Below are positions 1-64,000 of a stretch of DNA of 64,000 bases, piece by piece. The stretch comes from a virus: positions 32,001-96,000 of the IMG/VR virus record IMGVR_UViG_3300020391_000290. One strand, 5' to 3'. Made by a program: the position numbers and the translations under genes. Position 1 is the first letter of the stretch, and each line of letters starts with the position of its first letter. The notes under the pieces were generated by a model. The model did no database searches and was not told the origin of the DNA. It worked only from the letters and a program-made list of their open reading frames with translations.

Positions 1-2
1 AT

Positions 3-389
3 GATACTCTAAATAAACAAAATTTAGAAAATTTCGAGCAACAACGACTAATTACAATGATAAACGATGCAGAACTAAGTGCTGAAGAGAAGCAACGTAG
101 ATTTGCGGAGATTTTTCAAACTATGACTAGTTACACTCTTGCAAATATTGTAGGTAGTATTAGTAAAATAGTAACTCCGGATGGTGTAGTAGTAGCAAAT
201 GAGTCTCATATAAACGACTATGTAAGAAATTCAGAAAGACAGTTTTACGAAGCTCTTAAAAATTATTTAGAAGGAATAACTAAAGCAATTCCAGAGAAAA
301 ATGTTTCTATAAAATGTGCAGAATGCTCTAACGATTATACAACTCCTTTTACGTTTGATCAATCAAATTTTTTCGCATTCGCCTCTTAG
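3..389 (+). CDS. gp26-like baseplate hub/tail assembly chaperone, C-terminal part (5' truncated by window)
   Basis: Frame open from position 3; C-terminal CAEC zinc knuckle followed by FTFDQSNFF, typical of T4-like gp26-family ends. Confidence 0.65.
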   Translation, partial: DTLNKQNLENFEQQRLITMINDAELSAEEKQRRFAEIFQTMTSYTLANIVGSISKIVTPDGVVVANESHINDYVRNSERQFYEALKNYLEGITKAIPEKNVSIKCAECSNDYTTPFTFDQSNFFAFAS

Positions 390-460
390 CATTATCTAAT
401 CCTGAGATTGAGAGGCTTTTACAAGGATACGAAAAAACAGTGAACGAACTGCGTCTTAAC

Positions 461-604
461 ATGACTAAGATTGCTTGGTTTATGAGAGGAGGAGTGACTA
501 TGTCCGAACTTCTAGACATGCCACAATCTGAATACAAACACTTTAACACAGTTATTCAAGAAAATTTAGAACTTAGTAAAGCTGCGAAACAAGTAATAGT
601 TTAG
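461..604 (+). CDS. gp51-like short protein (MTKIAWFMRGGVTMSELLDMP..., 47 aa); probably also the -1 frameshift extension of the upstream gene
   Basis: Translated by hand, absent from ORF track. WFMRGG...ELLDMP motif; reading frame is open back to at least 365. Confidence 0.6.
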   Translation: MTKIAWFMRGGVTMSELLDMPQSEYKHFNTVIQENLELSKAAKQVIV

Positions 605-988
605 GAATGAACTACGTTCATTCGTTCTTTTCACTTCGTTCAATCACTTTTTTTGAGTGAAACGAAACAGCTATCATCTCGAAGTTAAGCTCATACTTCA
701 CCCGTTGCCGGGTGTAGTAATAAATGAAATCGCCATCATCTGCGTGTATCACTCATCTGTTATAAGAAGATTACATTTCTGTACGGAGGCGGAAACCCGT
801 GGACCCCCTACTTCAGCCTTCACTGATAGTCTCGGAACCTTAACGCATCATAACAGCAATGCGTTTCTAGTTGAGGTTGTATCTTTTCACAGAGCCTCAT
901 CTTTTGTGCCTAAAGTTGGTTTTACTCGTGTTAACGACGGTTTAATGCGTAGACCGTAAACGCCAAATTTTTATTATTGTAACACTAT
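605..988 (-). ncRNA. Candidate large structured non-coding RNA
   Basis: Intergenic; 130/300 G+C over 661-960 (43%) in a clearly AT-richer window; several hairpins; GCAA tetraloop and G-U wobble pairs occur on the minus strand. Confidence 0.5.
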
Positions 989-1411
989 CTAGCCATTTAA
1001 TTGTTTATTGATTATGCCCTTTTGGTGTACTCTTACTCTAATGTGCCCGTTGTACCAGTCATCTGATTCTAGTACTTTATATCTAAATTGTTCTCTTGCT
1101 TCTACGTACGATAGTTCTGCTTTACTAGAACAGAAATATAATATCTTACGTTTGAATTTATCTTTGCCTAATGTTTCGACGTCTTCTGCTAATTCGTCTG
1201 ATGAGCCATAGTAGTCACGCCAATCACTTTCTACTAATGAACGACGTTTATTTTTTCTGCCTTTAAGGGGAGGTTTAGTTTTTTTAAACTGTGCCAGTTT
1301 TTTGCCAATGTATTTTCTATTGTTTGTTGTGTTTGTAATTAGATATACAAACCCAATTATTCCTTCTGGTATTTCTTTGACTATTTTGTTCTTGTAATAC
1401 CAGTTTTCCAT
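989..1411 (-). CDS. GIY-YIG endonuclease (Seg/EndoII-like), ~140 aa
   Basis: GFVYLITNTTNNRKYIGKK matches GIY-YIG; YYGSS, conserved E (YVEAREQ) and WYNG. Likely start is MENWYYK at 1411, not 1498. Confidence 0.85.
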   Translation of the reverse strand: MENWYYKNKIVKEIPEGIIGFVYLITNTTNNRKYIGKKLAQFKKTKPPLKGRKNKRRSLVESDWRDYYGSSDELAEDVETLGKDKFKRKILYFCSSKAELSYVEAREQFRYKVLESDDWYNGHIRVRVHQKGIINKQLNG

Positions 1412-1433
1412 GTTATATTGTATATATCTTTTA

Positions 1434-1607
1434 TTACATACTATTCTTTTTTTCTTGAATCTCGGCACGTCTTGCCTTAGCGAGTTTTTGTATTTCACCT
1501 AATGCTTTTCTTGCTCTTGCGGCTGCGGCTTTAATTCCTTTAGTTTCAAATGCTTCTGATTCTTTTAAGTATGCTTCGTATGCAGTAATTATTTGTTCGT
1601 GTGACAT
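1434..1607 (-). CDS. Histone H1-like Hc1-family basic peptide (57 aa)
   Basis: Hand translation MSHEQIITAYEAYLKESEAFETKGIKAAAARARKALGEIQKLAKARRAEIQEKKNSM; strong RBS TAAGGAG upstream; KGxKAAAARARK motif. Confidence 0.75.
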   Translation of the reverse strand: MSHEQIITAYEAYLKESEAFETKGIKAAAARARKALGEIQKLAKARRAEIQEKKNSM

Positions 1608-1617
1608 TGTAGTCTCC

Positions 1618-2649
1618 TTACCATTCTGTTACATGATGCTTATCATGTAGTTTTGCTTTTATACATTTTGTTTTGCACTCTATGTTGTCAAATTTTTTAA
1701 ATTCATTATTCCAAAAACTATCTTTTATTATATTATCGATTGTAGTATTATGCAAATTAAATTTTGTTTGTGCTAAAGAAATCATATTTTTATTATGTGG
1801 ATACCTATTAGCAGTCCAACAACAAGGATAAAATTCTCCTGTGGCTTTTAAGAATACTCCTTTATTACCTATGTAACAAAGTGCAGGGTATTCATTATTC
1901 TTATTTAATTCTAAAGCACGTTCTAAGAATATTTTTTTAAGATCTTCGCCGGGTCTAGTTTTAGTGCTAATTTTATATTGTTGTCTTTCAAATCTATGAC
2001 CTTTAGCAATAAGAAATTTATTTGTAGGTTCTAACAAATCGTTGTTGCTATATGCATCTGGGTAAGTACTTCCAAATTTTGTACTTTTAGTAAGTTGCCA
2101 ACAATCAAAATTGTTATTAATTGCAATATTGTTAATATCTTGTAAATTATTTTCGTTAAATCTAAATGCTATAGTGGCTACTACAGTATATGTTATTTTA
2201 TTATGTTCTCGGAAAGTTACTATACCTAGCATAATACTTTTCCAATCGCAGTTTACACGATATTTACTGTTACTTTCCTGATCCCACCCATCTAAACTCC
2301 AGTGTACTTCGTCATGTTCATTTAGTAACATTGCTAATTTTTGCCACCAATCCGCTTTTTTGTAACTACCATTGGTAATTATTAGCAGTTGCAATTGAGG
2401 ATTAATTTCTTTTATCCAATGTACAATTTGTAAAAAATCTTTTGCATATATTGGATCACCGTCATCGCCACAAAAACTAATTTTACGTATCTTTTTTATA
2501 TGCGATTCGCCTATCTGTGTACGGAAAAAATCTAATGTAAGTTGGCGATTAAGGAGTGTTTCTGGCATTTCGACTCTGGTGCATCTAGGACATTTTAATG
2601 TACATATGCTACTTACTTCTATATGCCAATGGTCTAATGCTAGTTTCAT
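1618..2649 (-). CDS. Radical SAM protein with C-terminal SPASM/twitch domain
   Basis: CTLKCPRC (CxxxCxxC), GDDGDP, TNGS, SLDG; C-terminal GEFYPCC...CKTKC. Confidence 0.9.
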   Translation of the reverse strand: MKLALDHWHIEVSSICTLKCPRCTRVEMPETLLNRQLTLDFFRTQIGESHIKKIRKISFCGDDGDPIYAKDFLQIVHWIKEINPQLQLLIITNGSYKKADWWQKLAMLLNEHDEVHWSLDGWDQESNSKYRVNCDWKSIMLGIVTFREHNKITYTVVATIAFRFNENNLQDINNIAINNNFDCWQLTKSTKFGSTYPDAYSNNDLLEPTNKFLIAKGHRFERQQYKISTKTRPGEDLKKIFLERALELNKNNEYPALCYIGNKGVFLKATGEFYPCCWTANRYPHNKNMISLAQTKFNLHNTTIDNIIKDSFWNNEFKKFDNIECKTKCIKAKLHDKHHVTEW

Positions 2650-4409
2650 GCAATTTCTACATCCGTATCGTAACTTGTAAAGCCGTTTTCTTTTACTACT
2701 TTTAAAACATTATTTACACGCCCGATGAGCTCATCTTTATGCGAAACTAACCAAACACTTTTATTACGTTCTCTGCTCATACGTTTTAGTACTGCCATAC
2801 TATTCTCCACACCAGAACTATCCATACCACTATCAACTAATTCGTCTATAAACAGTAAATTAATTGGCTGATATAAACTTTCCCAAACATCACGAAATGC
2901 CCAACTTAAACTTAGTATTAGTCTATTTCGTTCACCTCTACTTAAATTATCAAAGTCCAAATCTCTGCCTAGTTCTTGTATTTCCACAGTCAAGTCGTTC
3001 TGAAATACTACAGTATGTGGTAGTCCAATTGCATTTAAATATTGATCTAGTCTTGTATTTAAGTATGCTAAGTTCTGATCTATAATCCTTTTACGTATAA
3101 AGCTATCTTTATTTGTAAGTAGTTTTAATAAAAATTCTTGATGTTGTTGTGTCCTAGTAAGTTCATTTATACTATCCCAAGTTATTTCTTGTACTGCAGT
3201 AGTTTCCATATCTGCAATTTGATCAGTATAAGGATCATTTTCATCTTGTTTATTTTGTAATTGAAATTCTAGTGTTGATAAACTTGAACGATGATTGTGT
3301 GCATCATTAACACTATCATAAAAAGTACGCGGTTTATTTGGAACTGTTTGTTTTTGTTGATCTAGTTCTTCAATGCCTTGTTGTAATTCTGTAAGAAATG
3401 TATTAGCATCTTTGTACTCTTTGTCTGCTTTTATAATTTGTTCTTTGTGTGTTTCTAAATGTGCAACACTTTGTCCGCAACTACTACAAGTTCCTTCGTT
3501 TATATCGTCTAATGCCTTTTTAGTACGTTTAGCGTCACGTTCTGCTCTGCTTATTTGTGCCTGTAGTGAGGATGTGTCTTTAGTTAACTGTATTTGTGCA
3601 TTGTTAAGTGTATGCCAATCATTTAATTCTGTATGTGTTCTTAGTTCTAAATTAATATCTACGTGTGCTAAATCTTCTATTGCAGTTTTTAGTTTTGTGA
3701 TATCGTCTTCTTTTTTCTTTTGCCAAAGTGTTTGTCTACGCTTTAGGGCTTGAACTTGTTCTACTATTTTACCGTTTGCATCTTCTACTGCTTTTATACG
3801 AAACTGTTCTTCTTGTATCTTGTTCTTAGTAACACGTACCATTTCTTTTAAGTTTTCTGCTTTTTCACTAAGAATAGTTATGCCTAGTAATTGTTCTATA
3901 ATCGCTCTTTGATCATTTTGTCGCATACTTAAAAAAGGCTCACTGTAAGTATTTAGAGCCAATACATGTTTAAACATTGCATGACTCATACCTAACAGTA
4001 GCTCTATTGCTTTTTGTGTTTCTCTACTATCACCTTGAGCATAGTCATTTGCTTCTTGTTCGTTATTGTTTATGTAAAATTTTAAAACATTGCTTTTACG
4101 ACCTCGTTCTATACGATACTGCAAACCATCTTTTTCAAATTCTACAGTAACTAACATATTTTTACCGTTAGTCTTGTTTATTAAATTATCTTTACGAATG
4201 TTTGTAAGTGCATCACCATATAATGCATAACTTAGTGCATTTATGATTGTAGTTTTGCCTGTACCATTTCTAGCACCTGCATCTCCTCCACCTGTATCTA
4301 AGTTTTCACCTAGCACAAGCGTTAAGTCATTTCGATTAAAGTCTATGGCTTGTGTAGTATTACCTACACTCATAAAGTTTTTTACTGTAAGAGTATTGAG
4401 TTTAAACAA
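2646..4409 (-). CDS. Recombination ATPase subunit, gp46/SbcC/Rad50-like
   Basis: KNFMSVGN, Walker A NGTGKTT, zinc hook CSSC within coiled coil, signature LSRGE, Walker B LLFIDE, H-loop VSHK. Confidence 0.95.
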   Translation of the reverse strand: MFKLNTLTVKNFMSVGNTTQAIDFNRNDLTLVLGENLDTGGGDAGARNGTGKTTIINALSYALYGDALTNIRKDNLINKTNGKNMLVTVEFEKDGLQYRIERGRKSNVLKFYINNNEQEANDYAQGDSRETQKAIELLLGMSHAMFKHVLALNTYSEPFLSMRQNDQRAIIEQLLGITILSEKAENLKEMVRVTKNKIQEEQFRIKAVEDANGKIVEQVQALKRRQTLWQKKKEDDITKLKTAIEDLAHVDINLELRTHTELNDWHTLNNAQIQLTKDTSSLQAQISRAERDAKRTKKALDDINEGTCSSCGQSVAHLETHKEQIIKADKEYKDANTFLTELQQGIEELDQQKQTVPNKPRTFYDSVNDAHNHRSSLSTLEFQLQNKQDENDPYTDQIADMETTAVQEITWDSINELTRTQQHQEFLLKLLTNKDSFIRKRIIDQNLAYLNTRLDQYLNAIGLPHTVVFQNDLTVEIQELGRDLDFDNLSRGERNRLILSLSWAFRDVWESLYQPINLLFIDELVDSGMDSSGVENSMAVLKRMSRERNKSVWLVSHKDELIGRVNNVLKVVKENGFTSYDTDVEIA

Positions 4410-5194
4410 TTTCTAACATCCTGTGTGTTTTTAAACCAATCCTTGTAATCATAAGGAGGTATTTCTTTAATATTATACTGTCTTTCTAACCAATAAATCA
4501 AATATCCTTGGTCATGCAAAGAATAATGTGTATCAAACTCAAAATTTATATTATTGTTCAAAGCATGTTTTACTAAATTTACTAAATCTTGTGCCTGATA
4601 ATATTTGTAGTTGACTTTTTTAAATTGTTCGTGTAAATGTTTGAACTTATGTAAATCGCACTGTCCAAAGTGAGGTTCAAGACTATCTATAATTTGTTTT
4701 TGATTAAAAAATAAATCACTAATATTTAAATTTAAAACATCATCTACTGGTTGCCAAGTATTAAGATAGAAATCTGCGTGTTTGTCACTATGATGATAGG
4801 TAAGACTAAAATTTTCACGTATTTCATAATCTTCTAAATCGAAACTAAATTTTGAACGTTCTGCTTTTTCTTTACAAGTTTGATATACAATACTTTTTGC
4901 ATTGTTGTCTATACACATTCGTATAGTGTTAGGCATTCCACGATCTATATAATCATCTATTCCACTATCTATCAAACAAATACTTTTTTTGCCTTCAAAG
5001 TTATAATAATTCTTTTTAATGTAAGGTCGATTATGTAACCATGTTTTCCAGTGTAAAGGATAATCATGGCTATTACCGTTTTTACTAAATGTACTATTTT
5101 CTTGTGGACAATATGCATCTTCGAAACATGTACTAATCATCTGTAACATATAATGCCCAAATCCACCACTTGGGTAGTGTATATAATATATCAT
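4382..5194 (-). CDS. Hypothetical protein (possible degenerate sulfotransferase/P-loop fold)
   Basis: 270-aa ORF overlapping both neighbours; N-terminal YPSGGFGHY loop. Confidence 0.55.
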   Translation of the reverse strand: MIYYIHYPSGGFGHYMLQMISTCFEDAYCPQENSTFSKNGNSHDYPLHWKTWLHNRPYIKKNYYNFEGKKSICLIDSGIDDYIDRGMPNTIRMCIDNNAKSIVYQTCKEKAERSKFSFDLEDYEIRENFSLTYHHSDKHADFYLNTWQPVDDVLNLNISDLFFNQKQIIDSLEPHFGQCDLHKFKHLHEQFKKVNYKYYQAQDLVNLVKHALNNNINFEFDTHYSLHDQGYLIYWLERQYNIKEIPPYDYKDWFKNTQDVRNCLNSILLQ

Positions 5195-6201
5195 AGGTTC
5201 TTGTATATATCCAACATTAATTTACTATCATATTGTTGACTGTCTATTTGTTGTAATTGACTTGTGACTATACTATCCACACTTTCAAAATTTATTTCAC
5301 CAGATATTTGCATATCCATTTCTTCCATTTTTACAGGTATAAGACTCATTTCACGTAATGAATATTCATGCATAAATGTTTCTTTTATAAAACTTGCTTC
5401 TTCATAACTTATATCTACATCTAAATTCACTCTTGCATAAGTTTTAGGACTTAAATATTTTTCTGGACCTTCTAAAAGTTGACTTATTTTAAGTGTGCGA
5501 TACTTTGGTTGGTCAGGCCATGCAATAAATTGTTTTGTGCCATCCCAGTCTAGTATCATCATACCTCTATCATCATCCCATGCATCACTATAATTATGTG
5601 GGAACGCATTTCCTGTATAGGTAACATTATTACGCTCTTGTCTTTTATGAAAATGACCAGTAAAAACTTTACCACAACGGCCAAAGTCTTTATCGCTTAG
5701 TTCTCCGTGATCAGGCATTTGTACCATTGCATTCATATAAAAGTGTGGAAGTTCAAAATGTCCAATTACATAATCTGCACGTATCTTTTGCATTTGTTTA
5801 TGTTCGTCACCTACTAGCCAAGGAACAAATGCTACGTTATCTACAGTAGTTATATCGTTGTAAAATTCTATATTTTCATATTTTTTTATAAATGCAATAC
5901 TATTGTAATCTCGCTTGTCTCTATGGTACTCATCATGATTGCCTGGTATAAAATGTATTACATCAAATGTTTCATTTAGTTTATCTAATGCTTGTACACT
6001 ATAATTTAACGTACTAACGTTTATAGTCGCACGTTGATGATGCCAGTCGCCCATAAAAATACAAGTGTCTGCCCCTTGTTCTTTTGCTTCCTTACAGAAC
6101 CAAGTAATAAAATCTAAACAATCTTTGTTAAATGTTTGGCTATTGCTTTTATTTCCAAAGTGAATGTCCGTAAAGACGGCGGCCCGTTTGAATAAACTCA
6201 T
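5191..6201 (-). CDS. Recombination nuclease subunit, gp47/SbcD/Mre11-like
   Basis: Metallophosphoesterase motifs DIHFG, GDWHH, GNHD, GHFE, GHFH. Confidence 0.95.
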   Translation of the reverse strand: MSLFKRAAVFTDIHFGNKSNSQTFNKDCLDFITWFCKEAKEQGADTCIFMGDWHHQRATINVSTLNYSVQALDKLNETFDVIHFIPGNHDEYHRDKRDYNSIAFIKKYENIEFYNDITTVDNVAFVPWLVGDEHKQMQKIRADYVIGHFELPHFYMNAMVQMPDHGELSDKDFGRCGKVFTGHFHKRQERNNVTYTGNAFPHNYSDAWDDDRGMMILDWDGTKQFIAWPDQPKYRTLKISQLLEGPEKYLSPKTYARVNLDVDISYEEASFIKETFMHEYSLREMSLIPVKMEEMDMQISGEINFESVDSIVTSQLQQIDSQQYDSKLMLDIYKNL

Positions 6202-6207
6202 GTAATT

Positions 6208-6235
6208 ATTATAGCATCTTATCTTTTATTGTCAA
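6208..6235 (-). promoter_or_regulatory. Sigma70-type promoter for gp47, probably leaderless
   Basis: Minus strand TTGACA-N16-TATAAT with TGn extended -10; ATG begins 7 nt after the -10 box. Confidence 0.7.
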
Positions 6236-7353
6236 TGATTAAAGTAGTCTTGTTGTGTACCTTCTCGGTACAAGTCTAAAGTAATACAGTGTAATCCACC
6301 GTCCCAGAAATATCTATGCCTCCATGGGACATAAACTGGTTCGATTTTATGTTTTTTAAAGAATTTGTTTACTTTTTCGTTGTTAGGATTACTAACACAA
6401 CAATGATGTTCGTCTAACATCAGTACATTTACATCAAAAACTGTTTCCTCTACATAACCAACCCAATCTTGTAGCCAGGTCTCTACAAATTGAGTGAATT
6501 CATCGTTGTGCTCTTCGCCCGCAAGCCACCATTTGCCTTCATTTTTATCCTTAAGATCTAAAAATGGCTTTACCTTACTCCAACTTTGATTTGGTAGATA
6601 ACAGACATCCCATCCTGGAAAAGTTTTTTCATAATTTTGCACGTCACGTAAACTTAATATTACTCCCGGTTTAATTGGATGATAGTTTGCATCAGCGTGT
6701 CCATCTGAATTAGCAACAGTCACTTCAAATTCTTTGAATTGAGATAGTCCTTGCACATCCTCTAATGTAAGTTCTATTTCATGGGTGTCACCTACAATCA
6801 CTTTTTTTCCAATCATAAATACAATCGCACTGCTATCTGAATGACTGGTAAAATTTAGCAATTCTCTCCATACAAAATCTTCAAAGTATTCTTTATTTTT
6901 TCTGTGAATACAAAAATCTTCCCAACTAGGCCAACTTGCTCCGGCTAGTATATTGTATTTGTTTTCACAGGATATAAATGGAATTTTATATTCTGGCACA
7001 TTTAACGGAGCATAATTTTCAAGTTTGGATCTAATTGCAGGATGATCGCCATTAAGACTATAACATCTGTTTCCTATTACCAACTGATAATCACGGGGTT
7101 GTAATGGACCCCTAGGATATCTGCTTGGATTATCTAGAAATCTTTCATTCCTGTCCATATCAGGTTGTATTACTTCTACTCCAAAATCTTGTAATATTTT
7201 TTTGTATCCATCTAAATCTTCTAGTGTTTCTTCACATATACGTTTTAACGGATCACCTGCTTTATCCGGAAGTCCATTGAAAAACTCAGGTGCATAATTA
7301 TTGCCCAACATACATACTTTTAGTGGGTCCCATTTGTTCCAAATGTTATACAT
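6232..7353 (-). CDS. Amidinotransferase (glycine/inosamine-phosphate amidinotransferase family)
   Basis: WDPLK start, QPRD, GHAD, C-terminal DGGLHCITLD with catalytic Cys of the pentein family. Confidence 0.85.
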   Translation of the reverse strand: MYNIWNKWDPLKVCMLGNNYAPEFFNGLPDKAGDPLKRICEETLEDLDGYKKILQDFGVEVIQPDMDRNERFLDNPSRYPRGPLQPRDYQLVIGNRCYSLNGDHPAIRSKLENYAPLNVPEYKIPFISCENKYNILAGASWPSWEDFCIHRKNKEYFEDFVWRELLNFTSHSDSSAIVFMIGKKVIVGDTHEIELTLEDVQGLSQFKEFEVTVANSDGHADANYHPIKPGVILSLRDVQNYEKTFPGWDVCYLPNQSWSKVKPFLDLKDKNEGKWWLAGEEHNDEFTQFVETWLQDWVGYVEETVFDVNVLMLDEHHCCVSNPNNEKVNKFFKKHKIEPVYVPWRHRYFWDGGLHCITLDLYREGTQQDYFNH

Positions 7354-7367
7354 AATTTTGTTTAAGT

Positions 7368-8180
7368 TTAGATAGGATTAGAACTTTTTGCAATTTCGTT
7401 CTCCGTTTGTCTTGTATAACTAGGATTAAGTCCAGCACTTTCTAATATATCGTCTCGAATTGCTTGATTTTTCTTTTCTAAGTTTAGCACACGAGTAAAA
7501 CTATTTGTGATTGCGGCAGTATAGTAAGCAAATGGATTTTCGCTTTTACTTTCGTCAAACTGCAACCCAATTTGTGTTAATTGTAGTAGTGCTTGGCTAC
7601 GCATTTCGTCGTTATATGTATATCCGCGCCAGTTTGATCTTGTCCCATAACGTTCACATAGTTTCATATACATTCTAGCAAGTTTACTAGTAGTTTTTCC
7701 ATGCGTTTTACTAAAGTTACCGTTCTCTAGTCCACCCTCCCAATGACTTTTGCCCACAAGTACTGGGTTATCTTCATCATCTAACCTAAAATGTTGAAAT
7801 GGTGGAAAGTTACACTGTACGTGATGATCTGCTACTGTTTTTGGATTTTTTTTACGACCTGGATGTAACGGTATATGGTCATGTGTCATAATCCTAAACA
7901 CCACATCTTTTTTATCAATTTTTTTCCAGTCAACGGCAAACTCTGCTTGTTTAACTTTTTTACCTTCAGCACGAGCCTCTTCGTATGCTATTTTTTGCAT
8001 ACGATCAGCTTGATTTCTTTTAGCCTGTGCAACTGTCCTAATGTTAATTTTTTCTATATTTGGTAGTATCATATCATAGACATCGTCACCGTCTGCAATA
8101 AAACTACTGTATGTACTTTTACTTTTGTGTATTTCCTTTAACAAATCGCGATTGTTAAGGTAATTTTTTCTTTTTATCAT
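7368..8180 (-). CDS. gp55-like late-transcription sigma factor
   Basis: NYLNNRDLL start; NWRGYTYNDEM, FDESKSENPFAYYT motifs; adjacent to gp47/gp46 as in T4-like phages. Confidence 0.85.
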   Translation of the reverse strand: MIKRKNYLNNRDLLKEIHKSKSTYSSFIADGDDVYDMILPNIEKINIRTVAQAKRNQADRMQKIAYEEARAEGKKVKQAEFAVDWKKIDKKDVVFRIMTHDHIPLHPGRKKNPKTVADHHVQCNFPPFQHFRLDDEDNPVLVGKSHWEGGLENGNFSKTHGKTTSKLARMYMKLCERYGTRSNWRGYTYNDEMRSQALLQLTQIGLQFDESKSENPFAYYTAAITNSFTRVLNLEKKNQAIRDDILESAGLNPSYTRQTENEIAKSSNPI

Positions 8181-8206
8181 ATTTGAGGATTCCTTTTATA
8201 TGCGTA

Positions 8207-8236
8207 TATTATACAGCCTATAAATATACTTATGCA
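8207..8236 (-). promoter_or_regulatory. Sigma70-type promoter for the gp55-like gene
   Basis: Minus strand TTGCAT-N18-TATAAT followed by AAGGA RBS. Confidence 0.5.
8219..8226 (+). promoter_or_regulatory. T4-type late promoter TATAAATA
   Basis: Exact T4 late consensus ~35 nt upstream of the baseplate operon. Confidence 0.75.
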
Positions 8237-8260
8237 ATATAAAAATAAGGTTTTTTGAGA

Positions 8261-9127
8261 ATGGCATTTGATTTAGGTAGCAAATTTACTCGTAGAGCAA
8301 AACAATATACTACAGATACAGTAGGAAAAGCATTACCAGGCAACGATCCTATTAGTAAAGTTGGCAGAAATATCTTAAATGCTAGTGGTAACAGGTTACT
8401 TCAAGCAGGACTAAATGAACTAGGAGCAAATACTCCTGGTAGTTTCTTAAATAATATAGTAACTGCAGTTTTTAGAGACAATGATACTCGTGTGAGATTA
8501 TCTTTGAGTCCAGGAGCCAATATACTGTATAAGACCGGACGTGGATTCGAAGGCGGTATTCAAAACAAAATACTTGAACCTTTGATAGAAACAGACGGTG
8601 TATTGTTTCCTTATACACCAACAGTAAGTGTGAGTCATACTGCTCAGTATACAGGAGTTCATCCTGCACACAGTAACTTTATACAACATAGTTACAATGC
8701 AAGTTCAGTGGATACAATTAGTATTGATGGATATTTTACTGCAAATAATGCAGATGAAGCAAGATATGTTTTTGCAGTATTACATTTTCTTCGTAGTGCA
8801 TATAAAATGTTTTTTGGTTCAGATGCTAATAGAGGCACACCTCCACCAGTACTAAGACTAAGCGGATATGGCCCTTTTAATTATAACAGTGTGCCTGTGG
8901 TTTTATCTAATTTTAGTGAAATAATGGCTGCAGACAGAGACTATATAGAAGTGCCACTAGCATCTTCACCAGATGCATCAACAAAAACTATGATTCCAAC
9001 TTATATGAACATGACTATGACACTTAATCCAATTTACACCAAAGAGCAGATATCTAATTTTAGTTTAGAAAGTTTTGCTAGAGGTGATCAAATAGGAAGA
9101 CCAGGTGGCGCTGGAGGATTTTTATAA
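8261..9127 (+). CDS. Baseplate/tail-tube initiator protein (gp48/gp54-like)
   Basis: FPYTPTV, KMFFG, GTPPPVLRLSGYG motifs; first gene of the baseplate operon; ATG at 8261. Confidence 0.65.
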   Translation: MAFDLGSKFTRRAKQYTTDTVGKALPGNDPISKVGRNILNASGNRLLQAGLNELGANTPGSFLNNIVTAVFRDNDTRVRLSLSPGANILYKTGRGFEGGIQNKILEPLIETDGVLFPYTPTVSVSHTAQYTGVHPAHSNFIQHSYNASSVDTISIDGYFTANNADEARYVFAVLHFLRSAYKMFFGSDANRGTPPPVLRLSGYGPFNYNSVPVVLSNFSEIMAADRDYIEVPLASSPDASTKTMIPTYMNMTMTLNPIYTKEQISNFSLESFARGDQIGRPGGAGGFL

Positions 9128-9429
9128 TGGCAGTACAATACAGTGCAGATAGTCCTTATGCAAATACTACACAATATAGTTATTACTTAGATGTACTGAC
9201 TCCAAGAATAATTAGACCTTTCAAAGATGATGTGTTACATACACTTACACAGGTACATGAATATAGACCAGATTTATTAGCATTTGATCTTTACGCAAAT
9301 AGTAATTTATGGTGGGTTTTTCAAGCAAGAAATCCAAATGCCTTTGAAGATCCAGTATGGGATTTTAGAGTAGGTACAAAGTTTTACATTCCAAAAAAGG
9401 AAACAATTGATACTGCGTTAGGAAATTAA
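9127..9429 (+). CDS. gp53-like baseplate wedge protein (LysM-like)
   Basis: YRPDLLAFDLYANSNLWWVF...N motif. Confidence 0.8.
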   Translation: MAVQYSADSPYANTTQYSYYLDVLTPRIIRPFKDDVLHTLTQVHEYRPDLLAFDLYANSNLWWVFQARNPNAFEDPVWDFRVGTKFYIPKKETIDTALGN

Positions 9430-12138
9430 ATGTCTGATATAATTGGTTTCAATTCATCTATAACTTTTACTGGAGCCCCTGGTACACTACCTTTAGAAGA
9501 TGATTTTAATCTTAATAATGGAAATCCTCCTTTTATATATAGGGAAAATTATGATAGATATTTTAGCGAACAGGCAGAAAATTTACAGTTAGTACCACAA
9601 GACTTAAGCCTTTATAAAAATGATAAAATAGAACCTATTAAAGTTCCATCTAGTAAAATAATTTCATATAGCAACGATTATATAAAACCTACTGTTAATT
9701 ATGCAAATCCTAATAATTCAGTCAACGTTGATGATTTTAATTTGTATGATGGCTTTGAAAATGATCAGTTTAATTATGTCACAAAAATAGACTTAGGAGC
9801 AAGTGGTAAAAAAGTAAGTAAAGATCCACCTGAGGAAAATTTTACTGATGAAACAGCTTTTAATGATGATACGTTTTATCAATCATATGATGATGGAAGT
9901 ATTAGAGGGCAAGACACTAGCAAAGATGTCAAAATTGCTAGTTCAGTTGATGCAAAATCTAATCAAAAAGCTAAACCTGCTTTTAACCAAGATCTATCTA
10001 AGATAAAAATAGATCCTGCAACCAACGAACTTAATATATTTTCCAGCGTAACATATAATTTAGCTCTTTACATGATGAATAGTAAAAGTTATGTAGATAT
10101 TACTAAAGCACCCAACAACCCTAACGAAGTTTTAGATCCAGACTCTGGAAATAGCCAATTACTAATGAGAAGTGGCGGAACAGGATTAGATAATAAAAAC
10201 AATGATTTTGCAAATAATTTTTTTATAGATGATTTAGAAATACAAAATATTGCAGTTGGCCCAGATAAGTTTAAGCATAATACTAATGCAACTAGTGTAA
10301 ATTTTACCATAACAGAACCACGTGGTGTTACACTGCTTGAAAAATTACAAAGACTTGCTGGTACTGTACTAGTAAGCACAAGAGAGAATTATATTCATGC
10401 TCCTTACTTGTTAGAAATAAAATTTAAAGGGTACAACGATACTGGGCAACCTATACCTACCGCAAGTAAACCTAAGTATATTCCTATAAAAATTACAGAT
10501 ATGACATTTGAAGTCACTAACAGTGGCACACAGTATCGTGTAAGTGCAATTCCTTTTGCAAATCATGTTCTCGGAAGTATTATGAATACTATTCCTCATA
10601 ATATTGAATTAAAAGCCAGCACAGTAGGTGATATTTTTACTAGTGAAGTGACAAAATTAGTTCAAGTCCCCGACAGAATTACAGATGGAGTTAGTCCGGG
10701 TGTTGCAACTGCAATTGGTATTAAAGAAGGACAACAACCTACTAAAACAAAGAAAACAAAACATAGAGATCTTGCAGAAATTCTCACTGATTCTAGACGT
10801 GCTAGAACACTTCCAACATCATATAAAGATAAGAATGGTCAACCAGTTAGTGTCCCGCCTGCTGCAGAAAAGTATGATACATATAATTTCCTATTAGCAG
10901 AAGAAATATCAAGTGCAAAATTAAATTTAGAAGATATATATGATGCATTGAATACACCTGTGCCAACGGAAGATGAGAAAAAACCGAAAAGTGGTTCACA
11001 AACACAACAAAAATCTGCAGATAAAAAACAATATGAAACTTATGTGCAAGGATTAACTAGAGGTGTGACTTTAGACAAAGAAAGTAAAACTTTTTCAATT
11101 GCAGCTGGTACTGATATTACAAAACTTATAAATCTAGTAATAATGCATAGTAGTTATATGGATAAAAATGTTGAGGAAAATCCTAAACAATACTTACAAA
11201 CAGGCGATCCTATAAATTGGTTTAGGGTACGACCAGTAATTGAAAGCTCATCCGAACCTGGTAATGGTTTTGATAGGAAAGACGGAAGATACAAGTATAG
11301 TATAAAACATGTAGTAGAAAAAAATGTTATACACTACCATGACTTTCCATGGGGTAAAAAAAGTAAACCAGTTGGGGTAGGTTATCACAAGGTTTATGAT
11401 TTTATTTTTTCTGGAAAAAATACTGAAGTGTTAGATTTTAGATTAAAATTTAATACTGCATTTTATAGTGTAATGACAGCTGGAACAGGCAGTCCGTTTG
11501 CCGGAAAGCCAGCAAACAATGCTTTTACACCATTAGTTAAAGAATTAACTTCATCATTAGAAGGAAATGTTATTAATTCAAAAGACCAACTAACTAGGCA
11601 ACGTGCTAAAGATCTTTTTAGTAGTGTAATGAGCGATGGTGTAGACCTTTTAAATTTAGATATGAGTATAGTTGGTGATCCAGCTTGGATTCCTACAAGT
11701 GATGCGTATTGGCAAGATAGAGTGAGAAAAGGCCAGTCTTATACTAGTCCATTTATGCCTGATGGAACGATTAATTACAATTTGACACCACCATATATAC
11801 GTGTAAATTTAAGGACACCTGTGGATTATGATGCAACAACAGGTTTACAAGATCCTAGTCAGGCGGGTAACAGTAGTTTTAGTGGTGTATATAGAATAAC
11901 ACAAGTAGATAGTACGTTTAGTGGTGGTGTATTCCAACAACGTCTTAGTGGATTCAGACCACCGGGGCAGGACGCAGATAGTTTACAAGTAAATACTGCA
12001 GAATCTACGACTAACGTACAAAGAGACTTGCTTACTAGAGTAGAAGATGCTATAGTAAAAGATAGTAAGAACTTATTTGCAAAAGTTTTACCAAAAAATG
12101 ACGAAATCGATTATGATACTTTTTTTCCAGAGGAATAA
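9430..12138 (+). CDS. Baseplate hub protein (gp27-like tail protein)
   Basis: FTITEPRG, IVGDP, FSGVYRITQVDSTFSGGVFQQRL C-terminal hub motif; lies between gp53- and gp5-like genes. Confidence 0.6.
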   Translation: MSDIIGFNSSITFTGAPGTLPLEDDFNLNNGNPPFIYRENYDRYFSEQAENLQLVPQDLSLYKNDKIEPIKVPSSKIISYSNDYIKPTVNYANPNNSVNVDDFNLYDGFENDQFNYVTKIDLGASGKKVSKDPPEENFTDETAFNDDTFYQSYDDGSIRGQDTSKDVKIASSVDAKSNQKAKPAFNQDLSKIKIDPATNELNIFSSVTYNLALYMMNSKSYVDITKAPNNPNEVLDPDSGNSQLLMRSGGTGLDNKNNDFANNFFIDDLEIQNIAVGPDKFKHNTNATSVNFTITEPRGVTLLEKLQRLAGTVLVSTRENYIHAPYLLEIKFKGYNDTGQPIPTASKPKYIPIKITDMTFEVTNSGTQYRVSAIPFANHVLGSIMNTIPHNIELKASTVGDIFTSEVTKLVQVPDRITDGVSPGVATAIGIKEGQQPTKTKKTKHRDLAEILTDSRRARTLPTSYKDKNGQPVSVPPAAEKYDTYNFLLAEEISSAKLNLEDIYDALNTPVPTEDEKKPKSGSQTQQKSADKKQYETYVQGLTRGVTLDKESKTFSIAAGTDITKLINLVIMHSSYMDKNVEENPKQYLQTGDPINWFRVRPVIESSSEPGNGFDRKDGRYKYSIKHVVEKNVIHYHDFPWGKKSKPVGVGYHKVYDFIFSGKNTEVLDFRLKFNTAFYSVMTAGTGSPFAGKPANNAFTPLVKELTSSLEGNVINSKDQLTRQRAKDLFSSVMSDGVDLLNLDMSIVGDPAWIPTSDAYWQDRVRKGQSYTSPFMPDGTINYNLTPPYIRVNLRTPVDYDATTGLQDPSQAGNSSFSGVYRITQVDSTFSGGVFQQRLSGFRPPGQDADSLQVNTAESTTNVQRDLLTRVEDAIVKDSKNLFAKVLPKNDEIDYDTFFPEE

Positions 12139-12141
12139 CAG

Positions 12142-15100
12142 ATGGCAGTAGATATTTCGCGAGGTGGTACTAAAGGCGGCGATCCTCAATATAGTTCAAG
12201 TAATATTAGAGGAGTAAGTCAAGAAAGAGGAATTGTTATTGGCGTCGTAAAAGCAAACGTACATGGTTCACACATGGGTGTGATACAAGTTTATATTGCT
12301 GAAATGAGTACAGACGAATCCGATAAATCACAATGGCGAACAGTACGTTATTGTACTCCATTCTATAGTAGGGTTGATAATTCAGGCGATAAAGATACTT
12401 TTAATGAAACAAAGGTCCCTGCAGGTATAGTTACTCCTCCACCAGACTTAGGTACTACTGTGCTATGTTTTTTTCCGCAAGGAAGAAACGCAGATGGATT
12501 CTATTTTGCATGTGTTCCTGATACTTTTATGATGCAAACATTACCTGAGCCTACACTTTATGAAGGATACATTGGAGGTGAATTCAATGATAATAATCCA
12601 CTAAGGAAAACGGATAAAATTACTAATTGGAAAAGTCAACACAGACCTGTTGATTTTCTTACACAACAAATTGTAAATGATCAAGGATTATATAGAGATA
12701 AAGTAAGAGGACTTAATAACAGTGGATACATGCGAGAATCACCAAGTGAAATAATTGGTATAAGCAGTAAAGGTCGAAGAATTACAGATCAAGGTAAAGA
12801 TTTTTTAAAAGAAAATTCATCCGCAATTAAAAGTTTACCTAATAATTCTGATGCAAAAATTATTAAAGCACTCTTAGGGCCTAATAACAGGAGAAAAGGT
12901 CACAGTATTGCTTTGGATGATGGAGATATTGACGGTAATAGTAATCAGATTAGACTAAGAACAAGTACGGGTCACCAAATTTTAATGAATGATACGGAAG
13001 GTGTAATATATGTAGGAAACGCTGACGGCAGTGTATGGATTGAACTTGGTAAAAGTGGTACACTAGATGTATATGCACAAGATAGTATTAATTTTCGTAG
13101 TAAAAATTTAAATTTTCATGCAGACGAGAATATAAAGTTTCATAGTAAAGGGTATACACAAATTGTTAGCGAACAACAATTGCATTTACAGTCAGAGGAT
13201 GATTTAGTATTACAATCTTCTGCAGATGCTGGTATTACTTCTAATGCATTTTCAGTAAAAGCAAGTGGATCAATGAATTTATCTGGTGGCGCAACTTCTA
13301 GTATTAAATCAAGCGGAATTATGAGTGTAAGTGGATCCATTGTTATGTTACAAGGGCCGTCATTAGGAGGAAAAACTGCAAAACCAGTAAGACCGCAGAT
13401 GAAATTGGATCCAAAATATGATCCTGCCCAACAAAGATATATTCTTACAAGAGATAGCACTATAACTACTACAGTTGATAGACTTGCTACTCATGAACCT
13501 TTTGTTGGTCATGGGCAAAAAAGTACTGCAACAGGCTATAGTGGAGGACTAGCTGGTGGTGGCGGATTAGCAGGTGCTTTTTCTATTATTAGTGCCGCCT
13601 ATAGTACTGCAGGCTTTAGTGAACTTGCTAGTGGAGTAGATGTTACAGATTTTGCTGGAACTAACCAATTTGCGGACTTTAGTGATTTCGCTGGAGGGTT
13701 TGCAGGCGGAAATACTTTTAGTGATATAGGGTTAGATGCATTTGGAGGTTTAGGAGACACTGTATCAGACTTTAGTGATTTTGCAGGCCCTAATTTATTT
13801 TCGTCTGGACTATCTACAGGTATTGATTTTAGTCAAATTACTGGTATAGCCGAGGATTTTGGAGATGCGTTAACTAGTGGATTAGGCGAAATAGGAAAAG
13901 ATTTGGGCGATAGTCTTGCAAAGTTTGGCAATGGTCTTACAGGTACTGATATTACGAGTCCAGATTTCCCAGGACTTAGTTCTTTGTTGCCTAGCACTTC
14001 TGGAGATTTGTCTGCATTTGGCGGCGCCGGAGATAGTGTAGGTTTTATAGGAGGATTTTCTAATATATCACCATCTGTCGATAGTATCGCAAGTAATATA
14101 TCTAGTGTAGGAGGAATTACTACTACATGGAGTGGCATAGGAGATTTTGTAAATTCGGATTTGGGTAAATTAGTAACTGACGGATCGGGTAAAATTATTG
14201 ATATTGCAAAACAAGTAGCATCTGATTATGAAACTGCATTGCCTGAACTACAAAAAGGGTTACAAAAAATATCAGCTGTTGTTCCTGGCATAAGTGATAA
14301 TTTACCAGAATTTTTGACTCAACCTTCTATAGCAGGTTTACAAGTTACTGATTTAATAAAACAAGTTGATACAGGTTTTAGCATTGGTAATTTAGAAAGT
14401 ATAGATATACAAGGTTTGAATGCCGGCATTGTAAAACTTACAGGTAGCAATAATGCGTCTACATTTATAGATAGTGTAACAAAAACTATAGGAAAATATG
14501 GATTTGATGTTGAACAACTTAAAGCAAATGGTTTTGTACGTCCTGAAGCTGTATTTAATGATCAACTATCTCAAAGCAGTGTATGGACAGGCAAAGATGG
14601 TATAACAACTTTAAATAAATTTTTATCTAATTCAGGAATACAAGAACAATTACAACAACAGGAAATTGCTAGGACATATCAAACATTAGTCAACAATGGT
14701 GGTATTGTAAGTACTGACTCAAAAGAAAAAATTATGGCAATGCTAACAGGATCAGCAATAAGCTCTCCTGAAATAGCAAAACAAATAAGATTAGGTGACG
14801 CCAACGTAGAAGGATTATTACGTAATACTTCCAGTATACCTGTAGGATCAGATATAAAAAGTGTAGTAATAAATGCTATGCAAACAGGAGGCTCTGTAAG
14901 TAAAGTTGTTACTGCAACCAAAGATAAAAACGATAATCAGGATTTGTCTACATTATCACGTTTTACAGGAACACTTAAAACTGGAGAAACAATTAGACAA
15001 ATAGGAGGAGTTAGTTATGTTGTTCCTGCTCCATCGTTAGATCAGTATAGCGGTTCTAACGGAGGCGAAAAAAGACAACTAGATAAACGTATTGCTGCCT

Positions 15101-15213
15101 TAGAAAACGATAAATTTAATGTTAGAATTGATGGAAATGATAATAACACTATTGTTGCACAAATAAATGATAAACTAAGTGAATTATATGCTAGAAGGCA
15201 TAGTTTAATATAA
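12142..15213 (+). CDS. gp5/VgrG-like central spike protein with long C-terminal extension
   Basis: N-terminal OB-fold (GVVKAN...PPDLGTTVLCFF), GHQILMND beta-helix repeats, THEPF motif, then G/S/D/F-rich tract and a GKYGF-containing domain. Confidence 0.75.
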   Translation: MAVDISRGGTKGGDPQYSSSNIRGVSQERGIVIGVVKANVHGSHMGVIQVYIAEMSTDESDKSQWRTVRYCTPFYSRVDNSGDKDTFNETKVPAGIVTPPPDLGTTVLCFFPQGRNADGFYFACVPDTFMMQTLPEPTLYEGYIGGEFNDNNPLRKTDKITNWKSQHRPVDFLTQQIVNDQGLYRDKVRGLNNSGYMRESPSEIIGISSKGRRITDQGKDFLKENSSAIKSLPNNSDAKIIKALLGPNNRRKGHSIALDDGDIDGNSNQIRLRTSTGHQILMNDTEGVIYVGNADGSVWIELGKSGTLDVYAQDSINFRSKNLNFHADENIKFHSKGYTQIVSEQQLHLQSEDDLVLQSSADAGITSNAFSVKASGSMNLSGGATSSIKSSGIMSVSGSIVMLQGPSLGGKTAKPVRPQMKLDPKYDPAQQRYILTRDSTITTTVDRLATHEPFVGHGQKSTATGYSGGLAGGGGLAGAFSIISAAYSTAGFSELASGVDVTDFAGTNQFADFSDFAGGFAGGNTFSDIGLDAFGGLGDTVSDFSDFAGPNLFSSGLSTGIDFSQITGIAEDFGDALTSGLGEIGKDLGDSLAKFGNGLTGTDITSPDFPGLSSLLPSTSGDLSAFGGAGDSVGFIGGFSNISPSVDSIASNISSVGGITTTWSGIGDFVNSDLGKLVTDGSGKIIDIAKQVASDYETALPELQKGLQKISAVVPGISDNLPEFLTQPSIAGLQVTDLIKQVDTGFSIGNLESIDIQGLNAGIVKLTGSNNASTFIDSVTKTIGKYGFDVEQLKANGFVRPEAVFNDQLSQSSVWTGKDGITTLNKFLSNSGIQEQLQQQEIARTYQTLVNNGGIVSTDSKEKIMAMLTGSAISSPEIAKQIRLGDANVEGLLRNTSSIPVGSDIKSVVINAMQTGGSVSKVVTATKDKNDNQDLSTLSRFTGTLKTGETIRQIGGVSYVVPAPSLDQYSGSNGGEKRQLDKRIAALENDKFNVRIDGNDNNTIVAQINDKLSELYARRHSLI

Positions 15214-15222
15214 GGAAATAAA

Positions 15223-15594
15223 ATGGCAGTAGCAGTCTATAAAGGTATTAGTACAGTAAATAATAACTTTGGAAGTATAAAGTTAACAGATACAGATTTA
15301 ATAAAAAGAGATTTACTAAATCATTTTGCTATTCGCAAAGGCGAAAAACTTATGGATGGAAATTTTGGTACAAGTATTAGAGATTTAGTAATGGATCCTC
15401 TTACAGAAGAAACAAAAGCGGCAGTAGTCCAGGAAGTTAATCAAGTAATTAGTAGTGATCCAAGAGTAGTGATAGAAGGTGTGACTATTGATGAGTATGA
15501 AAGTGGTATACAGATTGAAATGTCTTTGCGTTATAGCATCAATAACGAAGTAGAAAATTTAATTATAAAATTTGATAGGACTGACGCAGAATAA
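15223..15594 (+). CDS. gp25-like baseplate wedge subunit
   Basis: LLNHFAIRKGEKLMDGNFGT...DPRV motifs. Confidence 0.9.
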   Translation: MAVAVYKGISTVNNNFGSIKLTDTDLIKRDLLNHFAIRKGEKLMDGNFGTSIRDLVMDPLTEETKAAVVQEVNQVISSDPRVVIEGVTIDEYESGIQIEMSLRYSINNEVENLIIKFDRTDAE

Positions 15595-15615
15595 TATACC
15601 TATATTATACAGTGA

Positions 15616-15622
15616 ATAAATA
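15616..15622 (+). promoter_or_regulatory. Late promoter ATAAATA
   Basis: Intergenic, 26 nt upstream of the gp6-like ATG. Confidence 0.65.
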
Positions 15623-15647
15623 CTGCAATAGATAGGAATGTTTAAAA

Positions 15648-18600
15648 ATGGCTGCAAGTACAAGACAAGCAAATTTATTCGCTGCTGAAGATTGGAAAAA
15701 AGTTTACGAAACTTTTAGAGAAGCAGATTTTCAAAGTTACGATTATGAAACTATTCGTAAAAGTATGGTGGATTATATCCGCACATATTATCCAGAAGAT
15801 TTTAACGATTTCATAGAATCAAGTGAATATATAGCACTTATTGATATGATTGCATTTTTAGGACAATCATTAAGTTTTCGTGCAGATTTAAATGCAAGAG
15901 AAAATTTCTTAGAAACTGCACAACGTAGAGATAGTATACTTAGACTATCTCGTATGTTAAATTACTATCCAAAACGTCAACAAATTTCTAGGGGTTTAAT
16001 TAAAGTTACTAGTGTACAAACTACAGAAGAGGTTTCAGATAGTAATGGAAATAGTTTGCGTGATGTAGAAATTTCTTGGGGAGATCCGACAAATAGTGAC
16101 TTTTTAGAACAATTTACTACTGTAATTAATAGTGCTATTGTTAGTACACAAAAGTTTGGTAATCCTGGCTTAAAAACTTCAATAGGCGGCATAAACATTG
16201 AAGAATATCAGATTAGATTAAATGAAGGCACTATTCCTGTGTATGATTTTAAGACATCTATTGGAGCACAAAATTTAGATTTTGAATTAGTAAAAGGTAC
16301 GTATAGCGGACAAGATTATTTGTATGAAATGGCTCCGCAACCTTCTAGCACAACAAATATAATATATAGAAATGATAATAGAGGATTTAACAGTGCAAAC
16401 AATGGCTTCTTTTTTTACTTCAAACAAGGAAGCCTACAAAGTGCAGATTTTACAATTTCAGAAAAATTGCCTAACAGGACTGTTGAACTGGACGTAAACA
16501 ATATTGATAATAATGATGTTTGGTTATACAAGTTAGACGATCAAGGCAATGAAACTATAAGATGGGACAAAGTGCCTGCTATTAGTGGAAATAATGTAAT
16601 TTATAATAGTCTAAGTGAAAATAACAAAAATTTATTTACTGTGCGTAGTAGAGCGGATGATCAAATTAGTTTAGTATTTGGTGATGACGTATTTTCTAAT
16701 ATTCCTGTTGGAGATTTTCGTGTTTACTTTAGAACAGGAATAGGTACAACATATAAAATATCACCAGACGATATGCAAAATTTACAAATTGTTATTCCTT
16801 ACATAAGTCAAGTAAACCAAGTAGAAAATTTAACAGTAAATTTAAGTCTTACTACTACTATTGCAAATGCAAGTGGCAGAGAAAATTTATTAGACGTAAA
16901 GCAAAAAGCACAACAACAATACTATACACAAGATCGTATGATTACAGGTGAGGATTATCAAATCTTACCCTACACAAAATTTAGTAACATTATTAAATCT
17001 AAAGCTATAAACAGAACTGCAAGTGGTATAAGTCGGTACTTAGATGTACGTGATACTACAGGAAAATATAGTAGTACAAATATTGTTGCAGAAGATGGTA
17101 TTTTTTATCGTACAGAAGATATTCAACAATTTCAGTTTACTTTTGTTACAGATAGCGATATAAGCAATATTATATCTACACAAGTTGAAAAAAATATTTT
17201 AAAAAATGATAGTCTACATTATTATTTAAAAAACTATGGTGGTACAGATGTAACTAGTTTATTAGCAGAATGGAATCTTACAACAAGTTCAAGTGGAACA
17301 TGTACAGGATATTTTAAAAATGACGTAGCGGCTCCTTTAAAAATAGGTTCTTTTACAAGTAGTAACCTAAAATATGCAAAAGTTGGTGCCTTGCTTAAAT
17401 TTACTGCTCCTAGTGGTAAAGTTTTTGATGTCAATAATAATTTAATTACAGGCACTAGTGGCACTATAAACACCAAAGATTATATCTGGGCAAGTATTTC
17501 AGCAGTAGTCACCGATGGTACAAATCAAGGAGTTGGAAATTTAGAAAGTGGACTTGGTCCTGTGACGCTGACAGAAGTTATTCCTAGTGATGCGGTATTA
17601 AATCAAGTTATAGCAATATGGAATACAACTTTAAGTAGCACAGTAAGAAATGAAATCATACAATCTATAGGTGATTATAAAACATTCGGGTTACGTTATG
17701 ATTTAGATACACAGGAATGGGCAGTAATTTCTAATGCTAATTTGAATCAAGCAAACACATTTTCACTAGACGCGGCAGGAAATACTAGTAGCACTGGATT
17801 AGACAATAGTTGGTTTTTTAAATTTACTAACGACGGAAGTACATATACTGTTAACTATAGATCAACAGCTTATATTTTTGAAAGTAAATTAGAAACAAGA
17901 TTTTATTTTGATAAAAATTTAAGTATTTTTGATCCTCGTACAGGCAAAACAATTAAAGATAAAATTAATATTTTAAAAGTAAACTCTTTGCCAGATACAA
18001 TAGGCAGCCTAGCAGTTGATTACTCAATGCAAGTAGATGATGTAATTACAGAAACAGATGGTTATATTCTTACAAATAGAATAAAAGTAACATTTCCAGA
18101 TGTTGATAGTGATGGAGTAGTAGACAATCCTGACGTATTTGACATTATTGTGGCTCCTAGTGTAAGTTCTTCAACTAAAGTAGTATTTTATAAAACGGAT
18201 ACGAGTAGTGGAGGATACCTAACATACACACCTGTAGATACTACAGATATTGAACAAAGATACACCACCCAATCTGCTATCAATGAAGTATTAGCACAAT
18301 TTTCAAGTGGACAAATATTTTATGCAAGTGCCGAGGAAAAATTTTATCTACTTAGTGTAAGTGGTGCAAATGTGAAAAGTGTTGCAGTGACTACCAATTA
18401 TATAAAACAAATTGGACGTAATCAACTATTATTTCAATATACGCATAATAGTCCTAACAATAGAAGAATTGATCCTAGCCCAACAAATATTGTTGATTTA
18501 TTTTTACTAACTAGACAATACGATACGGATTATAGAAATTACATATCAGATATTACAGGCAATATAAGCAAGCCACAAGATCCTACCACAAATGAATTAC

Positions 18601-19262
18601 GTGATCAATTTGGTTCTTTAGAACAATATAAAAGTGTTAGTGATACAATTATTTTTAATGGAATAACTTACAGACCTTTGTTTGGTGATAAAGCAGATGA
18701 AGAATTACAAGCAACATTTAAAGTAGTAAAAAATGATAGTACACTTATAAGTGAAACTGAAATAAAAGAAAAAGTTATATCTTCAATTAATGATTACTTT
18801 ACAGTTGATAATTGGGATTTTGGAGATGTTTTTTATTTTAGCGAACTTGCGGCTTATTTGTACAATACACTTGCTCCTGATGTGTTAAGTATTATAATTG
18901 TGCCTAAGTTAGCAACAAGTAATTTTGGTAGTTTGTTTCAAATACAAAGCCAGAGAGATGAAATTTTAATTAGTTCAGCTACTGTAAATGATGTAGAAGT
19001 AATTGATGTAATTACTGCAAATAGTCTACAATCTAGTGGAAATGTAGTCAATACTACTACAGTAAATTTAGCAAGTGAAAGTGTAAGTGCTAATGGTGCA
19101 ACAACAAGTGTCGCAACAGGTACAACGTCAACGTCTAGCACTAGTAGCAGTTATAGTAGTGGATCTAGTAGTTCAAGCAGTAGTAGTTCAAGCAGTAGTA
19201 GCTCTAGTAGCGGCGGCGGCGGCGGAAGCGGCGGTGGCGGAAGCGGAGGATATGGTTACTAA
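15648..19262 (+). CDS. gp6-like baseplate wedge protein
   Basis: DFNDFIESSE, ENFLETAQRRDS, LVFGDD, QDRMITGEDY motifs; Ser/Gly tail. Confidence 0.85.
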   Translation: MAASTRQANLFAAEDWKKVYETFREADFQSYDYETIRKSMVDYIRTYYPEDFNDFIESSEYIALIDMIAFLGQSLSFRADLNARENFLETAQRRDSILRLSRMLNYYPKRQQISRGLIKVTSVQTTEEVSDSNGNSLRDVEISWGDPTNSDFLEQFTTVINSAIVSTQKFGNPGLKTSIGGINIEEYQIRLNEGTIPVYDFKTSIGAQNLDFELVKGTYSGQDYLYEMAPQPSSTTNIIYRNDNRGFNSANNGFFFYFKQGSLQSADFTISEKLPNRTVELDVNNIDNNDVWLYKLDDQGNETIRWDKVPAISGNNVIYNSLSENNKNLFTVRSRADDQISLVFGDDVFSNIPVGDFRVYFRTGIGTTYKISPDDMQNLQIVIPYISQVNQVENLTVNLSLTTTIANASGRENLLDVKQKAQQQYYTQDRMITGEDYQILPYTKFSNIIKSKAINRTASGISRYLDVRDTTGKYSSTNIVAEDGIFYRTEDIQQFQFTFVTDSDISNIISTQVEKNILKNDSLHYYLKNYGGTDVTSLLAEWNLTTSSSGTCTGYFKNDVAAPLKIGSFTSSNLKYAKVGALLKFTAPSGKVFDVNNNLITGTSGTINTKDYIWASISAVVTDGTNQGVGNLESGLGPVTLTEVIPSDAVLNQVIAIWNTTLSSTVRNEIIQSIGDYKTFGLRYDLDTQEWAVISNANLNQANTFSLDAAGNTSSTGLDNSWFFKFTNDGSTYTVNYRSTAYIFESKLETRFYFDKNLSIFDPRTGKTIKDKINILKVNSLPDTIGSLAVDYSMQVDDVITETDGYILTNRIKVTFPDVDSDGVVDNPDVFDIIVAPSVSSSTKVVFYKTDTSSGGYLTYTPVDTTDIEQRYTTQSAINEVLAQFSSGQIFYASAEEKFYLLSVSGANVKSVAVTTNYIKQIGRNQLLFQYTHNSPNNRRIDPSPTNIVDLFLLTRQYDTDYRNYISDITGNISKPQDPTTNELRDQFGSLEQYKSVSDTIIFNGITYRPLFGDKADEELQATFKVVKNDSTLISETEIKEKVISSINDYFTVDNWDFGDVFYFSELAAYLYNTLAPDVLSIIIVPKLATSNFGSLFQIQSQRDEILISSATVNDVEVIDVITANSLQSSGNVVNTTTVNLASESVSANGATTSVATGTTSTSSTSSSYSSGSSSSSSSSSSSSSSSSGGGGGSGGGGSGGYGY
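19130..19250 (+). repeat. Low-complexity AGT/AGC and GGC tandem repeats encoding a poly-Ser/poly-Gly tail
   Basis: Tandem AGTAGTTCAAGCAGT units, then a GGC run and repeated GGCGGAAGCGG. Confidence 0.85.
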
Positions 19263-22200
19263 TGGCTTTACGTAAAAGTTCCGCATTATTACCTAGTATT
19301 TTTCAAACTTCAAAGAATTCGAAGTTTTTAAATGCAACAATGGATCAATTAATTAGTGAACCAAATCTACAACGTTTTAGTAGTTTTATAGGAAGAAAAT
19401 TTGCTCCTAATTTTACAGTAGGTAATGGCTATATTACTGAAACTAGTGCAGAACGACAAAATTATCAATTAGAACCTGCAGTAGTTTATAGTAATACATC
19501 TAAGCAAATTGAATCTTTATCAAGTTATACAGATTTTGTCAGTGCTTTATCATATAATAATGTAGATACAACTAATCACAGTGATTTATTTACACAAGAA
19601 TTTTATAATTATAGTGGCTTTGTTGATTTTGACAAATTTGTAAATTATGGTGAATACTTTTGGCTTCCGGCAGGACCTGATAGTGTCCAAGTATTTAATA
19701 GTGTTGTTGATACAGAAAAAACTTACACAGTATATACAAGCGGGACTGAATTTAAGTTTGATAGCATAACTGCAGATCCTAATAGAGCAGTAATACTTGC
19801 AAGAGGTGGTACGTACAAATTCACTCTCAATGAAACAGGAAATCCTTTTTGGATTCAAACAGAAATAGGAACTTCAGGGATAAGTGCATATAGTACGTCC
19901 ATTAGTACAAGGGAAGTTTTAGGAGTTACTAATAACGGTGCTACAAATGGAACTGTAACATTTACAGTGCCTATGGTAGATGCACAAAATGAACAGATAA
20001 ATGCAATACAGGCAGCAAATCCTGATTTTGCTACAGATTTAACATATAGCCAAATACATAATCAGCCTTATAAAACTTTTATAGATACACATGGTGGCAT
20101 AGATAAACAAACTGTTATAAATGGAAAAAGTCTTGTATTTGTAAACACAACTACTGCGGCAAGTGCTTGGGACCAAGGATCCAACTTTGATGCATATGGA
20201 TTTGATGATAATGATAATCCGTTTGACCAAACTACAACATTAGATATGTCTATAAGATATGACGTTTACAATATATCTATAGATACTATTGGTGGAGTAG
20301 AAACAATTGTCTTATCTAGAAGTATAGATTGGCCTATAGGACAAAAAGTTAAAATTAAACAAGGTGATGGATATGGAAATAGAGAATTTTTTAAAGGAGG
20401 AGATGGACTTCCTTTATTAATTAAACCTTATACTGCAGGAATAGATACTTTATATTATCAAGACGGTGTAAATGCTACACAGTTTGGAACTATAAAACTT
20501 GTTGAGATAGATCAAGTTAGTCCTATAGATGTTGAAAACGATATTTTAGAAAAACTTGTATATACAAGTGATAATGGAGTAACATTTACAAATGGATTAA
20601 AAATAGAATTTAATAGTGATGTTACACCTACAACATACGCAGGAAGAGAATATTTTGTTGAAGGGGTAGGACAACCACAAGGTATAAGTTTAACTCCAGT
20701 AGATGAATTATTGACACCTGAAAGTTATACTGTAAGCACTAGTGATGGATTTGATAGTGTAGCTTATGATACAGGTGGATGGGATGGCACATTAAATGCA
20801 CCAACTAGTCAAGATTATATTCTTATAAACCGTAATAGTCCAGATAGAAATGCTTGGAGTAGAGGAAATCGTTGGTTTCATAGACAAGTTATAGAGGCTA
20901 CTGCTGGTTACAATAATTATACTGCAGAGATAGATGATAGTGCAAGGGCAAAAAGACCTATAATTGAATTTAATACTGGACTTGAGTTATTTAATATGGG
21001 AATAACTTCCAAAGCTCCGGTAACTGTAGTAGATACAACACAAACAGACGCTTTTAGTAATGTAAATGGTTCTACAGGTTATTTTGCAGATGGTATTGAT
21101 ATTAAACAAGATAATACAATAATTTTTACTGCAGATTCTGCTATTAATAAAAATGTCTATCGTGTTGATATGGTAAATCAAGATAGTGATCTTACAACAA
21201 ACGAAATAATTAGTTTAGTATTAATAGATACTATATCCGATAAAGATTGTGTATTAAGCACATTAGGTGCAACTAATCAAGGAAAACAGTATTGGTTAGA
21301 TGAAGACACATGGAAAACTGGTCAACAGAAAACAAAGTTAAATCAAGACCCATTATTCAATGTACAAGATCCAGAGCATGTGAGTTTTAGCGATACAACA
21401 AAATATCCTAGTAGTAATTTCATAGGTAGTAAATTGTTTTCTTATAAAAGAAACAATAATAATGCATTAGATACTATATTAGGATTTGGTTTAAGTTATC
21501 AAAATTTTAGTACTTTAGGCGATATAGTTTTTGAAAATAATTTTGACACAGACACATTTCAATATACAAAGAGTACAGGAAACACAAATGTAATTGTACG
21601 TAGTGGACACGTACATCAATGGAATCAAAAAGGTGTTAGGACATTAGATAATGGTTGGACAAAGGTTCTTGAAAATAGTAATCAATATCAAATTGTTATA
21701 CATGAAGTGGCAGAATCTGAATTATATAGCTATGAGATAGGTGCAAGTGTAGACACTACAAAAACAATTCAGCCTTTACAAGTATTTGTAAATAGTAAAT
21801 TTATTGCACCTAGTAAGTATACACATTTAATACAAAATGATAGAGAGTATGTAAGTTTTACAGATAAACTTTCAGTAGATGACGTAGTAACAATTAAATT
21901 CTATAGTAACACAAAAGCAACAAACAGTTATTATGAAATACCTAGTAATTTAGAAAATAATGCAAGTAACGCAACATTTGATACATTAACACTAGGACAA
22001 GTTAGAAACCATGTAACTACTTTTTCCCAATACATAAAAACATTATCAGGTTCTTCGCCGGGTGCTAGTAATTTAAGAGATACAAATTACAAAGCATATC
22101 CAGGTGACATTATGCAACATAGTGCCGGAATGATTACCCCCATGTACGCTTTTACAAATTCAGAGGCAAATTTGTTAAAAAGTATAACATTTGTAAAAGA

Positions 22201-25200
22201 TGAATACACTAAGTTTAAAAATTCATTTATAGATAACATTAACAAATTAGACCTTGATTTAACAGACCCAAGTAAGTGTGTAGATGATATAATAAAAACT
22301 ATAGCAGGAAAAAAAACGAGTGCTTTGCCTTTTTATTATAGTGATATGCTACCGTGGGGAACGCAAAAAAGCCAAGTTGAACATATTGTTGATGATACAA
22401 GCGAAGTAGAATTTGAATTTACAACACAGTTTGATCTTACAACTTTATCTGCTAGAAGCGTATTAGTTTACAAAAATACTGAACTACTAATAGAAGGAAA
22501 AGATTATACATTAGATTCTATTGAAGCAAAAGTAAAGTTGACAACAAATAGTGTTAACACAAGTAACATAGGTCTAGTAGTAAATGATATAATTAAGATT
22601 GTTGAATATACTGATACAAATGGATCATTTTGTCCACCAACTCCTAGTAAACTTGGATTATATTACAAGTATGAGCCCAAAAAATATATGGATAATACAT
22701 ATGCAAATTCTAAAACTGTAGTGCAAGGACATGACGGAAGTATATGGGTAGGATATGGCGATATACGTGATGACATTATATTAGAATTTGAAAAACGTGT
22801 TTACAATAATATTAAAACACAATATGATACTAATTTATTTGATTATGCAGAGATACTGCCTGGATATTTTAGGAATACACTTGAAGAGTTCAATGAGGCA
22901 AATAATATTACAAGAAGTTATTTTGGCGAGTGGGCATTAAAAAATAAAGTGTTAGTGCAGAAAAATACAATATCAACAGATGAAGACTTATTTTCTTGGA
23001 ATTACACCACAAGTGTAAATGTTTTAAACAATCAGCGTATTCCTGGATACTGGAGAGGTATCTATAGATGGTTTTTTGATACTGACACACCACATACTAC
23101 TCCTTGGGAGATGTTAGGACTTAGTGTAAAGCCTATATGGTGGAATAACCGTTATGGTGACGCACCTTACACCAGAGGTAATACAGTACTATGGGAAGAT
23201 TTGAGAGACGGAAAATTATATAGTGATGCTACAAGCAGTATATTCACTACTGTAGCAAACCGTAAACGTGCAAATCTAATGAGTATTATTCCTGTTGATG
23301 AGCAAGGATCTTTAAGAGCACCAGGTGAATTCCTTACGCAAGGTACTACAATTACTAACAATAAAAACTCTTGGGCATATAGTGATGGCAGTCCGGCAGA
23401 GACAGCATGGACTAGAAGTAGTGAATACCCTTTTGTGATTCAAATACTTGCGGCTAATATAAAACCTGCTAAGTATGGCTCATATATGTTTGATACTAAT
23501 TTATTAGAACGCAATGGACAATATGATCAAATTTTACAAAAATCAAAAAGTTATAGACCTACTATCCTTGATCTTAAAATGCATGGTACTATACTAAGTG
23601 ATGGAGAAATACAAAGAGCAGAAGGATATAATCAGTTTATAAGCGAGTATATTCGTAGTACAGGTTTCGGCATAAATGATACAATTGCAAAATTTAATAA
23701 TTTAGAACTTAATTTAAGTTATCCTGTGGCAGGATTTACAGACAAAAAATATCTTAAAGTGGTTGCAGAAAGTGTAACACCTAGTAGTCAAAGCGAAAAT
23801 ATTTTTATTCCAGATGAAGACATCAATATTTTTCTTAAAAAAAGTTTGCCTTTAGAAAGAATAGTATATAGTGGTGTACAAATTATTGTAAGAGATAACG
23901 GATACGAAATCCAAGGATATGATAGACAAAATCCTTTCTTTAAAATTATTCCAAGTGTATCAGCAAAAGATCCTTTACAACATACAGTAGGCGGAACAAC
24001 ATATTTTGAATATGAACAATATGAAAATATTATTGCAAATATTCCATATGGCACAATAATTGCAAATAGGCAACAAATTTTTGATTTCCTTGTAAGTTAT
24101 CAGCGTTATCTTTTAAGTAAAGGTTTTATATTTGATAGTATTACTAGTAGAGGTGATAAAAATGATTTTATTACAGGAGGTAAAGAATTTGCATTTTGGA
24201 CAGATCAAAATTGGGAAACAAATAGTGTAATTGTTTTAAGTCCTTGTAGTCAAACTTTAAAAATTAACAGAACACTAGCTACAGTAGATGATATAAGAAT
24301 TACAGGCAAGCCTAAAGATGCAAATGGAAGTATTATTAATCCTAAATTTTATGATGTAACTCGTATAGATAATTTTTTAGAAATACAAGTTGACAACGAA
24401 AATACACAATTGTATAGCTTACAATTAGATCCAATACAGTATGAACATGCATTAGTTTTTAGCAATAAAACAATTTTTAATGATATCATTTATCAGCCAG
24501 AACTTGGAAACAGACACTCAAGATTAAAATTAGTTGGATCAAGAAGTGGAGATTGGAACGGAACTTTACATGCTCCTGGATTCTTTTTAAATGAAAATAA
24601 AATTAACAACTGGCAGTCATATGTAGATTATAAAAAAGGTGATTTAGTAAATTTTCAAAATCAAACATATTCTGCAAAATATTCAATAGATGGTAGTAAT
24701 GTATTCCGATTTGATGATTGGAATACTATTAATAATATGCAAACAGGTCTTGTCAAGAATCTTACTAACAAAGCTAGTCAGTTTAAAGATTTTTTTGAAT
24801 TAGATAATCTTAATTTAGAAGATGGTGTTGATAAGTTAGGTAAAGGAATGATTGGCTTTAATCAGAAAGATTACCTACAAGGGTTAGGATTAGATGACGT
24901 CAGCCAAGTAAAATTTTATCAAGGTATGGTAAAACAAAAAGGTACTAGTAGTGCAATTAATAAACTGATTGACGCTGAACTTACAAATTTAGATCAAACC
25001 ATTAATTATTTTGAAGAATGGGCATTTAGAGTAGGTGAGTATGGAAGCATTGATAGTAATCAAATTGTGGAAACAATAATACCTGAAGAAAATGCAACTA
25101 ATAACCCTACTGTAATACATTTTCATGCAGATGGTGAATTACCTACTGATACTGATAATGATCATTATCACGTGCAAAGAAAAGATTTATATAGAGTTCC

Positions 25201-28200
25201 AAATAACTATAATGGTGATTTATTTGCTAGTAGAGATGTTAACACAGTAAAAACAAATGATTTAGATACTGCAGGTTATGCACGACTAGATGATGTAGAT
25301 TTTACTTTGTTTGATGCTAACGACTTGACTAGTTTAAGCTCTAACATACAAGCACTAGGTAAAGGCAAAAAGATTTGGATTGCAAAAGATACTACTAATA
25401 CATGGAGTATTAGGCGTGTAGATGAAACTTTAAGTACTGTAACAAAAATACAAAGTACAGGAAATGGTTACTTAATATATACTACAGATATAAATCACGG
25501 ACTTGTAAAAGATGATTACGTAGTAGTAAGAGCACAACAACCTATTGGAAAAGTTGCTAAGATTTTTGAAGTATCTAGCCCTAATTCGTTTACTTTAGCT
25601 GATACTACAACAGAAGCAGAAATAACAAATGTTAATATTCCTATGTACAAACTTAGTAATGTTCGTTATACACAAGCAAGTGATATTAGCAAATTTACTC
25701 CAGTCAGTGGATGGGATAATAAGGAACTTGTATACGTTGATAAAGATCTCAACGGCAAATGGAATGTTTTACAAAACACAAGACCATGGACAACCACAGG
25801 AATAAAAACTACTGCAAGTGTAACTGCAGATGACAAATTAGGCAGTAGTATAAAAATAAATGCAAATAGTACTCTTGCTATAGCTGGCGCACCTGATCAA
25901 GGTTCCGGAGCAATAGTACCTTATGTACGTAGTGAAGGAGGTGCACTATTAGAAAGTAACAGTGTTATAGTCAGCACAATTGGAGATAGTGTTGATAGTT
26001 TTGGTGCATCCGTAGCAGTAGGAGTCGACTATGTTGCAGTAGGTGCACCTGATACAGAAAGTTCTAAAGGTGCAGTGTTCACATATTACGTTGATGCTAC
26101 TGGAACTTTTAATAGAAGACCTTCGATACGTCCTAATGCTTTAGGTTCTTCAGCAAAGTTCGGTACTAGTATAGCAATGAGTGGCAATGGCAGGTATCTC
26201 TTCGTAGGATCACCTGGTGATAATAAAATTTATTCTTACACACTTGTTACAATACCGACCTCTAGTATAGTTAGTCACACTATTACTAGTAATGGAGGAA
26301 CAAATTATTCAATAAATTTTACGCCTATTAGTCAAGAATCGTTAAGTTTAGTTGACGAAAATGGAAAAGTATATCTTCCAAATAAAGACTTTACATGGAA
26401 CGGTTCACAGATCGTGTTTGCTTCTGGTCCAAGTGCTAGTTTACAGATAGTTGTTAGACAATTAGATTATTTTGCTTTTAGTAGTATGTTAGATCCTTTT
26501 GATAGTATGTCAGGCGATGATTATGGTTTTTCAATCGATTGTGATTATTATGGCAGGAATGTTATTATTGGTGCACCAAATGCAGACGTTCCTAATAGCG
26601 ACAGTACAGTAATATCAAATGCTGGTGAAATAAGTGTCCAATCACAAGTAGTCCAACAATTTGCTGGTGATGGTATTACTAAAGCATTTACCACAATAGA
26701 AACTCTACAAACTAAAATATTTGTAGAGGTAGACGGTGTACTACAAACCGAAACTGATAACACAGATGTACCTGTAGAAAACGATGGTAGTAGTATAGGA
26801 TTTTATACACGCTCTGGCAAAACTATTACATTTAAATATATACCTTCCAGTGGTGCAAGAATTGTAGTATATACTGGCACATACATAGAAAAACAAAAAA
26901 TATATCAAAACATGACTGGACAAAGTCCTACTCTAAATGAACAATTTGGATATAGTGTTGCTATAGACAGTAACGGGACAACAATTGCAGTTGGTAGTCC
27001 AGGTGAAGACGAAACAAATCCAAACACAGGTAGTGTGTTTATATTTCAGGATAGTGGTAAAAATTATGGTTTAGTGACAACTAATACTCCACATAACCAA
27101 ACTGCCGGTGATACATTTTATATTGATAACAGATTAATTACAGTAACTGATAGTGCAGATAATCCAACTAATCTTGCAAGTGATATTAATAACGCAAATA
27201 TTCCTGGAGTCACTGCAAGTGTCAATCTTACTGGTGCAATAGAAATATTATCTACAAATACTGAACCATTAAACAAGTTAACAATTAATCCTGGCGGTGG
27301 ATCAATGTTTTTGCGTGACAATGTTTTTGAAATATTTAAATTTACACAAAAAATAAATCATCCACATGCAAAGCAAAATGAAAATTTTGGTAGGGCAGTA
27401 GTATTTGACAAATACTTAGATATTGGGTCTGGAAATTATGGTACTAGGAATCTTGTTATTAGTAGTGATAAAGCAAGTACAATATTAGGTATTGGTTTTG
27501 ATATAGAAAGTAATTCTAACAAAGCAAATTATTTACAATCTACAACAACGTTTGATAATGGCGGCACTACATTTACAGATAAAAGATCACAAAGCGGAGC
27601 CGCTTATGTATATGAATTATTAAGTGCAAACAGTGCTAGTATAACTAACTCAGATAAAATGGTTTTTGCACAACAACTTACAAGCACTAACATAGGTTTA
27701 TTAGATCAGTTTGGATTTGCAGTGGCTTTTAGTGATAAAAGGATTTTAGTTGGTAGTCCACAAGATGATATAGTTAAAGGATCAACAACAATTACAAATA
27801 GCGGAAGTGTATATGAATTTAATAATAATTTAAGGACAAAGAGTTGGTCAATATTACGTAACGAAAGTGATAGAGTAGATGTAACTCAAATAAATCGTGT
27901 TGCTTTATATAATAAAAAATCTAATAACATTGATGTCTTTTTGGATTATATTGATCCAGCTAAAGGTAAAGTAGCAGGTGTTGCACAAAGTGAACTAGAT
28001 TATGTAAGTAGTCAAGATCCTGCATTATATGAAAAAAATCTTTGGAGCTACAAGTATAAAAATAGATTATGGTGGGATACTAGCACTGTTCATTTCTTAA
28101 ATGTTGAGCAAGGTGATTTAGATTATCGTAAAAATTATTGGGGTACTATGTTTCCGGGTAGTACAATTGATATTTGTGAATGGATAGAAAGTAATGTTCC

Positions 28201-31200
28201 GCCTAGCGAATATACTGGAGAAGGCACTGTAAGGGATCCTAACTTTTTTACAGTCGCAAATGTGTACAATAGTTCAAGCGATAGTACGAAAATTAAATAT
28301 TACTTCTGGGTAAAAAATATTACTAGTGTGCCTACAGAAGCTGAATTTAGAACATTAAGTGCAGATAGTGTTCGTAGACTAATAGAAGATCCTAAAGCTC
28401 AAGGGCTTCCTTATGTTGCAATTATTGATAAAGATGCAATAGCATTGTACAACTGTAAAGACTATTTTGCAGATAATGATGCAGTTTTTAGTGTAAACTA
28501 TGATGTTGTTAAAAATGAAGGAGTGTTACATAGTGAATTTGAATTATTTGGTAAAGGTAATACGGACCAAGATATTCCCACAAGACTCTACAATAAGTTG
28601 GTGGATAGTCTTGCTGGTGCTGATAGCGTTGGAAATATTGTTCCTGATCCTTTCTTAAGTGAAGTAGAAAAATACGGAGTACTTACACAACCTAGACAAA
28701 GTATGTTTGTTAACAGAGCAAGTGCAATAAAAGTTTTAGTGCAATATTGTAATTCTATTTTTGTTACACAACCATTTGCAAGAAATTCTAGTATGACAAA
28801 ACTTCTAAGTAGTGAAAATATTCCAACCGTAAATAGCGGAGAATACAATGTAAGTGTTGATACTCTTGCTGAAAGAGATTATCTTAATACACTTATACTA
28901 ACCACAGGCTATAAAGTTTTAGTTTTAGAAGATGAAAATAATAATAACTATTGGACAGTGTACACCTTAAATGCAGACAAAACTTGGTCACTTTCAAACA
29001 TTCAAGGATACAATACTGCAGATTATTGGTCTTATAAAACCTATTATAAATCTGGATATGATGCAACCACTGTACCAAATTTTCAAGTGCAAAAAGAAGC
29101 AGATCTACTTACTTTAACAACTGCAGTCGAGGGCGATATCGCAAAAGTTACTAGCAATGATGAAGGCAACTTTAGCATGTTTAGTCTACAGTCAGATGGA
29201 ACTTGGGACGAAGTAATAATTGAAAGAGGTACAATACAATTTAACAATAGTTTATATTCATTTACAACATTGAATACAAGTTTTCAAGCCACAGGTTTTG
29301 ATAATGATGGCTTTGACTTTGGTAGTTTTGATAAAGTACCAACAGAAGAAATAAGGCAAATCATAAATGCTTTAAAAAATGATTTATTTACAGATACATA
29401 TAAAATTCATATGAACGAATTATTTTTCAGGCTAATGGAGTATGCACTTAATGAAAATACTTTTACAACAGACTGGATGTTTAAAAGTAGTTTTATATCT
29501 GTTGCACACAAGTTACGTAGTTTAAATCAGTATAATACTTTTAAATATGATAACACAACTTTTATTGAAAAATTTATAGAAGAAGTAAAGCCCTATAAAA
29601 CTACAATAAGAGAGTATATTAGCAAGTATGATAAATTAGACACATTTGAAGGTGATACTACAGACTTTGATGTTCATGCTTTTTACGATGAAGAATTACA
29701 ATTATTCCGTAAACCTAGCGGACAGTATACAGGTGATGAAACAAAATGGACTCAAGGATTAAATAAGCCTTGGGGTGAAAATTATGGATATAAACTAGAT
29801 TCAATATCATTAGTAAATGCTGGTACCGGGTACATTTCTGATCCTACAGTGACTATAAGTGCACCGCAAATGTCAGGCGGTATACAAGCCACTGCAACGG
29901 CAAAAACAAATGGTGATGTAATTATTAGTATCACAGTAACAAATAAAGGAAGTGGTTATACACAAAATCCAACTATTAATATTACTGGTAGTGGAACAGG
30001 AGTAAAAGTAAGTCCAAGGCTTGTTAATAATACAACTAGAAGTTTTGATACAACTATAAAATTTGATCGTATAACTTATTCGTCTAGTGTAAAAGATTGG
30101 GTAAAAAATACATCTTATGGTCTAAATGATATTGTAGCATACCAGAACACGACAACACTTACGCAAGAAGTTTACAAAGTTACAACGGCTTTTACAAGTG
30201 GCGAAACATTTAGCACTGAAGATAATACCGGCACAAGTGTAATGGCAGTATATGCAGATGAGAATTTTACAAATACTGCTGACAGAATAGGCGCATACTA
30301 TTATCCAACTTCTGGAATGATTGGCGATGATTTAGAATTATTACAAAAAGGGACAGGATATTTAGGAAATAAAGTTACAGGCCCAGGATTTGATCAAAAT
30401 CCAGGCTTTGATAGTAGTAATTTTGATGTGATAGGATTTGACAACTTTGAGATTGATGAAGAAGGTCTTGCAGTTCTAGCCGGAGTTGATACTGTTTTTA
30501 GAGGAACCGAATTTGCCAATGACAAACTTGGCAGTGAGTACTTAGTAAGTGGATATGTTGTATCTGGGTACATAAGTAAATTAAGTGTAGGTTTGGACCC
30601 TGAAAGTATAATTATAGATGGATCAGGATTTGTTGACACTTATAACAGTCATGCACCCGAAGAACTTATCCCAGGTAGAGTATATGATACCCTTGACATG
30701 GAAGTATACACACATCCAGGACATGATTATGAAGTTGACGGAGGAGCTCCGGATATACAATATACTTCTTTCAGTAATTTCGTTGATAGTTTTAGTAAAG
30801 GATACCTTGCACCTGGATATCTTGAAGGCGATTATGTTGCACTTACTGAAACGACAATAAGCCAACGAGATTTCCAATATGGTGATCCTACAAAAAGTTC
30901 CGAGGATTATGAATATTTAATTGTGTATCAAAATGACGAGAGAATATACAATTTTACTACAAATTACACAGATAAAACTGTAACTTTATCTAACCCTATA
31001 TTAGCTACAGATATTATACATGTTTATGCGTATAGTCAAGTAGGTGAAAAAATTGTTGGAGAATATACTGAAATAGGTGACGGAAGTTCAATTTCATTTG
31101 TTTTAGGTAATACACCGGAGCTTACAAAACAAACATTAGTTTATGTAGATGGTGTTGAGACAAGCGTCACAATAGGTTCACAAGACGGTAGAACAACAAT

Positions 31201-32533
31201 ACTTTTTAGTAGTCCTCCTGATAATGGAGCAAATATCCATATATTTGTTTTTAATCAAGCTACAGACAGAGATGCACCAAGTAAGATAGCGTTACAGACA
31301 CAAAATTTGACTGCAGGAACATTTACATACAATTTGACTAATACTGTAAATTATGCACAACCATTTACAGGGAACACAGTAGTGGAAGTTGATAACGTAA
31401 GATTACGTCCTGCTAACAGTAAATATTATACTGGAGATGGAAGTACTACGCAATTTGTGATTGCAAAAACTGCAGGCGAATCTAACATAGTAAATATTAA
31501 TGATATTGGTGTTGCAGTAATATCTAAGACAACAGGACAAACATTAAACGCAGTGCGTGATATAGATTACACACTGACTGCGGGTACTGATAACATTACA
31601 ATGACTACTCCTCCGGCAGATGGTGATAAAGTTATTGTCTATAACAATGCATCTGCAGAATACTCAATTAGTGCAACTGGCACTGAAATTACAATTGCTG
31701 ATAGTGTAAGTTTCACTAGTAGTAGTGTTATGAGGGTAAACACTTTTTCAAATCACGATTCATATCGTATGCAGACAAAAGTATTTGTAGGCAATGGATC
31801 CGGCATAGGAACTTATACTTTAGATAGAGCAGTAGCAAATGTTAATAATTTTTGGATAACACTTAATGGCAGTAGATTGCATCCAGGAGAATATATCACA
31901 AACGGAAGTAATATAAATTTAAGTGATACTATACAAACAACTTTAACTGGCTCTAGTTTATTAGTAGTAACACATATAAGCGAGAATACAATTCAGCCAA
32001 GCACTGGATTTAGAATATTCTATGATATGAATGGAAACACAGAATACTTAAGACTATCCAAAGATTCTACTACTGAAGTGACTGCTACTGTTTTGCCAAC
32101 AGATACAAAAATTTATGTAGATGATGTAACTAAATTACCCTTTGCTACACCAGAGAGCGAATTTCCAGGTGTAGTGTTTATAGGCGGAGAACGTATTACA
32201 TATCATGAAGTTAGTTTAGATGAAAATTATATAACAAATATAAGAAGAGCTACCGCAGGCACTGCAATGGTACAACGTATTACACCAGGATTTTTGGTAG
32301 TAGATGGTGGTAAAGACCAAACATTACCTAGTACAAATACACATACTAACACCTGGTATGATACAGGTACTAGCACTGCAGCTGATGGGCTAGGATTACA
32401 AAATAGTTCAACACTAAATGCTAATTTCTTAAAAGATAGTGAAGCACAAATACCTAATTTTAGGTTAGAATTAAATGCTTTCGAATATATCATAGGAGAC
32501 TATGTAGAGGATGGCTACATAGAAATAAGATAA
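19262..32533 (+). CDS. Giant (4423 aa) baseplate/fibre scaffold protein with FG-GAP beta-propeller
   Basis: Single uninterrupted ORF coupled to gp6-like gene (TAATG); RQNYQLEP and DFDKFVNYGEYFWLP N-terminal motifs; seven FG-GAP-like repeats; GDG-type and GSGY repeats; VKPYKT. Confidence 0.75.
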   Translation: MALRKSSALLPSIFQTSKNSKFLNATMDQLISEPNLQRFSSFIGRKFAPNFTVGNGYITETSAERQNYQLEPAVVYSNTSKQIESLSSYTDFVSALSYNNVDTTNHSDLFTQEFYNYSGFVDFDKFVNYGEYFWLPAGPDSVQVFNSVVDTEKTYTVYTSGTEFKFDSITADPNRAVILARGGTYKFTLNETGNPFWIQTEIGTSGISAYSTSISTREVLGVTNNGATNGTVTFTVPMVDAQNEQINAIQAANPDFATDLTYSQIHNQPYKTFIDTHGGIDKQTVINGKSLVFVNTTTAASAWDQGSNFDAYGFDDNDNPFDQTTTLDMSIRYDVYNISIDTIGGVETIVLSRSIDWPIGQKVKIKQGDGYGNREFFKGGDGLPLLIKPYTAGIDTLYYQDGVNATQFGTIKLVEIDQVSPIDVENDILEKLVYTSDNGVTFTNGLKIEFNSDVTPTTYAGREYFVEGVGQPQGISLTPVDELLTPESYTVSTSDGFDSVAYDTGGWDGTLNAPTSQDYILINRNSPDRNAWSRGNRWFHRQVIEATAGYNNYTAEIDDSARAKRPIIEFNTGLELFNMGITSKAPVTVVDTTQTDAFSNVNGSTGYFADGIDIKQDNTIIFTADSAINKNVYRVDMVNQDSDLTTNEIISLVLIDTISDKDCVLSTLGATNQGKQYWLDEDTWKTGQQKTKLNQDPLFNVQDPEHVSFSDTTKYPSSNFIGSKLFSYKRNNNNALDTILGFGLSYQNFSTLGDIVFENNFDTDTFQYTKSTGNTNVIVRSGHVHQWNQKGVRTLDNGWTKVLENSNQYQIVIHEVAESELYSYEIGASVDTTKTIQPLQVFVNSKFIAPSKYTHLIQNDREYVSFTDKLSVDDVVTIKFYSNTKATNSYYEIPSNLENNASNATFDTLTLGQVRNHVTTFSQYIKTLSGSSPGASNLRDTNYKAYPGDIMQHSAGMITPMYAFTNSEANLLKSITFVKDEYTKFKNSFIDNINKLDLDLTDPSKCVDDIIKTIAGKKTSALPFYYSDMLPWGTQKSQVEHIVDDTSEVEFEFTTQFDLTTLSARSVLVYKNTELLIEGKDYTLDSIEAKVKLTTNSVNTSNIGLVVNDIIKIVEYTDTNGSFCPPTPSKLGLYYKYEPKKYMDNTYANSKTVVQGHDGSIWVGYGDIRDDIILEFEKRVYNNIKTQYDTNLFDYAEILPGYFRNTLEEFNEANNITRSYFGEWALKNKVLVQKNTISTDEDLFSWNYTTSVNVLNNQRIPGYWRGIYRWFFDTDTPHTTPWEMLGLSVKPIWWNNRYGDAPYTRGNTVLWEDLRDGKLYSDATSSIFTTVANRKRANLMSIIPVDEQGSLRAPGEFLTQGTTITNNKNSWAYSDGSPAETAWTRSSEYPFVIQILAANIKPAKYGSYMFDTNLLERNGQYDQILQKSKSYRPTILDLKMHGTILSDGEIQRAEGYNQFISEYIRSTGFGINDTIAKFNNLELNLSYPVAGFTDKKYLKVVAESVTPSSQSENIFIPDEDINIFLKKSLPLERIVYSGVQIIVRDNGYEIQGYDRQNPFFKIIPSVSAKDPLQHTVGGTTYFEYEQYENIIANIPYGTIIANRQQIFDFLVSYQRYLLSKGFIFDSITSRGDKNDFITGGKEFAFWTDQNWETNSVIVLSPCSQTLKINRTLATVDDIRITGKPKDANGSIINPKFYDVTRIDNFLEIQVDNENTQLYSLQLDPIQYEHALVFSNKTIFNDIIYQPELGNRHSRLKLVGSRSGDWNGTLHAPGFFLNENKINNWQSYVDYKKGDLVNFQNQTYSAKYSIDGSNVFRFDDWNTINNMQTGLVKNLTNKASQFKDFFELDNLNLEDGVDKLGKGMIGFNQKDYLQGLGLDDVSQVKFYQGMVKQKGTSSAINKLIDAELTNLDQTINYFEEWAFRVGEYGSIDSNQIVETIIPEENATNNPTVIHFHADGELPTDTDNDHYHVQRKDLYRVPNNYNGDLFASRDVNTVKTNDLDTAGYARLDDVDFTLFDANDLTSLSSNIQALGKGKKIWIAKDTTNTWSIRRVDETLSTVTKIQSTGNGYLIYTTDINHGLVKDDYVVVRAQQPIGKVAKIFEVSSPNSFTLADTTTEAEITNVNIPMYKLSNVRYTQASDISKFTPVSGWDNKELVYVDKDLNGKWNVLQNTRPWTTTGIKTTASVTADDKLGSSIKINANSTLAIAGAPDQGSGAIVPYVRSEGGALLESNSVIVSTIGDSVDSFGASVAVGVDYVAVGAPDTESSKGAVFTYYVDATGTFNRRPSIRPNALGSSAKFGTSIAMSGNGRYLFVGSPGDNKIYSYTLVTIPTSSIVSHTITSNGGTNYSINFTPISQESLSLVDENGKVYLPNKDFTWNGSQIVFASGPSASLQIVVRQLDYFAFSSMLDPFDSMSGDDYGFSIDCDYYGRNVIIGAPNADVPNSDSTVISNAGEISVQSQVVQQFAGDGITKAFTTIETLQTKIFVEVDGVLQTETDNTDVPVENDGSSIGFYTRSGKTITFKYIPSSGARIVVYTGTYIEKQKIYQNMTGQSPTLNEQFGYSVAIDSNGTTIAVGSPGEDETNPNTGSVFIFQDSGKNYGLVTTNTPHNQTAGDTFYIDNRLITVTDSADNPTNLASDINNANIPGVTASVNLTGAIEILSTNTEPLNKLTINPGGGSMFLRDNVFEIFKFTQKINHPHAKQNENFGRAVVFDKYLDIGSGNYGTRNLVISSDKASTILGIGFDIESNSNKANYLQSTTTFDNGGTTFTDKRSQSGAAYVYELLSANSASITNSDKMVFAQQLTSTNIGLLDQFGFAVAFSDKRILVGSPQDDIVKGSTTITNSGSVYEFNNNLRTKSWSILRNESDRVDVTQINRVALYNKKSNNIDVFLDYIDPAKGKVAGVAQSELDYVSSQDPALYEKNLWSYKYKNRLWWDTSTVHFLNVEQGDLDYRKNYWGTMFPGSTIDICEWIESNVPPSEYTGEGTVRDPNFFTVANVYNSSSDSTKIKYYFWVKNITSVPTEAEFRTLSADSVRRLIEDPKAQGLPYVAIIDKDAIALYNCKDYFADNDAVFSVNYDVVKNEGVLHSEFELFGKGNTDQDIPTRLYNKLVDSLAGADSVGNIVPDPFLSEVEKYGVLTQPRQSMFVNRASAIKVLVQYCNSIFVTQPFARNSSMTKLLSSENIPTVNSGEYNVSVDTLAERDYLNTLILTTGYKVLVLEDENNNNYWTVYTLNADKTWSLSNIQGYNTADYWSYKTYYKSGYDATTVPNFQVQKEADLLTLTTAVEGDIAKVTSNDEGNFSMFSLQSDGTWDEVIIERGTIQFNNSLYSFTTLNTSFQATGFDNDGFDFGSFDKVPTEEIRQIINALKNDLFTDTYKIHMNELFFRLMEYALNENTFTTDWMFKSSFISVAHKLRSLNQYNTFKYDNTTFIEKFIEEVKPYKTTIREYISKYDKLDTFEGDTTDFDVHAFYDEELQLFRKPSGQYTGDETKWTQGLNKPWGENYGYKLDSISLVNAGTGYISDPTVTISAPQMSGGIQATATAKTNGDVIISITVTNKGSGYTQNPTINITGSGTGVKVSPRLVNNTTRSFDTTIKFDRITYSSSVKDWVKNTSYGLNDIVAYQNTTTLTQEVYKVTTAFTSGETFSTEDNTGTSVMAVYADENFTNTADRIGAYYYPTSGMIGDDLELLQKGTGYLGNKVTGPGFDQNPGFDSSNFDVIGFDNFEIDEEGLAVLAGVDTVFRGTEFANDKLGSEYLVSGYVVSGYISKLSVGLDPESIIIDGSGFVDTYNSHAPEELIPGRVYDTLDMEVYTHPGHDYEVDGGAPDIQYTSFSNFVDSFSKGYLAPGYLEGDYVALTETTISQRDFQYGDPTKSSEDYEYLIVYQNDERIYNFTTNYTDKTVTLSNPILATDIIHVYAYSQVGEKIVGEYTEIGDGSSISFVLGNTPELTKQTLVYVDGVETSVTIGSQDGRTTILFSSPPDNGANIHIFVFNQATDRDAPSKIALQTQNLTAGTFTYNLTNTVNYAQPFTGNTVVEVDNVRLRPANSKYYTGDGSTTQFVIAKTAGESNIVNINDIGVAVISKTTGQTLNAVRDIDYTLTAGTDNITMTTPPADGDKVIVYNNASAEYSISATGTEITIADSVSFTSSSVMRVNTFSNHDSYRMQTKVFVGNGSGIGTYTLDRAVANVNNFWITLNGSRLHPGEYITNGSNINLSDTIQTTLTGSSLLVVTHISENTIQPSTGFRIFYDMNGNTEYLRLSKDSTTEVTATVLPTDTKIYVDDVTKLPFATPESEFPGVVFIGGERITYHEVSLDENYITNIRRATAGTAMVQRITPGFLVVDGGKDQTLPSTNTHTNTWYDTGTSTAADGLGLQNSSTLNANFLKDSEAQIPNFRLELNAFEYIIGDYVEDGYIEIR

Positions 32534-32543
32534 TGATGCGTTG

Positions 32544-32550
32544 ATAAATA
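32544..32550 (+). promoter_or_regulatory. Late promoter ATAAATA
   Basis: Intergenic GATAAATA upstream of the fibre gene. Confidence 0.65.
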
Positions 32551-32586
32551 CTATTATATGCATTGAGGTACTAAGGATAAAATAAA

Positions 32587-35259
32587 ATGGCAATAACACT
32601 TAGAAATAATAAAAGTCAGGCGCTTACATTTAACGAAATGGACGGCAACTTTACTGATTTAGATGGCAGAGTTACAACACTACAAGGAAATACTGTTCAA
32701 ACAGTAAATGGAGTAAGTCCAAGTAGTAATGCACTAACTATTACTACTGCTAATATTACTGAAAATACTAATTTATATTATACAGATGCTAGATCAAGAG
32801 CTGCAATTAGTATAACTGATAGTGGAGGTGATGGTAGTTTAACTTATAATAGTGGTACAGGAGCAATAGTTTATACTGGACCAAGTGCTTCTGAAGTAAG
32901 AGCCCACTTTACAGCAGGTGAAGGTATAGATATATCAACTGGTACAATATCTGCAGAGGATGCTACCGCATCAAATAAGGGTGTAGCATCATTTAGTAGT
33001 GATCATTTTACTGTATCATCAGGTGCAGTGACTATTAAAACAGATGGTATCGATGATACACACATTGACTTTGGTACAGGCACAAATCAAGTTAGTACGG
33101 CAGATATTCCTGAACAAACAAATTTATACTATACGGATGGTAGAGTAACAACAAGAATAAATGCCACAAGTATTGATGCATTAAGTGACGTTGATATATC
33201 AACTTCAGCGCCAAATAACAATGATGTATTAACGTGGAATGCAGTGGATGGTGAATTTCAGCCAGCTGTTGCACCGGGTGCGGCAGGTGGTGAAGCAAAT
33301 ACTGCTAGTAATGTAGGTGCAGGAAGCGGACTTTTTAAAACTAAAGTAGGTTCTGGTTTACAGTTTAAAAGTATTATTGGTACAGCTCCAATTGTTGCCA
33401 CTGGAAATACAGATGATGTTACTTTAACTTTTGCTCCTAGTGGAGATGTTAATATAGCTTCAAATAAATTAAGAAATGTAACAGATCCAACAAGTGCTCA
33501 AGACGCGGCTACTAAAGCATATGTAGATAGTCAAATTAGTGGAGTTAGTACAACTTCAATTACCCAAGGTAACAGTAGTGTTGCAGTGACAGACAGTGGA
33601 ACTGGACAGGTGGTTACTACTGTTGATGGTACTGCAGAATTAACAATAATTAGTGCAAGTGCAACGTTTGGTGGTAATATAATTATACCAGATGCTGGGT
33701 ATATAGGTAGTGTAAGTGATGTCGATGCTGTACAAATAGCGGCAAATGGTAATGTCACGCTTAGTCAGGATCTTATTGTTACTGGAGATTTTACAGTAAA
33801 CGGAACTACTACTACCGTTGCTACAACTAATATGGTAGTTAAGGACAACTTAATTGAACTTAATAATGGTGCATCTAGTAATGCTAATGATAGTGGAATT
33901 ATTATTGAAAGAGGAAGTACAGGTGACAATGCGTTTATAGGTTGGGATGAATCATCTGATAAATTTAAAGTTGGTACAACAACTGCAACAGGCGCCAGTA
34001 CTGGTACCCTTTCTATTTCAGCAGGAACACTTGTAGCAAATATCGAAGGAAATGTTACTGGTAACGCTACAGGTAGTTCAGGAAGTTGTACAGGAAACGC
34101 AGCCACTGCGACTGCCTTAGCAACTACAAGAGCAATTGCACTTGCCGGTGATGTTGTAGGAACAGCAAACTTCGATGGCAGTGCAGGAATAAGTATTTCT
34201 ACTACAATTCAAGCCAATAGTGTTGCACTAGGCACGGATACAACTGGTAATTATGTTGCATACTTAACTGCTGGTAATTTAATTGATTTGCAAAACAATA
34301 CAGGCGAAGGTGCTTATCCTACTATTGACGTAGACTTGTCTGAACTTACAGATGGCACAGACGATATTATAGGATCACAAGACGAAGTAGTTTATCTGGA
34401 TAACGGAGGTCAGAAACGTAAACTTTTTTCAGAAATAAAAATTGGTCAATTTAACACAGCAAATCAAATTGCATTATCAACTGATACAACAGGAAATTAT
34501 GTAGCAGCAGGTGCAACATCAGGTAGTGGTATAAGTGGTAGTGTAAGTAGTGAAGGTGGAACATTTACTGTTACATCAAATGCAACTAACGCAAATACTG
34601 CTTCAACTATTGTATTCCGTGATGGCAGTGGTAATTTTAGTGCAGGTACTATTACTGCTAGCCTGACAGGAAATGCATCAGGTAGTTCAGGAAGTTGTAC
34701 AGGAAACGCAGCCACTGCAACGACTGCGACAACTGCAACAAACGTTACAGTAGCAGATGAAAGTAGTGATACAGCATGTAACGTTTTATTTACGACTGCA
34801 GCAAGTGGTAATTTACCACCAAAATCAGGTAGTAACTTAACATTTAATAGTGCAACAGGACAACTAGATGCTACAACATTTAATGGTGTTGCAACATCAG
34901 CAAAATACGCTGACTTGGCAGAAAAATATACAACTGATGCGGAATATCCTCCAGGAACAATTATGCAAGTGGGAGGAGATGCAGAAACAACTACTGCAGA
35001 CGAAAATACACAGTATATAGCAGGTGTTATATCTACTAATCCAGCATTTATAATGAATAGTGAATCTGATGGACAAGCAATTGCATTAGCCGGTCGTGTA
35101 CCAGTAAGGGTAGTTGGCAGTGTTACAAAAGGAGCACCTGTTTTTGTTTTATATGATGGAGTTGCTAGTTCTTCAGGCACAGGAAAATTAGTTGGTATTG
35201 CGTTAGAAACAAATAGCAATATAGACGAAAAGAATGTAGAATGTATGCTTAAAGTGTAA
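32587..35259 (+). CDS. Tail fibre protein with C-terminal intramolecular chaperone-type domain
   Basis: LTFNEMDGNF N-terminus, TNLYYTD repeats, QDAATKAYVD, G/T/S-rich; AKYADLAEKY...GRVPVRV C-terminal domain. Confidence 0.8.
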   Translation: MAITLRNNKSQALTFNEMDGNFTDLDGRVTTLQGNTVQTVNGVSPSSNALTITTANITENTNLYYTDARSRAAISITDSGGDGSLTYNSGTGAIVYTGPSASEVRAHFTAGEGIDISTGTISAEDATASNKGVASFSSDHFTVSSGAVTIKTDGIDDTHIDFGTGTNQVSTADIPEQTNLYYTDGRVTTRINATSIDALSDVDISTSAPNNNDVLTWNAVDGEFQPAVAPGAAGGEANTASNVGAGSGLFKTKVGSGLQFKSIIGTAPIVATGNTDDVTLTFAPSGDVNIASNKLRNVTDPTSAQDAATKAYVDSQISGVSTTSITQGNSSVAVTDSGTGQVVTTVDGTAELTIISASATFGGNIIIPDAGYIGSVSDVDAVQIAANGNVTLSQDLIVTGDFTVNGTTTTVATTNMVVKDNLIELNNGASSNANDSGIIIERGSTGDNAFIGWDESSDKFKVGTTTATGASTGTLSISAGTLVANIEGNVTGNATGSSGSCTGNAATATALATTRAIALAGDVVGTANFDGSAGISISTTIQANSVALGTDTTGNYVAYLTAGNLIDLQNNTGEGAYPTIDVDLSELTDGTDDIIGSQDEVVYLDNGGQKRKLFSEIKIGQFNTANQIALSTDTTGNYVAAGATSGSGISGSVSSEGGTFTVTSNATNANTASTIVFRDGSGNFSAGTITASLTGNASGSSGSCTGNAATATTATTATNVTVADESSDTACNVLFTTAASGNLPPKSGSNLTFNSATGQLDATTFNGVATSAKYADLAEKYTTDAEYPPGTIMQVGGDAETTTADENTQYIAGVISTNPAFIMNSESDGQAIALAGRVPVRVVGSVTKGAPVFVLYDGVASSSGTGKLVGIALETNSNIDEKNVECMLKV
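34070..34718 (+). repeat. 40-bp perfect direct repeat (34070-34109 and 34679-34718)
   Basis: CAGGTAGTTCAGGAAGTTGTACAGGAAACGCAGCCACTGC occurs twice, 609 bp apart. Confidence 0.9.
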
Positions 35260-35261
35260 CT

Positions 35262-35927
35262 ATGAAAGATAACGATATGGAAAAAACGGATATTGAACAA
35301 CCACAAGAGCCAGATACTGCTTTAAAAGACACTAGTGGCGTGATGATGGAAGGTCACATTCGGATATTTGATCCAGACACAGGTGAAGATTACGTCAATA
35401 AAAGAAATGCTATACACTATGAAAATATGAGTGAAGCATTGGCACAAAGTATTTCAAATAAAACTAATGGCTTTATACATGAAATGAGTTTTGGAAATGG
35501 TGGCACAAGTGTTGACCCTACAGGTGTAATTACATATTTGCCAGCGAATAGTAGTGGTAGTAATGCTAATCTATATAATCAAACATATTATAAAGTAGTT
35601 GATGATAATAGTAGTCTAAATACAGATACTGCTAGAAATAAACTTACAGTAAGTCATACATCTGGACAGATTTACACAGATATAATTGTAAGTTGTTTGC
35701 TTGATTATGGAGAACCAAACAGTCAAGCCGCATTTGACAATACAAGTAATTTTAATGATACCTACACATTCGATGAACTTGGATTAAGGAGTTGGACAGG
35801 TACAGTAAATACAGGTAATTTGTTAACCCATGTTGTGTTTCATCCTGTACAAAAAAGTTTAAATAGACTAATACAAATAGATTATACAGTTAGAATACAA
35901 ACACTGACTAATCTTAGTAGTATATAA
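35262..35927 (+). CDS. Virion structural protein (tail collar/baseplate-like)
   Basis: KRNAIHYENMS, FGNGGT, FDELGL, LLTHVVFHPVQKSLNR motifs; located in the structural operon. Confidence 0.65.
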   Translation: MKDNDMEKTDIEQPQEPDTALKDTSGVMMEGHIRIFDPDTGEDYVNKRNAIHYENMSEALAQSISNKTNGFIHEMSFGNGGTSVDPTGVITYLPANSSGSNANLYNQTYYKVVDDNSSLNTDTARNKLTVSHTSGQIYTDIIVSCLLDYGEPNSQAAFDNTSNFNDTYTFDELGLRSWTGTVNTGNLLTHVVFHPVQKSLNRLIQIDYTVRIQTLTNLSSI

Positions 35928-35948
35928 TATGCTAAGTTTATAAAGTGG

Positions 35949-35955
35949 ATAAATA
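35949..35955 (+). promoter_or_regulatory. Late promoter ATAAATA
   Basis: Intergenic GATAAATA followed by GGAG RBS. Confidence 0.65.
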
Positions 35956-35984
35956 TAATTAATGAATAGCGGAGCAACATAAAG

Positions 35985-37439
35985 ATGGCTTATACAGTTA
36001 ATAAAACCGATGGTACTATATTATCTACAGTAGCAGATGGTACAATCGATACTACAACTGATCTCACACTAATTGGAAAAAATTATGCAGGTTATGGTGA
36101 ATTTTTTAACGAGAACTTAGTAAAATTATTAGAAAATTTTAGTAATAGTAGTGCACCTAGTAGTCCAGTAGCAGGTCAAATGTGGTGGGACAAAACAAAC
36201 AATTTATTAAAAGTTTACACAGGAAGTGCATTTAAAACAGTAAGTAGCAGCACAGCAAGTGCAAGTACTCCAAGTAGTAGTGTAACAGGTGACCTTTGGT
36301 GGGATACAACGAATGGACAATTAAAAGTTTACAACGGGACTGGTTTTACAACCATTGGTCCTAGTTTTACAAGTGGTACAGGTACTTCTGGTGCAATTGT
36401 AGCAACAATTACAGATAACGCCGCATCAGACCATGTAGTTGTACAATTATTCACAAATAATACAATAGTAGCAATAGTAAGCAAAGATACAACATTCACT
36501 CCGCAGAGTGCTATATCTGGATTTGCAACAATTAAACCAGGTGTGCAATTATCTACTGCAGTTTCTAATAATAAATTCCAAGGTACCGCAACTGATTCAG
36601 ATGCATTAGGCGGTATTGCAGCAGCTAACTACTTACGTAGTAATGCAAGTGATAGCACTAGTGGTGTGCTTAGTATTTTAAATGATACTGGCATAGTTGT
36701 AGGTGTTGATAGTGATTTTACAGTAGGTGTTAGTGGAAGTGATGTAAGTATTAGTAACGCTACAAGTAATGGAGACATACTTGTTAAAGTAAATGACGGT
36801 GGTGTAGTATCAACTGCAATGACATTTGATGGTGCAACCAATAGAGTGCTAGTTGCTGGTGCACCTACTGATGGATTAGGAATTGCAACCAAAGCATATG
36901 TTGATTCCCAAGTTTCAGGAAGTGGCAGCTTATTAAAGACTGGTGGCACAATGACTGGAGATATTCTTGTTAGTGGCACAGTAAATTTTGGTAGTGGTAG
37001 TACCCCGATTACCACAGTACACGCAACTACTTTTAGTGGATTGGCAAGCAGTGCAAAATATGCTGACTTGGCTGAAAACTTTAGACCAGATGTAGAATAT
37101 GCACCTGGCACTGTAGTAGCACTAGGTGGAGTAGAAGAAATTACTTCAGTAAACGAAGAATTATCAAACAATGTGTTCGGTGTTATTAGTAAAAGACCAG
37201 CATATTTGATGAATAGTGGACAAGAAAAAGGTTCACCAGTAGCGATTGCCGGAAGAGTACCTGTAAGAGTGCTTGGACGCATAAATAAAGGTGATAGACT
37301 TGTTAGTGCAGGCAACGGAGTTGCAAGAGCTGCAAGTGAAGATGAATCGATCAATGCTTTTAATGTATTAGGCAGAGCAATCCAAAATAAAACAACAACG
37401 GAAGAAGGCACTGTGGAAGCCTTTGTTACAATAAATTAA
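35985..37439 (+). CDS. Short fibre/baseplate protein with C-terminal chaperone-type domain
   Basis: MAYTVNKTDG, GKNYAGYGE...LLENF, GQMWWD/GDLWWD repeats; AKYADLAENF...GRVPVRV. Confidence 0.75.
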   Translation: MAYTVNKTDGTILSTVADGTIDTTTDLTLIGKNYAGYGEFFNENLVKLLENFSNSSAPSSPVAGQMWWDKTNNLLKVYTGSAFKTVSSSTASASTPSSSVTGDLWWDTTNGQLKVYNGTGFTTIGPSFTSGTGTSGAIVATITDNAASDHVVVQLFTNNTIVAIVSKDTTFTPQSAISGFATIKPGVQLSTAVSNNKFQGTATDSDALGGIAAANYLRSNASDSTSGVLSILNDTGIVVGVDSDFTVGVSGSDVSISNATSNGDILVKVNDGGVVSTAMTFDGATNRVLVAGAPTDGLGIATKAYVDSQVSGSGSLLKTGGTMTGDILVSGTVNFGSGSTPITTVHATTFSGLASSAKYADLAENFRPDVEYAPGTVVALGGVEEITSVNEELSNNVFGVISKRPAYLMNSGQEKGSPVAIAGRVPVRVLGRINKGDRLVSAGNGVARAASEDESINAFNVLGRAIQNKTTTEEGTVEAFVTIN

Positions 37440-37460
37440 AAAATACGGAGAATTTAAACA

Positions 37461-38360
37461 ATGGCTTATCAAAGCGGTGACACAATACTAGACAATCACT
37501 ATAATGATTTTGCTACATCAGTAAACGCGATATGGGGAACTGGTTCAGGAGATCATGGATATGGACAGACTAATACAGTAAGTTCAGTAAGTACAAGTAG
37601 TACAGTCCAAGCATCACAATGGACAACATTATTAGCAAGAATGACTAGTTGTGCTTCACACCAAGGAAGTAGTATTACAGGCATTTCTAATCCAAGTGCT
37701 GGAAATACAATTAGTGCGTTTACTGCATTAAGTGGTAACGTAACAACTATTAATAATAACAGATTAAATGTTACTTCACGTGCCGGTAACGTAGAATCAA
37801 GTTGTAGTACAACAACTAATTTAATTACATCAATAGAACAACGTGGTAGATGGACATGGGGTTCAACTGACCAAGCACGTTTCTTTTTTAACACAGGCGG
37901 TAGAATAAGTTGTCGTTGGGATATTTCAGGTTACACAAGTGATACAAAAGCAGAAAGATGGAATACACTAGCAAGTAACTGTGGTACATATTTAATAAAT
38001 GCACAAAGTTCAGGTAAGTCAGGTGGTGGTGGTAACTCACCAAACATAAACAATACAAACTTAGGATGGCATGATCTTACTGGTTCATATCAAGATGCAT
38101 TTAGACAGTACGCACAAAGCACCTATACTAATAATAATATTAGATTACAATTATACAAATCTGGTAATGTAGTTTACTTTAGAAGTTATTGGAACGATGA
38201 TGAAGCAGATCAGACTAGTTGGAATAAATCCATTTATAATGTGCAAGATCAGACAAATGGAACAAAACAGACAATCTTTGGACATGAAGAATCAGAAACA
38301 ACACATATAGCAGATACGTGGGGCGATGGGCCAACACAATCAGTAGATGCTAACGGATAA
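37461..38360 (+). CDS. Putative virion structural protein
   Basis: MAYQSGDTI start, GYGQ, ARFFFNTGG motif; S/T/G/N-rich; GGAG RBS. Confidence 0.6.
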   Translation: MAYQSGDTILDNHYNDFATSVNAIWGTGSGDHGYGQTNTVSSVSTSSTVQASQWTTLLARMTSCASHQGSSITGISNPSAGNTISAFTALSGNVTTINNNRLNVTSRAGNVESSCSTTTNLITSIEQRGRWTWGSTDQARFFFNTGGRISCRWDISGYTSDTKAERWNTLASNCGTYLINAQSSGKSGGGGNSPNINNTNLGWHDLTGSYQDAFRQYAQSTYTNNNIRLQLYKSGNVVYFRSYWNDDEADQTSWNKSIYNVQDQTNGTKQTIFGHEESETTHIADTWGDGPTQSVDANG

Positions 38361-38379
38361 TAATTAAAGAATTTAATAC

Positions 38380-38408
38380 TTGACAGGCGCTACGGCGCCT
38401 GTTATAAT
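38380..38408 (+). promoter_or_regulatory. Perfect sigma70 promoter TTGACA-N17-TATAAT, leaderless
   Basis: TTGACA 38380-85, TATAAT 38403-08, ATG at 38415. Confidence 0.85.
38383..38404 (+). terminator. GC-rich hairpin with C(UACG)G loop; likely terminator of the structural operon
   Basis: ACAGGCGC-TACG-GCGCCTGT perfect 8-bp stem, 22 nt after the stop codon; the U-tract is weak. Confidence 0.55.
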
Positions 38409-38414
38409 GACTGC

Positions 38415-38759
38415 ATGAAAAATCAAGAAGAGTACGCTCGTGAAAGATTCGAGCTTAATAGACAAAAACAAACATTAAAAGAACAACAACAACAAAGACT
38501 TACGGTCACATATAATGGTGGAATATTTTTAGTAGATATGACATTACTATCATATTTGTATATGAAAAATGTAAATGCAGGATTATTTCAACAAAGTAAA
38601 GAAGACATAATACCGGATAGTTACGATACTCCTATAAAAATAGATGTGCAAGAATTAATAGTCTTATGCGATGAACGTTGGAAAGAAGTCCATAATGATT
38701 GGATAGACCAATATGAAGAATTAAAAACTACACGTAAGGCCGGCGATGTCAGCGTCTAA
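38415..38759 (+). CDS. Hypothetical protein
   Basis: 114-aa ORF directly behind a consensus promoter; overlaps the next gene. Confidence 0.7.
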   Translation: MKNQEEYARERFELNRQKQTLKEQQQQRLTVTYNGGIFLVDMTLLSYLYMKNVNAGLFQQSKEDIIPDSYDTPIKIDVQELIVLCDERWKEVHNDWIDQYEELKTTRKAGDVSV

Positions 38760-39528
38760 AGGCGTTCTTTTATTATATACAGAAAATAATTCATTAGACT
38801 ATAAACGTCTAGCAAATTTATCTGCAAGACTTGCTAAACATTATTTGAATGTACCTGCAACTATAGTAAAAATTGATCCTGTCAAAAAAAATACTAGAGT
38901 ATTCAGATATGATGACGGTACCGAAACTATGGAATGGAATAATATTGGTCGATATAGTGCTTATGATCTTAGTCCATATGATGAAACTTTACTAATAGAC
39001 ACAGATTATTTTATTCAAAATAATAATTTAGGTAATTACTTTGAAACTCCTAATACTTTTTTATGCCATAATAATAGTTGGGATATATCTGGTAACGATG
39101 TATTTAGACATGATCAATTTTTAGAAAATGGAGGCAACGGTTTTGAAATGCGTTGGGCTACAGTAGTCTTTTTTAAAAAAAGTATATATGCCAAACAAAT
39201 ATTTGATACTTGGCGTGTTGTATATGAAAATTACAAATACTATAGTAGATTATTTGGATTTAGCGAAACTCCATTTAGAAATGATTTCGCACTAAGCATA
39301 GCCCATCAGATATGCAATGGATATAAAAATACAAACACATTTAAACACAGATTACCCGCACTAAGCACTACTGATACAGTTTTGAATTACGGAAATTGTA
39401 ATTGGCTTATAAAATATAAATTTAAGCAATCCTATAATGTAGTAAGATACAAAGGTGACTTACACGTAATGAACAAAAGATGTATACTTCATAGTGACCT
39501 TTATAGTAAATTATGGAATAGTGTATGA
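38746..39528 (+). CDS. GT-A glycosyltransferase-like (GT8/mannosyltransferase-like)
   Basis: YDLSPYDETLLIDTD (DxD), WATVVFF, FRNDFA, HVMNK. Confidence 0.7.
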   Translation: MSASKGVLLLYTENNSLDYKRLANLSARLAKHYLNVPATIVKIDPVKKNTRVFRYDDGTETMEWNNIGRYSAYDLSPYDETLLIDTDYFIQNNNLGNYFETPNTFLCHNNSWDISGNDVFRHDQFLENGGNGFEMRWATVVFFKKSIYAKQIFDTWRVVYENYKYYSRLFGFSETPFRNDFALSIAHQICNGYKNTNTFKHRLPALSTTDTVLNYGNCNWLIKYKFKQSYNVVRYKGDLHVMNKRCILHSDLYSKLWNSV

Positions 39529-40340
39529 GAGAAAAAACCTATCAACAAGGATATTTAACTTTTGCACAAGGTGAAATGTATCTGAAATGTGCATACTTAC
39601 TGGCTTTAAGTATTAAAACATATTGTACTATAAACAAATTTGCAGTGGTTGTAGATGAAAATACAAAAGTGCCTTCGAACATGGCAGAAATATTTGACGA
39701 AGTAATTGTTATTCCCACCATGGATCCATTTGCTAACGAATGTTTAGCATGGGAACTTACCCCTTTTAAAGAAACCTTTAAGGTAGAAAGTGATATGATT
39801 ATTACTAGTAATATAGATCATTGGTGGCATGGAGTAAGATTGAAAAACATTTGTTTTACAACAAAAGTGTGTAATTACAGAGGCGAATATGCTAATGATT
39901 ATATATATAGAAAAATGTGGTATGAAAATTATATGTTGAATGGTTACAACGGCTTTATGTATTTTAGACATTGTGAAGAAACACAAAAGTTTTTTAAAAA
40001 TTGTAAAATAGTTTTGAATAACTTTCATATATATAAAAATAAAATATTAAAAAATTGTAGACATGAGGTTGCAGACACAGATGTGTTTATGAGTATAGTA
40101 GCGACCGAACTAGGTAAAGAAAATTTTTATTTGCCAAGCCTTTGTTATCCTACTTTTACGCATATGAAATCGCACATAAATAATTTTGCTACAGACGATT
40201 GGCGTAATGCTTGTAGTTGGGCATTAACAGATGATAAAATTTTTTTAGTAAACGGATATGCACAAACAATACCTTTTCATTATTTTCATAAAGATTTTTG
40301 TACACAAGAGTTAGTAAAAAGATATGAGCAGTTTCTTTGA
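39525..40340 (+). CDS. GT-A glycosyltransferase-like, paralog of previous gene
   Basis: GYLTFAQ...AYLLALSIK, LTPFKETFKVESD, FTHMK, PFHY. Confidence 0.65.
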   Translation: MREKTYQQGYLTFAQGEMYLKCAYLLALSIKTYCTINKFAVVVDENTKVPSNMAEIFDEVIVIPTMDPFANECLAWELTPFKETFKVESDMIITSNIDHWWHGVRLKNICFTTKVCNYRGEYANDYIYRKMWYENYMLNGYNGFMYFRHCEETQKFFKNCKIVLNNFHIYKNKILKNCRHEVADTDVFMSIVATELGKENFYLPSLCYPTFTHMKSHINNFATDDWRNACSWALTDDKIFLVNGYAQTIPFHYFHKDFCTQELVKRYEQFL

Positions 40341-40629
40341 TATAGTAGATGTTTTTGAAGCAGTCCCTCCTCCTGAAATACGTTTGTATTATAATCTTGA
40401 TGGTTCTATTTTAAAAACTGCATATGTTGCTAAAGAAGTTGCAGAAAAAGAACCATATATTGTAATTACACAAGAACAATATGATGGTTTAAATAGAAAA
40501 CTAAATTTTGTAATTGACGATGAACTAGTTTATGTGGAGAAAAAATTAAAACTCTGGTATTTAACACAAGCAGAATTAGAAAGGAATCCATACGTATGCA
40601 AACAGCAACTGACATCCAAAGAGGAATAG
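40324..40629 (+). CDS. Hypothetical protein
   Basis: 101-aa ORF overlapping both neighbours; RLYYNLDG motif. Confidence 0.6.
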   Translation: MSSFFDIVDVFEAVPPPEIRLYYNLDGSILKTAYVAKEVAEKEPYIVITQEQYDGLNRKLNFVIDDELVYVEKKLKLWYLTQAELERNPYVCKQQLTSKEE

Positions 40630-41360
40630 ATAGCTTTGAAGTGCTACGACCTTTTGGTCCTTGTATTGTTAAAGCTAAAATACCCGAACAAGTATTACTA
40701 GACTTAATACAAGTATTTGAAAAAAATGGTGACGCAAAAGATCATAGCATGGAGTTAGCAGGCAATATGGTTCGTGAATTTACTATTGATGATAAAATAC
40801 TTAACCCTGAACAAGCACAAAGATTTGTACAAATGTTAGCAGATGGTAGTGCAGAAGTATATAAGGCAGGTAAAAAAGTACGTTGGGAAAATACGAGACG
40901 ATATGTTACAAAAAGACACGTAGATCTTGTAGATCCTCGGATGGACAATATGCAATTAAGTTGTGCTATACACAGTAGTTGGGGTAATATAAGTGTAGCT
41001 GGCGATTTTAATCCATCTCATAGTCATGCTGGTATGATAAGTGGTGTAGGATATTTGCGTTTACCAGATAATATAGAACAAGAATGGGAAAATGAAGATC
41101 ATGATCCTAGTGTCGGTATGATTAATTTTATTAATGGTAGTACTTTGCCTTTGGATTCAAACAGTACTAGATTTAGACCTGCAATAGGAGATATATATTT
41201 CTTTCCTGCATGGCTTACACATCAAGTTTATCCATTTCGTAGTGAAGGTGAAAGATGGAGTTTTAGTTTTAATACCACTATTGAAAATTTACATGATGAT
41301 ACAGATCTTACAAATGCAGATAAAAAAATAATTAAAGAAGGTTATAATGACAAAAGTTGA
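40596..41360 (+). CDS. 2OG-Fe(II) oxygenase-like protein
   Basis: FNPSHSH...SGVGYL...FFPAWLTHQVYP...RWSFSFN jelly-roll motifs. Confidence 0.8.
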   Translation: MQTATDIQRGIDSFEVLRPFGPCIVKAKIPEQVLLDLIQVFEKNGDAKDHSMELAGNMVREFTIDDKILNPEQAQRFVQMLADGSAEVYKAGKKVRWENTRRYVTKRHVDLVDPRMDNMQLSCAIHSSWGNISVAGDFNPSHSHAGMISGVGYLRLPDNIEQEWENEDHDPSVGMINFINGSTLPLDSNSTRFRPAIGDIYFFPAWLTHQVYPFRSEGERWSFSFNTTIENLHDDTDLTNADKKIIKEGYNDKS

Positions 41361-42258
41361 TGTTGCTGACTTAGATTGTATATATCTAAGTTATGATGAG
41401 CCTATGAAAGAAGAGTTTTGGGTTAAGATTCAAAATATGGTTCCGTGGGCTAAAAGAGTAGATGGAGTCGAAGGAAGCGATGCGGCTCATAAAGCAGCGG
41501 CAAAGGCAAGTGATACAGAACGTTTTGTATTATTAGATGGCGATAATATGCCTTATCCTGAATTCTTTGATATAACTTTGGATATAAAAGATGAATATAA
41601 AGATTGCGTTTTCCGTTGGAAAGCAATAAATGCAATAAACGGATTGATGTACGGAAACGGAGGTATTAGTTGCTGGACACGTAGTTTTGTAAATAAAATG
41701 AAAACACATGAAAACAGTGATGGTGCAGACGAAAATGAAGTAGAATTTTGTTATGATCCAAAATACCTTGCGATGAATAATGTATATAGTACTACACATC
41801 CTAATGGTGATGCATTTCATTCCTGGAGAGCAGGATTTAGAGAAGGTGTAAAAATGTGTCTTAATAGAGGCACAAAACCTACATTAATAGAATTTAATGA
41901 AATGGTGCATAAGAGTAATTTCGATAGACTAAGCGTATGGCATAACATAGGGGCAGATGCAAATTTTGGCGATTATTGTATTGCAGGTGCTAGATATGGT
42001 ACTTATAGAACAATGCTTACTGAATGGGACTATACGGAAGTACAGGACTTTTATCACTTAGGAGAGATATATTCTGAATGGAAAGGTATTGACCAATTAA
42101 AAATTAACAACCTACTACAAACACGTTTAGGATTACATATAAGTGAGTTTACAAGTGAACAAAGTAAGTTCTTCAAAAAAAATTACCTGCAGACACATAG
42201 ACAAACTGATCCAATGAGATTAGAAATTGATTCTATACGTAGTGCAGAAGGCTGGTAA
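41347..42258 (+). CDS. Glycosyltransferase-like protein (GT-A)
   Basis: YLSYDEP, AHKAAA, LLDGDN (DxD), NGLMYGNGG, WRAGFREGVK. Confidence 0.65.
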   Translation: MTKVDVADLDCIYLSYDEPMKEEFWVKIQNMVPWAKRVDGVEGSDAAHKAAAKASDTERFVLLDGDNMPYPEFFDITLDIKDEYKDCVFRWKAINAINGLMYGNGGISCWTRSFVNKMKTHENSDGADENEVEFCYDPKYLAMNNVYSTTHPNGDAFHSWRAGFREGVKMCLNRGTKPTLIEFNEMVHKSNFDRLSVWHNIGADANFGDYCIAGARYGTYRTMLTEWDYTEVQDFYHLGEIYSEWKGIDQLKINNLLQTRLGLHISEFTSEQSKFFKKNYLQTHRQTDPMRLEIDSIRSAEGW

Positions 42259-43616
42259 TGAGTGATTATTACAACGATGCATTAGTTGCCAAGGCTAAAT
42301 TAGCAAATGTAAGTGACAGTTTCTGTTTAGCTAAATGGAAACAAGTAAGTTTACATTTGACTACTGGACATACTAATAGTTGTTATCATCCTCCACTGCA
42401 TAAAATTCCTATTGCTCCGCTTTGGGATAATCCTAGTGCTTTACATAATACTGAACACAAAAAACAAAGCCGTAAAGAGATGATTAAAGGAATAAAGTGT
42501 ACAGACTGTAATTATTGTTGGAATATTGAAGCACAAGGAAATTTAAGTGACAGGCATTATCGTAGTGGTGAACCTTGGGCTATGGATACCTTTGACGACA
42601 TTGTTAATAATCCTGAGGCAGATGTAAATCCTAGCTACGTAGAAGTAAATTTTAATAATGTATGTAATCTAGCCTGTAGTTATTGTTCACCTCAATTTAG
42701 TAGCACATGGACAAAAGAATCAAAAGAATTTGGTGCTTGGCCTACTAGTACACCACATAATGACCCTACACATTTTGTAGGAGATCGTCGTGCAATTGCT
42801 AACAGAGAAGATAATCCTTATAGAGAAGCATTTTGGCGTTGGTGGCCTGACTTATATAAAGATTTAAAACATTTTCGTATGACAGGTGGCGAACCTACTA
42901 TGGATCCAAACACTTATCGAGTGTTTGATTATGTCCTTAAGAACCCTAAAACAGATTTACATCTCAATACAACAAGTAATTTTTCTGTACAAGAAAAAAT
43001 ATGGCAAAAATACAAGTCGTATGTCCAGCGGCTATGTGAAGGTCAACAAATAGAGCATTTTATGCAGTTTGTCAGTCTTGATACTTGGGGTTCTCAAGCA
43101 GAATATATTAGACATGGGTTAAATTTTGACCTTGCGATAAATAGATGTGAAGAGTTTGTAAGAGATGTTCCATATAGAAGCAGTCTTACATTCATCGTCA
43201 CAATGAATAATCTAAGTATCCTTTCATTAAAAAAACTTTTAGAGTACATTGTGTACTTACGAAAAACATATACAGATACATATCAACGTATATGGTTCGA
43301 TACGCCTCTTCTGTATACGCCAGAATGGCAAAGTTTACAAATATTACCTCAAGAGTATAGTGTTATAATGGATGAGGTAATAAAATATATGGAGGAAAAC
43401 TTAGATGAAATGCATGGATTTAAGGACTATGAAGTGCTTAAAATGAAAAGAGATAGAGACTGGATGTTGTTAGGGACTAATAATGTAGAACGTAAAAGAG
43501 GTGACTTTTACAAATTTTTTACAGAGCATGATAAACGTCGTAATACAAATTTTTTAAAAACTTTTCCTGAAATGGAAAATTTTTGGTCACAATGTATGTA
43601 TTGGAGTAATAAGTGA
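42258..43616 (+). CDS. Radical SAM protein with N-terminal SPASM/twitch-like domain
   Basis: FCLAKW...SCYHP...CNYCW, then CNLACSYC and TGGEP. Confidence 0.9.
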   Translation: MSDYYNDALVAKAKLANVSDSFCLAKWKQVSLHLTTGHTNSCYHPPLHKIPIAPLWDNPSALHNTEHKKQSRKEMIKGIKCTDCNYCWNIEAQGNLSDRHYRSGEPWAMDTFDDIVNNPEADVNPSYVEVNFNNVCNLACSYCSPQFSSTWTKESKEFGAWPTSTPHNDPTHFVGDRRAIANREDNPYREAFWRWWPDLYKDLKHFRMTGGEPTMDPNTYRVFDYVLKNPKTDLHLNTTSNFSVQEKIWQKYKSYVQRLCEGQQIEHFMQFVSLDTWGSQAEYIRHGLNFDLAINRCEEFVRDVPYRSSLTFIVTMNNLSILSLKKLLEYIVYLRKTYTDTYQRIWFDTPLLYTPEWQSLQILPQEYSVIMDEVIKYMEENLDEMHGFKDYEVLKMKRDRDWMLLGTNNVERKRGDFYKFFTEHDKRRNTNFLKTFPEMENFWSQCMYWSNK

Positions 43617-45112
43617 TTGACTTATTATTACTAAATGTTCCTCGTATTAGTTTAGTATATCCGCCAGCTGGCACTAGTCTGCTAAAAGGAGTGGTAGAAC
43701 AGCAAGGATTTACTTGTACTGTAAAAGATTCTAACTTTGAATTATTGGATAGTATAAAAAATGATGAAGATTTTGAAGAAATAACAAATTATTTTACAAT
43801 TCCTAATGCGGAGGTTACTACACATTGTCAAAAAATTATAGATCAATGGTATACTGATCTAGTAAATTATATTTTAAAACTAAATCCAAGACATGTTGGC
43901 ATTAGTGTTTTTACGTTTGAATGTCAAGTGGCAACTAGGGAATTATGTAAACTATTACGTGCAGTATATAAAGGTAAGATTATAATTGGAGGTGCTGGAT
44001 TAAGCACAACAGGCATAGCAACACAAGTTAACGATTTTGGAAACATGTTGTTATCAAGCAAACAGGTTGATTATTATGTACGCGGTGAAGGTGAACATGC
44101 ATTAATAGATATATTAAAAGAAAATACAGGAAGTGGTATTAATAACGACAACTATGTACAAATAGAAGATCTAAATAGCCTTGCTTATCCTAATTACGAT
44201 GACGTAATTAAATATGAATATCATTATAGTATAGAAAATATACAATTACCAATTACTACAAGTAGAGGATGTGTAAGAAGGTGTAGTTTTTGTGATATAC
44301 ATGCATTTTGGAAAAAGTATACATATAGATCTGGAGAAAATATAGCTGGTGAGATGATTTCACATTACGAAAAGTATGGAGTACGTGATTTTTTCTTTAC
44401 AGATAGTCTAATAAACGGAAATTTAAAAAGTTTTCGACAACTATGTGACTGGTTAGTAAACTATTATGAAGCTAATAATCTTCCTGACAAATTTTTTAGT
44501 TGGGGAGGTCAATGGATTGTGAGGACAGAAAAACATTTAAGTCCAGATGACTATAAAAAAGCCGCAAGGAGTGGAATGAATGGGTTAGCAATGGGCGTAG
44601 AAAGCCTAAGTGAACAAATAAGAAAAGATATGAATAAAGGGTTTAAAAATGTTGATATTGATTATACACTAGAGCAGTTTAGATTGCACGGTATAAATTG
44701 TTATTTCCTAATGATAGTAGGGTATCCTACTGAAAAAGAAGAACATCATTTAGAAACAATGCAAATGTTTACAAAATATCAAGGTTATGCAATTGACGGA
44801 ACAATATTTGGTGTGAACTTAGGAGGAACTTTAAGCATAGACGAAGGAAGTCCTTTACATAAAGGCAGTATACACTTTGGATTAGAGCCAACAACAGAAA
44901 ATGAAGAATTATTTGGTTTAGATTGGACAAGCAAAGAAAATCCAAAACTTACTTTACTAGAAAGAATAAATCGACGAATAGACCTACAAGAATTACTTAT
45001 GGATTTAGGTTATACTGTATGGAATGGTGATCATCAATTAAAAAGACTTAAAGCAAGTTATGAGCGTATTAAACAAAATACCTATCACTTTAAAGATATA
45101 CTACACTCATAG
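43613..45112 (+). CDS. Cobalamin-binding (class B) radical SAM protein
   Basis: B12-binding N-domain (GISVF, IIIGGAG, VRGEGE), SRGCVRRCSFC, GVES, IVGYPTE. Confidence 0.9.
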   Translation: MIDLLLLNVPRISLVYPPAGTSLLKGVVEQQGFTCTVKDSNFELLDSIKNDEDFEEITNYFTIPNAEVTTHCQKIIDQWYTDLVNYILKLNPRHVGISVFTFECQVATRELCKLLRAVYKGKIIIGGAGLSTTGIATQVNDFGNMLLSSKQVDYYVRGEGEHALIDILKENTGSGINNDNYVQIEDLNSLAYPNYDDVIKYEYHYSIENIQLPITTSRGCVRRCSFCDIHAFWKKYTYRSGENIAGEMISHYEKYGVRDFFFTDSLINGNLKSFRQLCDWLVNYYEANNLPDKFFSWGGQWIVRTEKHLSPDDYKKAARSGMNGLAMGVESLSEQIRKDMNKGFKNVDIDYTLEQFRLHGINCYFLMIVGYPTEKEEHHLETMQMFTKYQGYAIDGTIFGVNLGGTLSIDEGSPLHKGSIHFGLEPTTENEELFGLDWTSKENPKLTLLERINRRIDLQELLMDLGYTVWNGDHQLKRLKASYERIKQNTYHFKDILHS

Positions 45113-45569
45113 TGGACACACAAATGGCTGGCCTTTGTGTAGAATATTATGGGATAATAAACAAGTAGCAAACTTTAAAGCGGATGGACAAGAAATAGAG
45201 TTTACAGTACTCCCTAAACCTGAAGGTATCAGTACACTTATAGTAGAACATTATGGGAAAAATGTATATACTGAACATGATAAATTTATAGAAGTAATTG
45301 CAATGAGAGTGAATAACATACCATTAAAAAATATACTATGGGAATCAACACAATATCCAATAACTGCACCCTGGGACGAGCCGTGGCAAGAAGACGGAAA
45401 TTTATATCTCGGACATAATGGTCATATTGTTTGGAAATTTAATAATCCTATGTTGTTAGATATACAAAAAAGATTAGGAGTACGGAGACGTACTCAAGAA
45501 GGACAGGAAAGTACAAAACAAGTGTTAAATGAAATAAAAGAATATTTTAAAAATGAAAAAGATAGATAA
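45060..45569 (+). CDS. Hypothetical protein
   Basis: 169-aa ORF; HYGKN...YLGHNG motifs shared with 46188..46493. Confidence 0.6.
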   Translation: MSVLNKIPITLKIYYTHSGHTNGWPLCRILWDNKQVANFKADGQEIEFTVLPKPEGISTLIVEHYGKNVYTEHDKFIEVIAMRVNNIPLKNILWESTQYPITAPWDEPWQEDGNLYLGHNGHIVWKFNNPMLLDIQKRLGVRRRTQEGQESTKQVLNEIKEYFKNEKDR

Positions 45570-46194
45570 TTTTTTTACTAAAAAAGATTGCGAATGGTTT
45601 TTGTGGTATAATACTATTTTACCTGACACAAGAGATAATGGATTGCGTTTAATGAGTATGACACACTTTGCACAACCATTTTTTGCACGTAAACTTACGG
45701 ATTTACATAAACGTTTGCCAGATAATGAAGAAATTACTACATTAAATATTAATTTTGACTATGGAGCAGGTGGGATACATAGTGATGGATATATTGAACA
45801 TGATAAGAATGATGAAATTGCCAACAGTTATCTTATTCCTATTATAGTAAATGAAGTAGACAAATATTATACAATTGTATTTGATCAAGTTAGTAAGGAA
45901 GCAGTTACATTCAACGGCGAAACAGGTTTAGGAGATAAAGGTATAACCACTTATAAGCAAATTACTAGTGATGATTTTGGTCTAAGCAACGAACCTTTTG
46001 ATAAAGAAATTTATGACATGTATCTTACTCATTTAAACTACAATGCTTTAAAAGGACTGACAGTAGCACATGTACATGAATGGACACTAGGAAGTGCAAT
46101 GACATGGCCCAGACAGAATTTTCATGTAAGTGCAAACTTTGTAAATAAAAATACTAGAGCAAGTGTGTTAATTACAACGAGATACAAATGTTAG
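45553..46194 (+). CDS. Hypothetical protein, possible 2OG-Fe(II)/cupin fold
   Basis: IHSD, LIPI, late FHVS motif. Confidence 0.5.
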   Translation: MKKIDNFFTKKDCEWFLWYNTILPDTRDNGLRLMSMTHFAQPFFARKLTDLHKRLPDNEEITTLNINFDYGAGGIHSDGYIEHDKNDEIANSYLIPIIVNEVDKYYTIVFDQVSKEAVTFNGETGLGDKGITTYKQITSDDFGLSNEPFDKEIYDMYLTHLNYNALKGLTVAHVHEWTLGSAMTWPRQNFHVSANFVNKNTRASVLITTRYKC

Positions 46195-46493
46195 AATTTG
46201 ATTTTAAAAACAATGGTAGTATCGTTTATGATATCGAAATAAAAGACAGAGGAGCTAAGATACGTTTTTATGGAAAAAACTACAATACAAATACTGATGA
46301 TTATGTTATAATAGAAAATATATATTATAAAGACTTAATACTTCCAGAACTATTAGAATTCAGTAAAATGACTACAGATAACAAAGATTATAAAGAATTG
46401 ACTAATGTAAATTATATAAGTTTTAATGGCATATGGGAAATTAAGTTTACAGACAATGATTTGAAACAGATATTAAAGAAAAAATTGACATGA
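46188..46493 (+). CDS. Hypothetical protein
   Basis: 101-aa ORF; FYGKN...YISFNGIW. Confidence 0.55.
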   Translation: MLEFDFKNNGSIVYDIEIKDRGAKIRFYGKNYNTNTDDYVIIENIYYKDLILPELLEFSKMTTDNKDYKELTNVNYISFNGIWEIKFTDNDLKQILKKKLT

Positions 46494-47884
46494 GTGAAGG
46501 AAATCCTGCAAATAATTTAGAAGTTTTACAAAACACTTTACCTCCTTTGGAGTTTAAAAAACTTCATTTAGATAAACGTAGTAGTAGTTTTTGTGGTGCG
46601 AAATGGTACAATGCAACAATATGGCTTGGTAGTGGTATGACGACTAGTTGTCATCATCCTTTGCCACATAAAATTGATCCTATTGCAGTACAAACTAATC
46701 CAAAATTATTACATAACACACCTGAGAAAAAGGAACAGAGGCGTCAAATGCAGTGTGGTGAACGTCCTAGTGGATGTGAATACTGTTGGAAAATTGAAGA
46801 TATGGGCTCACAACATGTTAGTGATAGAGTTTATAAAAGTTGGATATATACAGATGAGGAACTTACTGATGCATTTACAAGAGACTATAATGAAGATTTT
46901 GAACTTAGAAGCCTTGAGATCGCCTTTGACAGGACATGCAATTTTGCTTGTAGTTATTGCAATCCTGCGTTTTCAAGCACTTGGGTAAAAGATCTTAAAA
47001 AAGACGGACCATATAAAAACTTACAAAGTGATGGAAGAGGACACTTTACACATCCACACGATTCTAATCAATTGTATGGATATCAAGAATTTAATCCTTA
47101 TGTGGAAGCGTTTTTTAAATGGTGGGATAGTGACTTACATAAAACACTTAGGCAATTAAGAGTGACTGGCGGGGAGCCGTTAATGAGCCCAGATCTTTGG
47201 AAACTTATAGAATGGTTTGAAAAGAATGGAGATAAAAGTACGACAAGTCTAGCAATAAACAGTAATTTGGTTGCAAAGCCTGAACTGATACAACGTCTAA
47301 TAAATGTTAAACGACATCTGCCTAGTTTAGCCGTTTATACAAGTGCAGAAGCAATAGGTGGGGCGGCAGAATACATACGTGATGGAATGAACTTTACACA
47401 ATGGTGGGATAATATATGTCGTTTACACGAAGCAGATATCGATACACATTGTATGTGTACAATAAATGCACTTTGTTTAGAAACATTACCTGACTTAGTA
47501 GAACGCATTATGAAGCAACGCAAAGAGTATGGTATGCGTTTCGCAGTTATGAGCTTTAATATATTACGTTTTCCTAGTTTTCAAAGTCCATTAGTTTTAC
47601 CAGATAATATTAAACTGAGACACGTAGATAGATTAAAGCAATTACGTAAAACTTATGCACCTAAATTGTTAAATAGAACAGATTGCTTTCATGAATTTGA
47701 ATTAGGACAATTAGATAGATTAATAGAATATATACAAGTAGTAGATAAACCTCACAGCGAAGGATTTGATATGCCTAGATTACATAATGATTTTAGAAAG
47801 TTTTATCAGCAATATGATATAAGAAGAAATAAAAATTTTCCTAAAACTTTTCCAGAACTAGAGGAATGGTATGAAACACTATGA
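46490..47884 (+). CDS. Radical SAM protein with N-terminal SPASM/twitch-like domain
   Basis: FCGAKW...SCHHP...CEYCW; CNFACSYC; TGGEP. Confidence 0.9.
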   Translation: MSEGNPANNLEVLQNTLPPLEFKKLHLDKRSSSFCGAKWYNATIWLGSGMTTSCHHPLPHKIDPIAVQTNPKLLHNTPEKKEQRRQMQCGERPSGCEYCWKIEDMGSQHVSDRVYKSWIYTDEELTDAFTRDYNEDFELRSLEIAFDRTCNFACSYCNPAFSSTWVKDLKKDGPYKNLQSDGRGHFTHPHDSNQLYGYQEFNPYVEAFFKWWDSDLHKTLRQLRVTGGEPLMSPDLWKLIEWFEKNGDKSTTSLAINSNLVAKPELIQRLINVKRHLPSLAVYTSAEAIGGAAEYIRDGMNFTQWWDNICRLHEADIDTHCMCTINALCLETLPDLVERIMKQRKEYGMRFAVMSFNILRFPSFQSPLVLPDNIKLRHVDRLKQLRKTYAPKLLNRTDCFHEFELGQLDRLIEYIQVVDKPHSEGFDMPRLHNDFRKFYQQYDIRRNKNFPKTFPELEEWYETL

Positions 47885-49197
47885 CAGATGACTTAGACAA
47901 TTACTATAAAAATTATGATTACCATACACGTAAACCTGTTTATGTTAAGATTGAAGATTTAAATGAAACACAACGTAGTAGACTTTTGACTAGTAAAAGT
48001 TTTTGTATACTTCCATGGGTACACCTACATGCATTTCCAACAGGTGAAGCATATCCTTGTTGTTTAGCACGTATGGATCAACCTCTTGGTTCGCTACGTG
48101 AAAGTTCAATGAAAGAAATATGGAACAGTACTGATCTTAAAAAAATGAGAGAAAATATGATGCAAGACAAATCTTGTAATCAGTGTACTAAATGTTATGA
48201 GCAAGAAGAAAATGGTTTTGTAAGTATGCGTTATAGTGCTAACAAAAATCATGGCCATCATATTACAAGAGTCGACGAAACTGAACAGGATGGGTATTAC
48301 AAAGATTTCAAATTAACTTATTATGATATCCGTTTTAGTAACTTATGTAATTTAAGTTGTAGATCATGTGGTGATATTTTTAGCAGTAACTGGGTAAAGG
48401 AAGCAAAAAAATATGGTTGGTTAAAACCAAGCCATCCTAATGTAAGTTATGCTGGCAAATACGAAATGGATATGTGGGAGCAACTGCAACCTCATTTGGA
48501 TAGTATCGAAAATGTTTACTTTGCCGGCGGTGAACCGCTAATGATGAAGGAACATTATAATTTATTAAATGCACTTATTGAAAGAGGTAGAACAGATGTA
48601 CGTCTAAACTACAATACAAATTTTACGGAATTAATATTTAAAAAACAAGATGTACTAGAATTATGGAATAAGTTTGATGTAGTAAGTATTGGTGCTAGTT
48701 TAGATGCAAGTTACGACAGAGGCGAACTTATGCGTAAAGGTACAAATTGGACTAAAGTTGTAGAAAATCGCAAACGTATGTTAGAGATTTGTCCAACCGT
48801 AGATTTTTATATTAGTACAACTCTTAGTGTAATGAATGTTTATCATATATTGGATCTGCATAAAGAATGGACTGAACTTGGACTAATTAAAGCACAGGAT
48901 TTTAATGTCAATATACTTCAAGATCCTGAACGTTTTAGAATAGATATACTACCAACAGATATGAAACAGGAAATTAACGACTTATATAAAGAACACATAG
49001 AATGGTTAGAACCACAGGATAATCTTACTCGTGCAACAAATGGATTTAAAAGTGCAATTACTTTTATGAATGCAAAAGATAATAGTGCATTAATCGATGA
49101 TTTTGTAAAACGTACAGACGAAATGGATCGCTTTAGGAACGAAGGATTCTTTTCAGTATTTCCAGAATTAGAAAGACTTCGAAAGTATGTCAAGTAA
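47881..49197 (+). CDS. Radical SAM protein with N-terminal SPASM/twitch-like domain
   Basis: FCILPW...YPCC...CTKC; CNLSCRSC; AGGEP. Confidence 0.9.
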   Translation: MTDDLDNYYKNYDYHTRKPVYVKIEDLNETQRSRLLTSKSFCILPWVHLHAFPTGEAYPCCLARMDQPLGSLRESSMKEIWNSTDLKKMRENMMQDKSCNQCTKCYEQEENGFVSMRYSANKNHGHHITRVDETEQDGYYKDFKLTYYDIRFSNLCNLSCRSCGDIFSSNWVKEAKKYGWLKPSHPNVSYAGKYEMDMWEQLQPHLDSIENVYFAGGEPLMMKEHYNLLNALIERGRTDVRLNYNTNFTELIFKKQDVLELWNKFDVVSIGASLDASYDRGELMRKGTNWTKVVENRKRMLEICPTVDFYISTTLSVMNVYHILDLHKEWTELGLIKAQDFNVNILQDPERFRIDILPTDMKQEINDLYKEHIEWLEPQDNLTRATNGFKSAITFMNAKDNSALIDDFVKRTDEMDRFRNEGFFSVFPELERLRKYVK

Positions 49198-50380
49198 ATG
49201 TATTCTTCCATGGATTAGTATAGAAACAACACCTTCAGGCACAACAAGGCCTTGTTGTTTATATACAGATGAAATCCCAAATGTAAACTTAGCTACTTCA
49301 ACATTACAAGATGCTTTTAATAGTAAATTTATGCGTAATTTAAGACGTGCTTTTAGGCGTGGCGAAAAACCTGAGGGTTGTAGAAACTGTTGGCGTGAAG
49401 AAGACGCAGGTAAAAAGTCAAAACGACAATATATGCTTGAAAAGTTTAGTGATATTAATGTACAATACAAAGATAATAATGGTGAAGATTTAGTATTTTT
49501 AGATCTTAAACTAGGTAATATTTGTAATCTAAAATGTCGTATTTGTGGAAGCTGGAGTAGTAGCAAATGGGCACAAGAAGAATTAGACTATGTAGAAGAT
49601 TCTACAAATCATATTGCAAAAAAATGGTTAAAGGATGGACAGTGGCCCAGAAAGAGTCCACGTTTTTGGGATAATATAGATGAATTGTTGCCTCAAATAA
49701 AATATTTTGAATTTACTGGTGGCGAACCGTGGATGATAAAACAACATTTTGAATTATTACAAAATGCCGTAAATAAAGATTATGCCAAAAATATTGATAT
49801 ACACTACAATACGAATACAACACAGTTTCCTAAAGATCCGACTATATGGAAACATTTCAAAAATGTACAAATTGCTTTCAGTGTTGATAATACAGGAGAA
49901 CGTTTTGAGTATGAACGTTATGGAGCAAAATGGAAAACGTCTAATGCAAATATTAAAAAGGTACACGCCCTAAGAGAAAAAGGTTATCCTATTACTACAC
50001 AACTATGTTGTACATGGAATATACAAAATATTTTTTATTTAGATGAAATACTTACGTGGGCAAAAACAATGACTTTCGATAGCATACATTTCAATGTAAT
50101 GCACGATCCATGGGAATTTAGTTTAAGCAAAACACCTATTCATGCACGTAGTCCTATTATGTTGTATTTACAAAAGCAACAAATTTTGCATAGACAATAT
50201 AAAAATGATATTATCGCATTGAAAACGTTAGTAGAAAAAGCGAACATGAACGAAACACCTGAAGAACCAGAGACCGGTCAATCACTTCATAAAAAATTAA
50301 GACAAACTGATTTGTATCGTAATCAAAACTTTGCACTTAGTCATACAAAAATAGCACAAGCAATAAAATATGAACTCTAA
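49187..50380 (+). CDS. Radical SAM protein with N-terminal SPASM/twitch-like domain
   Basis: CILPW...RPCC...CRNC; CNLKCRIC; TGGEP. Confidence 0.9.
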   Translation: MSSKCILPWISIETTPSGTTRPCCLYTDEIPNVNLATSTLQDAFNSKFMRNLRRAFRRGEKPEGCRNCWREEDAGKKSKRQYMLEKFSDINVQYKDNNGEDLVFLDLKLGNICNLKCRICGSWSSSKWAQEELDYVEDSTNHIAKKWLKDGQWPRKSPRFWDNIDELLPQIKYFEFTGGEPWMIKQHFELLQNAVNKDYAKNIDIHYNTNTTQFPKDPTIWKHFKNVQIAFSVDNTGERFEYERYGAKWKTSNANIKKVHALREKGYPITTQLCCTWNIQNIFYLDEILTWAKTMTFDSIHFNVMHDPWEFSLSKTPIHARSPIMLYLQKQQILHRQYKNDIIALKTLVEKANMNETPEEPETGQSLHKKLRQTDLYRNQNFALSHTKIAQAIKYEL

Positions 50381-51647
50381 GCCAGAAAATTTATGTATGG
50401 CTCCTTGGACCCATACTTATCTGAGTCCGCAAACAGAACGCAGATTATGTTGTGCTAGTAGAGAACCTGCACAAAATTTTAAACAATACATCGATACAAC
50501 GGAAGGTACTAATGAATATAAACCGTCTACGCTAGAAGAATATTGGAACGGTGAAAATATTAGACGTATTCGTATGCAAATGTTAAACAATGTAGTACCA
50601 CCTGAATGTGTAGTGTGTGATAAAAAATTATTAAATCAAGATGTATATAGAGATTACTTTAATCATTTATTTGCACATAAATGGAATGACGTCGTTGAAA
50701 ATACACAAGATAATGGATATACGACTATGAAACCAATTAGTTGGGACTATCGTTTTAGTAATTTATGTAACTTTAAATGTAGAATGTGTGGGCCTATGTT
50801 AAGTAGTGCTTGGGAAACAGAAGCACGTAAACAGGATAAAATAGAACCTTGGATGGAAAAGTCAGTAAAGACTAAAATTGAAACATTTCAAAAGGACACC
50901 GTTGAAAAGGAGTTTAACACTGCAGTTGAAGAACATAGAATTGAAGAAGTCTATTGGGTTGGCGGTGAACCACTTATGTATGAGCAACATTGGCGTTATA
51001 TGCAACGTATTATTGAATTAGGTGATGGACCAGGACTATATGCAAGATATAATACAAATTTACATAGAGTAAATTACAAAGGGGTAAATTTGTATCAAGA
51101 CATTTTAGATAATATACGTGATTGGCAAATATGTGCAAGTTTAGATGGAACTAGTGAAGTAGGTGAATACATAAGGACAGGATTAGTATATGATACATGG
51201 AAGAAAAATTTTGAACAAGGATTAGCACATGCAAGAAATAAACGCATGATGCGTATTGATTTTACATTAACCTTACCTGGACTATTTGATATTGTAAATA
51301 TATGTAGGTTAGCTAGAGAATATGATGTAGATATATTAGCAAAAGTAGTATTTGCATTTACTCCAGATATTGCAATGAGTCCTCTTTTTTTACCTAGAGA
51401 TATTTTGCACTATATAGTCAATAGTTTACTATTGACAAGTGAAGTAGATAATAGTACAATAATAAACATGCTCAAAAGTTTATTGGATAGACCAACATTT
51501 GAAGAAGAATTTCCTAATGAATATAAAAAAGCAAGAATAAAAGGCAAATGGCGTATGCAGGCAATGGATAATTTACGAGGTGGAATGAAGTTTGTAGATA
51601 CTTTGAAAGATTACAAGGCAAAAGAATTTTGGAATGGAATTTGTTAA
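50370..51647 (+). CDS. Radical SAM protein with N-terminal SPASM/twitch-like domain
   Basis: CMAPW...RLCC...CVVC; CNFKCRMC; VGGEP. Confidence 0.9.
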   Translation: MNSKPENLCMAPWTHTYLSPQTERRLCCASREPAQNFKQYIDTTEGTNEYKPSTLEEYWNGENIRRIRMQMLNNVVPPECVVCDKKLLNQDVYRDYFNHLFAHKWNDVVENTQDNGYTTMKPISWDYRFSNLCNFKCRMCGPMLSSAWETEARKQDKIEPWMEKSVKTKIETFQKDTVEKEFNTAVEEHRIEEVYWVGGEPLMYEQHWRYMQRIIELGDGPGLYARYNTNLHRVNYKGVNLYQDILDNIRDWQICASLDGTSEVGEYIRTGLVYDTWKKNFEQGLAHARNKRMMRIDFTLTLPGLFDIVNICRLAREYDVDILAKVVFAFTPDIAMSPLFLPRDILHYIVNSLLLTSEVDNSTIINMLKSLLDRPTFEEEFPNEYKKARIKGKWRMQAMDNLRGGMKFVDTLKDYKAKEFWNGIC

Positions 51648-52073
51648 ATGAAAGTTTTAATATTTGGATTACCAGGAAGTGGTAAAAGTACACTAGCAGA
51701 ACCATTTGCCAAACTTATAAATGGTGTGTGGATAAATGCAGATAAAGTAAGAGCACAATATAATGATTGGGATTTTTCTCCAGAAGGAAGAATACGTCAA
51801 GCACAACGTATGAGATATCTAAGTGATGGTGTAGTCCTAGCAGGTAAGATAGCAGTAGCTGATTTTATTTGTCCAACAATAAAAGCAAGAGAAGAATTTT
51901 CTGCTGATTATACAGTATGGATGGATACTATTAAACAAGGACGTTACGAAGATACAAATAAAATATTCGAAAAACCAACACAAGTAAATTATCAAGTGGC
52001 TAAATGGTTTGATGATACACATGCACAGTTAGCAGATGTTGTAAAAGGTTATATTAATCGTGACGAAAAATGA
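51648..52073 (+). CDS. Adenylyl-sulfate kinase (CysC)-like P-loop kinase
   Basis: GLPGSGKSTLA, NADKVR, DFSPEGRIRQ, DFICP, FEKP. Confidence 0.7.
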   Translation: MKVLIFGLPGSGKSTLAEPFAKLINGVWINADKVRAQYNDWDFSPEGRIRQAQRMRYLSDGVVLAGKIAVADFICPTIKAREEFSADYTVWMDTIKQGRYEDTNKIFEKPTQVNYQVAKWFDDTHAQLADVVKGYINRDEK

Positions 52074-52762
52074 ATAAAATTATAACTCTTGGTTGTAGTT
52101 TAACACAACAGGAAGGTTTAGCAAATAAACTGAGCGAACTTTTAAATATGCAGTTATTTAATCTTGCACAAGGATCAGGAGACAACCTGTTACAAATAGA
52201 AAAATTACAAGATTTTATATTAGATAATGATTTAAAAAAAGATGATATAATAGTTTGGCAAATAACAGATGTAACACGAAGACACAAAAATGTAAAGATG
52301 GATCAGTGGGAAACTGTAAAAGATATACAAAGAAAATTTTATACACCTAAGGACACTGCCCACTTTTATCTAAAGCGAAGAAATATGATAGATAAAAAAC
52401 GGCGTATAGCATTGCTGCATAATAGTCCGAATGTAGAGATGATTGACTATGACAACAATTCAGCTATACATACAATTATTTCTACAATGATTATGCTTAA
52501 TAAGATATGTAAGTTATATGTTTGGTTTGGATGGGATAAAGTCTTATCGCCACTGCAGTTTGAAATATTTTTTAAAATGCTTACAACAAAAAAAATTGCA
52601 TTTAATAAAAAATTTTATGTAAACTGGGCACACAACAATCGTTATAATTTTAGATACGATAACTTACACCCTGATCAGGAATGTGCGGAAGTATTTGCTG
52701 AAAAAATATTATATAAAGATTTGGTAATGAAATTAATGATAAAGGAGAAAAGTTATATTTGA
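52070..52762 (+). CDS. SGNH/GDSL-like protein
   Basis: LGCSLT (block I), NLAQGSG, DNLHP (block V). Confidence 0.55.
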   Translation: MNKIITLGCSLTQQEGLANKLSELLNMQLFNLAQGSGDNLLQIEKLQDFILDNDLKKDDIIVWQITDVTRRHKNVKMDQWETVKDIQRKFYTPKDTAHFYLKRRNMIDKKRRIALLHNSPNVEMIDYDNNSAIHTIISTMIMLNKICKLYVWFGWDKVLSPLQFEIFFKMLTTKKIAFNKKFYVNWAHNNRYNFRYDNLHPDQECAEVFAEKILYKDLVMKLMIKEKSYI

Positions 52763-53147
52763 CTGGAAAAAACCTACAGTCCAAATGCTAGGTAGATGGC
52801 AACCATGGCATGAAGGACATAGTGAACTTTTTGAAAAGGCATTAGAGAAAACGGGTCAAGTGCTAATTATGGTACGAGACGTACAAGGTGCTGATGCGGG
52901 TATGGGTAACACAGATAACCCGTTTGATTTTGATAAAGTAAGTAATGATATAGCGGGTGTTTTATTTCAAAAAGGTTATATTATTGGAGAAGAGTTTGAA
53001 ATAATGCTTGTGCCTAATATTGTAGATATAAGTTATGGACGAGGTGTAGGTTATACATTTACAGAACATGACTTAGGAGAACGTATACATAGTATTAGTG
53101 CAACAAAAATTAGGCATGACATGCGTAAAGTAGGTTTGTTAACATAA
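52755..53147 (+). CDS. Cytidylyltransferase-family nucleotidyltransferase
   Basis: GRWQPWHEGH (HxGH), DNPF, ISATKIR; frame open to ATA at 52755 behind AAGGAG. Confidence 0.8.
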   Translation: MFDWKKPTVQMLGRWQPWHEGHSELFEKALEKTGQVLIMVRDVQGADAGMGNTDNPFDFDKVSNDIAGVLFQKGYIIGEEFEIMLVPNIVDISYGRGVGYTFTEHDLGERIHSISATKIRHDMRKVGLLT

Positions 53148-53653
53148 TGATAGTTGTTATGGGCAGTGGTGAAGGAACAAATTTTCAAGCTCTTGCTAAA
53201 CATATTAGTATAGATTTAGTAATCACGAATAATAAAAATGCAAATATTGTAAACAGAGCAAAAAATTTAGGTGTCAAATACATTATAAGTAAAGATCAAT
53301 ATGAAAGTCACGTGCCTGTAAATACAAAACTTGTCATACTAGCAGGTTTTATGAAACTACTAAGTCCTGGTTTTGTTGATAAATTTAAAATAGTGAATAT
53401 TCATCCTAGTCTGTTGCCAAGTTTCAGAGGTATAGATGCAATTGGACAAGCACTAGATGCAGGTGTAAAATTTACAGGTTGTACAGTACATTGGGTAGAT
53501 AAAGGAATTGACACAGGCAAAATTATAGATCAATTGGTTTGCCCGATAGGTCCTAATGATAATAAAATTAATTTACAACAAAAAATACAAAAATTAGAAC
53601 ATAAAATTTATCCTGCAATTGTTAAGGAGTTGATACATGATAAGTTGGATTAA
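53147..53653 (+). CDS. purN: Phosphoribosylglycinamide formyltransferase
   Basis: SGEGTN phosphate loop, LAGFM, NIHPSLLPSFRG, GCTVHWVD...DTG. Confidence 0.85.
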   Translation: MIVVMGSGEGTNFQALAKHISIDLVITNNKNANIVNRAKNLGVKYIISKDQYESHVPVNTKLVILAGFMKLLSPGFVDKFKIVNIHPSLLPSFRGIDAIGQALDAGVKFTGCTVHWVDKGIDTGKIIDQLVCPIGPNDNKINLQQKIQKLEHKIYPAIVKELIHDKLD

Positions 53654-53741
53654 AAATATTATTAATAAAATTAAAATGGAAATAAGGTATCGTAAACGTT
53701 TAAAAGAACTAAGAAAACGAGACCCGTTTATATACAAATGA
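53637..53741 (+). CDS. 34-aa basic peptide ending DPFIYK
   Basis: MISWIKNIINKIKMEIRYRKRLKELRKRDPFIYK; AAGGAG RBS; ATGA overlap with the carbamoyltransferase start. Confidence 0.75.
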   Translation: MISWIKNIINKIKMEIRYRKRLKELRKRDPFIYK

Positions 53742-55225
53742 TACTAGGACTCAGTGCAGGCTTTCATGATGCTGGAGCCACTTTGATAGATAAAACAAAT
53801 GGCGAGATACTATTTGCTGGCCATGCGGAAAGGTATAGTGGTGTAAAAAATGATGCTAATCTAAATCAAGAACTTATAGATGATGCCCTAAGTTACGGTA
53901 AGCCTAATAACATAGCATGGTATGAAAAAACGTGGTTAAAAAGGACTAGGCAACTGTACAGTGGCGAATGGCGTAAAGCAATAGATTTTAGCACTAGTCC
54001 TAAAAAACTAATAAAACCTTTCATGGGCAAAATACCTATACATAGTTATGGACATCATAAATGCCATGCTGCGGCAGGTTTTCAAACTAGTCCATATAAA
54101 AATGCAATTGCAATAGTAGTTGATGCTATAGGAGAATGGGACACAATCAGTGTATGGGAATGTAGTTATAAACCTGTATACTTAGGTCGCCCTAAAGCAA
54201 CTTACAAAAAAATATGGAATCAAATTTATCCACACAGTATAGGATTATATTATAGTGCCATTACTAAGTACATAGGGCTAAAACCTATGGAAGATGAGTA
54301 TATAACAATGGGTATGGCAGCTTATGGTAAAGCATATTTGCAATCATATGAAAAAAATAAAATGCTTGTTGACCTAGATAAAATAGAGTTTGTAGATAAT
54401 TTTCATGCAGGTATCGAAGAGGATTATTTTGTTGGTAGTGGACTAGATAAATTTGATGTAGCCGCTGGCGCACAAAAAGTAGTTGAACAATTATTAAGAG
54501 GATTATTTGAACGTTTTGTTACAAGACAAACAAACGTTGTATTCATGGGCGGTGTAGCACTTAATTGTGTAGCAAATGCTATGCTAGAAGGCCATTGTAA
54601 AGATTTGTGGATTATGCCAAACCCGGGAGACTGTGGTAGTAGTCTAGGAGCGGCGGCACTACAATACGGAAAAAAATTACGTTGGAAAGGTCCATACTTA
54701 GGACATAATATACCAGGAGAGTATCCGATTGACGCTATTATAGGCGGCTTAATGTCAGATAAGATTGTAGGCGTCGCAAGTGGTAGAGCAGAATTTGGAC
54801 CTAGAGCATTAGGTACTAGAAGCCTACTTGCAGATCCACGTGGACACGATATTAAAGATAAAGTAAATAATATTAAGAAAAGACAAAAATTTAGACCTTT
54901 TGCTCCTATGATTCTTGAAGAACATTTTAAAGATGAATTTAGAGTATACAAAAAACAAAAAGAACCATATATGCAAAGTGTTTATAAGTGTTTGAATCCT
55001 GAATTATATCCAGCTATAGTACACCAAGATGGAACAAGTAGGGTACAAACTGTAGGTAAAAATGATCATCCAGATGTGAGACGACTATTAGAAAAATGGT
55101 ATTTCATGACAGGGTGTCCAATGTTGTTAAACACGAGTTTAAATATAAAAGGGGAACCTATGGTTAACAATAGAGCAGACGCAGATAAATTTGAAAAAAG
55201 ATATAATGTCAAGGTATGTAGTTAA
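53738..55225 (+). CDS. Carbamoyltransferase (NodU/CmcH/TobZ family)
   Basis: GFHDAG, HHKCHAA, DAIGE, GGVALNC, EFGPRALGTRS, RQKFRPFAP, DGTSRVQ, LLNTSLN. Confidence 0.95.
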   Translation: MILGLSAGFHDAGATLIDKTNGEILFAGHAERYSGVKNDANLNQELIDDALSYGKPNNIAWYEKTWLKRTRQLYSGEWRKAIDFSTSPKKLIKPFMGKIPIHSYGHHKCHAAAGFQTSPYKNAIAIVVDAIGEWDTISVWECSYKPVYLGRPKATYKKIWNQIYPHSIGLYYSAITKYIGLKPMEDEYITMGMAAYGKAYLQSYEKNKMLVDLDKIEFVDNFHAGIEEDYFVGSGLDKFDVAAGAQKVVEQLLRGLFERFVTRQTNVVFMGGVALNCVANAMLEGHCKDLWIMPNPGDCGSSLGAAALQYGKKLRWKGPYLGHNIPGEYPIDAIIGGLMSDKIVGVASGRAEFGPRALGTRSLLADPRGHDIKDKVNNIKKRQKFRPFAPMILEEHFKDEFRVYKKQKEPYMQSVYKCLNPELYPAIVHQDGTSRVQTVGKNDHPDVRRLLEKWYFMTGCPMLLNTSLNIKGEPMVNNRADADKFEKRYNVKVCS

Positions 55226-55552
55226 ATGTTAGATTCAGAAAGACAAAATATTTTAAGACAAAATGTAATAAGAGCATTACAAAATGTTTATGATCCTGAA
55301 ATGCCTAGTGTTAGTGTATATGATTTAGGCTTAATATATAAACTAGAAGTTTTTGAAGATGCAAGTGTTTTGTGTACACATACACTTACCAGTATGGCAT
55401 GTCCATTTGCAGATGAAATTTGTGCAGATATTGAAAATGCAGTTACTACTACACCTGGCGTAAAATCATGTAACAGACAATTAGTTTTTGAACCTATGTT
55501 TACAATGGAAATGGTCCCAGAAGAAACAAGACTAATAATGGGTTGGTATTAA
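55226..55552 (+). CDS. Fe-S cluster assembly protein (DUF59/SufT/PaaD-like)
   Basis: VYDPEM...DLGLIY...TLTSMACP motif. Confidence 0.9.
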   Translation: MLDSERQNILRQNVIRALQNVYDPEMPSVSVYDLGLIYKLEVFEDASVLCTHTLTSMACPFADEICADIENAVTTTPGVKSCNRQLVFEPMFTMEMVPEETRLIMGWY

Positions 55553-56244
55553 TGCCTCCGAAAATTAAAATTGCACCTAAAGATATTTCAATTACTTTCG
55601 ATCCCGGTGCAAGAGGTAGTTTTTTATATGTTTTTTTACAAGGAAAATTACAAAATCATGACTACGAATTTAACGTGGTTATTCCTTCAGAGTACAAACA
55701 CACTATAAATCCAAAAGCAATTGCAAAATTTAAATATAGGATTTTTGTAAAGTTAGATTTACAAATGTTAGATGTATGGTTATTTAATTTTTGGCAAAAA
55801 ATTATTACTAATGAAGCTTATAGTTTTCCAGGAGAATATGATGATGTCTATCAGGAAAAAACATTTAACAAATTATATAAAAGTGCAAGAAACGCATATA
55901 ATTATTCTATTGAAAGTGATCTAAGTTGTTTTAATTATATCGTACCATTCAGTAGGACTTTTAATTGGGAATATTTAAGTGATTTATACTTTAGTATAAA
56001 CAATAAATTACCAACAAATAAAGAAATAATTGAGGATACTAATAAAATAAGTTGCGAAACAAATACTGCATGTAAAGTTGTAAAAGAAATAATAAGATTG
56101 GAAGATATTTTACAAGTAAATGGTTATGTTTTTACAAAAAATATGTACGATTTATATCTAGATTGCTTGAATAATAATGATATGAGAATATTGGAAAAAA
56201 ATTTAGTAAAGTCTAATTATACGCAAGGCGAGTTTAGTTTATAA
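55543..56244 (+). CDS. Hypothetical protein
   Basis: 233-aa AT-rich ORF; FDPGARGSFL loop. Confidence 0.55.
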   Translation: MVLMPPKIKIAPKDISITFDPGARGSFLYVFLQGKLQNHDYEFNVVIPSEYKHTINPKAIAKFKYRIFVKLDLQMLDVWLFNFWQKIITNEAYSFPGEYDDVYQEKTFNKLYKSARNAYNYSIESDLSCFNYIVPFSRTFNWEYLSDLYFSINNKLPTNKEIIEDTNKISCETNTACKVVKEIIRLEDILQVNGYVFTKNMYDLYLDCLNNNDMRILEKNLVKSNYTQGEFSL

Positions 56245-57518
56245 TGTTTGATATATTTTGTATGCAAATGGGCGGACATACTAATTTACCCGCACATACA
56301 CAATTCACAAGATATAATAATACACATTTAGCCACCATAAAACGTATAGTGAAAAAAGCTAATACAGAGTACGTTTGGGTAGTAAGTGATATTTGTGATT
56401 ATAGTAATTTTGATTTCACTTGGCAACCTACTCCATGGGAAGCAGATCAAATACATTGTTGGGCAAGTAATGATCAACAATATGGTGATACTTTTTTGAT
56501 ACCTGTAAGTGCATTTAAGCGTCAATTAGATAACCTTAAAGTTTTAGGATGGTATAGACATATAAACTGGCATACAAATGGTGTCCCAAGAACTACATTA
56601 GGTAACATGTATGACTGGGTTTTAGCTAACAATCAACAAAAGGTTAATTTTAATCCTCCTTTATGGGAAAAACGTGCAATTCATGTATTTAATAAGAGCG
56701 GGAGTGTACTGTTGGTGCCAAGAGACTGTAAAAGTCATTTTCTTACACAGTATTATGACTACCCATACATATTGCGTCATAATCATATAAAATGCGAAGA
56801 TAAACCACTAGATATTGTGTTTATTTCAAACGGTGAAAAAAATGCTGATTTAAACTGGAATCACCTTAAAAAAGTTCATAGAAATAATAAATGTAAAAAT
56901 AATTTGAAACGTTCTAATGGTGTAAATGGACGTACACAAGCATACAAAGCGGCAGCAAATTTAAGTGACACAGAGTGGTTTTACGCAGTGTTCGCTAAGA
57001 CCGAAGTATTAGAATCCTTTAAGTTTGACTTGTATCCAGATTATTTACAAGAAACAAAACATTATATGTTACATAGTCGTAATCCTTTAAATGGATTAGA
57101 ATATGGTGCAATGAATATAAATTTATATAACAAGCAACTTACACTAGATACAGATGCAGGATTAGATTTTACATTAAGTAGTAATCATGATACTATCCCA
57201 ATTGTAGCCAGTATTAGTAGATTTAATGAAGATCCATGGATAACTTGGCGTAGTGCTTTTCGTGAGGTTTTGAAATTGAAACGAGAAGTTGATTCAGGAG
57301 ATCCGCGTCCAGAAATAAAATACAGACTAAAAACATGGTGTAGTAAGGCACAAGGTGAAAACGCCGAGTGGTGTTTACAAGGAGCAAATGATGCTCTTAA
57401 ATATTACAAAACCGAGAAAGGCAGTTATAATGCTCTGTTAAACAGTTATGATTGGCCTTGGCTAACAACATATTTTGAAGAACGTTACAAAAGTATTATT
57501 TCCCCAACTCTTTTATAA
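56244..57518 (+). CDS. Glycosyltransferase-like protein, paralog of 41347..42258
   Basis: FISNGE, AYKAAA, NPLNGLEYG, WRSAFREVLK; extra N-terminal module. Confidence 0.6.
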   Translation: MFDIFCMQMGGHTNLPAHTQFTRYNNTHLATIKRIVKKANTEYVWVVSDICDYSNFDFTWQPTPWEADQIHCWASNDQQYGDTFLIPVSAFKRQLDNLKVLGWYRHINWHTNGVPRTTLGNMYDWVLANNQQKVNFNPPLWEKRAIHVFNKSGSVLLVPRDCKSHFLTQYYDYPYILRHNHIKCEDKPLDIVFISNGEKNADLNWNHLKKVHRNNKCKNNLKRSNGVNGRTQAYKAAANLSDTEWFYAVFAKTEVLESFKFDLYPDYLQETKHYMLHSRNPLNGLEYGAMNINLYNKQLTLDTDAGLDFTLSSNHDTIPIVASISRFNEDPWITWRSAFREVLKLKREVDSGDPRPEIKYRLKTWCSKAQGENAEWCLQGANDALKYYKTEKGSYNALLNSYDWPWLTTYFEERYKSIISPTLL

Positions 57519-58470
57519 ATGGTTGTTGCAGTAACCAATCTAAGTACATGGGTATTCCTTTATCAATATCCATTGTAGGATTCCAATTTGTACAATCTTT
57601 TAATTTATCACTTGTAAGTGTATCTCGATTTGGATAGAAACTATCATGAGGTAATGTTTTAATTTTACCTCCTAAACGTGATTGCACTATTTCAGCCGCT
57701 TCTATTATAGGTCTTCCGCTACCTCTTGTACAATTAAATATTTCATTGGCACAATTTTTATGTAAAGCCGCAGTAGCAAATGCACTAGCAACATCTTCAA
57801 CCCAACTAAAATCTAATTTATTATTAGGGCCTTGTACACGCAGTTCACCTTTTGTAATAGCCGCTTCAGCAAGTTTACTAATTACTCTTACTATCATATC
57901 TCTTGTACCATATAAAGCACTTGGTCTAAGTATTGTATATTCTAAGTTATTTTCTTTATGATAGATTTTACACATCCTTTCGCCTTGTAATTTATAACTA
58001 CCGTATAATGTTAAAGGATCACATGTATCAGTTTCTATTGGTGCTTGTCTTGTAAAATTTCCATATACCATACTGCTACTACTAAAAACAAAACGTTCAA
58101 TATTATATTTTACACATAGGTCTAGTATTATTGCAGTGGCTGTTATCATATTGTTGGTTGCATCTATTACATTACGTTTTACCATGTATGCATTTGGATA
58201 TGTAGCAAGGTGTATGACAATATCAGGCTGAAAGGATTTAAATGTATTTTCCATAAATGCAGGGTCTTCTATGTTTCCTTGGAATATAAAGTCTGCGTTA
58301 CAATGATCCTGTCTTTGTTGTAAAACACAATTATATTCAAATTCAGGGAATGTATAATATCTATGATAACAATCTACAACACCTATTATATTATTTTGTT
58401 CTTTCAGTATGTGACCAGTATGACTACCTATAAATCCATGACCACCTAAAATTAAAATTCTTTTAGACAT
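57496..58470 (-). CDS. NAD-dependent sugar epimerase/dehydratase
   Basis: GGHGFIG, FSSSSMVYG, YGSYK catalytic motif. Confidence 0.92.
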   Translation of the reverse strand: MSKRILILGGHGFIGSHTGHILKEQNNIIGVVDCYHRYYTFPEFEYNCVLQQRQDHCNADFIFQGNIEDPAFMENTFKSFQPDIVIHLATYPNAYMVKRNVIDATNNMITATAIILDLCVKYNIERFVFSSSSMVYGNFTRQAPIETDTCDPLTLYGSYKLQGERMCKIYHKENNLEYTILRPSALYGTRDMIVRVISKLAEAAITKGELRVQGPNNKLDFSWVEDVASAFATAALHKNCANEIFNCTRGSGRPIIEAAEIVQSRLGGKIKTLPHDSFYPNRDTLTSDKLKDCTNWNPTMDIDKGIPMYLDWLLQQPFIKELGK

Positions 58471-59453
58471 TGAATTACCTCCTCTACTTCTTTGTCTGAC
58501 ATATAACTACAGTTTGGCAATGTTAAACTACACTTTCCTAACTTTTTACTATTTTCCAAATTAAATTCCTTATTATAATGTATCATAGTTTGTATTTGTT
58601 TTTTGTCTAAATATTTTTTTATTTTGTCTCTGTCTTGTGTCTGTATGATAAATTTGCTATATGTACAATTTTTCCTATATTTTGGAAAATTATATATGCT
58701 AGGCAATTCCATAAAATATTTTTCTACAATTTCTCGTCTACGTGATAGATGTATATCTATTAAATCCAAATTTACTTTTAAGGCACTAGCTTCAAAGGTA
58801 CTAAGCATACTATTAATACCTATATTTTTATCATCACCTTGTAATCTTGTTTTTATGGCTTGAGATGCTGTTTGTATATCGTTAGTAACTAAAGCACCTC
58901 CGCTACCAAATGTTGTACAAGGTTTAGATGGACTAAAACTTAGTACACTAAATTTACTATTTGCTAAACTTGTGCCAAAACTTTGTGCAGCATCTTCAAC
59001 TAGTGTTAAGTTATTTTTATTGCACCACTCATCAATATTTTCATGTGCCGGACTACCTAATAATGTGACATACAAAATTGCTCTAGTTTTATTGTTAATT
59101 TTTGTTTGTGCATCTAACAAATTTATGTGATAAAAATTATCAACATCAACTAAAATAGGAACATAGCCGGCTAGCTTTATCGAATTTAAGGTTGCAATAT
59201 AAGTATAATCTGGGACTAATATTTCAGATTCGCGTGGCAAATTTAAATTTCTAAGACCTTGCGTCAAAGCATCTGTACACGAGCTAAAAGTAATTGCATA
59301 TCTTTTATTTACTATAGATGAAATTTTGTCTTCTATTTCTTCTAGCAGAGGACTTTTTTGACACAAGCCTTTTTGATAAGTATTATCTGCAATAGTTTGT
59401 ACCTTACTGCCTACTTCTTTCCAATGTCTATCTAAATTGATAAATTTGACCAT
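58452..59453 (-). CDS. DegT/DnrJ/EryC1/StrS aminotransferase
   Basis: SCTDAL, EDAAQSFG, SFSPSK (PLP lysine), GSGGAL, LTLP. Confidence 0.9.
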   Translation of the reverse strand: MVKFINLDRHWKEVGSKVQTIADNTYQKGLCQKSPLLEEIEDKISSIVNKRYAITFSSCTDALTQGLRNLNLPRESEILVPDYTYIATLNSIKLAGYVPILVDVDNFYHINLLDAQTKINNKTRAILYVTLLGSPAHENIDEWCNKNNLTLVEDAAQSFGTSLANSKFSVLSFSPSKPCTTFGSGGALVTNDIQTASQAIKTRLQGDDKNIGINSMLSTFEASALKVNLDLIDIHLSRRREIVEKYFMELPSIYNFPKYRKNCTYSKFIIQTQDRDKIKKYLDKKQIQTMIHYNKEFNLENSKKLGKCSLTLPNCSYMSDKEVEEVIQCLKEF

Positions 59454-60019
59454 TTTAATAATTCAAAAGCCTCTGCATGATGATTAGTAGTTTCTTGTCC
59501 TCTTAGTTTATTCAGACATATTACACTTTCGATCATATCTTGTGTAACATCTTTGTAGGAATTTATCCATTCAGTTTTTTGTGCTAAAAATCCATCTATA
59601 CCAAAAAAAATGTTAGGATTAAAACTTTTATTACGATTGACGTAAGGAGCCACTTCATACTGTAAAGTCATGCCTTTATATTTCCTTATACTTGCCTGAG
59701 CTATTAAGTTAATGTTTTTATGATCCTGATGACTATCGCCAATATGTGGAATTAGTAAATGTGTATAATCTTTTGCATATAAAATACTATCTAATAGGTC
59801 TACTGTTTTACCGTTGTACTCTGGTCTTCTATTTTCTTCTTCACATAACCAACTTGCTTTATAATTAATTTTTCTCAAATTTGTTTCTACGGCAAACATT
59901 TTTTCATATAAACAATATACAACATGTACTTCTATATTTTTGTTAATTGCACTTAACAAAAATCCTCCTGCACCCATTTCAATATCATCTGGATGAGGAC
60001 TTAATGCTAATATTTTCAA
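59432..60019 (-). CDS. PIG-L/LmbE family N-deacetylase
   Basis: SPHPDDIEMG and HQDH zinc motifs; AEAF C-terminus; TTG start. Confidence 0.9.
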   Translation of the reverse strand: MKILALSPHPDDIEMGAGGFLLSAINKNIEVHVVYCLYEKMFAVETNLRKINYKASWLCEEENRRPEYNGKTVDLLDSILYAKDYTHLLIPHIGDSHQDHKNINLIAQASIRKYKGMTLQYEVAPYVNRNKSFNPNIFFGIDGFLAQKTEWINSYKDVTQDMIESVICLNKLRGQETTNHHAEAFELLKWSNLSI

Positions 60020-60020
60020 G

Positions 60021-60179
60021 TCAGTTCTCCATTTTATCGTCGGATTGAGGCAGATATACTAATGCAATACTACCGCAATTATTACAAGTAAAGTTAGATT
60101 CCATTGCATACTCGTCGTATTCATTACAGTCATGGTCTCCGCCCCATATCATTTCGTCTCCGCAATGCCAACAATTCAT
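60021..60179 (-). CDS. Small zinc-ribbon protein (52 aa)
   Basis: Hand translation MNCWHCGDEMIWGGDHD...FTCNNCGS; two CxxC pairs. Confidence 0.7.
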   Translation of the reverse strand: MNCWHCGDEMIWGGDHDCNEYDEYAMESNFTCNNCGSIALVYLPQSDDKMEN

Positions 60180-60189
60180 TTTATCTCTT

Positions 60190-60996
60190 TTACATGTTAA
60201 TTTTATATGGTTCTATATTTTTTAGCAACTTATTAACAAGTCTATCTGTGTCTGCTATATTCCCTAAAACTATTACACTATATATTTGTTTAATATTCCA
60301 TTCGGGTATTTTATTATAATTACAAAAATCACGGTGATAGTCAATCCACCATTTATTAAAATGTTCTATATCTTTTGATTTTACGTTTTCTAACATATTT
60401 GTATCTTCTAATGCAACACTAAAATTATGTTTTAATAATAACCATGGTTTGACTAGCTCACATATTCTATCTATGTTATTAGGTTCTTTGTCTCTATAAT
60501 AGTCAAAAGGTGTTTTTCCTAATTCTTGCCATTTGACATATATGTCACCTTTTTTAACATGAGTAGTAGATTCTTCTAACAAATTATATTTGAATTTTTT
60601 AATCAAAGGCCCGCCAAAATCTCTCCAATATACTCTTAGTACTTTTGTTTTCTTTCCGGTGACAATCGAGTCTTCAAGTAAATGTATATGTTCATGAAAC
60701 ATCATCCATTTTTTGCTACCATCTGTATTTTTTTCATAAATTACATGCAAATCATTAAGATATTGTTGGTCACGTTTAGCACACAAAGAATAATCTATAG
60801 ATAAATCTAAACGTTTTCCTAATTCTACTATACTATCACATAATAATGTTTTATTGAATGTAAGTCTATTGTCCCATGGATAAAACTGTATAGGCACATG
60901 TTTTAACATTTTATAACCTGGCTCTAGTACTTTCCAGGTATTACTTTGTCTTATTTTAACATCGAATACACTACTATCAGTCAGTGTTAATTGCAT
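60190..60996 (-). CDS. Hypothetical protein
   Basis: 268-aa ORF; LNDLH...FHEHIHLLE and WQELGKTP motifs. Confidence 0.65.
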   Translation of the reverse strand: MQLTLTDSSVFDVKIRQSNTWKVLEPGYKMLKHVPIQFYPWDNRLTFNKTLLCDSIVELGKRLDLSIDYSLCAKRDQQYLNDLHVIYEKNTDGSKKWMMFHEHIHLLEDSIVTGKKTKVLRVYWRDFGGPLIKKFKYNLLEESTTHVKKGDIYVKWQELGKTPFDYYRDKEPNNIDRICELVKPWLLLKHNFSVALEDTNMLENVKSKDIEHFNKWWIDYHRDFCNYNKIPEWNIKQIYSVIVLGNIADTDRLVNKLLKNIEPYKINM

Positions 60997-61111
60997 TATG
61001 TCCTCGGAGTCGTAAGTAGGAACCTTTGCCTTTTTTTGGCTTAATAACCAATGGCTTAAACTTACTTAGAATTTTTGCTAGTGGATTCCTTTTTTTCGTT
61101 TTCTTTTTCAT
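60977..61111 (-). CDS. ArfA-like (alternative ribosome rescue factor A) peptide, 44 aa
   Basis: Hand translation MKKKTKKRNPLAKILSKFKPLVIKPKKGKGSYLRLRGHNAINTD; KKGKGSYxR is the ArfA signature. Confidence 0.65.
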   Translation of the reverse strand: MKKKTKKRNPLAKILSKFKPLVIKPKKGKGSYLRLRGHNAINTD

Positions 61112-61382
61112 GTCCTGCTTTCATCTTTTTATTTAGAGCTCTTGCTAATGCTTGTGCAGGAATATCTTCTGTTAACTGTATTAGCATTTTAGGATTTTGT
61201 TCTTGTAAATCTTTAACTACTTTTTCTGCTTTTTCTTTACGAGTATAAACGTGTACTACGTTATCCTCAAAGTCTCGCATTAAATAGTAGTCTCTTTGTA
61301 AAGAGTTTTCTAAAAATGGAGAACCTTTTGTTTTTAAACCTGAATGTCTAGGCTTTTTTAAATAAACCTTTATCGCGTACAT
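61062..61382 (-). CDS. Hypothetical protein
   Basis: 106-aa ORF in a tightly packed run of small genes. Confidence 0.55.
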   Translation of the reverse strand: MYAIKVYLKKPRHSGLKTKGSPFLENSLQRDYYLMRDFEDNVVHVYTRKEKAEKVVKDLQEQNPKMLIQLTEDIPAQALARALNKKMKAGHEKENEKKESTSKNSK

Positions 61383-61614
61383 TATATCTTTCTATTGTGT
61401 CTAAGGTCATTAACCCTGTAACAAAGTTTTCTATAGCATCCTCAACGTAGTGCATACTATGTCTACTGTAATCGATTATTCCTATCATAGAATCATTTTC
61501 ATAAAATTCTACGTAGTGTTTATCACCAACTTTTTTATATTTTGTATGTCTGTTATTTAACTGTTTTTGAATCATTTTTTGTCTGTATCTTTGTCCAAAA
61601 TTTATGTAAAACAT
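61348..61614 (-). CDS. Hypothetical protein (true start probably the internal MIQKQ)
   Basis: ORF with HSMHYVEDAIENF motif; overlaps both neighbours. Confidence 0.5.
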   Translation of the reverse strand: MFYINFGQRYRQKMIQKQLNNRHTKYKKVGDKHYVEFYENDSMIGIIDYSRHSMHYVEDAIENFVTGLMTLDTIERYNVRDKGLFKKA

Positions 61615-61807
61615 AAAACCAAACTGAATTTACTGCAGGTTCTATTAGTGCTACTGCGCCGGCTTCCCATATACTAGCACCTGTAATTATGCTTACTACT
61701 GTCATAGCAATAAAAATATGTCCTATAAAAAATATAATTGCTAGTAAAATACTATCATCCATTTTGGCTCTTATAACATTTATAATACCTTGTGATAATT
61801 CAGTCAT
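61553..61807 (-). CDS. Small membrane protein (DUF2061-like)
   Basis: Two hydrophobic helices; GAVALIEPAVNSVWFYVLHKFW; likely start MTELSQG. Confidence 0.65.
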   Translation of the reverse strand: MTELSQGIINVIRAKMDDSILLAIIFFIGHIFIAMTVVSIITGASIWEAGAVALIEPAVNSVWFYVLHKFWTKIQTKNDSKTVK

Positions 61808-62015
61808 TTTGTTCCTCTGTAATATCTGTTCTTTTTGATTCATAATATCTGTCAAAAACTGCTTGTGGGCTTAATTTTTTCGATTCCATATATCTGACAG
61901 CATCTCCTGGGCGATTTACGATTCCCATTCTAACAAGGTATGAACATGCTATTATAAATTCATTCTTGTTAGTACCTAATTTATTAATTAGATCCATTGG
62001 ATGTTTTGCACCCAT
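61800..62015 (-). CDS. Hypothetical protein
   Basis: 71-aa ORF with AGGAG RBS. Confidence 0.55.
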   Translation of the reverse strand: MGAKHPMDLINKLGTNKNEFIIACSYLVRMGIVNRPGDAVRYMESKKLSPQAVFDRYYESKRTDITEEQND

Positions 62016-62024
62016 ATATTACTC

Positions 62025-62690
62025 CTATAGAGTTTTAGCTAAAGGAAAGATTTCCGCTATAACCTTAGCACATTCATGAGCTATTTCCATATGCTCTTTT
62101 TGTGTGCCGTTTGCACCACGTAGTTCGATATAATGTACCCAACTTCGTAGTGTGCCATTCATATAAAGTGTTGTTTTTGTTATACCCTCAGGTAACACTT
62201 TACGTGCTTGTTCTTTAGCAATGCCTTGACGGATTGCCCAATCATAATTTTCTTTTGCGATTTTCGCTACTTCTTCTTGTTTTATTTTCCAGTCGTAGTG
62301 TAGGTCACTTTCAGAATCTAAATCAATGCTATTTTGTCTATTTTTTGTATCTTGTAATCTTGCTTCACTATATTCGAATAAATCACCTTGTGCCTCAGGG
62401 TCTGCATAACGTTGACTAAACTCCTGAAAACTAAAACTCCTATGACGTACTATTTGATGTGCAATATCACGTGTAGTTTTTATTTCTAAACAAGCACTAA
62501 CCATTTCTAATGGTGACCAATGCTGGTGCTTTACTAGGTACTTTATTAGTCTTTCACTTGTTTCTGTGTTTATTTGTGCAGATGGATTACTTACTCTAGC
62601 ACAAAAGGCAATTAATTCTTGCACATTGGCAATACCTTCAGCTTCATATTCTAAAGCAGGCTTACTATAACTAACAAGTTTTACTTCCAT
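62025..62690 (-). CDS. thyX: Flavin-dependent thymidylate synthase
   Basis: ARVS, HWSPLE, RHRSFSFQEFSQRY (ThyX motif), EQARKVLP. Confidence 0.95.
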   Translation of the reverse strand: MEVKLVSYSKPALEYEAEGIANVQELIAFCARVSNPSAQINTETSERLIKYLVKHQHWSPLEMVSACLEIKTTRDIAHQIVRHRSFSFQEFSQRYADPEAQGDLFEYSEARLQDTKNRQNSIDLDSESDLHYDWKIKQEEVAKIAKENYDWAIRQGIAKEQARKVLPEGITKTTLYMNGTLRSWVHYIELRGANGTQKEHMEIAHECAKVIAEIFPLAKTL

Positions 62691-63334
62691 TATATTGCGG
62701 CTTTTGCTGGACGACCACGTTTCTTTTTGACTGCTAGTGCAGGGTTAAGTGTAGCAGCTTCTTCCATAAGTCTTGTAACTTCTTTTTCTAATGAAGCCAT
62801 TTGCGTCTTCATTTGATTTGCTTGTTCTACAAGTTGTTCTGCTAATATACTATCAGATAGTATTCCTGCTTCACTTGGAGTACCTACAACTGCGGCTGCA
62901 GCTTGAACTGCGGCTGCATTTTTATCAGGATCAGCAAGTCCTGCCTGTGCATCTAGTTTAGCCATATCTTGAGCCGCTTTACTACCAGTATCTAAATCAT
63001 TAATAATTTTATTAATTTCATCTAAACGTACACCTGGAGTATTTGGACGAGGCATCATAATAATATCTTGAGTACGTACCTTTTTCATAAAACGATTTTT
63101 ATGGATATTATTTAATATTGTTTGTCCGTCACTGCCAACTATGCTATGCAATGCTTCGCCTAAGTTACGAGCTTCTTGTCCTTTATCACTTTGGATTGCA
63201 TTCATTAGGTCATCATGTAAATTTTGTTGTAATTGATCAGGATATACGACTAGTGCCATATGTCCTTCATCTGGTACTTCACGGAATATAACGGCAACTC
63301 TTTTATCACCGTGTTTTCCAACATGTTTAATCAT
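62690..63334 (-). CDS. Hypothetical protein with C-terminal coiled coil and KKRGRP (AT-hook-like) tail
   Basis: Likely start MIKHVGKHG at 63334 behind AAGGA. Confidence 0.65.
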   Translation of the reverse strand: MIKHVGKHGDKRVAVIFREVPDEGHMALVVYPDQLQQNLHDDLMNAIQSDKGQEARNLGEALHSIVGSDGQTILNNIHKNRFMKKVRTQDIIMMPRPNTPGVRLDEINKIINDLDTGSKAAQDMAKLDAQAGLADPDKNAAAVQAAAAVVGTPSEAGILSDSILAEQLVEQANQMKTQMASLEKEVTRLMEEAATLNPALAVKKKRGRPAKAAI

Positions 63335-63641
63335 CTGTTTTTCCTTCGTCTGATATGTCTTCTGCAGTATCTTCACTTGCTGGCGTATCTTCACTTACTG
63401 GATTTTCAGGTTGTGGTACTGCTCCATTTGCAATTAAAAAGTTCATTAATATATTATAAACATTTCCTACTGCTGCCATTTCATTTGCTCTAATAGCACC
63501 ACGTCTACTTACAACTTCTATTATATTAGCCATAACTTTTAAATCGTTCACACCTAATTGTGCTTTTGGTGTTTCAGCTTCAGTAGGTTCCGCTTCTGCT
63601 TCAGCAGTCATTTCTGCAGGTATTGTATCTTCTTCAGACAT
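63327..63641 (-). CDS. Acidic hypothetical protein
   Basis: AAGGAG RBS; core LGVNDLKVMANIIEVVSRRGAIRANEMAAVG. Confidence 0.65.
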   Translation of the reverse strand: MSEEDTIPAEMTAEAEAEPTEAETPKAQLGVNDLKVMANIIEVVSRRGAIRANEMAAVGNVYNILMNFLIANGAVPQPENPVSEDTPASEDTAEDISDEGKTDD

Positions 63642-63671
63642 TAGATTCTCCTTGTGTCATTGATTTTACTT

Positions 63672-63700
63672 ATTTTAGTTTAATAAAATTGTTTTGTCAA
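63672..63700 (-). promoter_or_regulatory. Sigma70-type promoter
   Basis: Minus strand TTGACA-N17-TAAAAT upstream of 63641. Confidence 0.65.
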
Positions 63701-63729
63701 TAAAATTATTCATTATATGCTACTATAAC

Positions 63730-63736
63730 TATTTAT
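63730..63736 (-). promoter_or_regulatory. Possible late promoter ATAAATA
   Basis: Minus-strand ATAAATA at the start of the intergenic region. Confidence 0.4.
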
Positions 63737-63999
63737 TAACCTTTATTATCCGGTCGGAATAATTTTAGATTGTTTATATCTATGTTCTGTCCTACGCCAT
63801 ATCCAATTAAACAACCTACATCTGGAGTAGGGCCTATTTCTGTAAGTGCCCATTCTTTAGTTTCCGGATTTATGCTTAAAAATATATCTACTCTAATTAT
63901 TCCAACATCAGGTTTATTACCTATGCCAGTTCCACGCCATACTATTTTTAGTCCTTTAGATATACCAATTTTTGCAATTTGATCTAAAGGACCGCATGA
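63736..63999 (-). CDS. Hypothetical protein, C-terminal part (5' truncated)
   Basis: Open frame SCGPLDQ...INPETKEWALTE...GCLIGYG...NKG then stop. Confidence 0.55.
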   Translation of the reverse strand, partial: SCGPLDQIAKIGISKGLKIVWRGTGIGNKPDVGIIRVDIFLSINPETKEWALTEIGPTPDVGCLIGYGVGQNIDINNLKLFRPDNKG

Positions 64000-64000
64000 T

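Follow-up and report, generated by a model that had tools for sequence, protein, structure and literature searches.

Does the gap behind a small phage nuclease gene hold a functional RNA and, if so, does this RNA belong to the nuclease? The window, i.e., the whole stretch of 64,000 nt that was analyzed, covers positions 32,001 to 96,000 of the IMG/VR record IMGVR_UViG_3300020391_000290. A first-pass annotation, made from the letters alone, had described positions 605-988 as a large structured element without credible ORF and had proposed there an RNA co-transcribed with the adjoining GIY-YIG nuclease gene, possibly acting as a ribonucleoprotein partner of the enzyme or as a ribozyme. The gap is indeed free of any credible ORF, being flanked by an ORF on the plus strand (440-604) and by the GIY-YIG ORF on the minus strand (stop codon at 991-989). 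Our analysis indicates that positions 994 to about 633 of the minus strand are a structured non-coding RNA gene of about 330-385 nt.

The source record (133,896 nt, with a completeness estimate of 37%) derives from an uncultured marine giant T4-like phage. The cultured gp26 relatives closest to the window are the giant phages Vibrio 2.275.O, RaK2, 121Q/PBECO4, PA5oct, and Atu_ph07, and gp26 identity to cultured phages was 22-33%, all values being below 60% (96 records). Two frames of the plus strand converge with the RNA, a gp26-like baseplate hub gene (3-389) and a -1 frame that encodes a gp51-like tail and ends at 604 (ORF 440-604). A TTTTTTC run is present at 369-375 (+), upstream of the end of the gp26-like frame at 389, and both frames are compatible with a -1 relation (3 mod 3 = 0, 440 mod 3 = 2). 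Homologues of this gp51-like tail come after gp26 in the related loci L095 and L103. The hairpin at 605-623 is common to both sides of the convergence point; with its 8 pairs and, behind them on the plus strand, a T-rich tail, it scores as a terminator for the gp51-like frame.

On the minus strand, a single-domain SegE-type GIY-YIG nuclease of 140 aa is encoded between an ATG at 1411 and position 989 (PF19835, E = 1.4e-35; phrog_447), its relatives aligning from residue ~29 of a longer GTG frame. Its domain is of the homing type, with matches to PHROG homing endonuclease families at 1.6e-12 and 3.2e-11, and a search with this protein among solved structures returned no relative. The gene occurs in one copy in the 133,896 nt. 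Beyond it, the locus continues with an Hc1-like gene, a radical SAM gene, gp46 and gp47. The Hc1-like gene is a 57-aa ORF at 1434-1607 (-) that matches the histone H1-like protein Hc1 (PF07432, E = 2.2e-11); most relatives have it at the same syntenic place beside the nuclease gene. Positions 1618-2649 (-), between gp46 and the Hc1-like gene, encode a radical SAM / SPASM-like protein, and relatives carry one or two such genes, in variable versions, at the same place. Between gp46 and gp47, a 270-aa ORF at 4382-5194 (-) belongs to no Pfam or PHROG family. The ARAGORN search for tRNA and tmRNA found 0 genes in the 64 kb.

The RNA had been placed on the strand of the nuclease, which proved correct, with a start at 988, just after the stop codon, which did not, as the RNA starts at 994 and its 5′ box lies over the stop codon. 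The whole gene, which begins with the 5′ box and closes with the 3′ hairpin, was delimited at 633-994 (-) by matches to the family HMM and covariance model (CM), these ends being predicted ones. The CM match in the window covers 689-842 with 127.1 bits, and the block that is near-identical among relatives extends over about 994-690. A coding interpretation was considered and rejected: among 21 family members no ORF is conserved, the longest stop-free run switching strand and frame, and the variable columns show no 3-periodicity (41/37/47). Folding of the single sequence gave -94.6 kcal/mol for the minus strand (z = -1.39, 11 of 100 shuffles as good), and the plus strand was likewise not significant (z = -1.82). 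Since single-sequence folding is no better than chance, the structural case rests on the comparison of relatives. In the alignment, G.U cells (94) outnumber A.C cells (25), therefore the folded strand is the minus strand.

Two alignments were used for this comparison. In the first one, 40 diverse sequences were aligned by MAFFT with structure ignored. There, 74.7% of the cells were paired vs. 63.1% in shuffled alignments (0 of 500 shuffles reached this value), and the covariation score was 0.280 vs. 0.131 after shuffling, with slid controls at 0.112 or less. The second one, A6, contains 69 distinct sequences aligned to the core covariance model R1 (144 positions) and is thus fitted to the structure of the model; with this fitting, 90.8% of the cells were paired vs. 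70.9% in shuffles (0 of 500), the covariation score was 0.462 vs. 0.154, slid controls did not exceed 0.103, and 20 of 25 pairs showed compensatory changes on both sides. The supported helices are H1, B, C, G, D, D2, and E, to which a pseudoknot (PK1) is added. Among them, helix G, PK1 and helix H1 were absent from the first-pass annotation.

All elements described below are on the minus strand, in 5′ to 3′ order. The RNA opens with the conserved box GGCUAGAUAG (985-994), which overlaps the nuclease stop codon (TAG, 991-989); in relatives of the L177 type, the same box forms the loop of the first hairpin of the catalogued motif Polynucleobacter-1 (RF01718). The 5′ domain that follows (928-985) is reduced in the window, where it gives no RF01718 match. 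It consists of helix H1 (985-980/933-928) around the hairpin ACGGU/ACCGU (957-953/941-937). By eye, the pairing of H1 is retained with different letters in 8 clades. The inner hairpin, which had been proposed at 957-937, keeps its pairing with changed letters in L090 and L092, and the stem proposed to enclose it (966-956/925-916) is lost in L082 and L086 (both by eye). A hairpin F (909-919), with the conserved loop AACUUUA at 917-911, is tentative. This loop could form a second pseudoknot with 842-836; the two segments are complementary in most clades, yet they were paired in 74.4% of the cells vs. 72.2%, a value reached by 58 of 500 shuffles. The second pseudoknot was dropped, its covariation not being above that of the shuffles.

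Hairpin B (873-898) pairs GAGG with CCUC around a conserved internal CUCUG..CAACC; it is 100% paired with compensatory changes at 3 of 4 pairs, and the helix anticipated at 899-872 is thereby confirmed. The same applies to hairpin C (842-865; anticipated at 864-842), which is 71% paired on the structure-blind alignment with double changes at 6 of 7 pairs. The whole 6-nt loop of C, CUGUUA (856-851), pairs with UAACAG at 762-757 to form PK1, which was detected by a covariation scan and is 68% paired on the structure-blind alignment, with double changes at 5 of 6 pairs. A three-way junction (766-814) follows, in which helix G (814-811/769-766) encloses hairpins D and D2. In A6, helix G is 88.5% paired with 4 of 4 pairs compensatory, hairpin D (808-804/789-785, inner part 799-797/792-790) is 93.8% paired, and the GNRA hairpin D2 (783-780/775-772) is 85.7% paired with 4 of 4 pairs compensatory. 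A single helix had been drawn here at 811-781; its GGGGG/CCUCC part stands as hairpin D, but its outer GUA/UAC arm does not, this strand belonging to the separate covarying hairpin D2 (783-772).

Downstream of the junction, the variable hairpin V (724-756) exposes in its apical loop the first copy of the word AGAUGAU (741-735). Its outer stem is 65% paired; its inner stem shifts among clades and is unsupported (36.5% paired at fixed columns). Hairpin E (696-717), capped by the GNRA loop GCAA, is followed by the invariant GAAGUAUGA. With 95.2% pairing and double changes at 9 of 9 pairs, it confirms the GNRA-capped helix predicted at 719-694. The 3′ segment AUGAGC..CGAGAUGAUAGC (673-694) contains the second copy of AGAUGAU (679-673), for which an enclosing stem is unsupported (38.6% paired). 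Finally, a 3′ hairpin with an A-rich loop (633-668) is seen both in the alignments and in the single-sequence fold, relatives reading CGCUUCGCUC ... GAGCGAAGCG at this place.

With the nuclease protein as query, 80 loci were obtained, among which 9 carry the element directly behind the gene at 76-91% identity and 1 more matches it weakly. An exact 21-nt pattern from hairpin E was found in 30 IMG/VR contigs. When loci were fetched through gp26 alone (38-48% protein identity, except 72% for L151), 55 of 80 contained the RNA, encoded on the strand opposite to gp26. The 25 misses mostly have little sequence past gp26, and at least four loci (L171, L173, L200, L221) with a full 3.5-kb flank gave no RNA match. 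In 75 of the 80 distinct RNA loci gp26 converges downstream of the RNA, the other 5 being without gp26 in the available sequence. The RNA family occupies a single fixed locus, in uncultured T4-related giant phages of aquatic origin.

Other searches delimited the family. By blastn, window positions 1-3000 and two diverged RNAs gave no match to the RNA in 50,697 phage records. When searched with the HMM and the CM, the gp26 loci of Vibrio phage 2.275.O, PA5oct, and Atu_ph07 showed nothing close to where the RNA would be expected, and the top hit (16 bits, E = 0.43) was located elsewhere. In PA5oct (L232), the ~1.5 kb at 7555-9069, flanked by the region of the hub gene and by a 'RusA-like' (PDDEXK_15-type) gene, contain only four tiny annotated ORFs; neither HMM nor CM matches this stretch, which is the place of the RNA in the uncultured relatives. 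A shorter 15-nt pattern recovered 38 new loci and no family member among them (best matches of at most 48 nt at E ≥ 0.002). Six of these contigs (L113, L114, L125, L129, L136, L142) share a different conserved element, with the same 15-mer in a GC-rich, hairpin-like context, which lies outside the present family and may be another RNA motif. A degenerate pattern of hairpin D on genome contigs gave at least 120 stretches, chance hits in GC-rich genomes of which the family HMM matched 0 of 120. In one clade (L100, 1836-2162; L103, 5040-5411; L111), a membrane protein of 108-123 aa that belongs to no Pfam family is encoded downstream, on the strand of the RNA.

The first-pass annotation could not assign the element to a known family, and this holds for the window itself but not for all of its relatives. 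Against Rfam 15, the window gave no match at the gathering score and none at E ≤ 10 over positions 350-1250, only chance-level hits. Relatives with the same core do match RF01718, Polynucleobacter-1, with their 5′ 130-140 nt only: L177 with 107.1 bits, L212 with 39.6 and L198 with 32.7, the last one falling below the gathering score of 37 bits of this 141-nt model. Both the window (127.1 bits) and the RF01718-bearing L177 (91.3 bits) match the core model R1 over its full length, and both share the locus and the strand relative to gp26. Judging from these sequence matches, the catalogued RF01718 motif is the variable 5′ domain, about a third, of a larger RNA. The conserved core of ~230 nt, with B, C, the pseudoknot, the three-way junction, E, and the duplicated word, is absent from Rfam 15. 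In a table row, Polynucleobacter-1 is given as a likely RNA and possible cis-regulator from Burkholderiales, found in fresh water or estuary (Weinberg et al., 2010, PMC2864571). A survey of viral RNAs published in 2023 lists 8,495 candidates of 29-151 nt (PMC10690425). We found no further description of the RNA in the literature; pieces of it may be listed in the supplementary tables of these two papers (PMC10690425, PMC2864571).

In the window, no good promoter separates the RNA from the nuclease gene. Positions 498-1423 are covered by RNA-library contigs from three studies; one contig, from a relative, spans the whole RNA (558-970), and three bridge the nuclease stop at 989 (942-1115, 827-1025, and 749-1060). 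Such contigs show neither strand nor ends and could reflect DNA carry-over, and the parts of window positions 1-3000 left uncovered carry no weight. With these bridging contigs and no intervening promoter, the co-transcription that had been anticipated is likely here, the RNA probably being transcribed together with the GIY-YIG gene in the window phage. In L100, a promoter-like TTGACC-18-TAAAGT lies 35 nt before the 5′ box, as a hint only, for in the promoter scans the counts of such sites did not exceed those in shuffles.

No other segment of the region is as conserved as the RNA, which surpasses both gp26 and the nuclease in this respect. Between L095 and L110, it is 97% identical, compared with 69% for gp26 DNA, and the upstream genes are unrelated; along this pair, identity is 25-45% upstream, rises to 95-100% across RNA nucleotides 0-300 and falls to ~60-75% thereafter. 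Between L104 and L091, identity is 99% for the RNA and 65% for gp26 DNA. Instead of purifying selection, recent gene conversion beside the nuclease gene could account for such islands of near-identity.

Of the 62 distinct RNA loci with a flank of 700 nt or more, 61 have a nuclease gene no farther than 1.1 kb from the 5′ end of the RNA, a count that is partly biased, as this set includes loci chosen via the nuclease (the 80 fetched through the GIY-YIG protein). When only those gp26-anchored loci are counted in which the first HMM search had matched the RNA, 37 of 45 have such a gene, the other 8 having too little flank. The association with a nuclease gene suggested in the first-pass annotation is thus a near-constant property of the family, and in 56 of the 61 loci no more than 240 nt separate gene and RNA. 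Homing endonuclease genes are usually sporadic. An adjacency this constant could reflect a functional tie.

However, the identity and the orientation of the neighbor are not constant. Among the 62 loci, GIY-YIG genes are on the strand of the RNA in 51 and on the opposite strand in 4, PDDEXK_15 genes are on the same strand in 5 and on the opposite strand in 1, and 1 locus has no nuclease. The PDDEXK_15 assignment (PF24608) was obtained with E values of 2.4e-24 in L095 and 1.6e-23 in L100. L095 has PDDEXK_15 at the place where L104 and L110 have GIY-YIG, their RNAs being 94-97% identical; L100 has PDDEXK_15 where L103 and L111 have GIY-YIG, and RNAs across both swap sets are 87-97% identical. 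The GIY-YIG gene is inverted in L103, L111, and the arrangement-B loci, in many loci with nothing else inverted. In the L156 clade (4 loci with one RNA sequence), the 600 nt upstream are occupied by a different ORF that belongs to no Pfam family. Conversely, loci L012-L021 contain the GIY-YIG gene and never gave an RNA match above 15.5 bits, and PA5oct has a PDDEXK_15-like gene between gp26 and gp46, with the RNA undetected by HMM and CM. As both nucleases are single-domain proteins with no recognized DNA-binding domain, there is room for an RNA cofactor. Nevertheless, the change of nuclease family (PF19835 or PF24608) and orientation beside 94-97% identical RNAs with the same word speaks against the role of ribonucleoprotein partner or guide that had been suggested.

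Each RNA contains one lineage-specific word of 7-9 nt in two copies, about 50-62 nt apart, that flank hairpin E. Copy 1 lies within the loop of the variable hairpin V, and the 3′ strand contains copy 2. In many clades, the word segments have the form RUGAC, 6-9 nt, then YCU/CUC-R-GAUGAW. The words themselves differ among clades (AGAUGAU in the window, GGAUAAU, AGCUGAA, GACGAAA, AAUCAAG, and others), with both copies changing together: in the 60 of 69 CM matches that entered this comparison, the two segments share at least 6 nt in 60 of 60 and at least 7 nt in 54 of 60. L095, with its PDDEXK_15 gene, and L104 and L110, with GIY-YIG genes, have the same word AAUCAAG, which argues from sequence that the nuclease is not the reader of the word. 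The word has no consistent intramolecular partner, no complement or consistent third site in the flanks of the 60 loci, and neither complement nor enrichment in the 133,896 nt of this genome (37% complete). On this extent of sequence, the search for a guide-like segment matching DNA, which had been suggested as a check of the guide idea, was negative.

At a probability of about one half, we favor the reading in which this is an autonomous folded RNA that acts in trans and shows its word twice to a sequence-specific reader, the nuclease being a neighboring cassette. A stable, compact, and pseudoknotted RNA would be made from a fixed locus between gp47, gp46, and the small nuclease on one side and the convergent gp26/51 on the other. 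In the window phage it would be produced by read-through from the GIY-YIG gene, whereas a promoter of its own seems to serve it elsewhere. The RNA would then act alone and in trans. Its invariant core, i.e., B, C knotted to the downstream strand, the three-way junction, and E, holds both copies of the word ~60 nt apart, and both would be read by a putative sequence-specific reader, which may be a nucleic acid or a pair of proteins. The nuclease would be an interchangeable cassette, perhaps a homing-type gene attracted by the high conservation of the sequence, or else a resolvase-like member of the gp46/47 block, and would not be RNA-guided.

We consider it unlikely that the RNA is instead a cofactor, regulator, inhibitor, or substrate of the small nuclease, with the word as interaction or targeting element. 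Such a tie would account for the adjacency in 61/62 and 37/45 loci with its short gaps, which outlasts gene inversion as well as the swap to an unrelated nuclease family, and it is consistent with the bare catalytic domains of both nucleases and with the RNA-library contigs that bridge gene and RNA. Yet the same word and 94-97% identical RNAs stand beside two unrelated nuclease folds, the different upstream ORF of the L156 clade and the apparently RNA-free nuclease genes of L012-L021 and PA5oct count against a tie, and neither the 134 kb nor the flanks of 60 loci contain a complement of the word. A structured 3′ UTR that would stabilize or terminate the transcript of the nuclease operon, without any trans function, is highly improbable. 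In the window, the RNA does begin at the stop codon with no promoter in between, and two hairpins are present at the 3′ end; but in the arrangement-B loci, L100, L103, and L111 the RNA and the nuclease gene point away from each other and the RNA is behind no same-strand gene, and more than 300 nt of near-invariant knotted structure go far beyond what a terminator needs.

A ribozyme, whose catalytic knotted core would process itself at two identical sites or act on another RNA, is also improbable; a degenerate group I-like fold would be one version of it. No Rfam ribozyme or intron was matched at E ≤ 10 on 900 nt of the window or at E ≤ 1 on 7 diverse relatives. No exons are apparent, the flanks being a stop codon and a convergent gene, the promoter-like site of L100 precedes the RNA, and by eye no P3/P7-type pairing holds across clades. 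In favor of a ribozyme are the size, the pseudoknot, the GNRA loops, the three-way junction, the near-invariant single-stranded junctions (UYCCG, GAAGUAUGA), a conservation exceeding that of essential neighbor genes, and the two identical sites, which might be processing sites. Selection on RNA pairing that is strand-specific, with G.U wobbles, together with a word present in two copies only, makes it decidedly improbable that the RNA primes or marks a replication origin (e.g., by an R-loop) at the border of the recombination block, the word being an iteron-like DNA site. The fixed place beside gp46/gp47 and a resolvase-like nuclease would suit that role, as would a direct repeat that changes in step among lineages, which resembles initiator-binding sites.

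Large knotted RNAs under strong selection are rare, and the solved ones are usually ribozymes or ribonucleoprotein cores. So far, all that is catalogued is the variable 5′ third, in some of the members, as an orphan motif since 2010. The present analysis provides a gene with its ends, eight kept helices with a covarying pseudoknot, and a covariance model of the core. It also raises the puzzle of one short word that occurs twice and changes in step. The function of the RNA can thereby be tested with synthetic RNA and no cultured phage. If the link with the nuclease is functional, a new kind of RNA-dependent nuclease would be at hand. It is unlikely that the locus encodes a new phage ribonucleoprotein, in which the RNA would give a bare nuclease domain its recognition via the duplicated word, or its activation, or that it represents a new class of large ribozymes near-invariant in giant phages.

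Among known systems, Polynucleobacter-1 (RF01718) is the one with a direct match, through the 5′ domains of relatives. It shares the aquatic metagenomic origin, and its table row lists it as a possible cis-regulator (PMC2864571). The window keeps the GGCUA.AUA box, which corresponds to the first hairpin loop of the model. Unlike in the model, the 5′ domain of the window is reduced to one helix and a small hairpin, with no match even at E ≤ 10; at the position of the GGCYAAUAUC loop of Polynucleobacter-1, the window has its box at 994-985, and the strand that follows pairs downstream (H1), not with the upstream strand.

Kinship with group I introns or HEARO, evoked in the first-pass annotation, finds no support in Rfam. 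A group I intron was rejected, as no Rfam intron matches the window or 7 relatives (E ≤ 1) and there are no exons; a run resembling a group I R element (838-823) is absent from other clades. In HEARO/OMEGA loci (IscB, TnpB), too, a large structured RNA has a nuclease gene as its neighbor. Nevertheless, the folds here are GIY-YIG or PD-(D/E)XK instead of RuvC/HNH, no Rfam HEARO match was obtained, and in place of a terminal variable guide there is a word duplicated inside the RNA, independent of the nuclease family.

GOLLD, ROOL, OLE, and raiA are large orphan non-coding RNAs of bacteria and phages, some of them phage-carried. The present RNA resembles them in being several hundred nt long, multi-helix, pseudoknotted, and strongly conserved. 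It differs in that none of them is matched in Rfam and in that it is confined to one syntenic locus of one phage group. In phage T4, segB is a freestanding homing endonuclease gene located in the tRNA cluster, beside stable-RNA genes. Unlike in a segB-type arrangement, the site here is occupied in 61 of 62 loci and not sporadically, and no nuclease-free target allele was found. The likeness is in the arrangement itself: a SegE-type GIY-YIG gene stands beside an extremely conserved RNA gene, and nuclease family and orientation turn over while the RNA stays constant.
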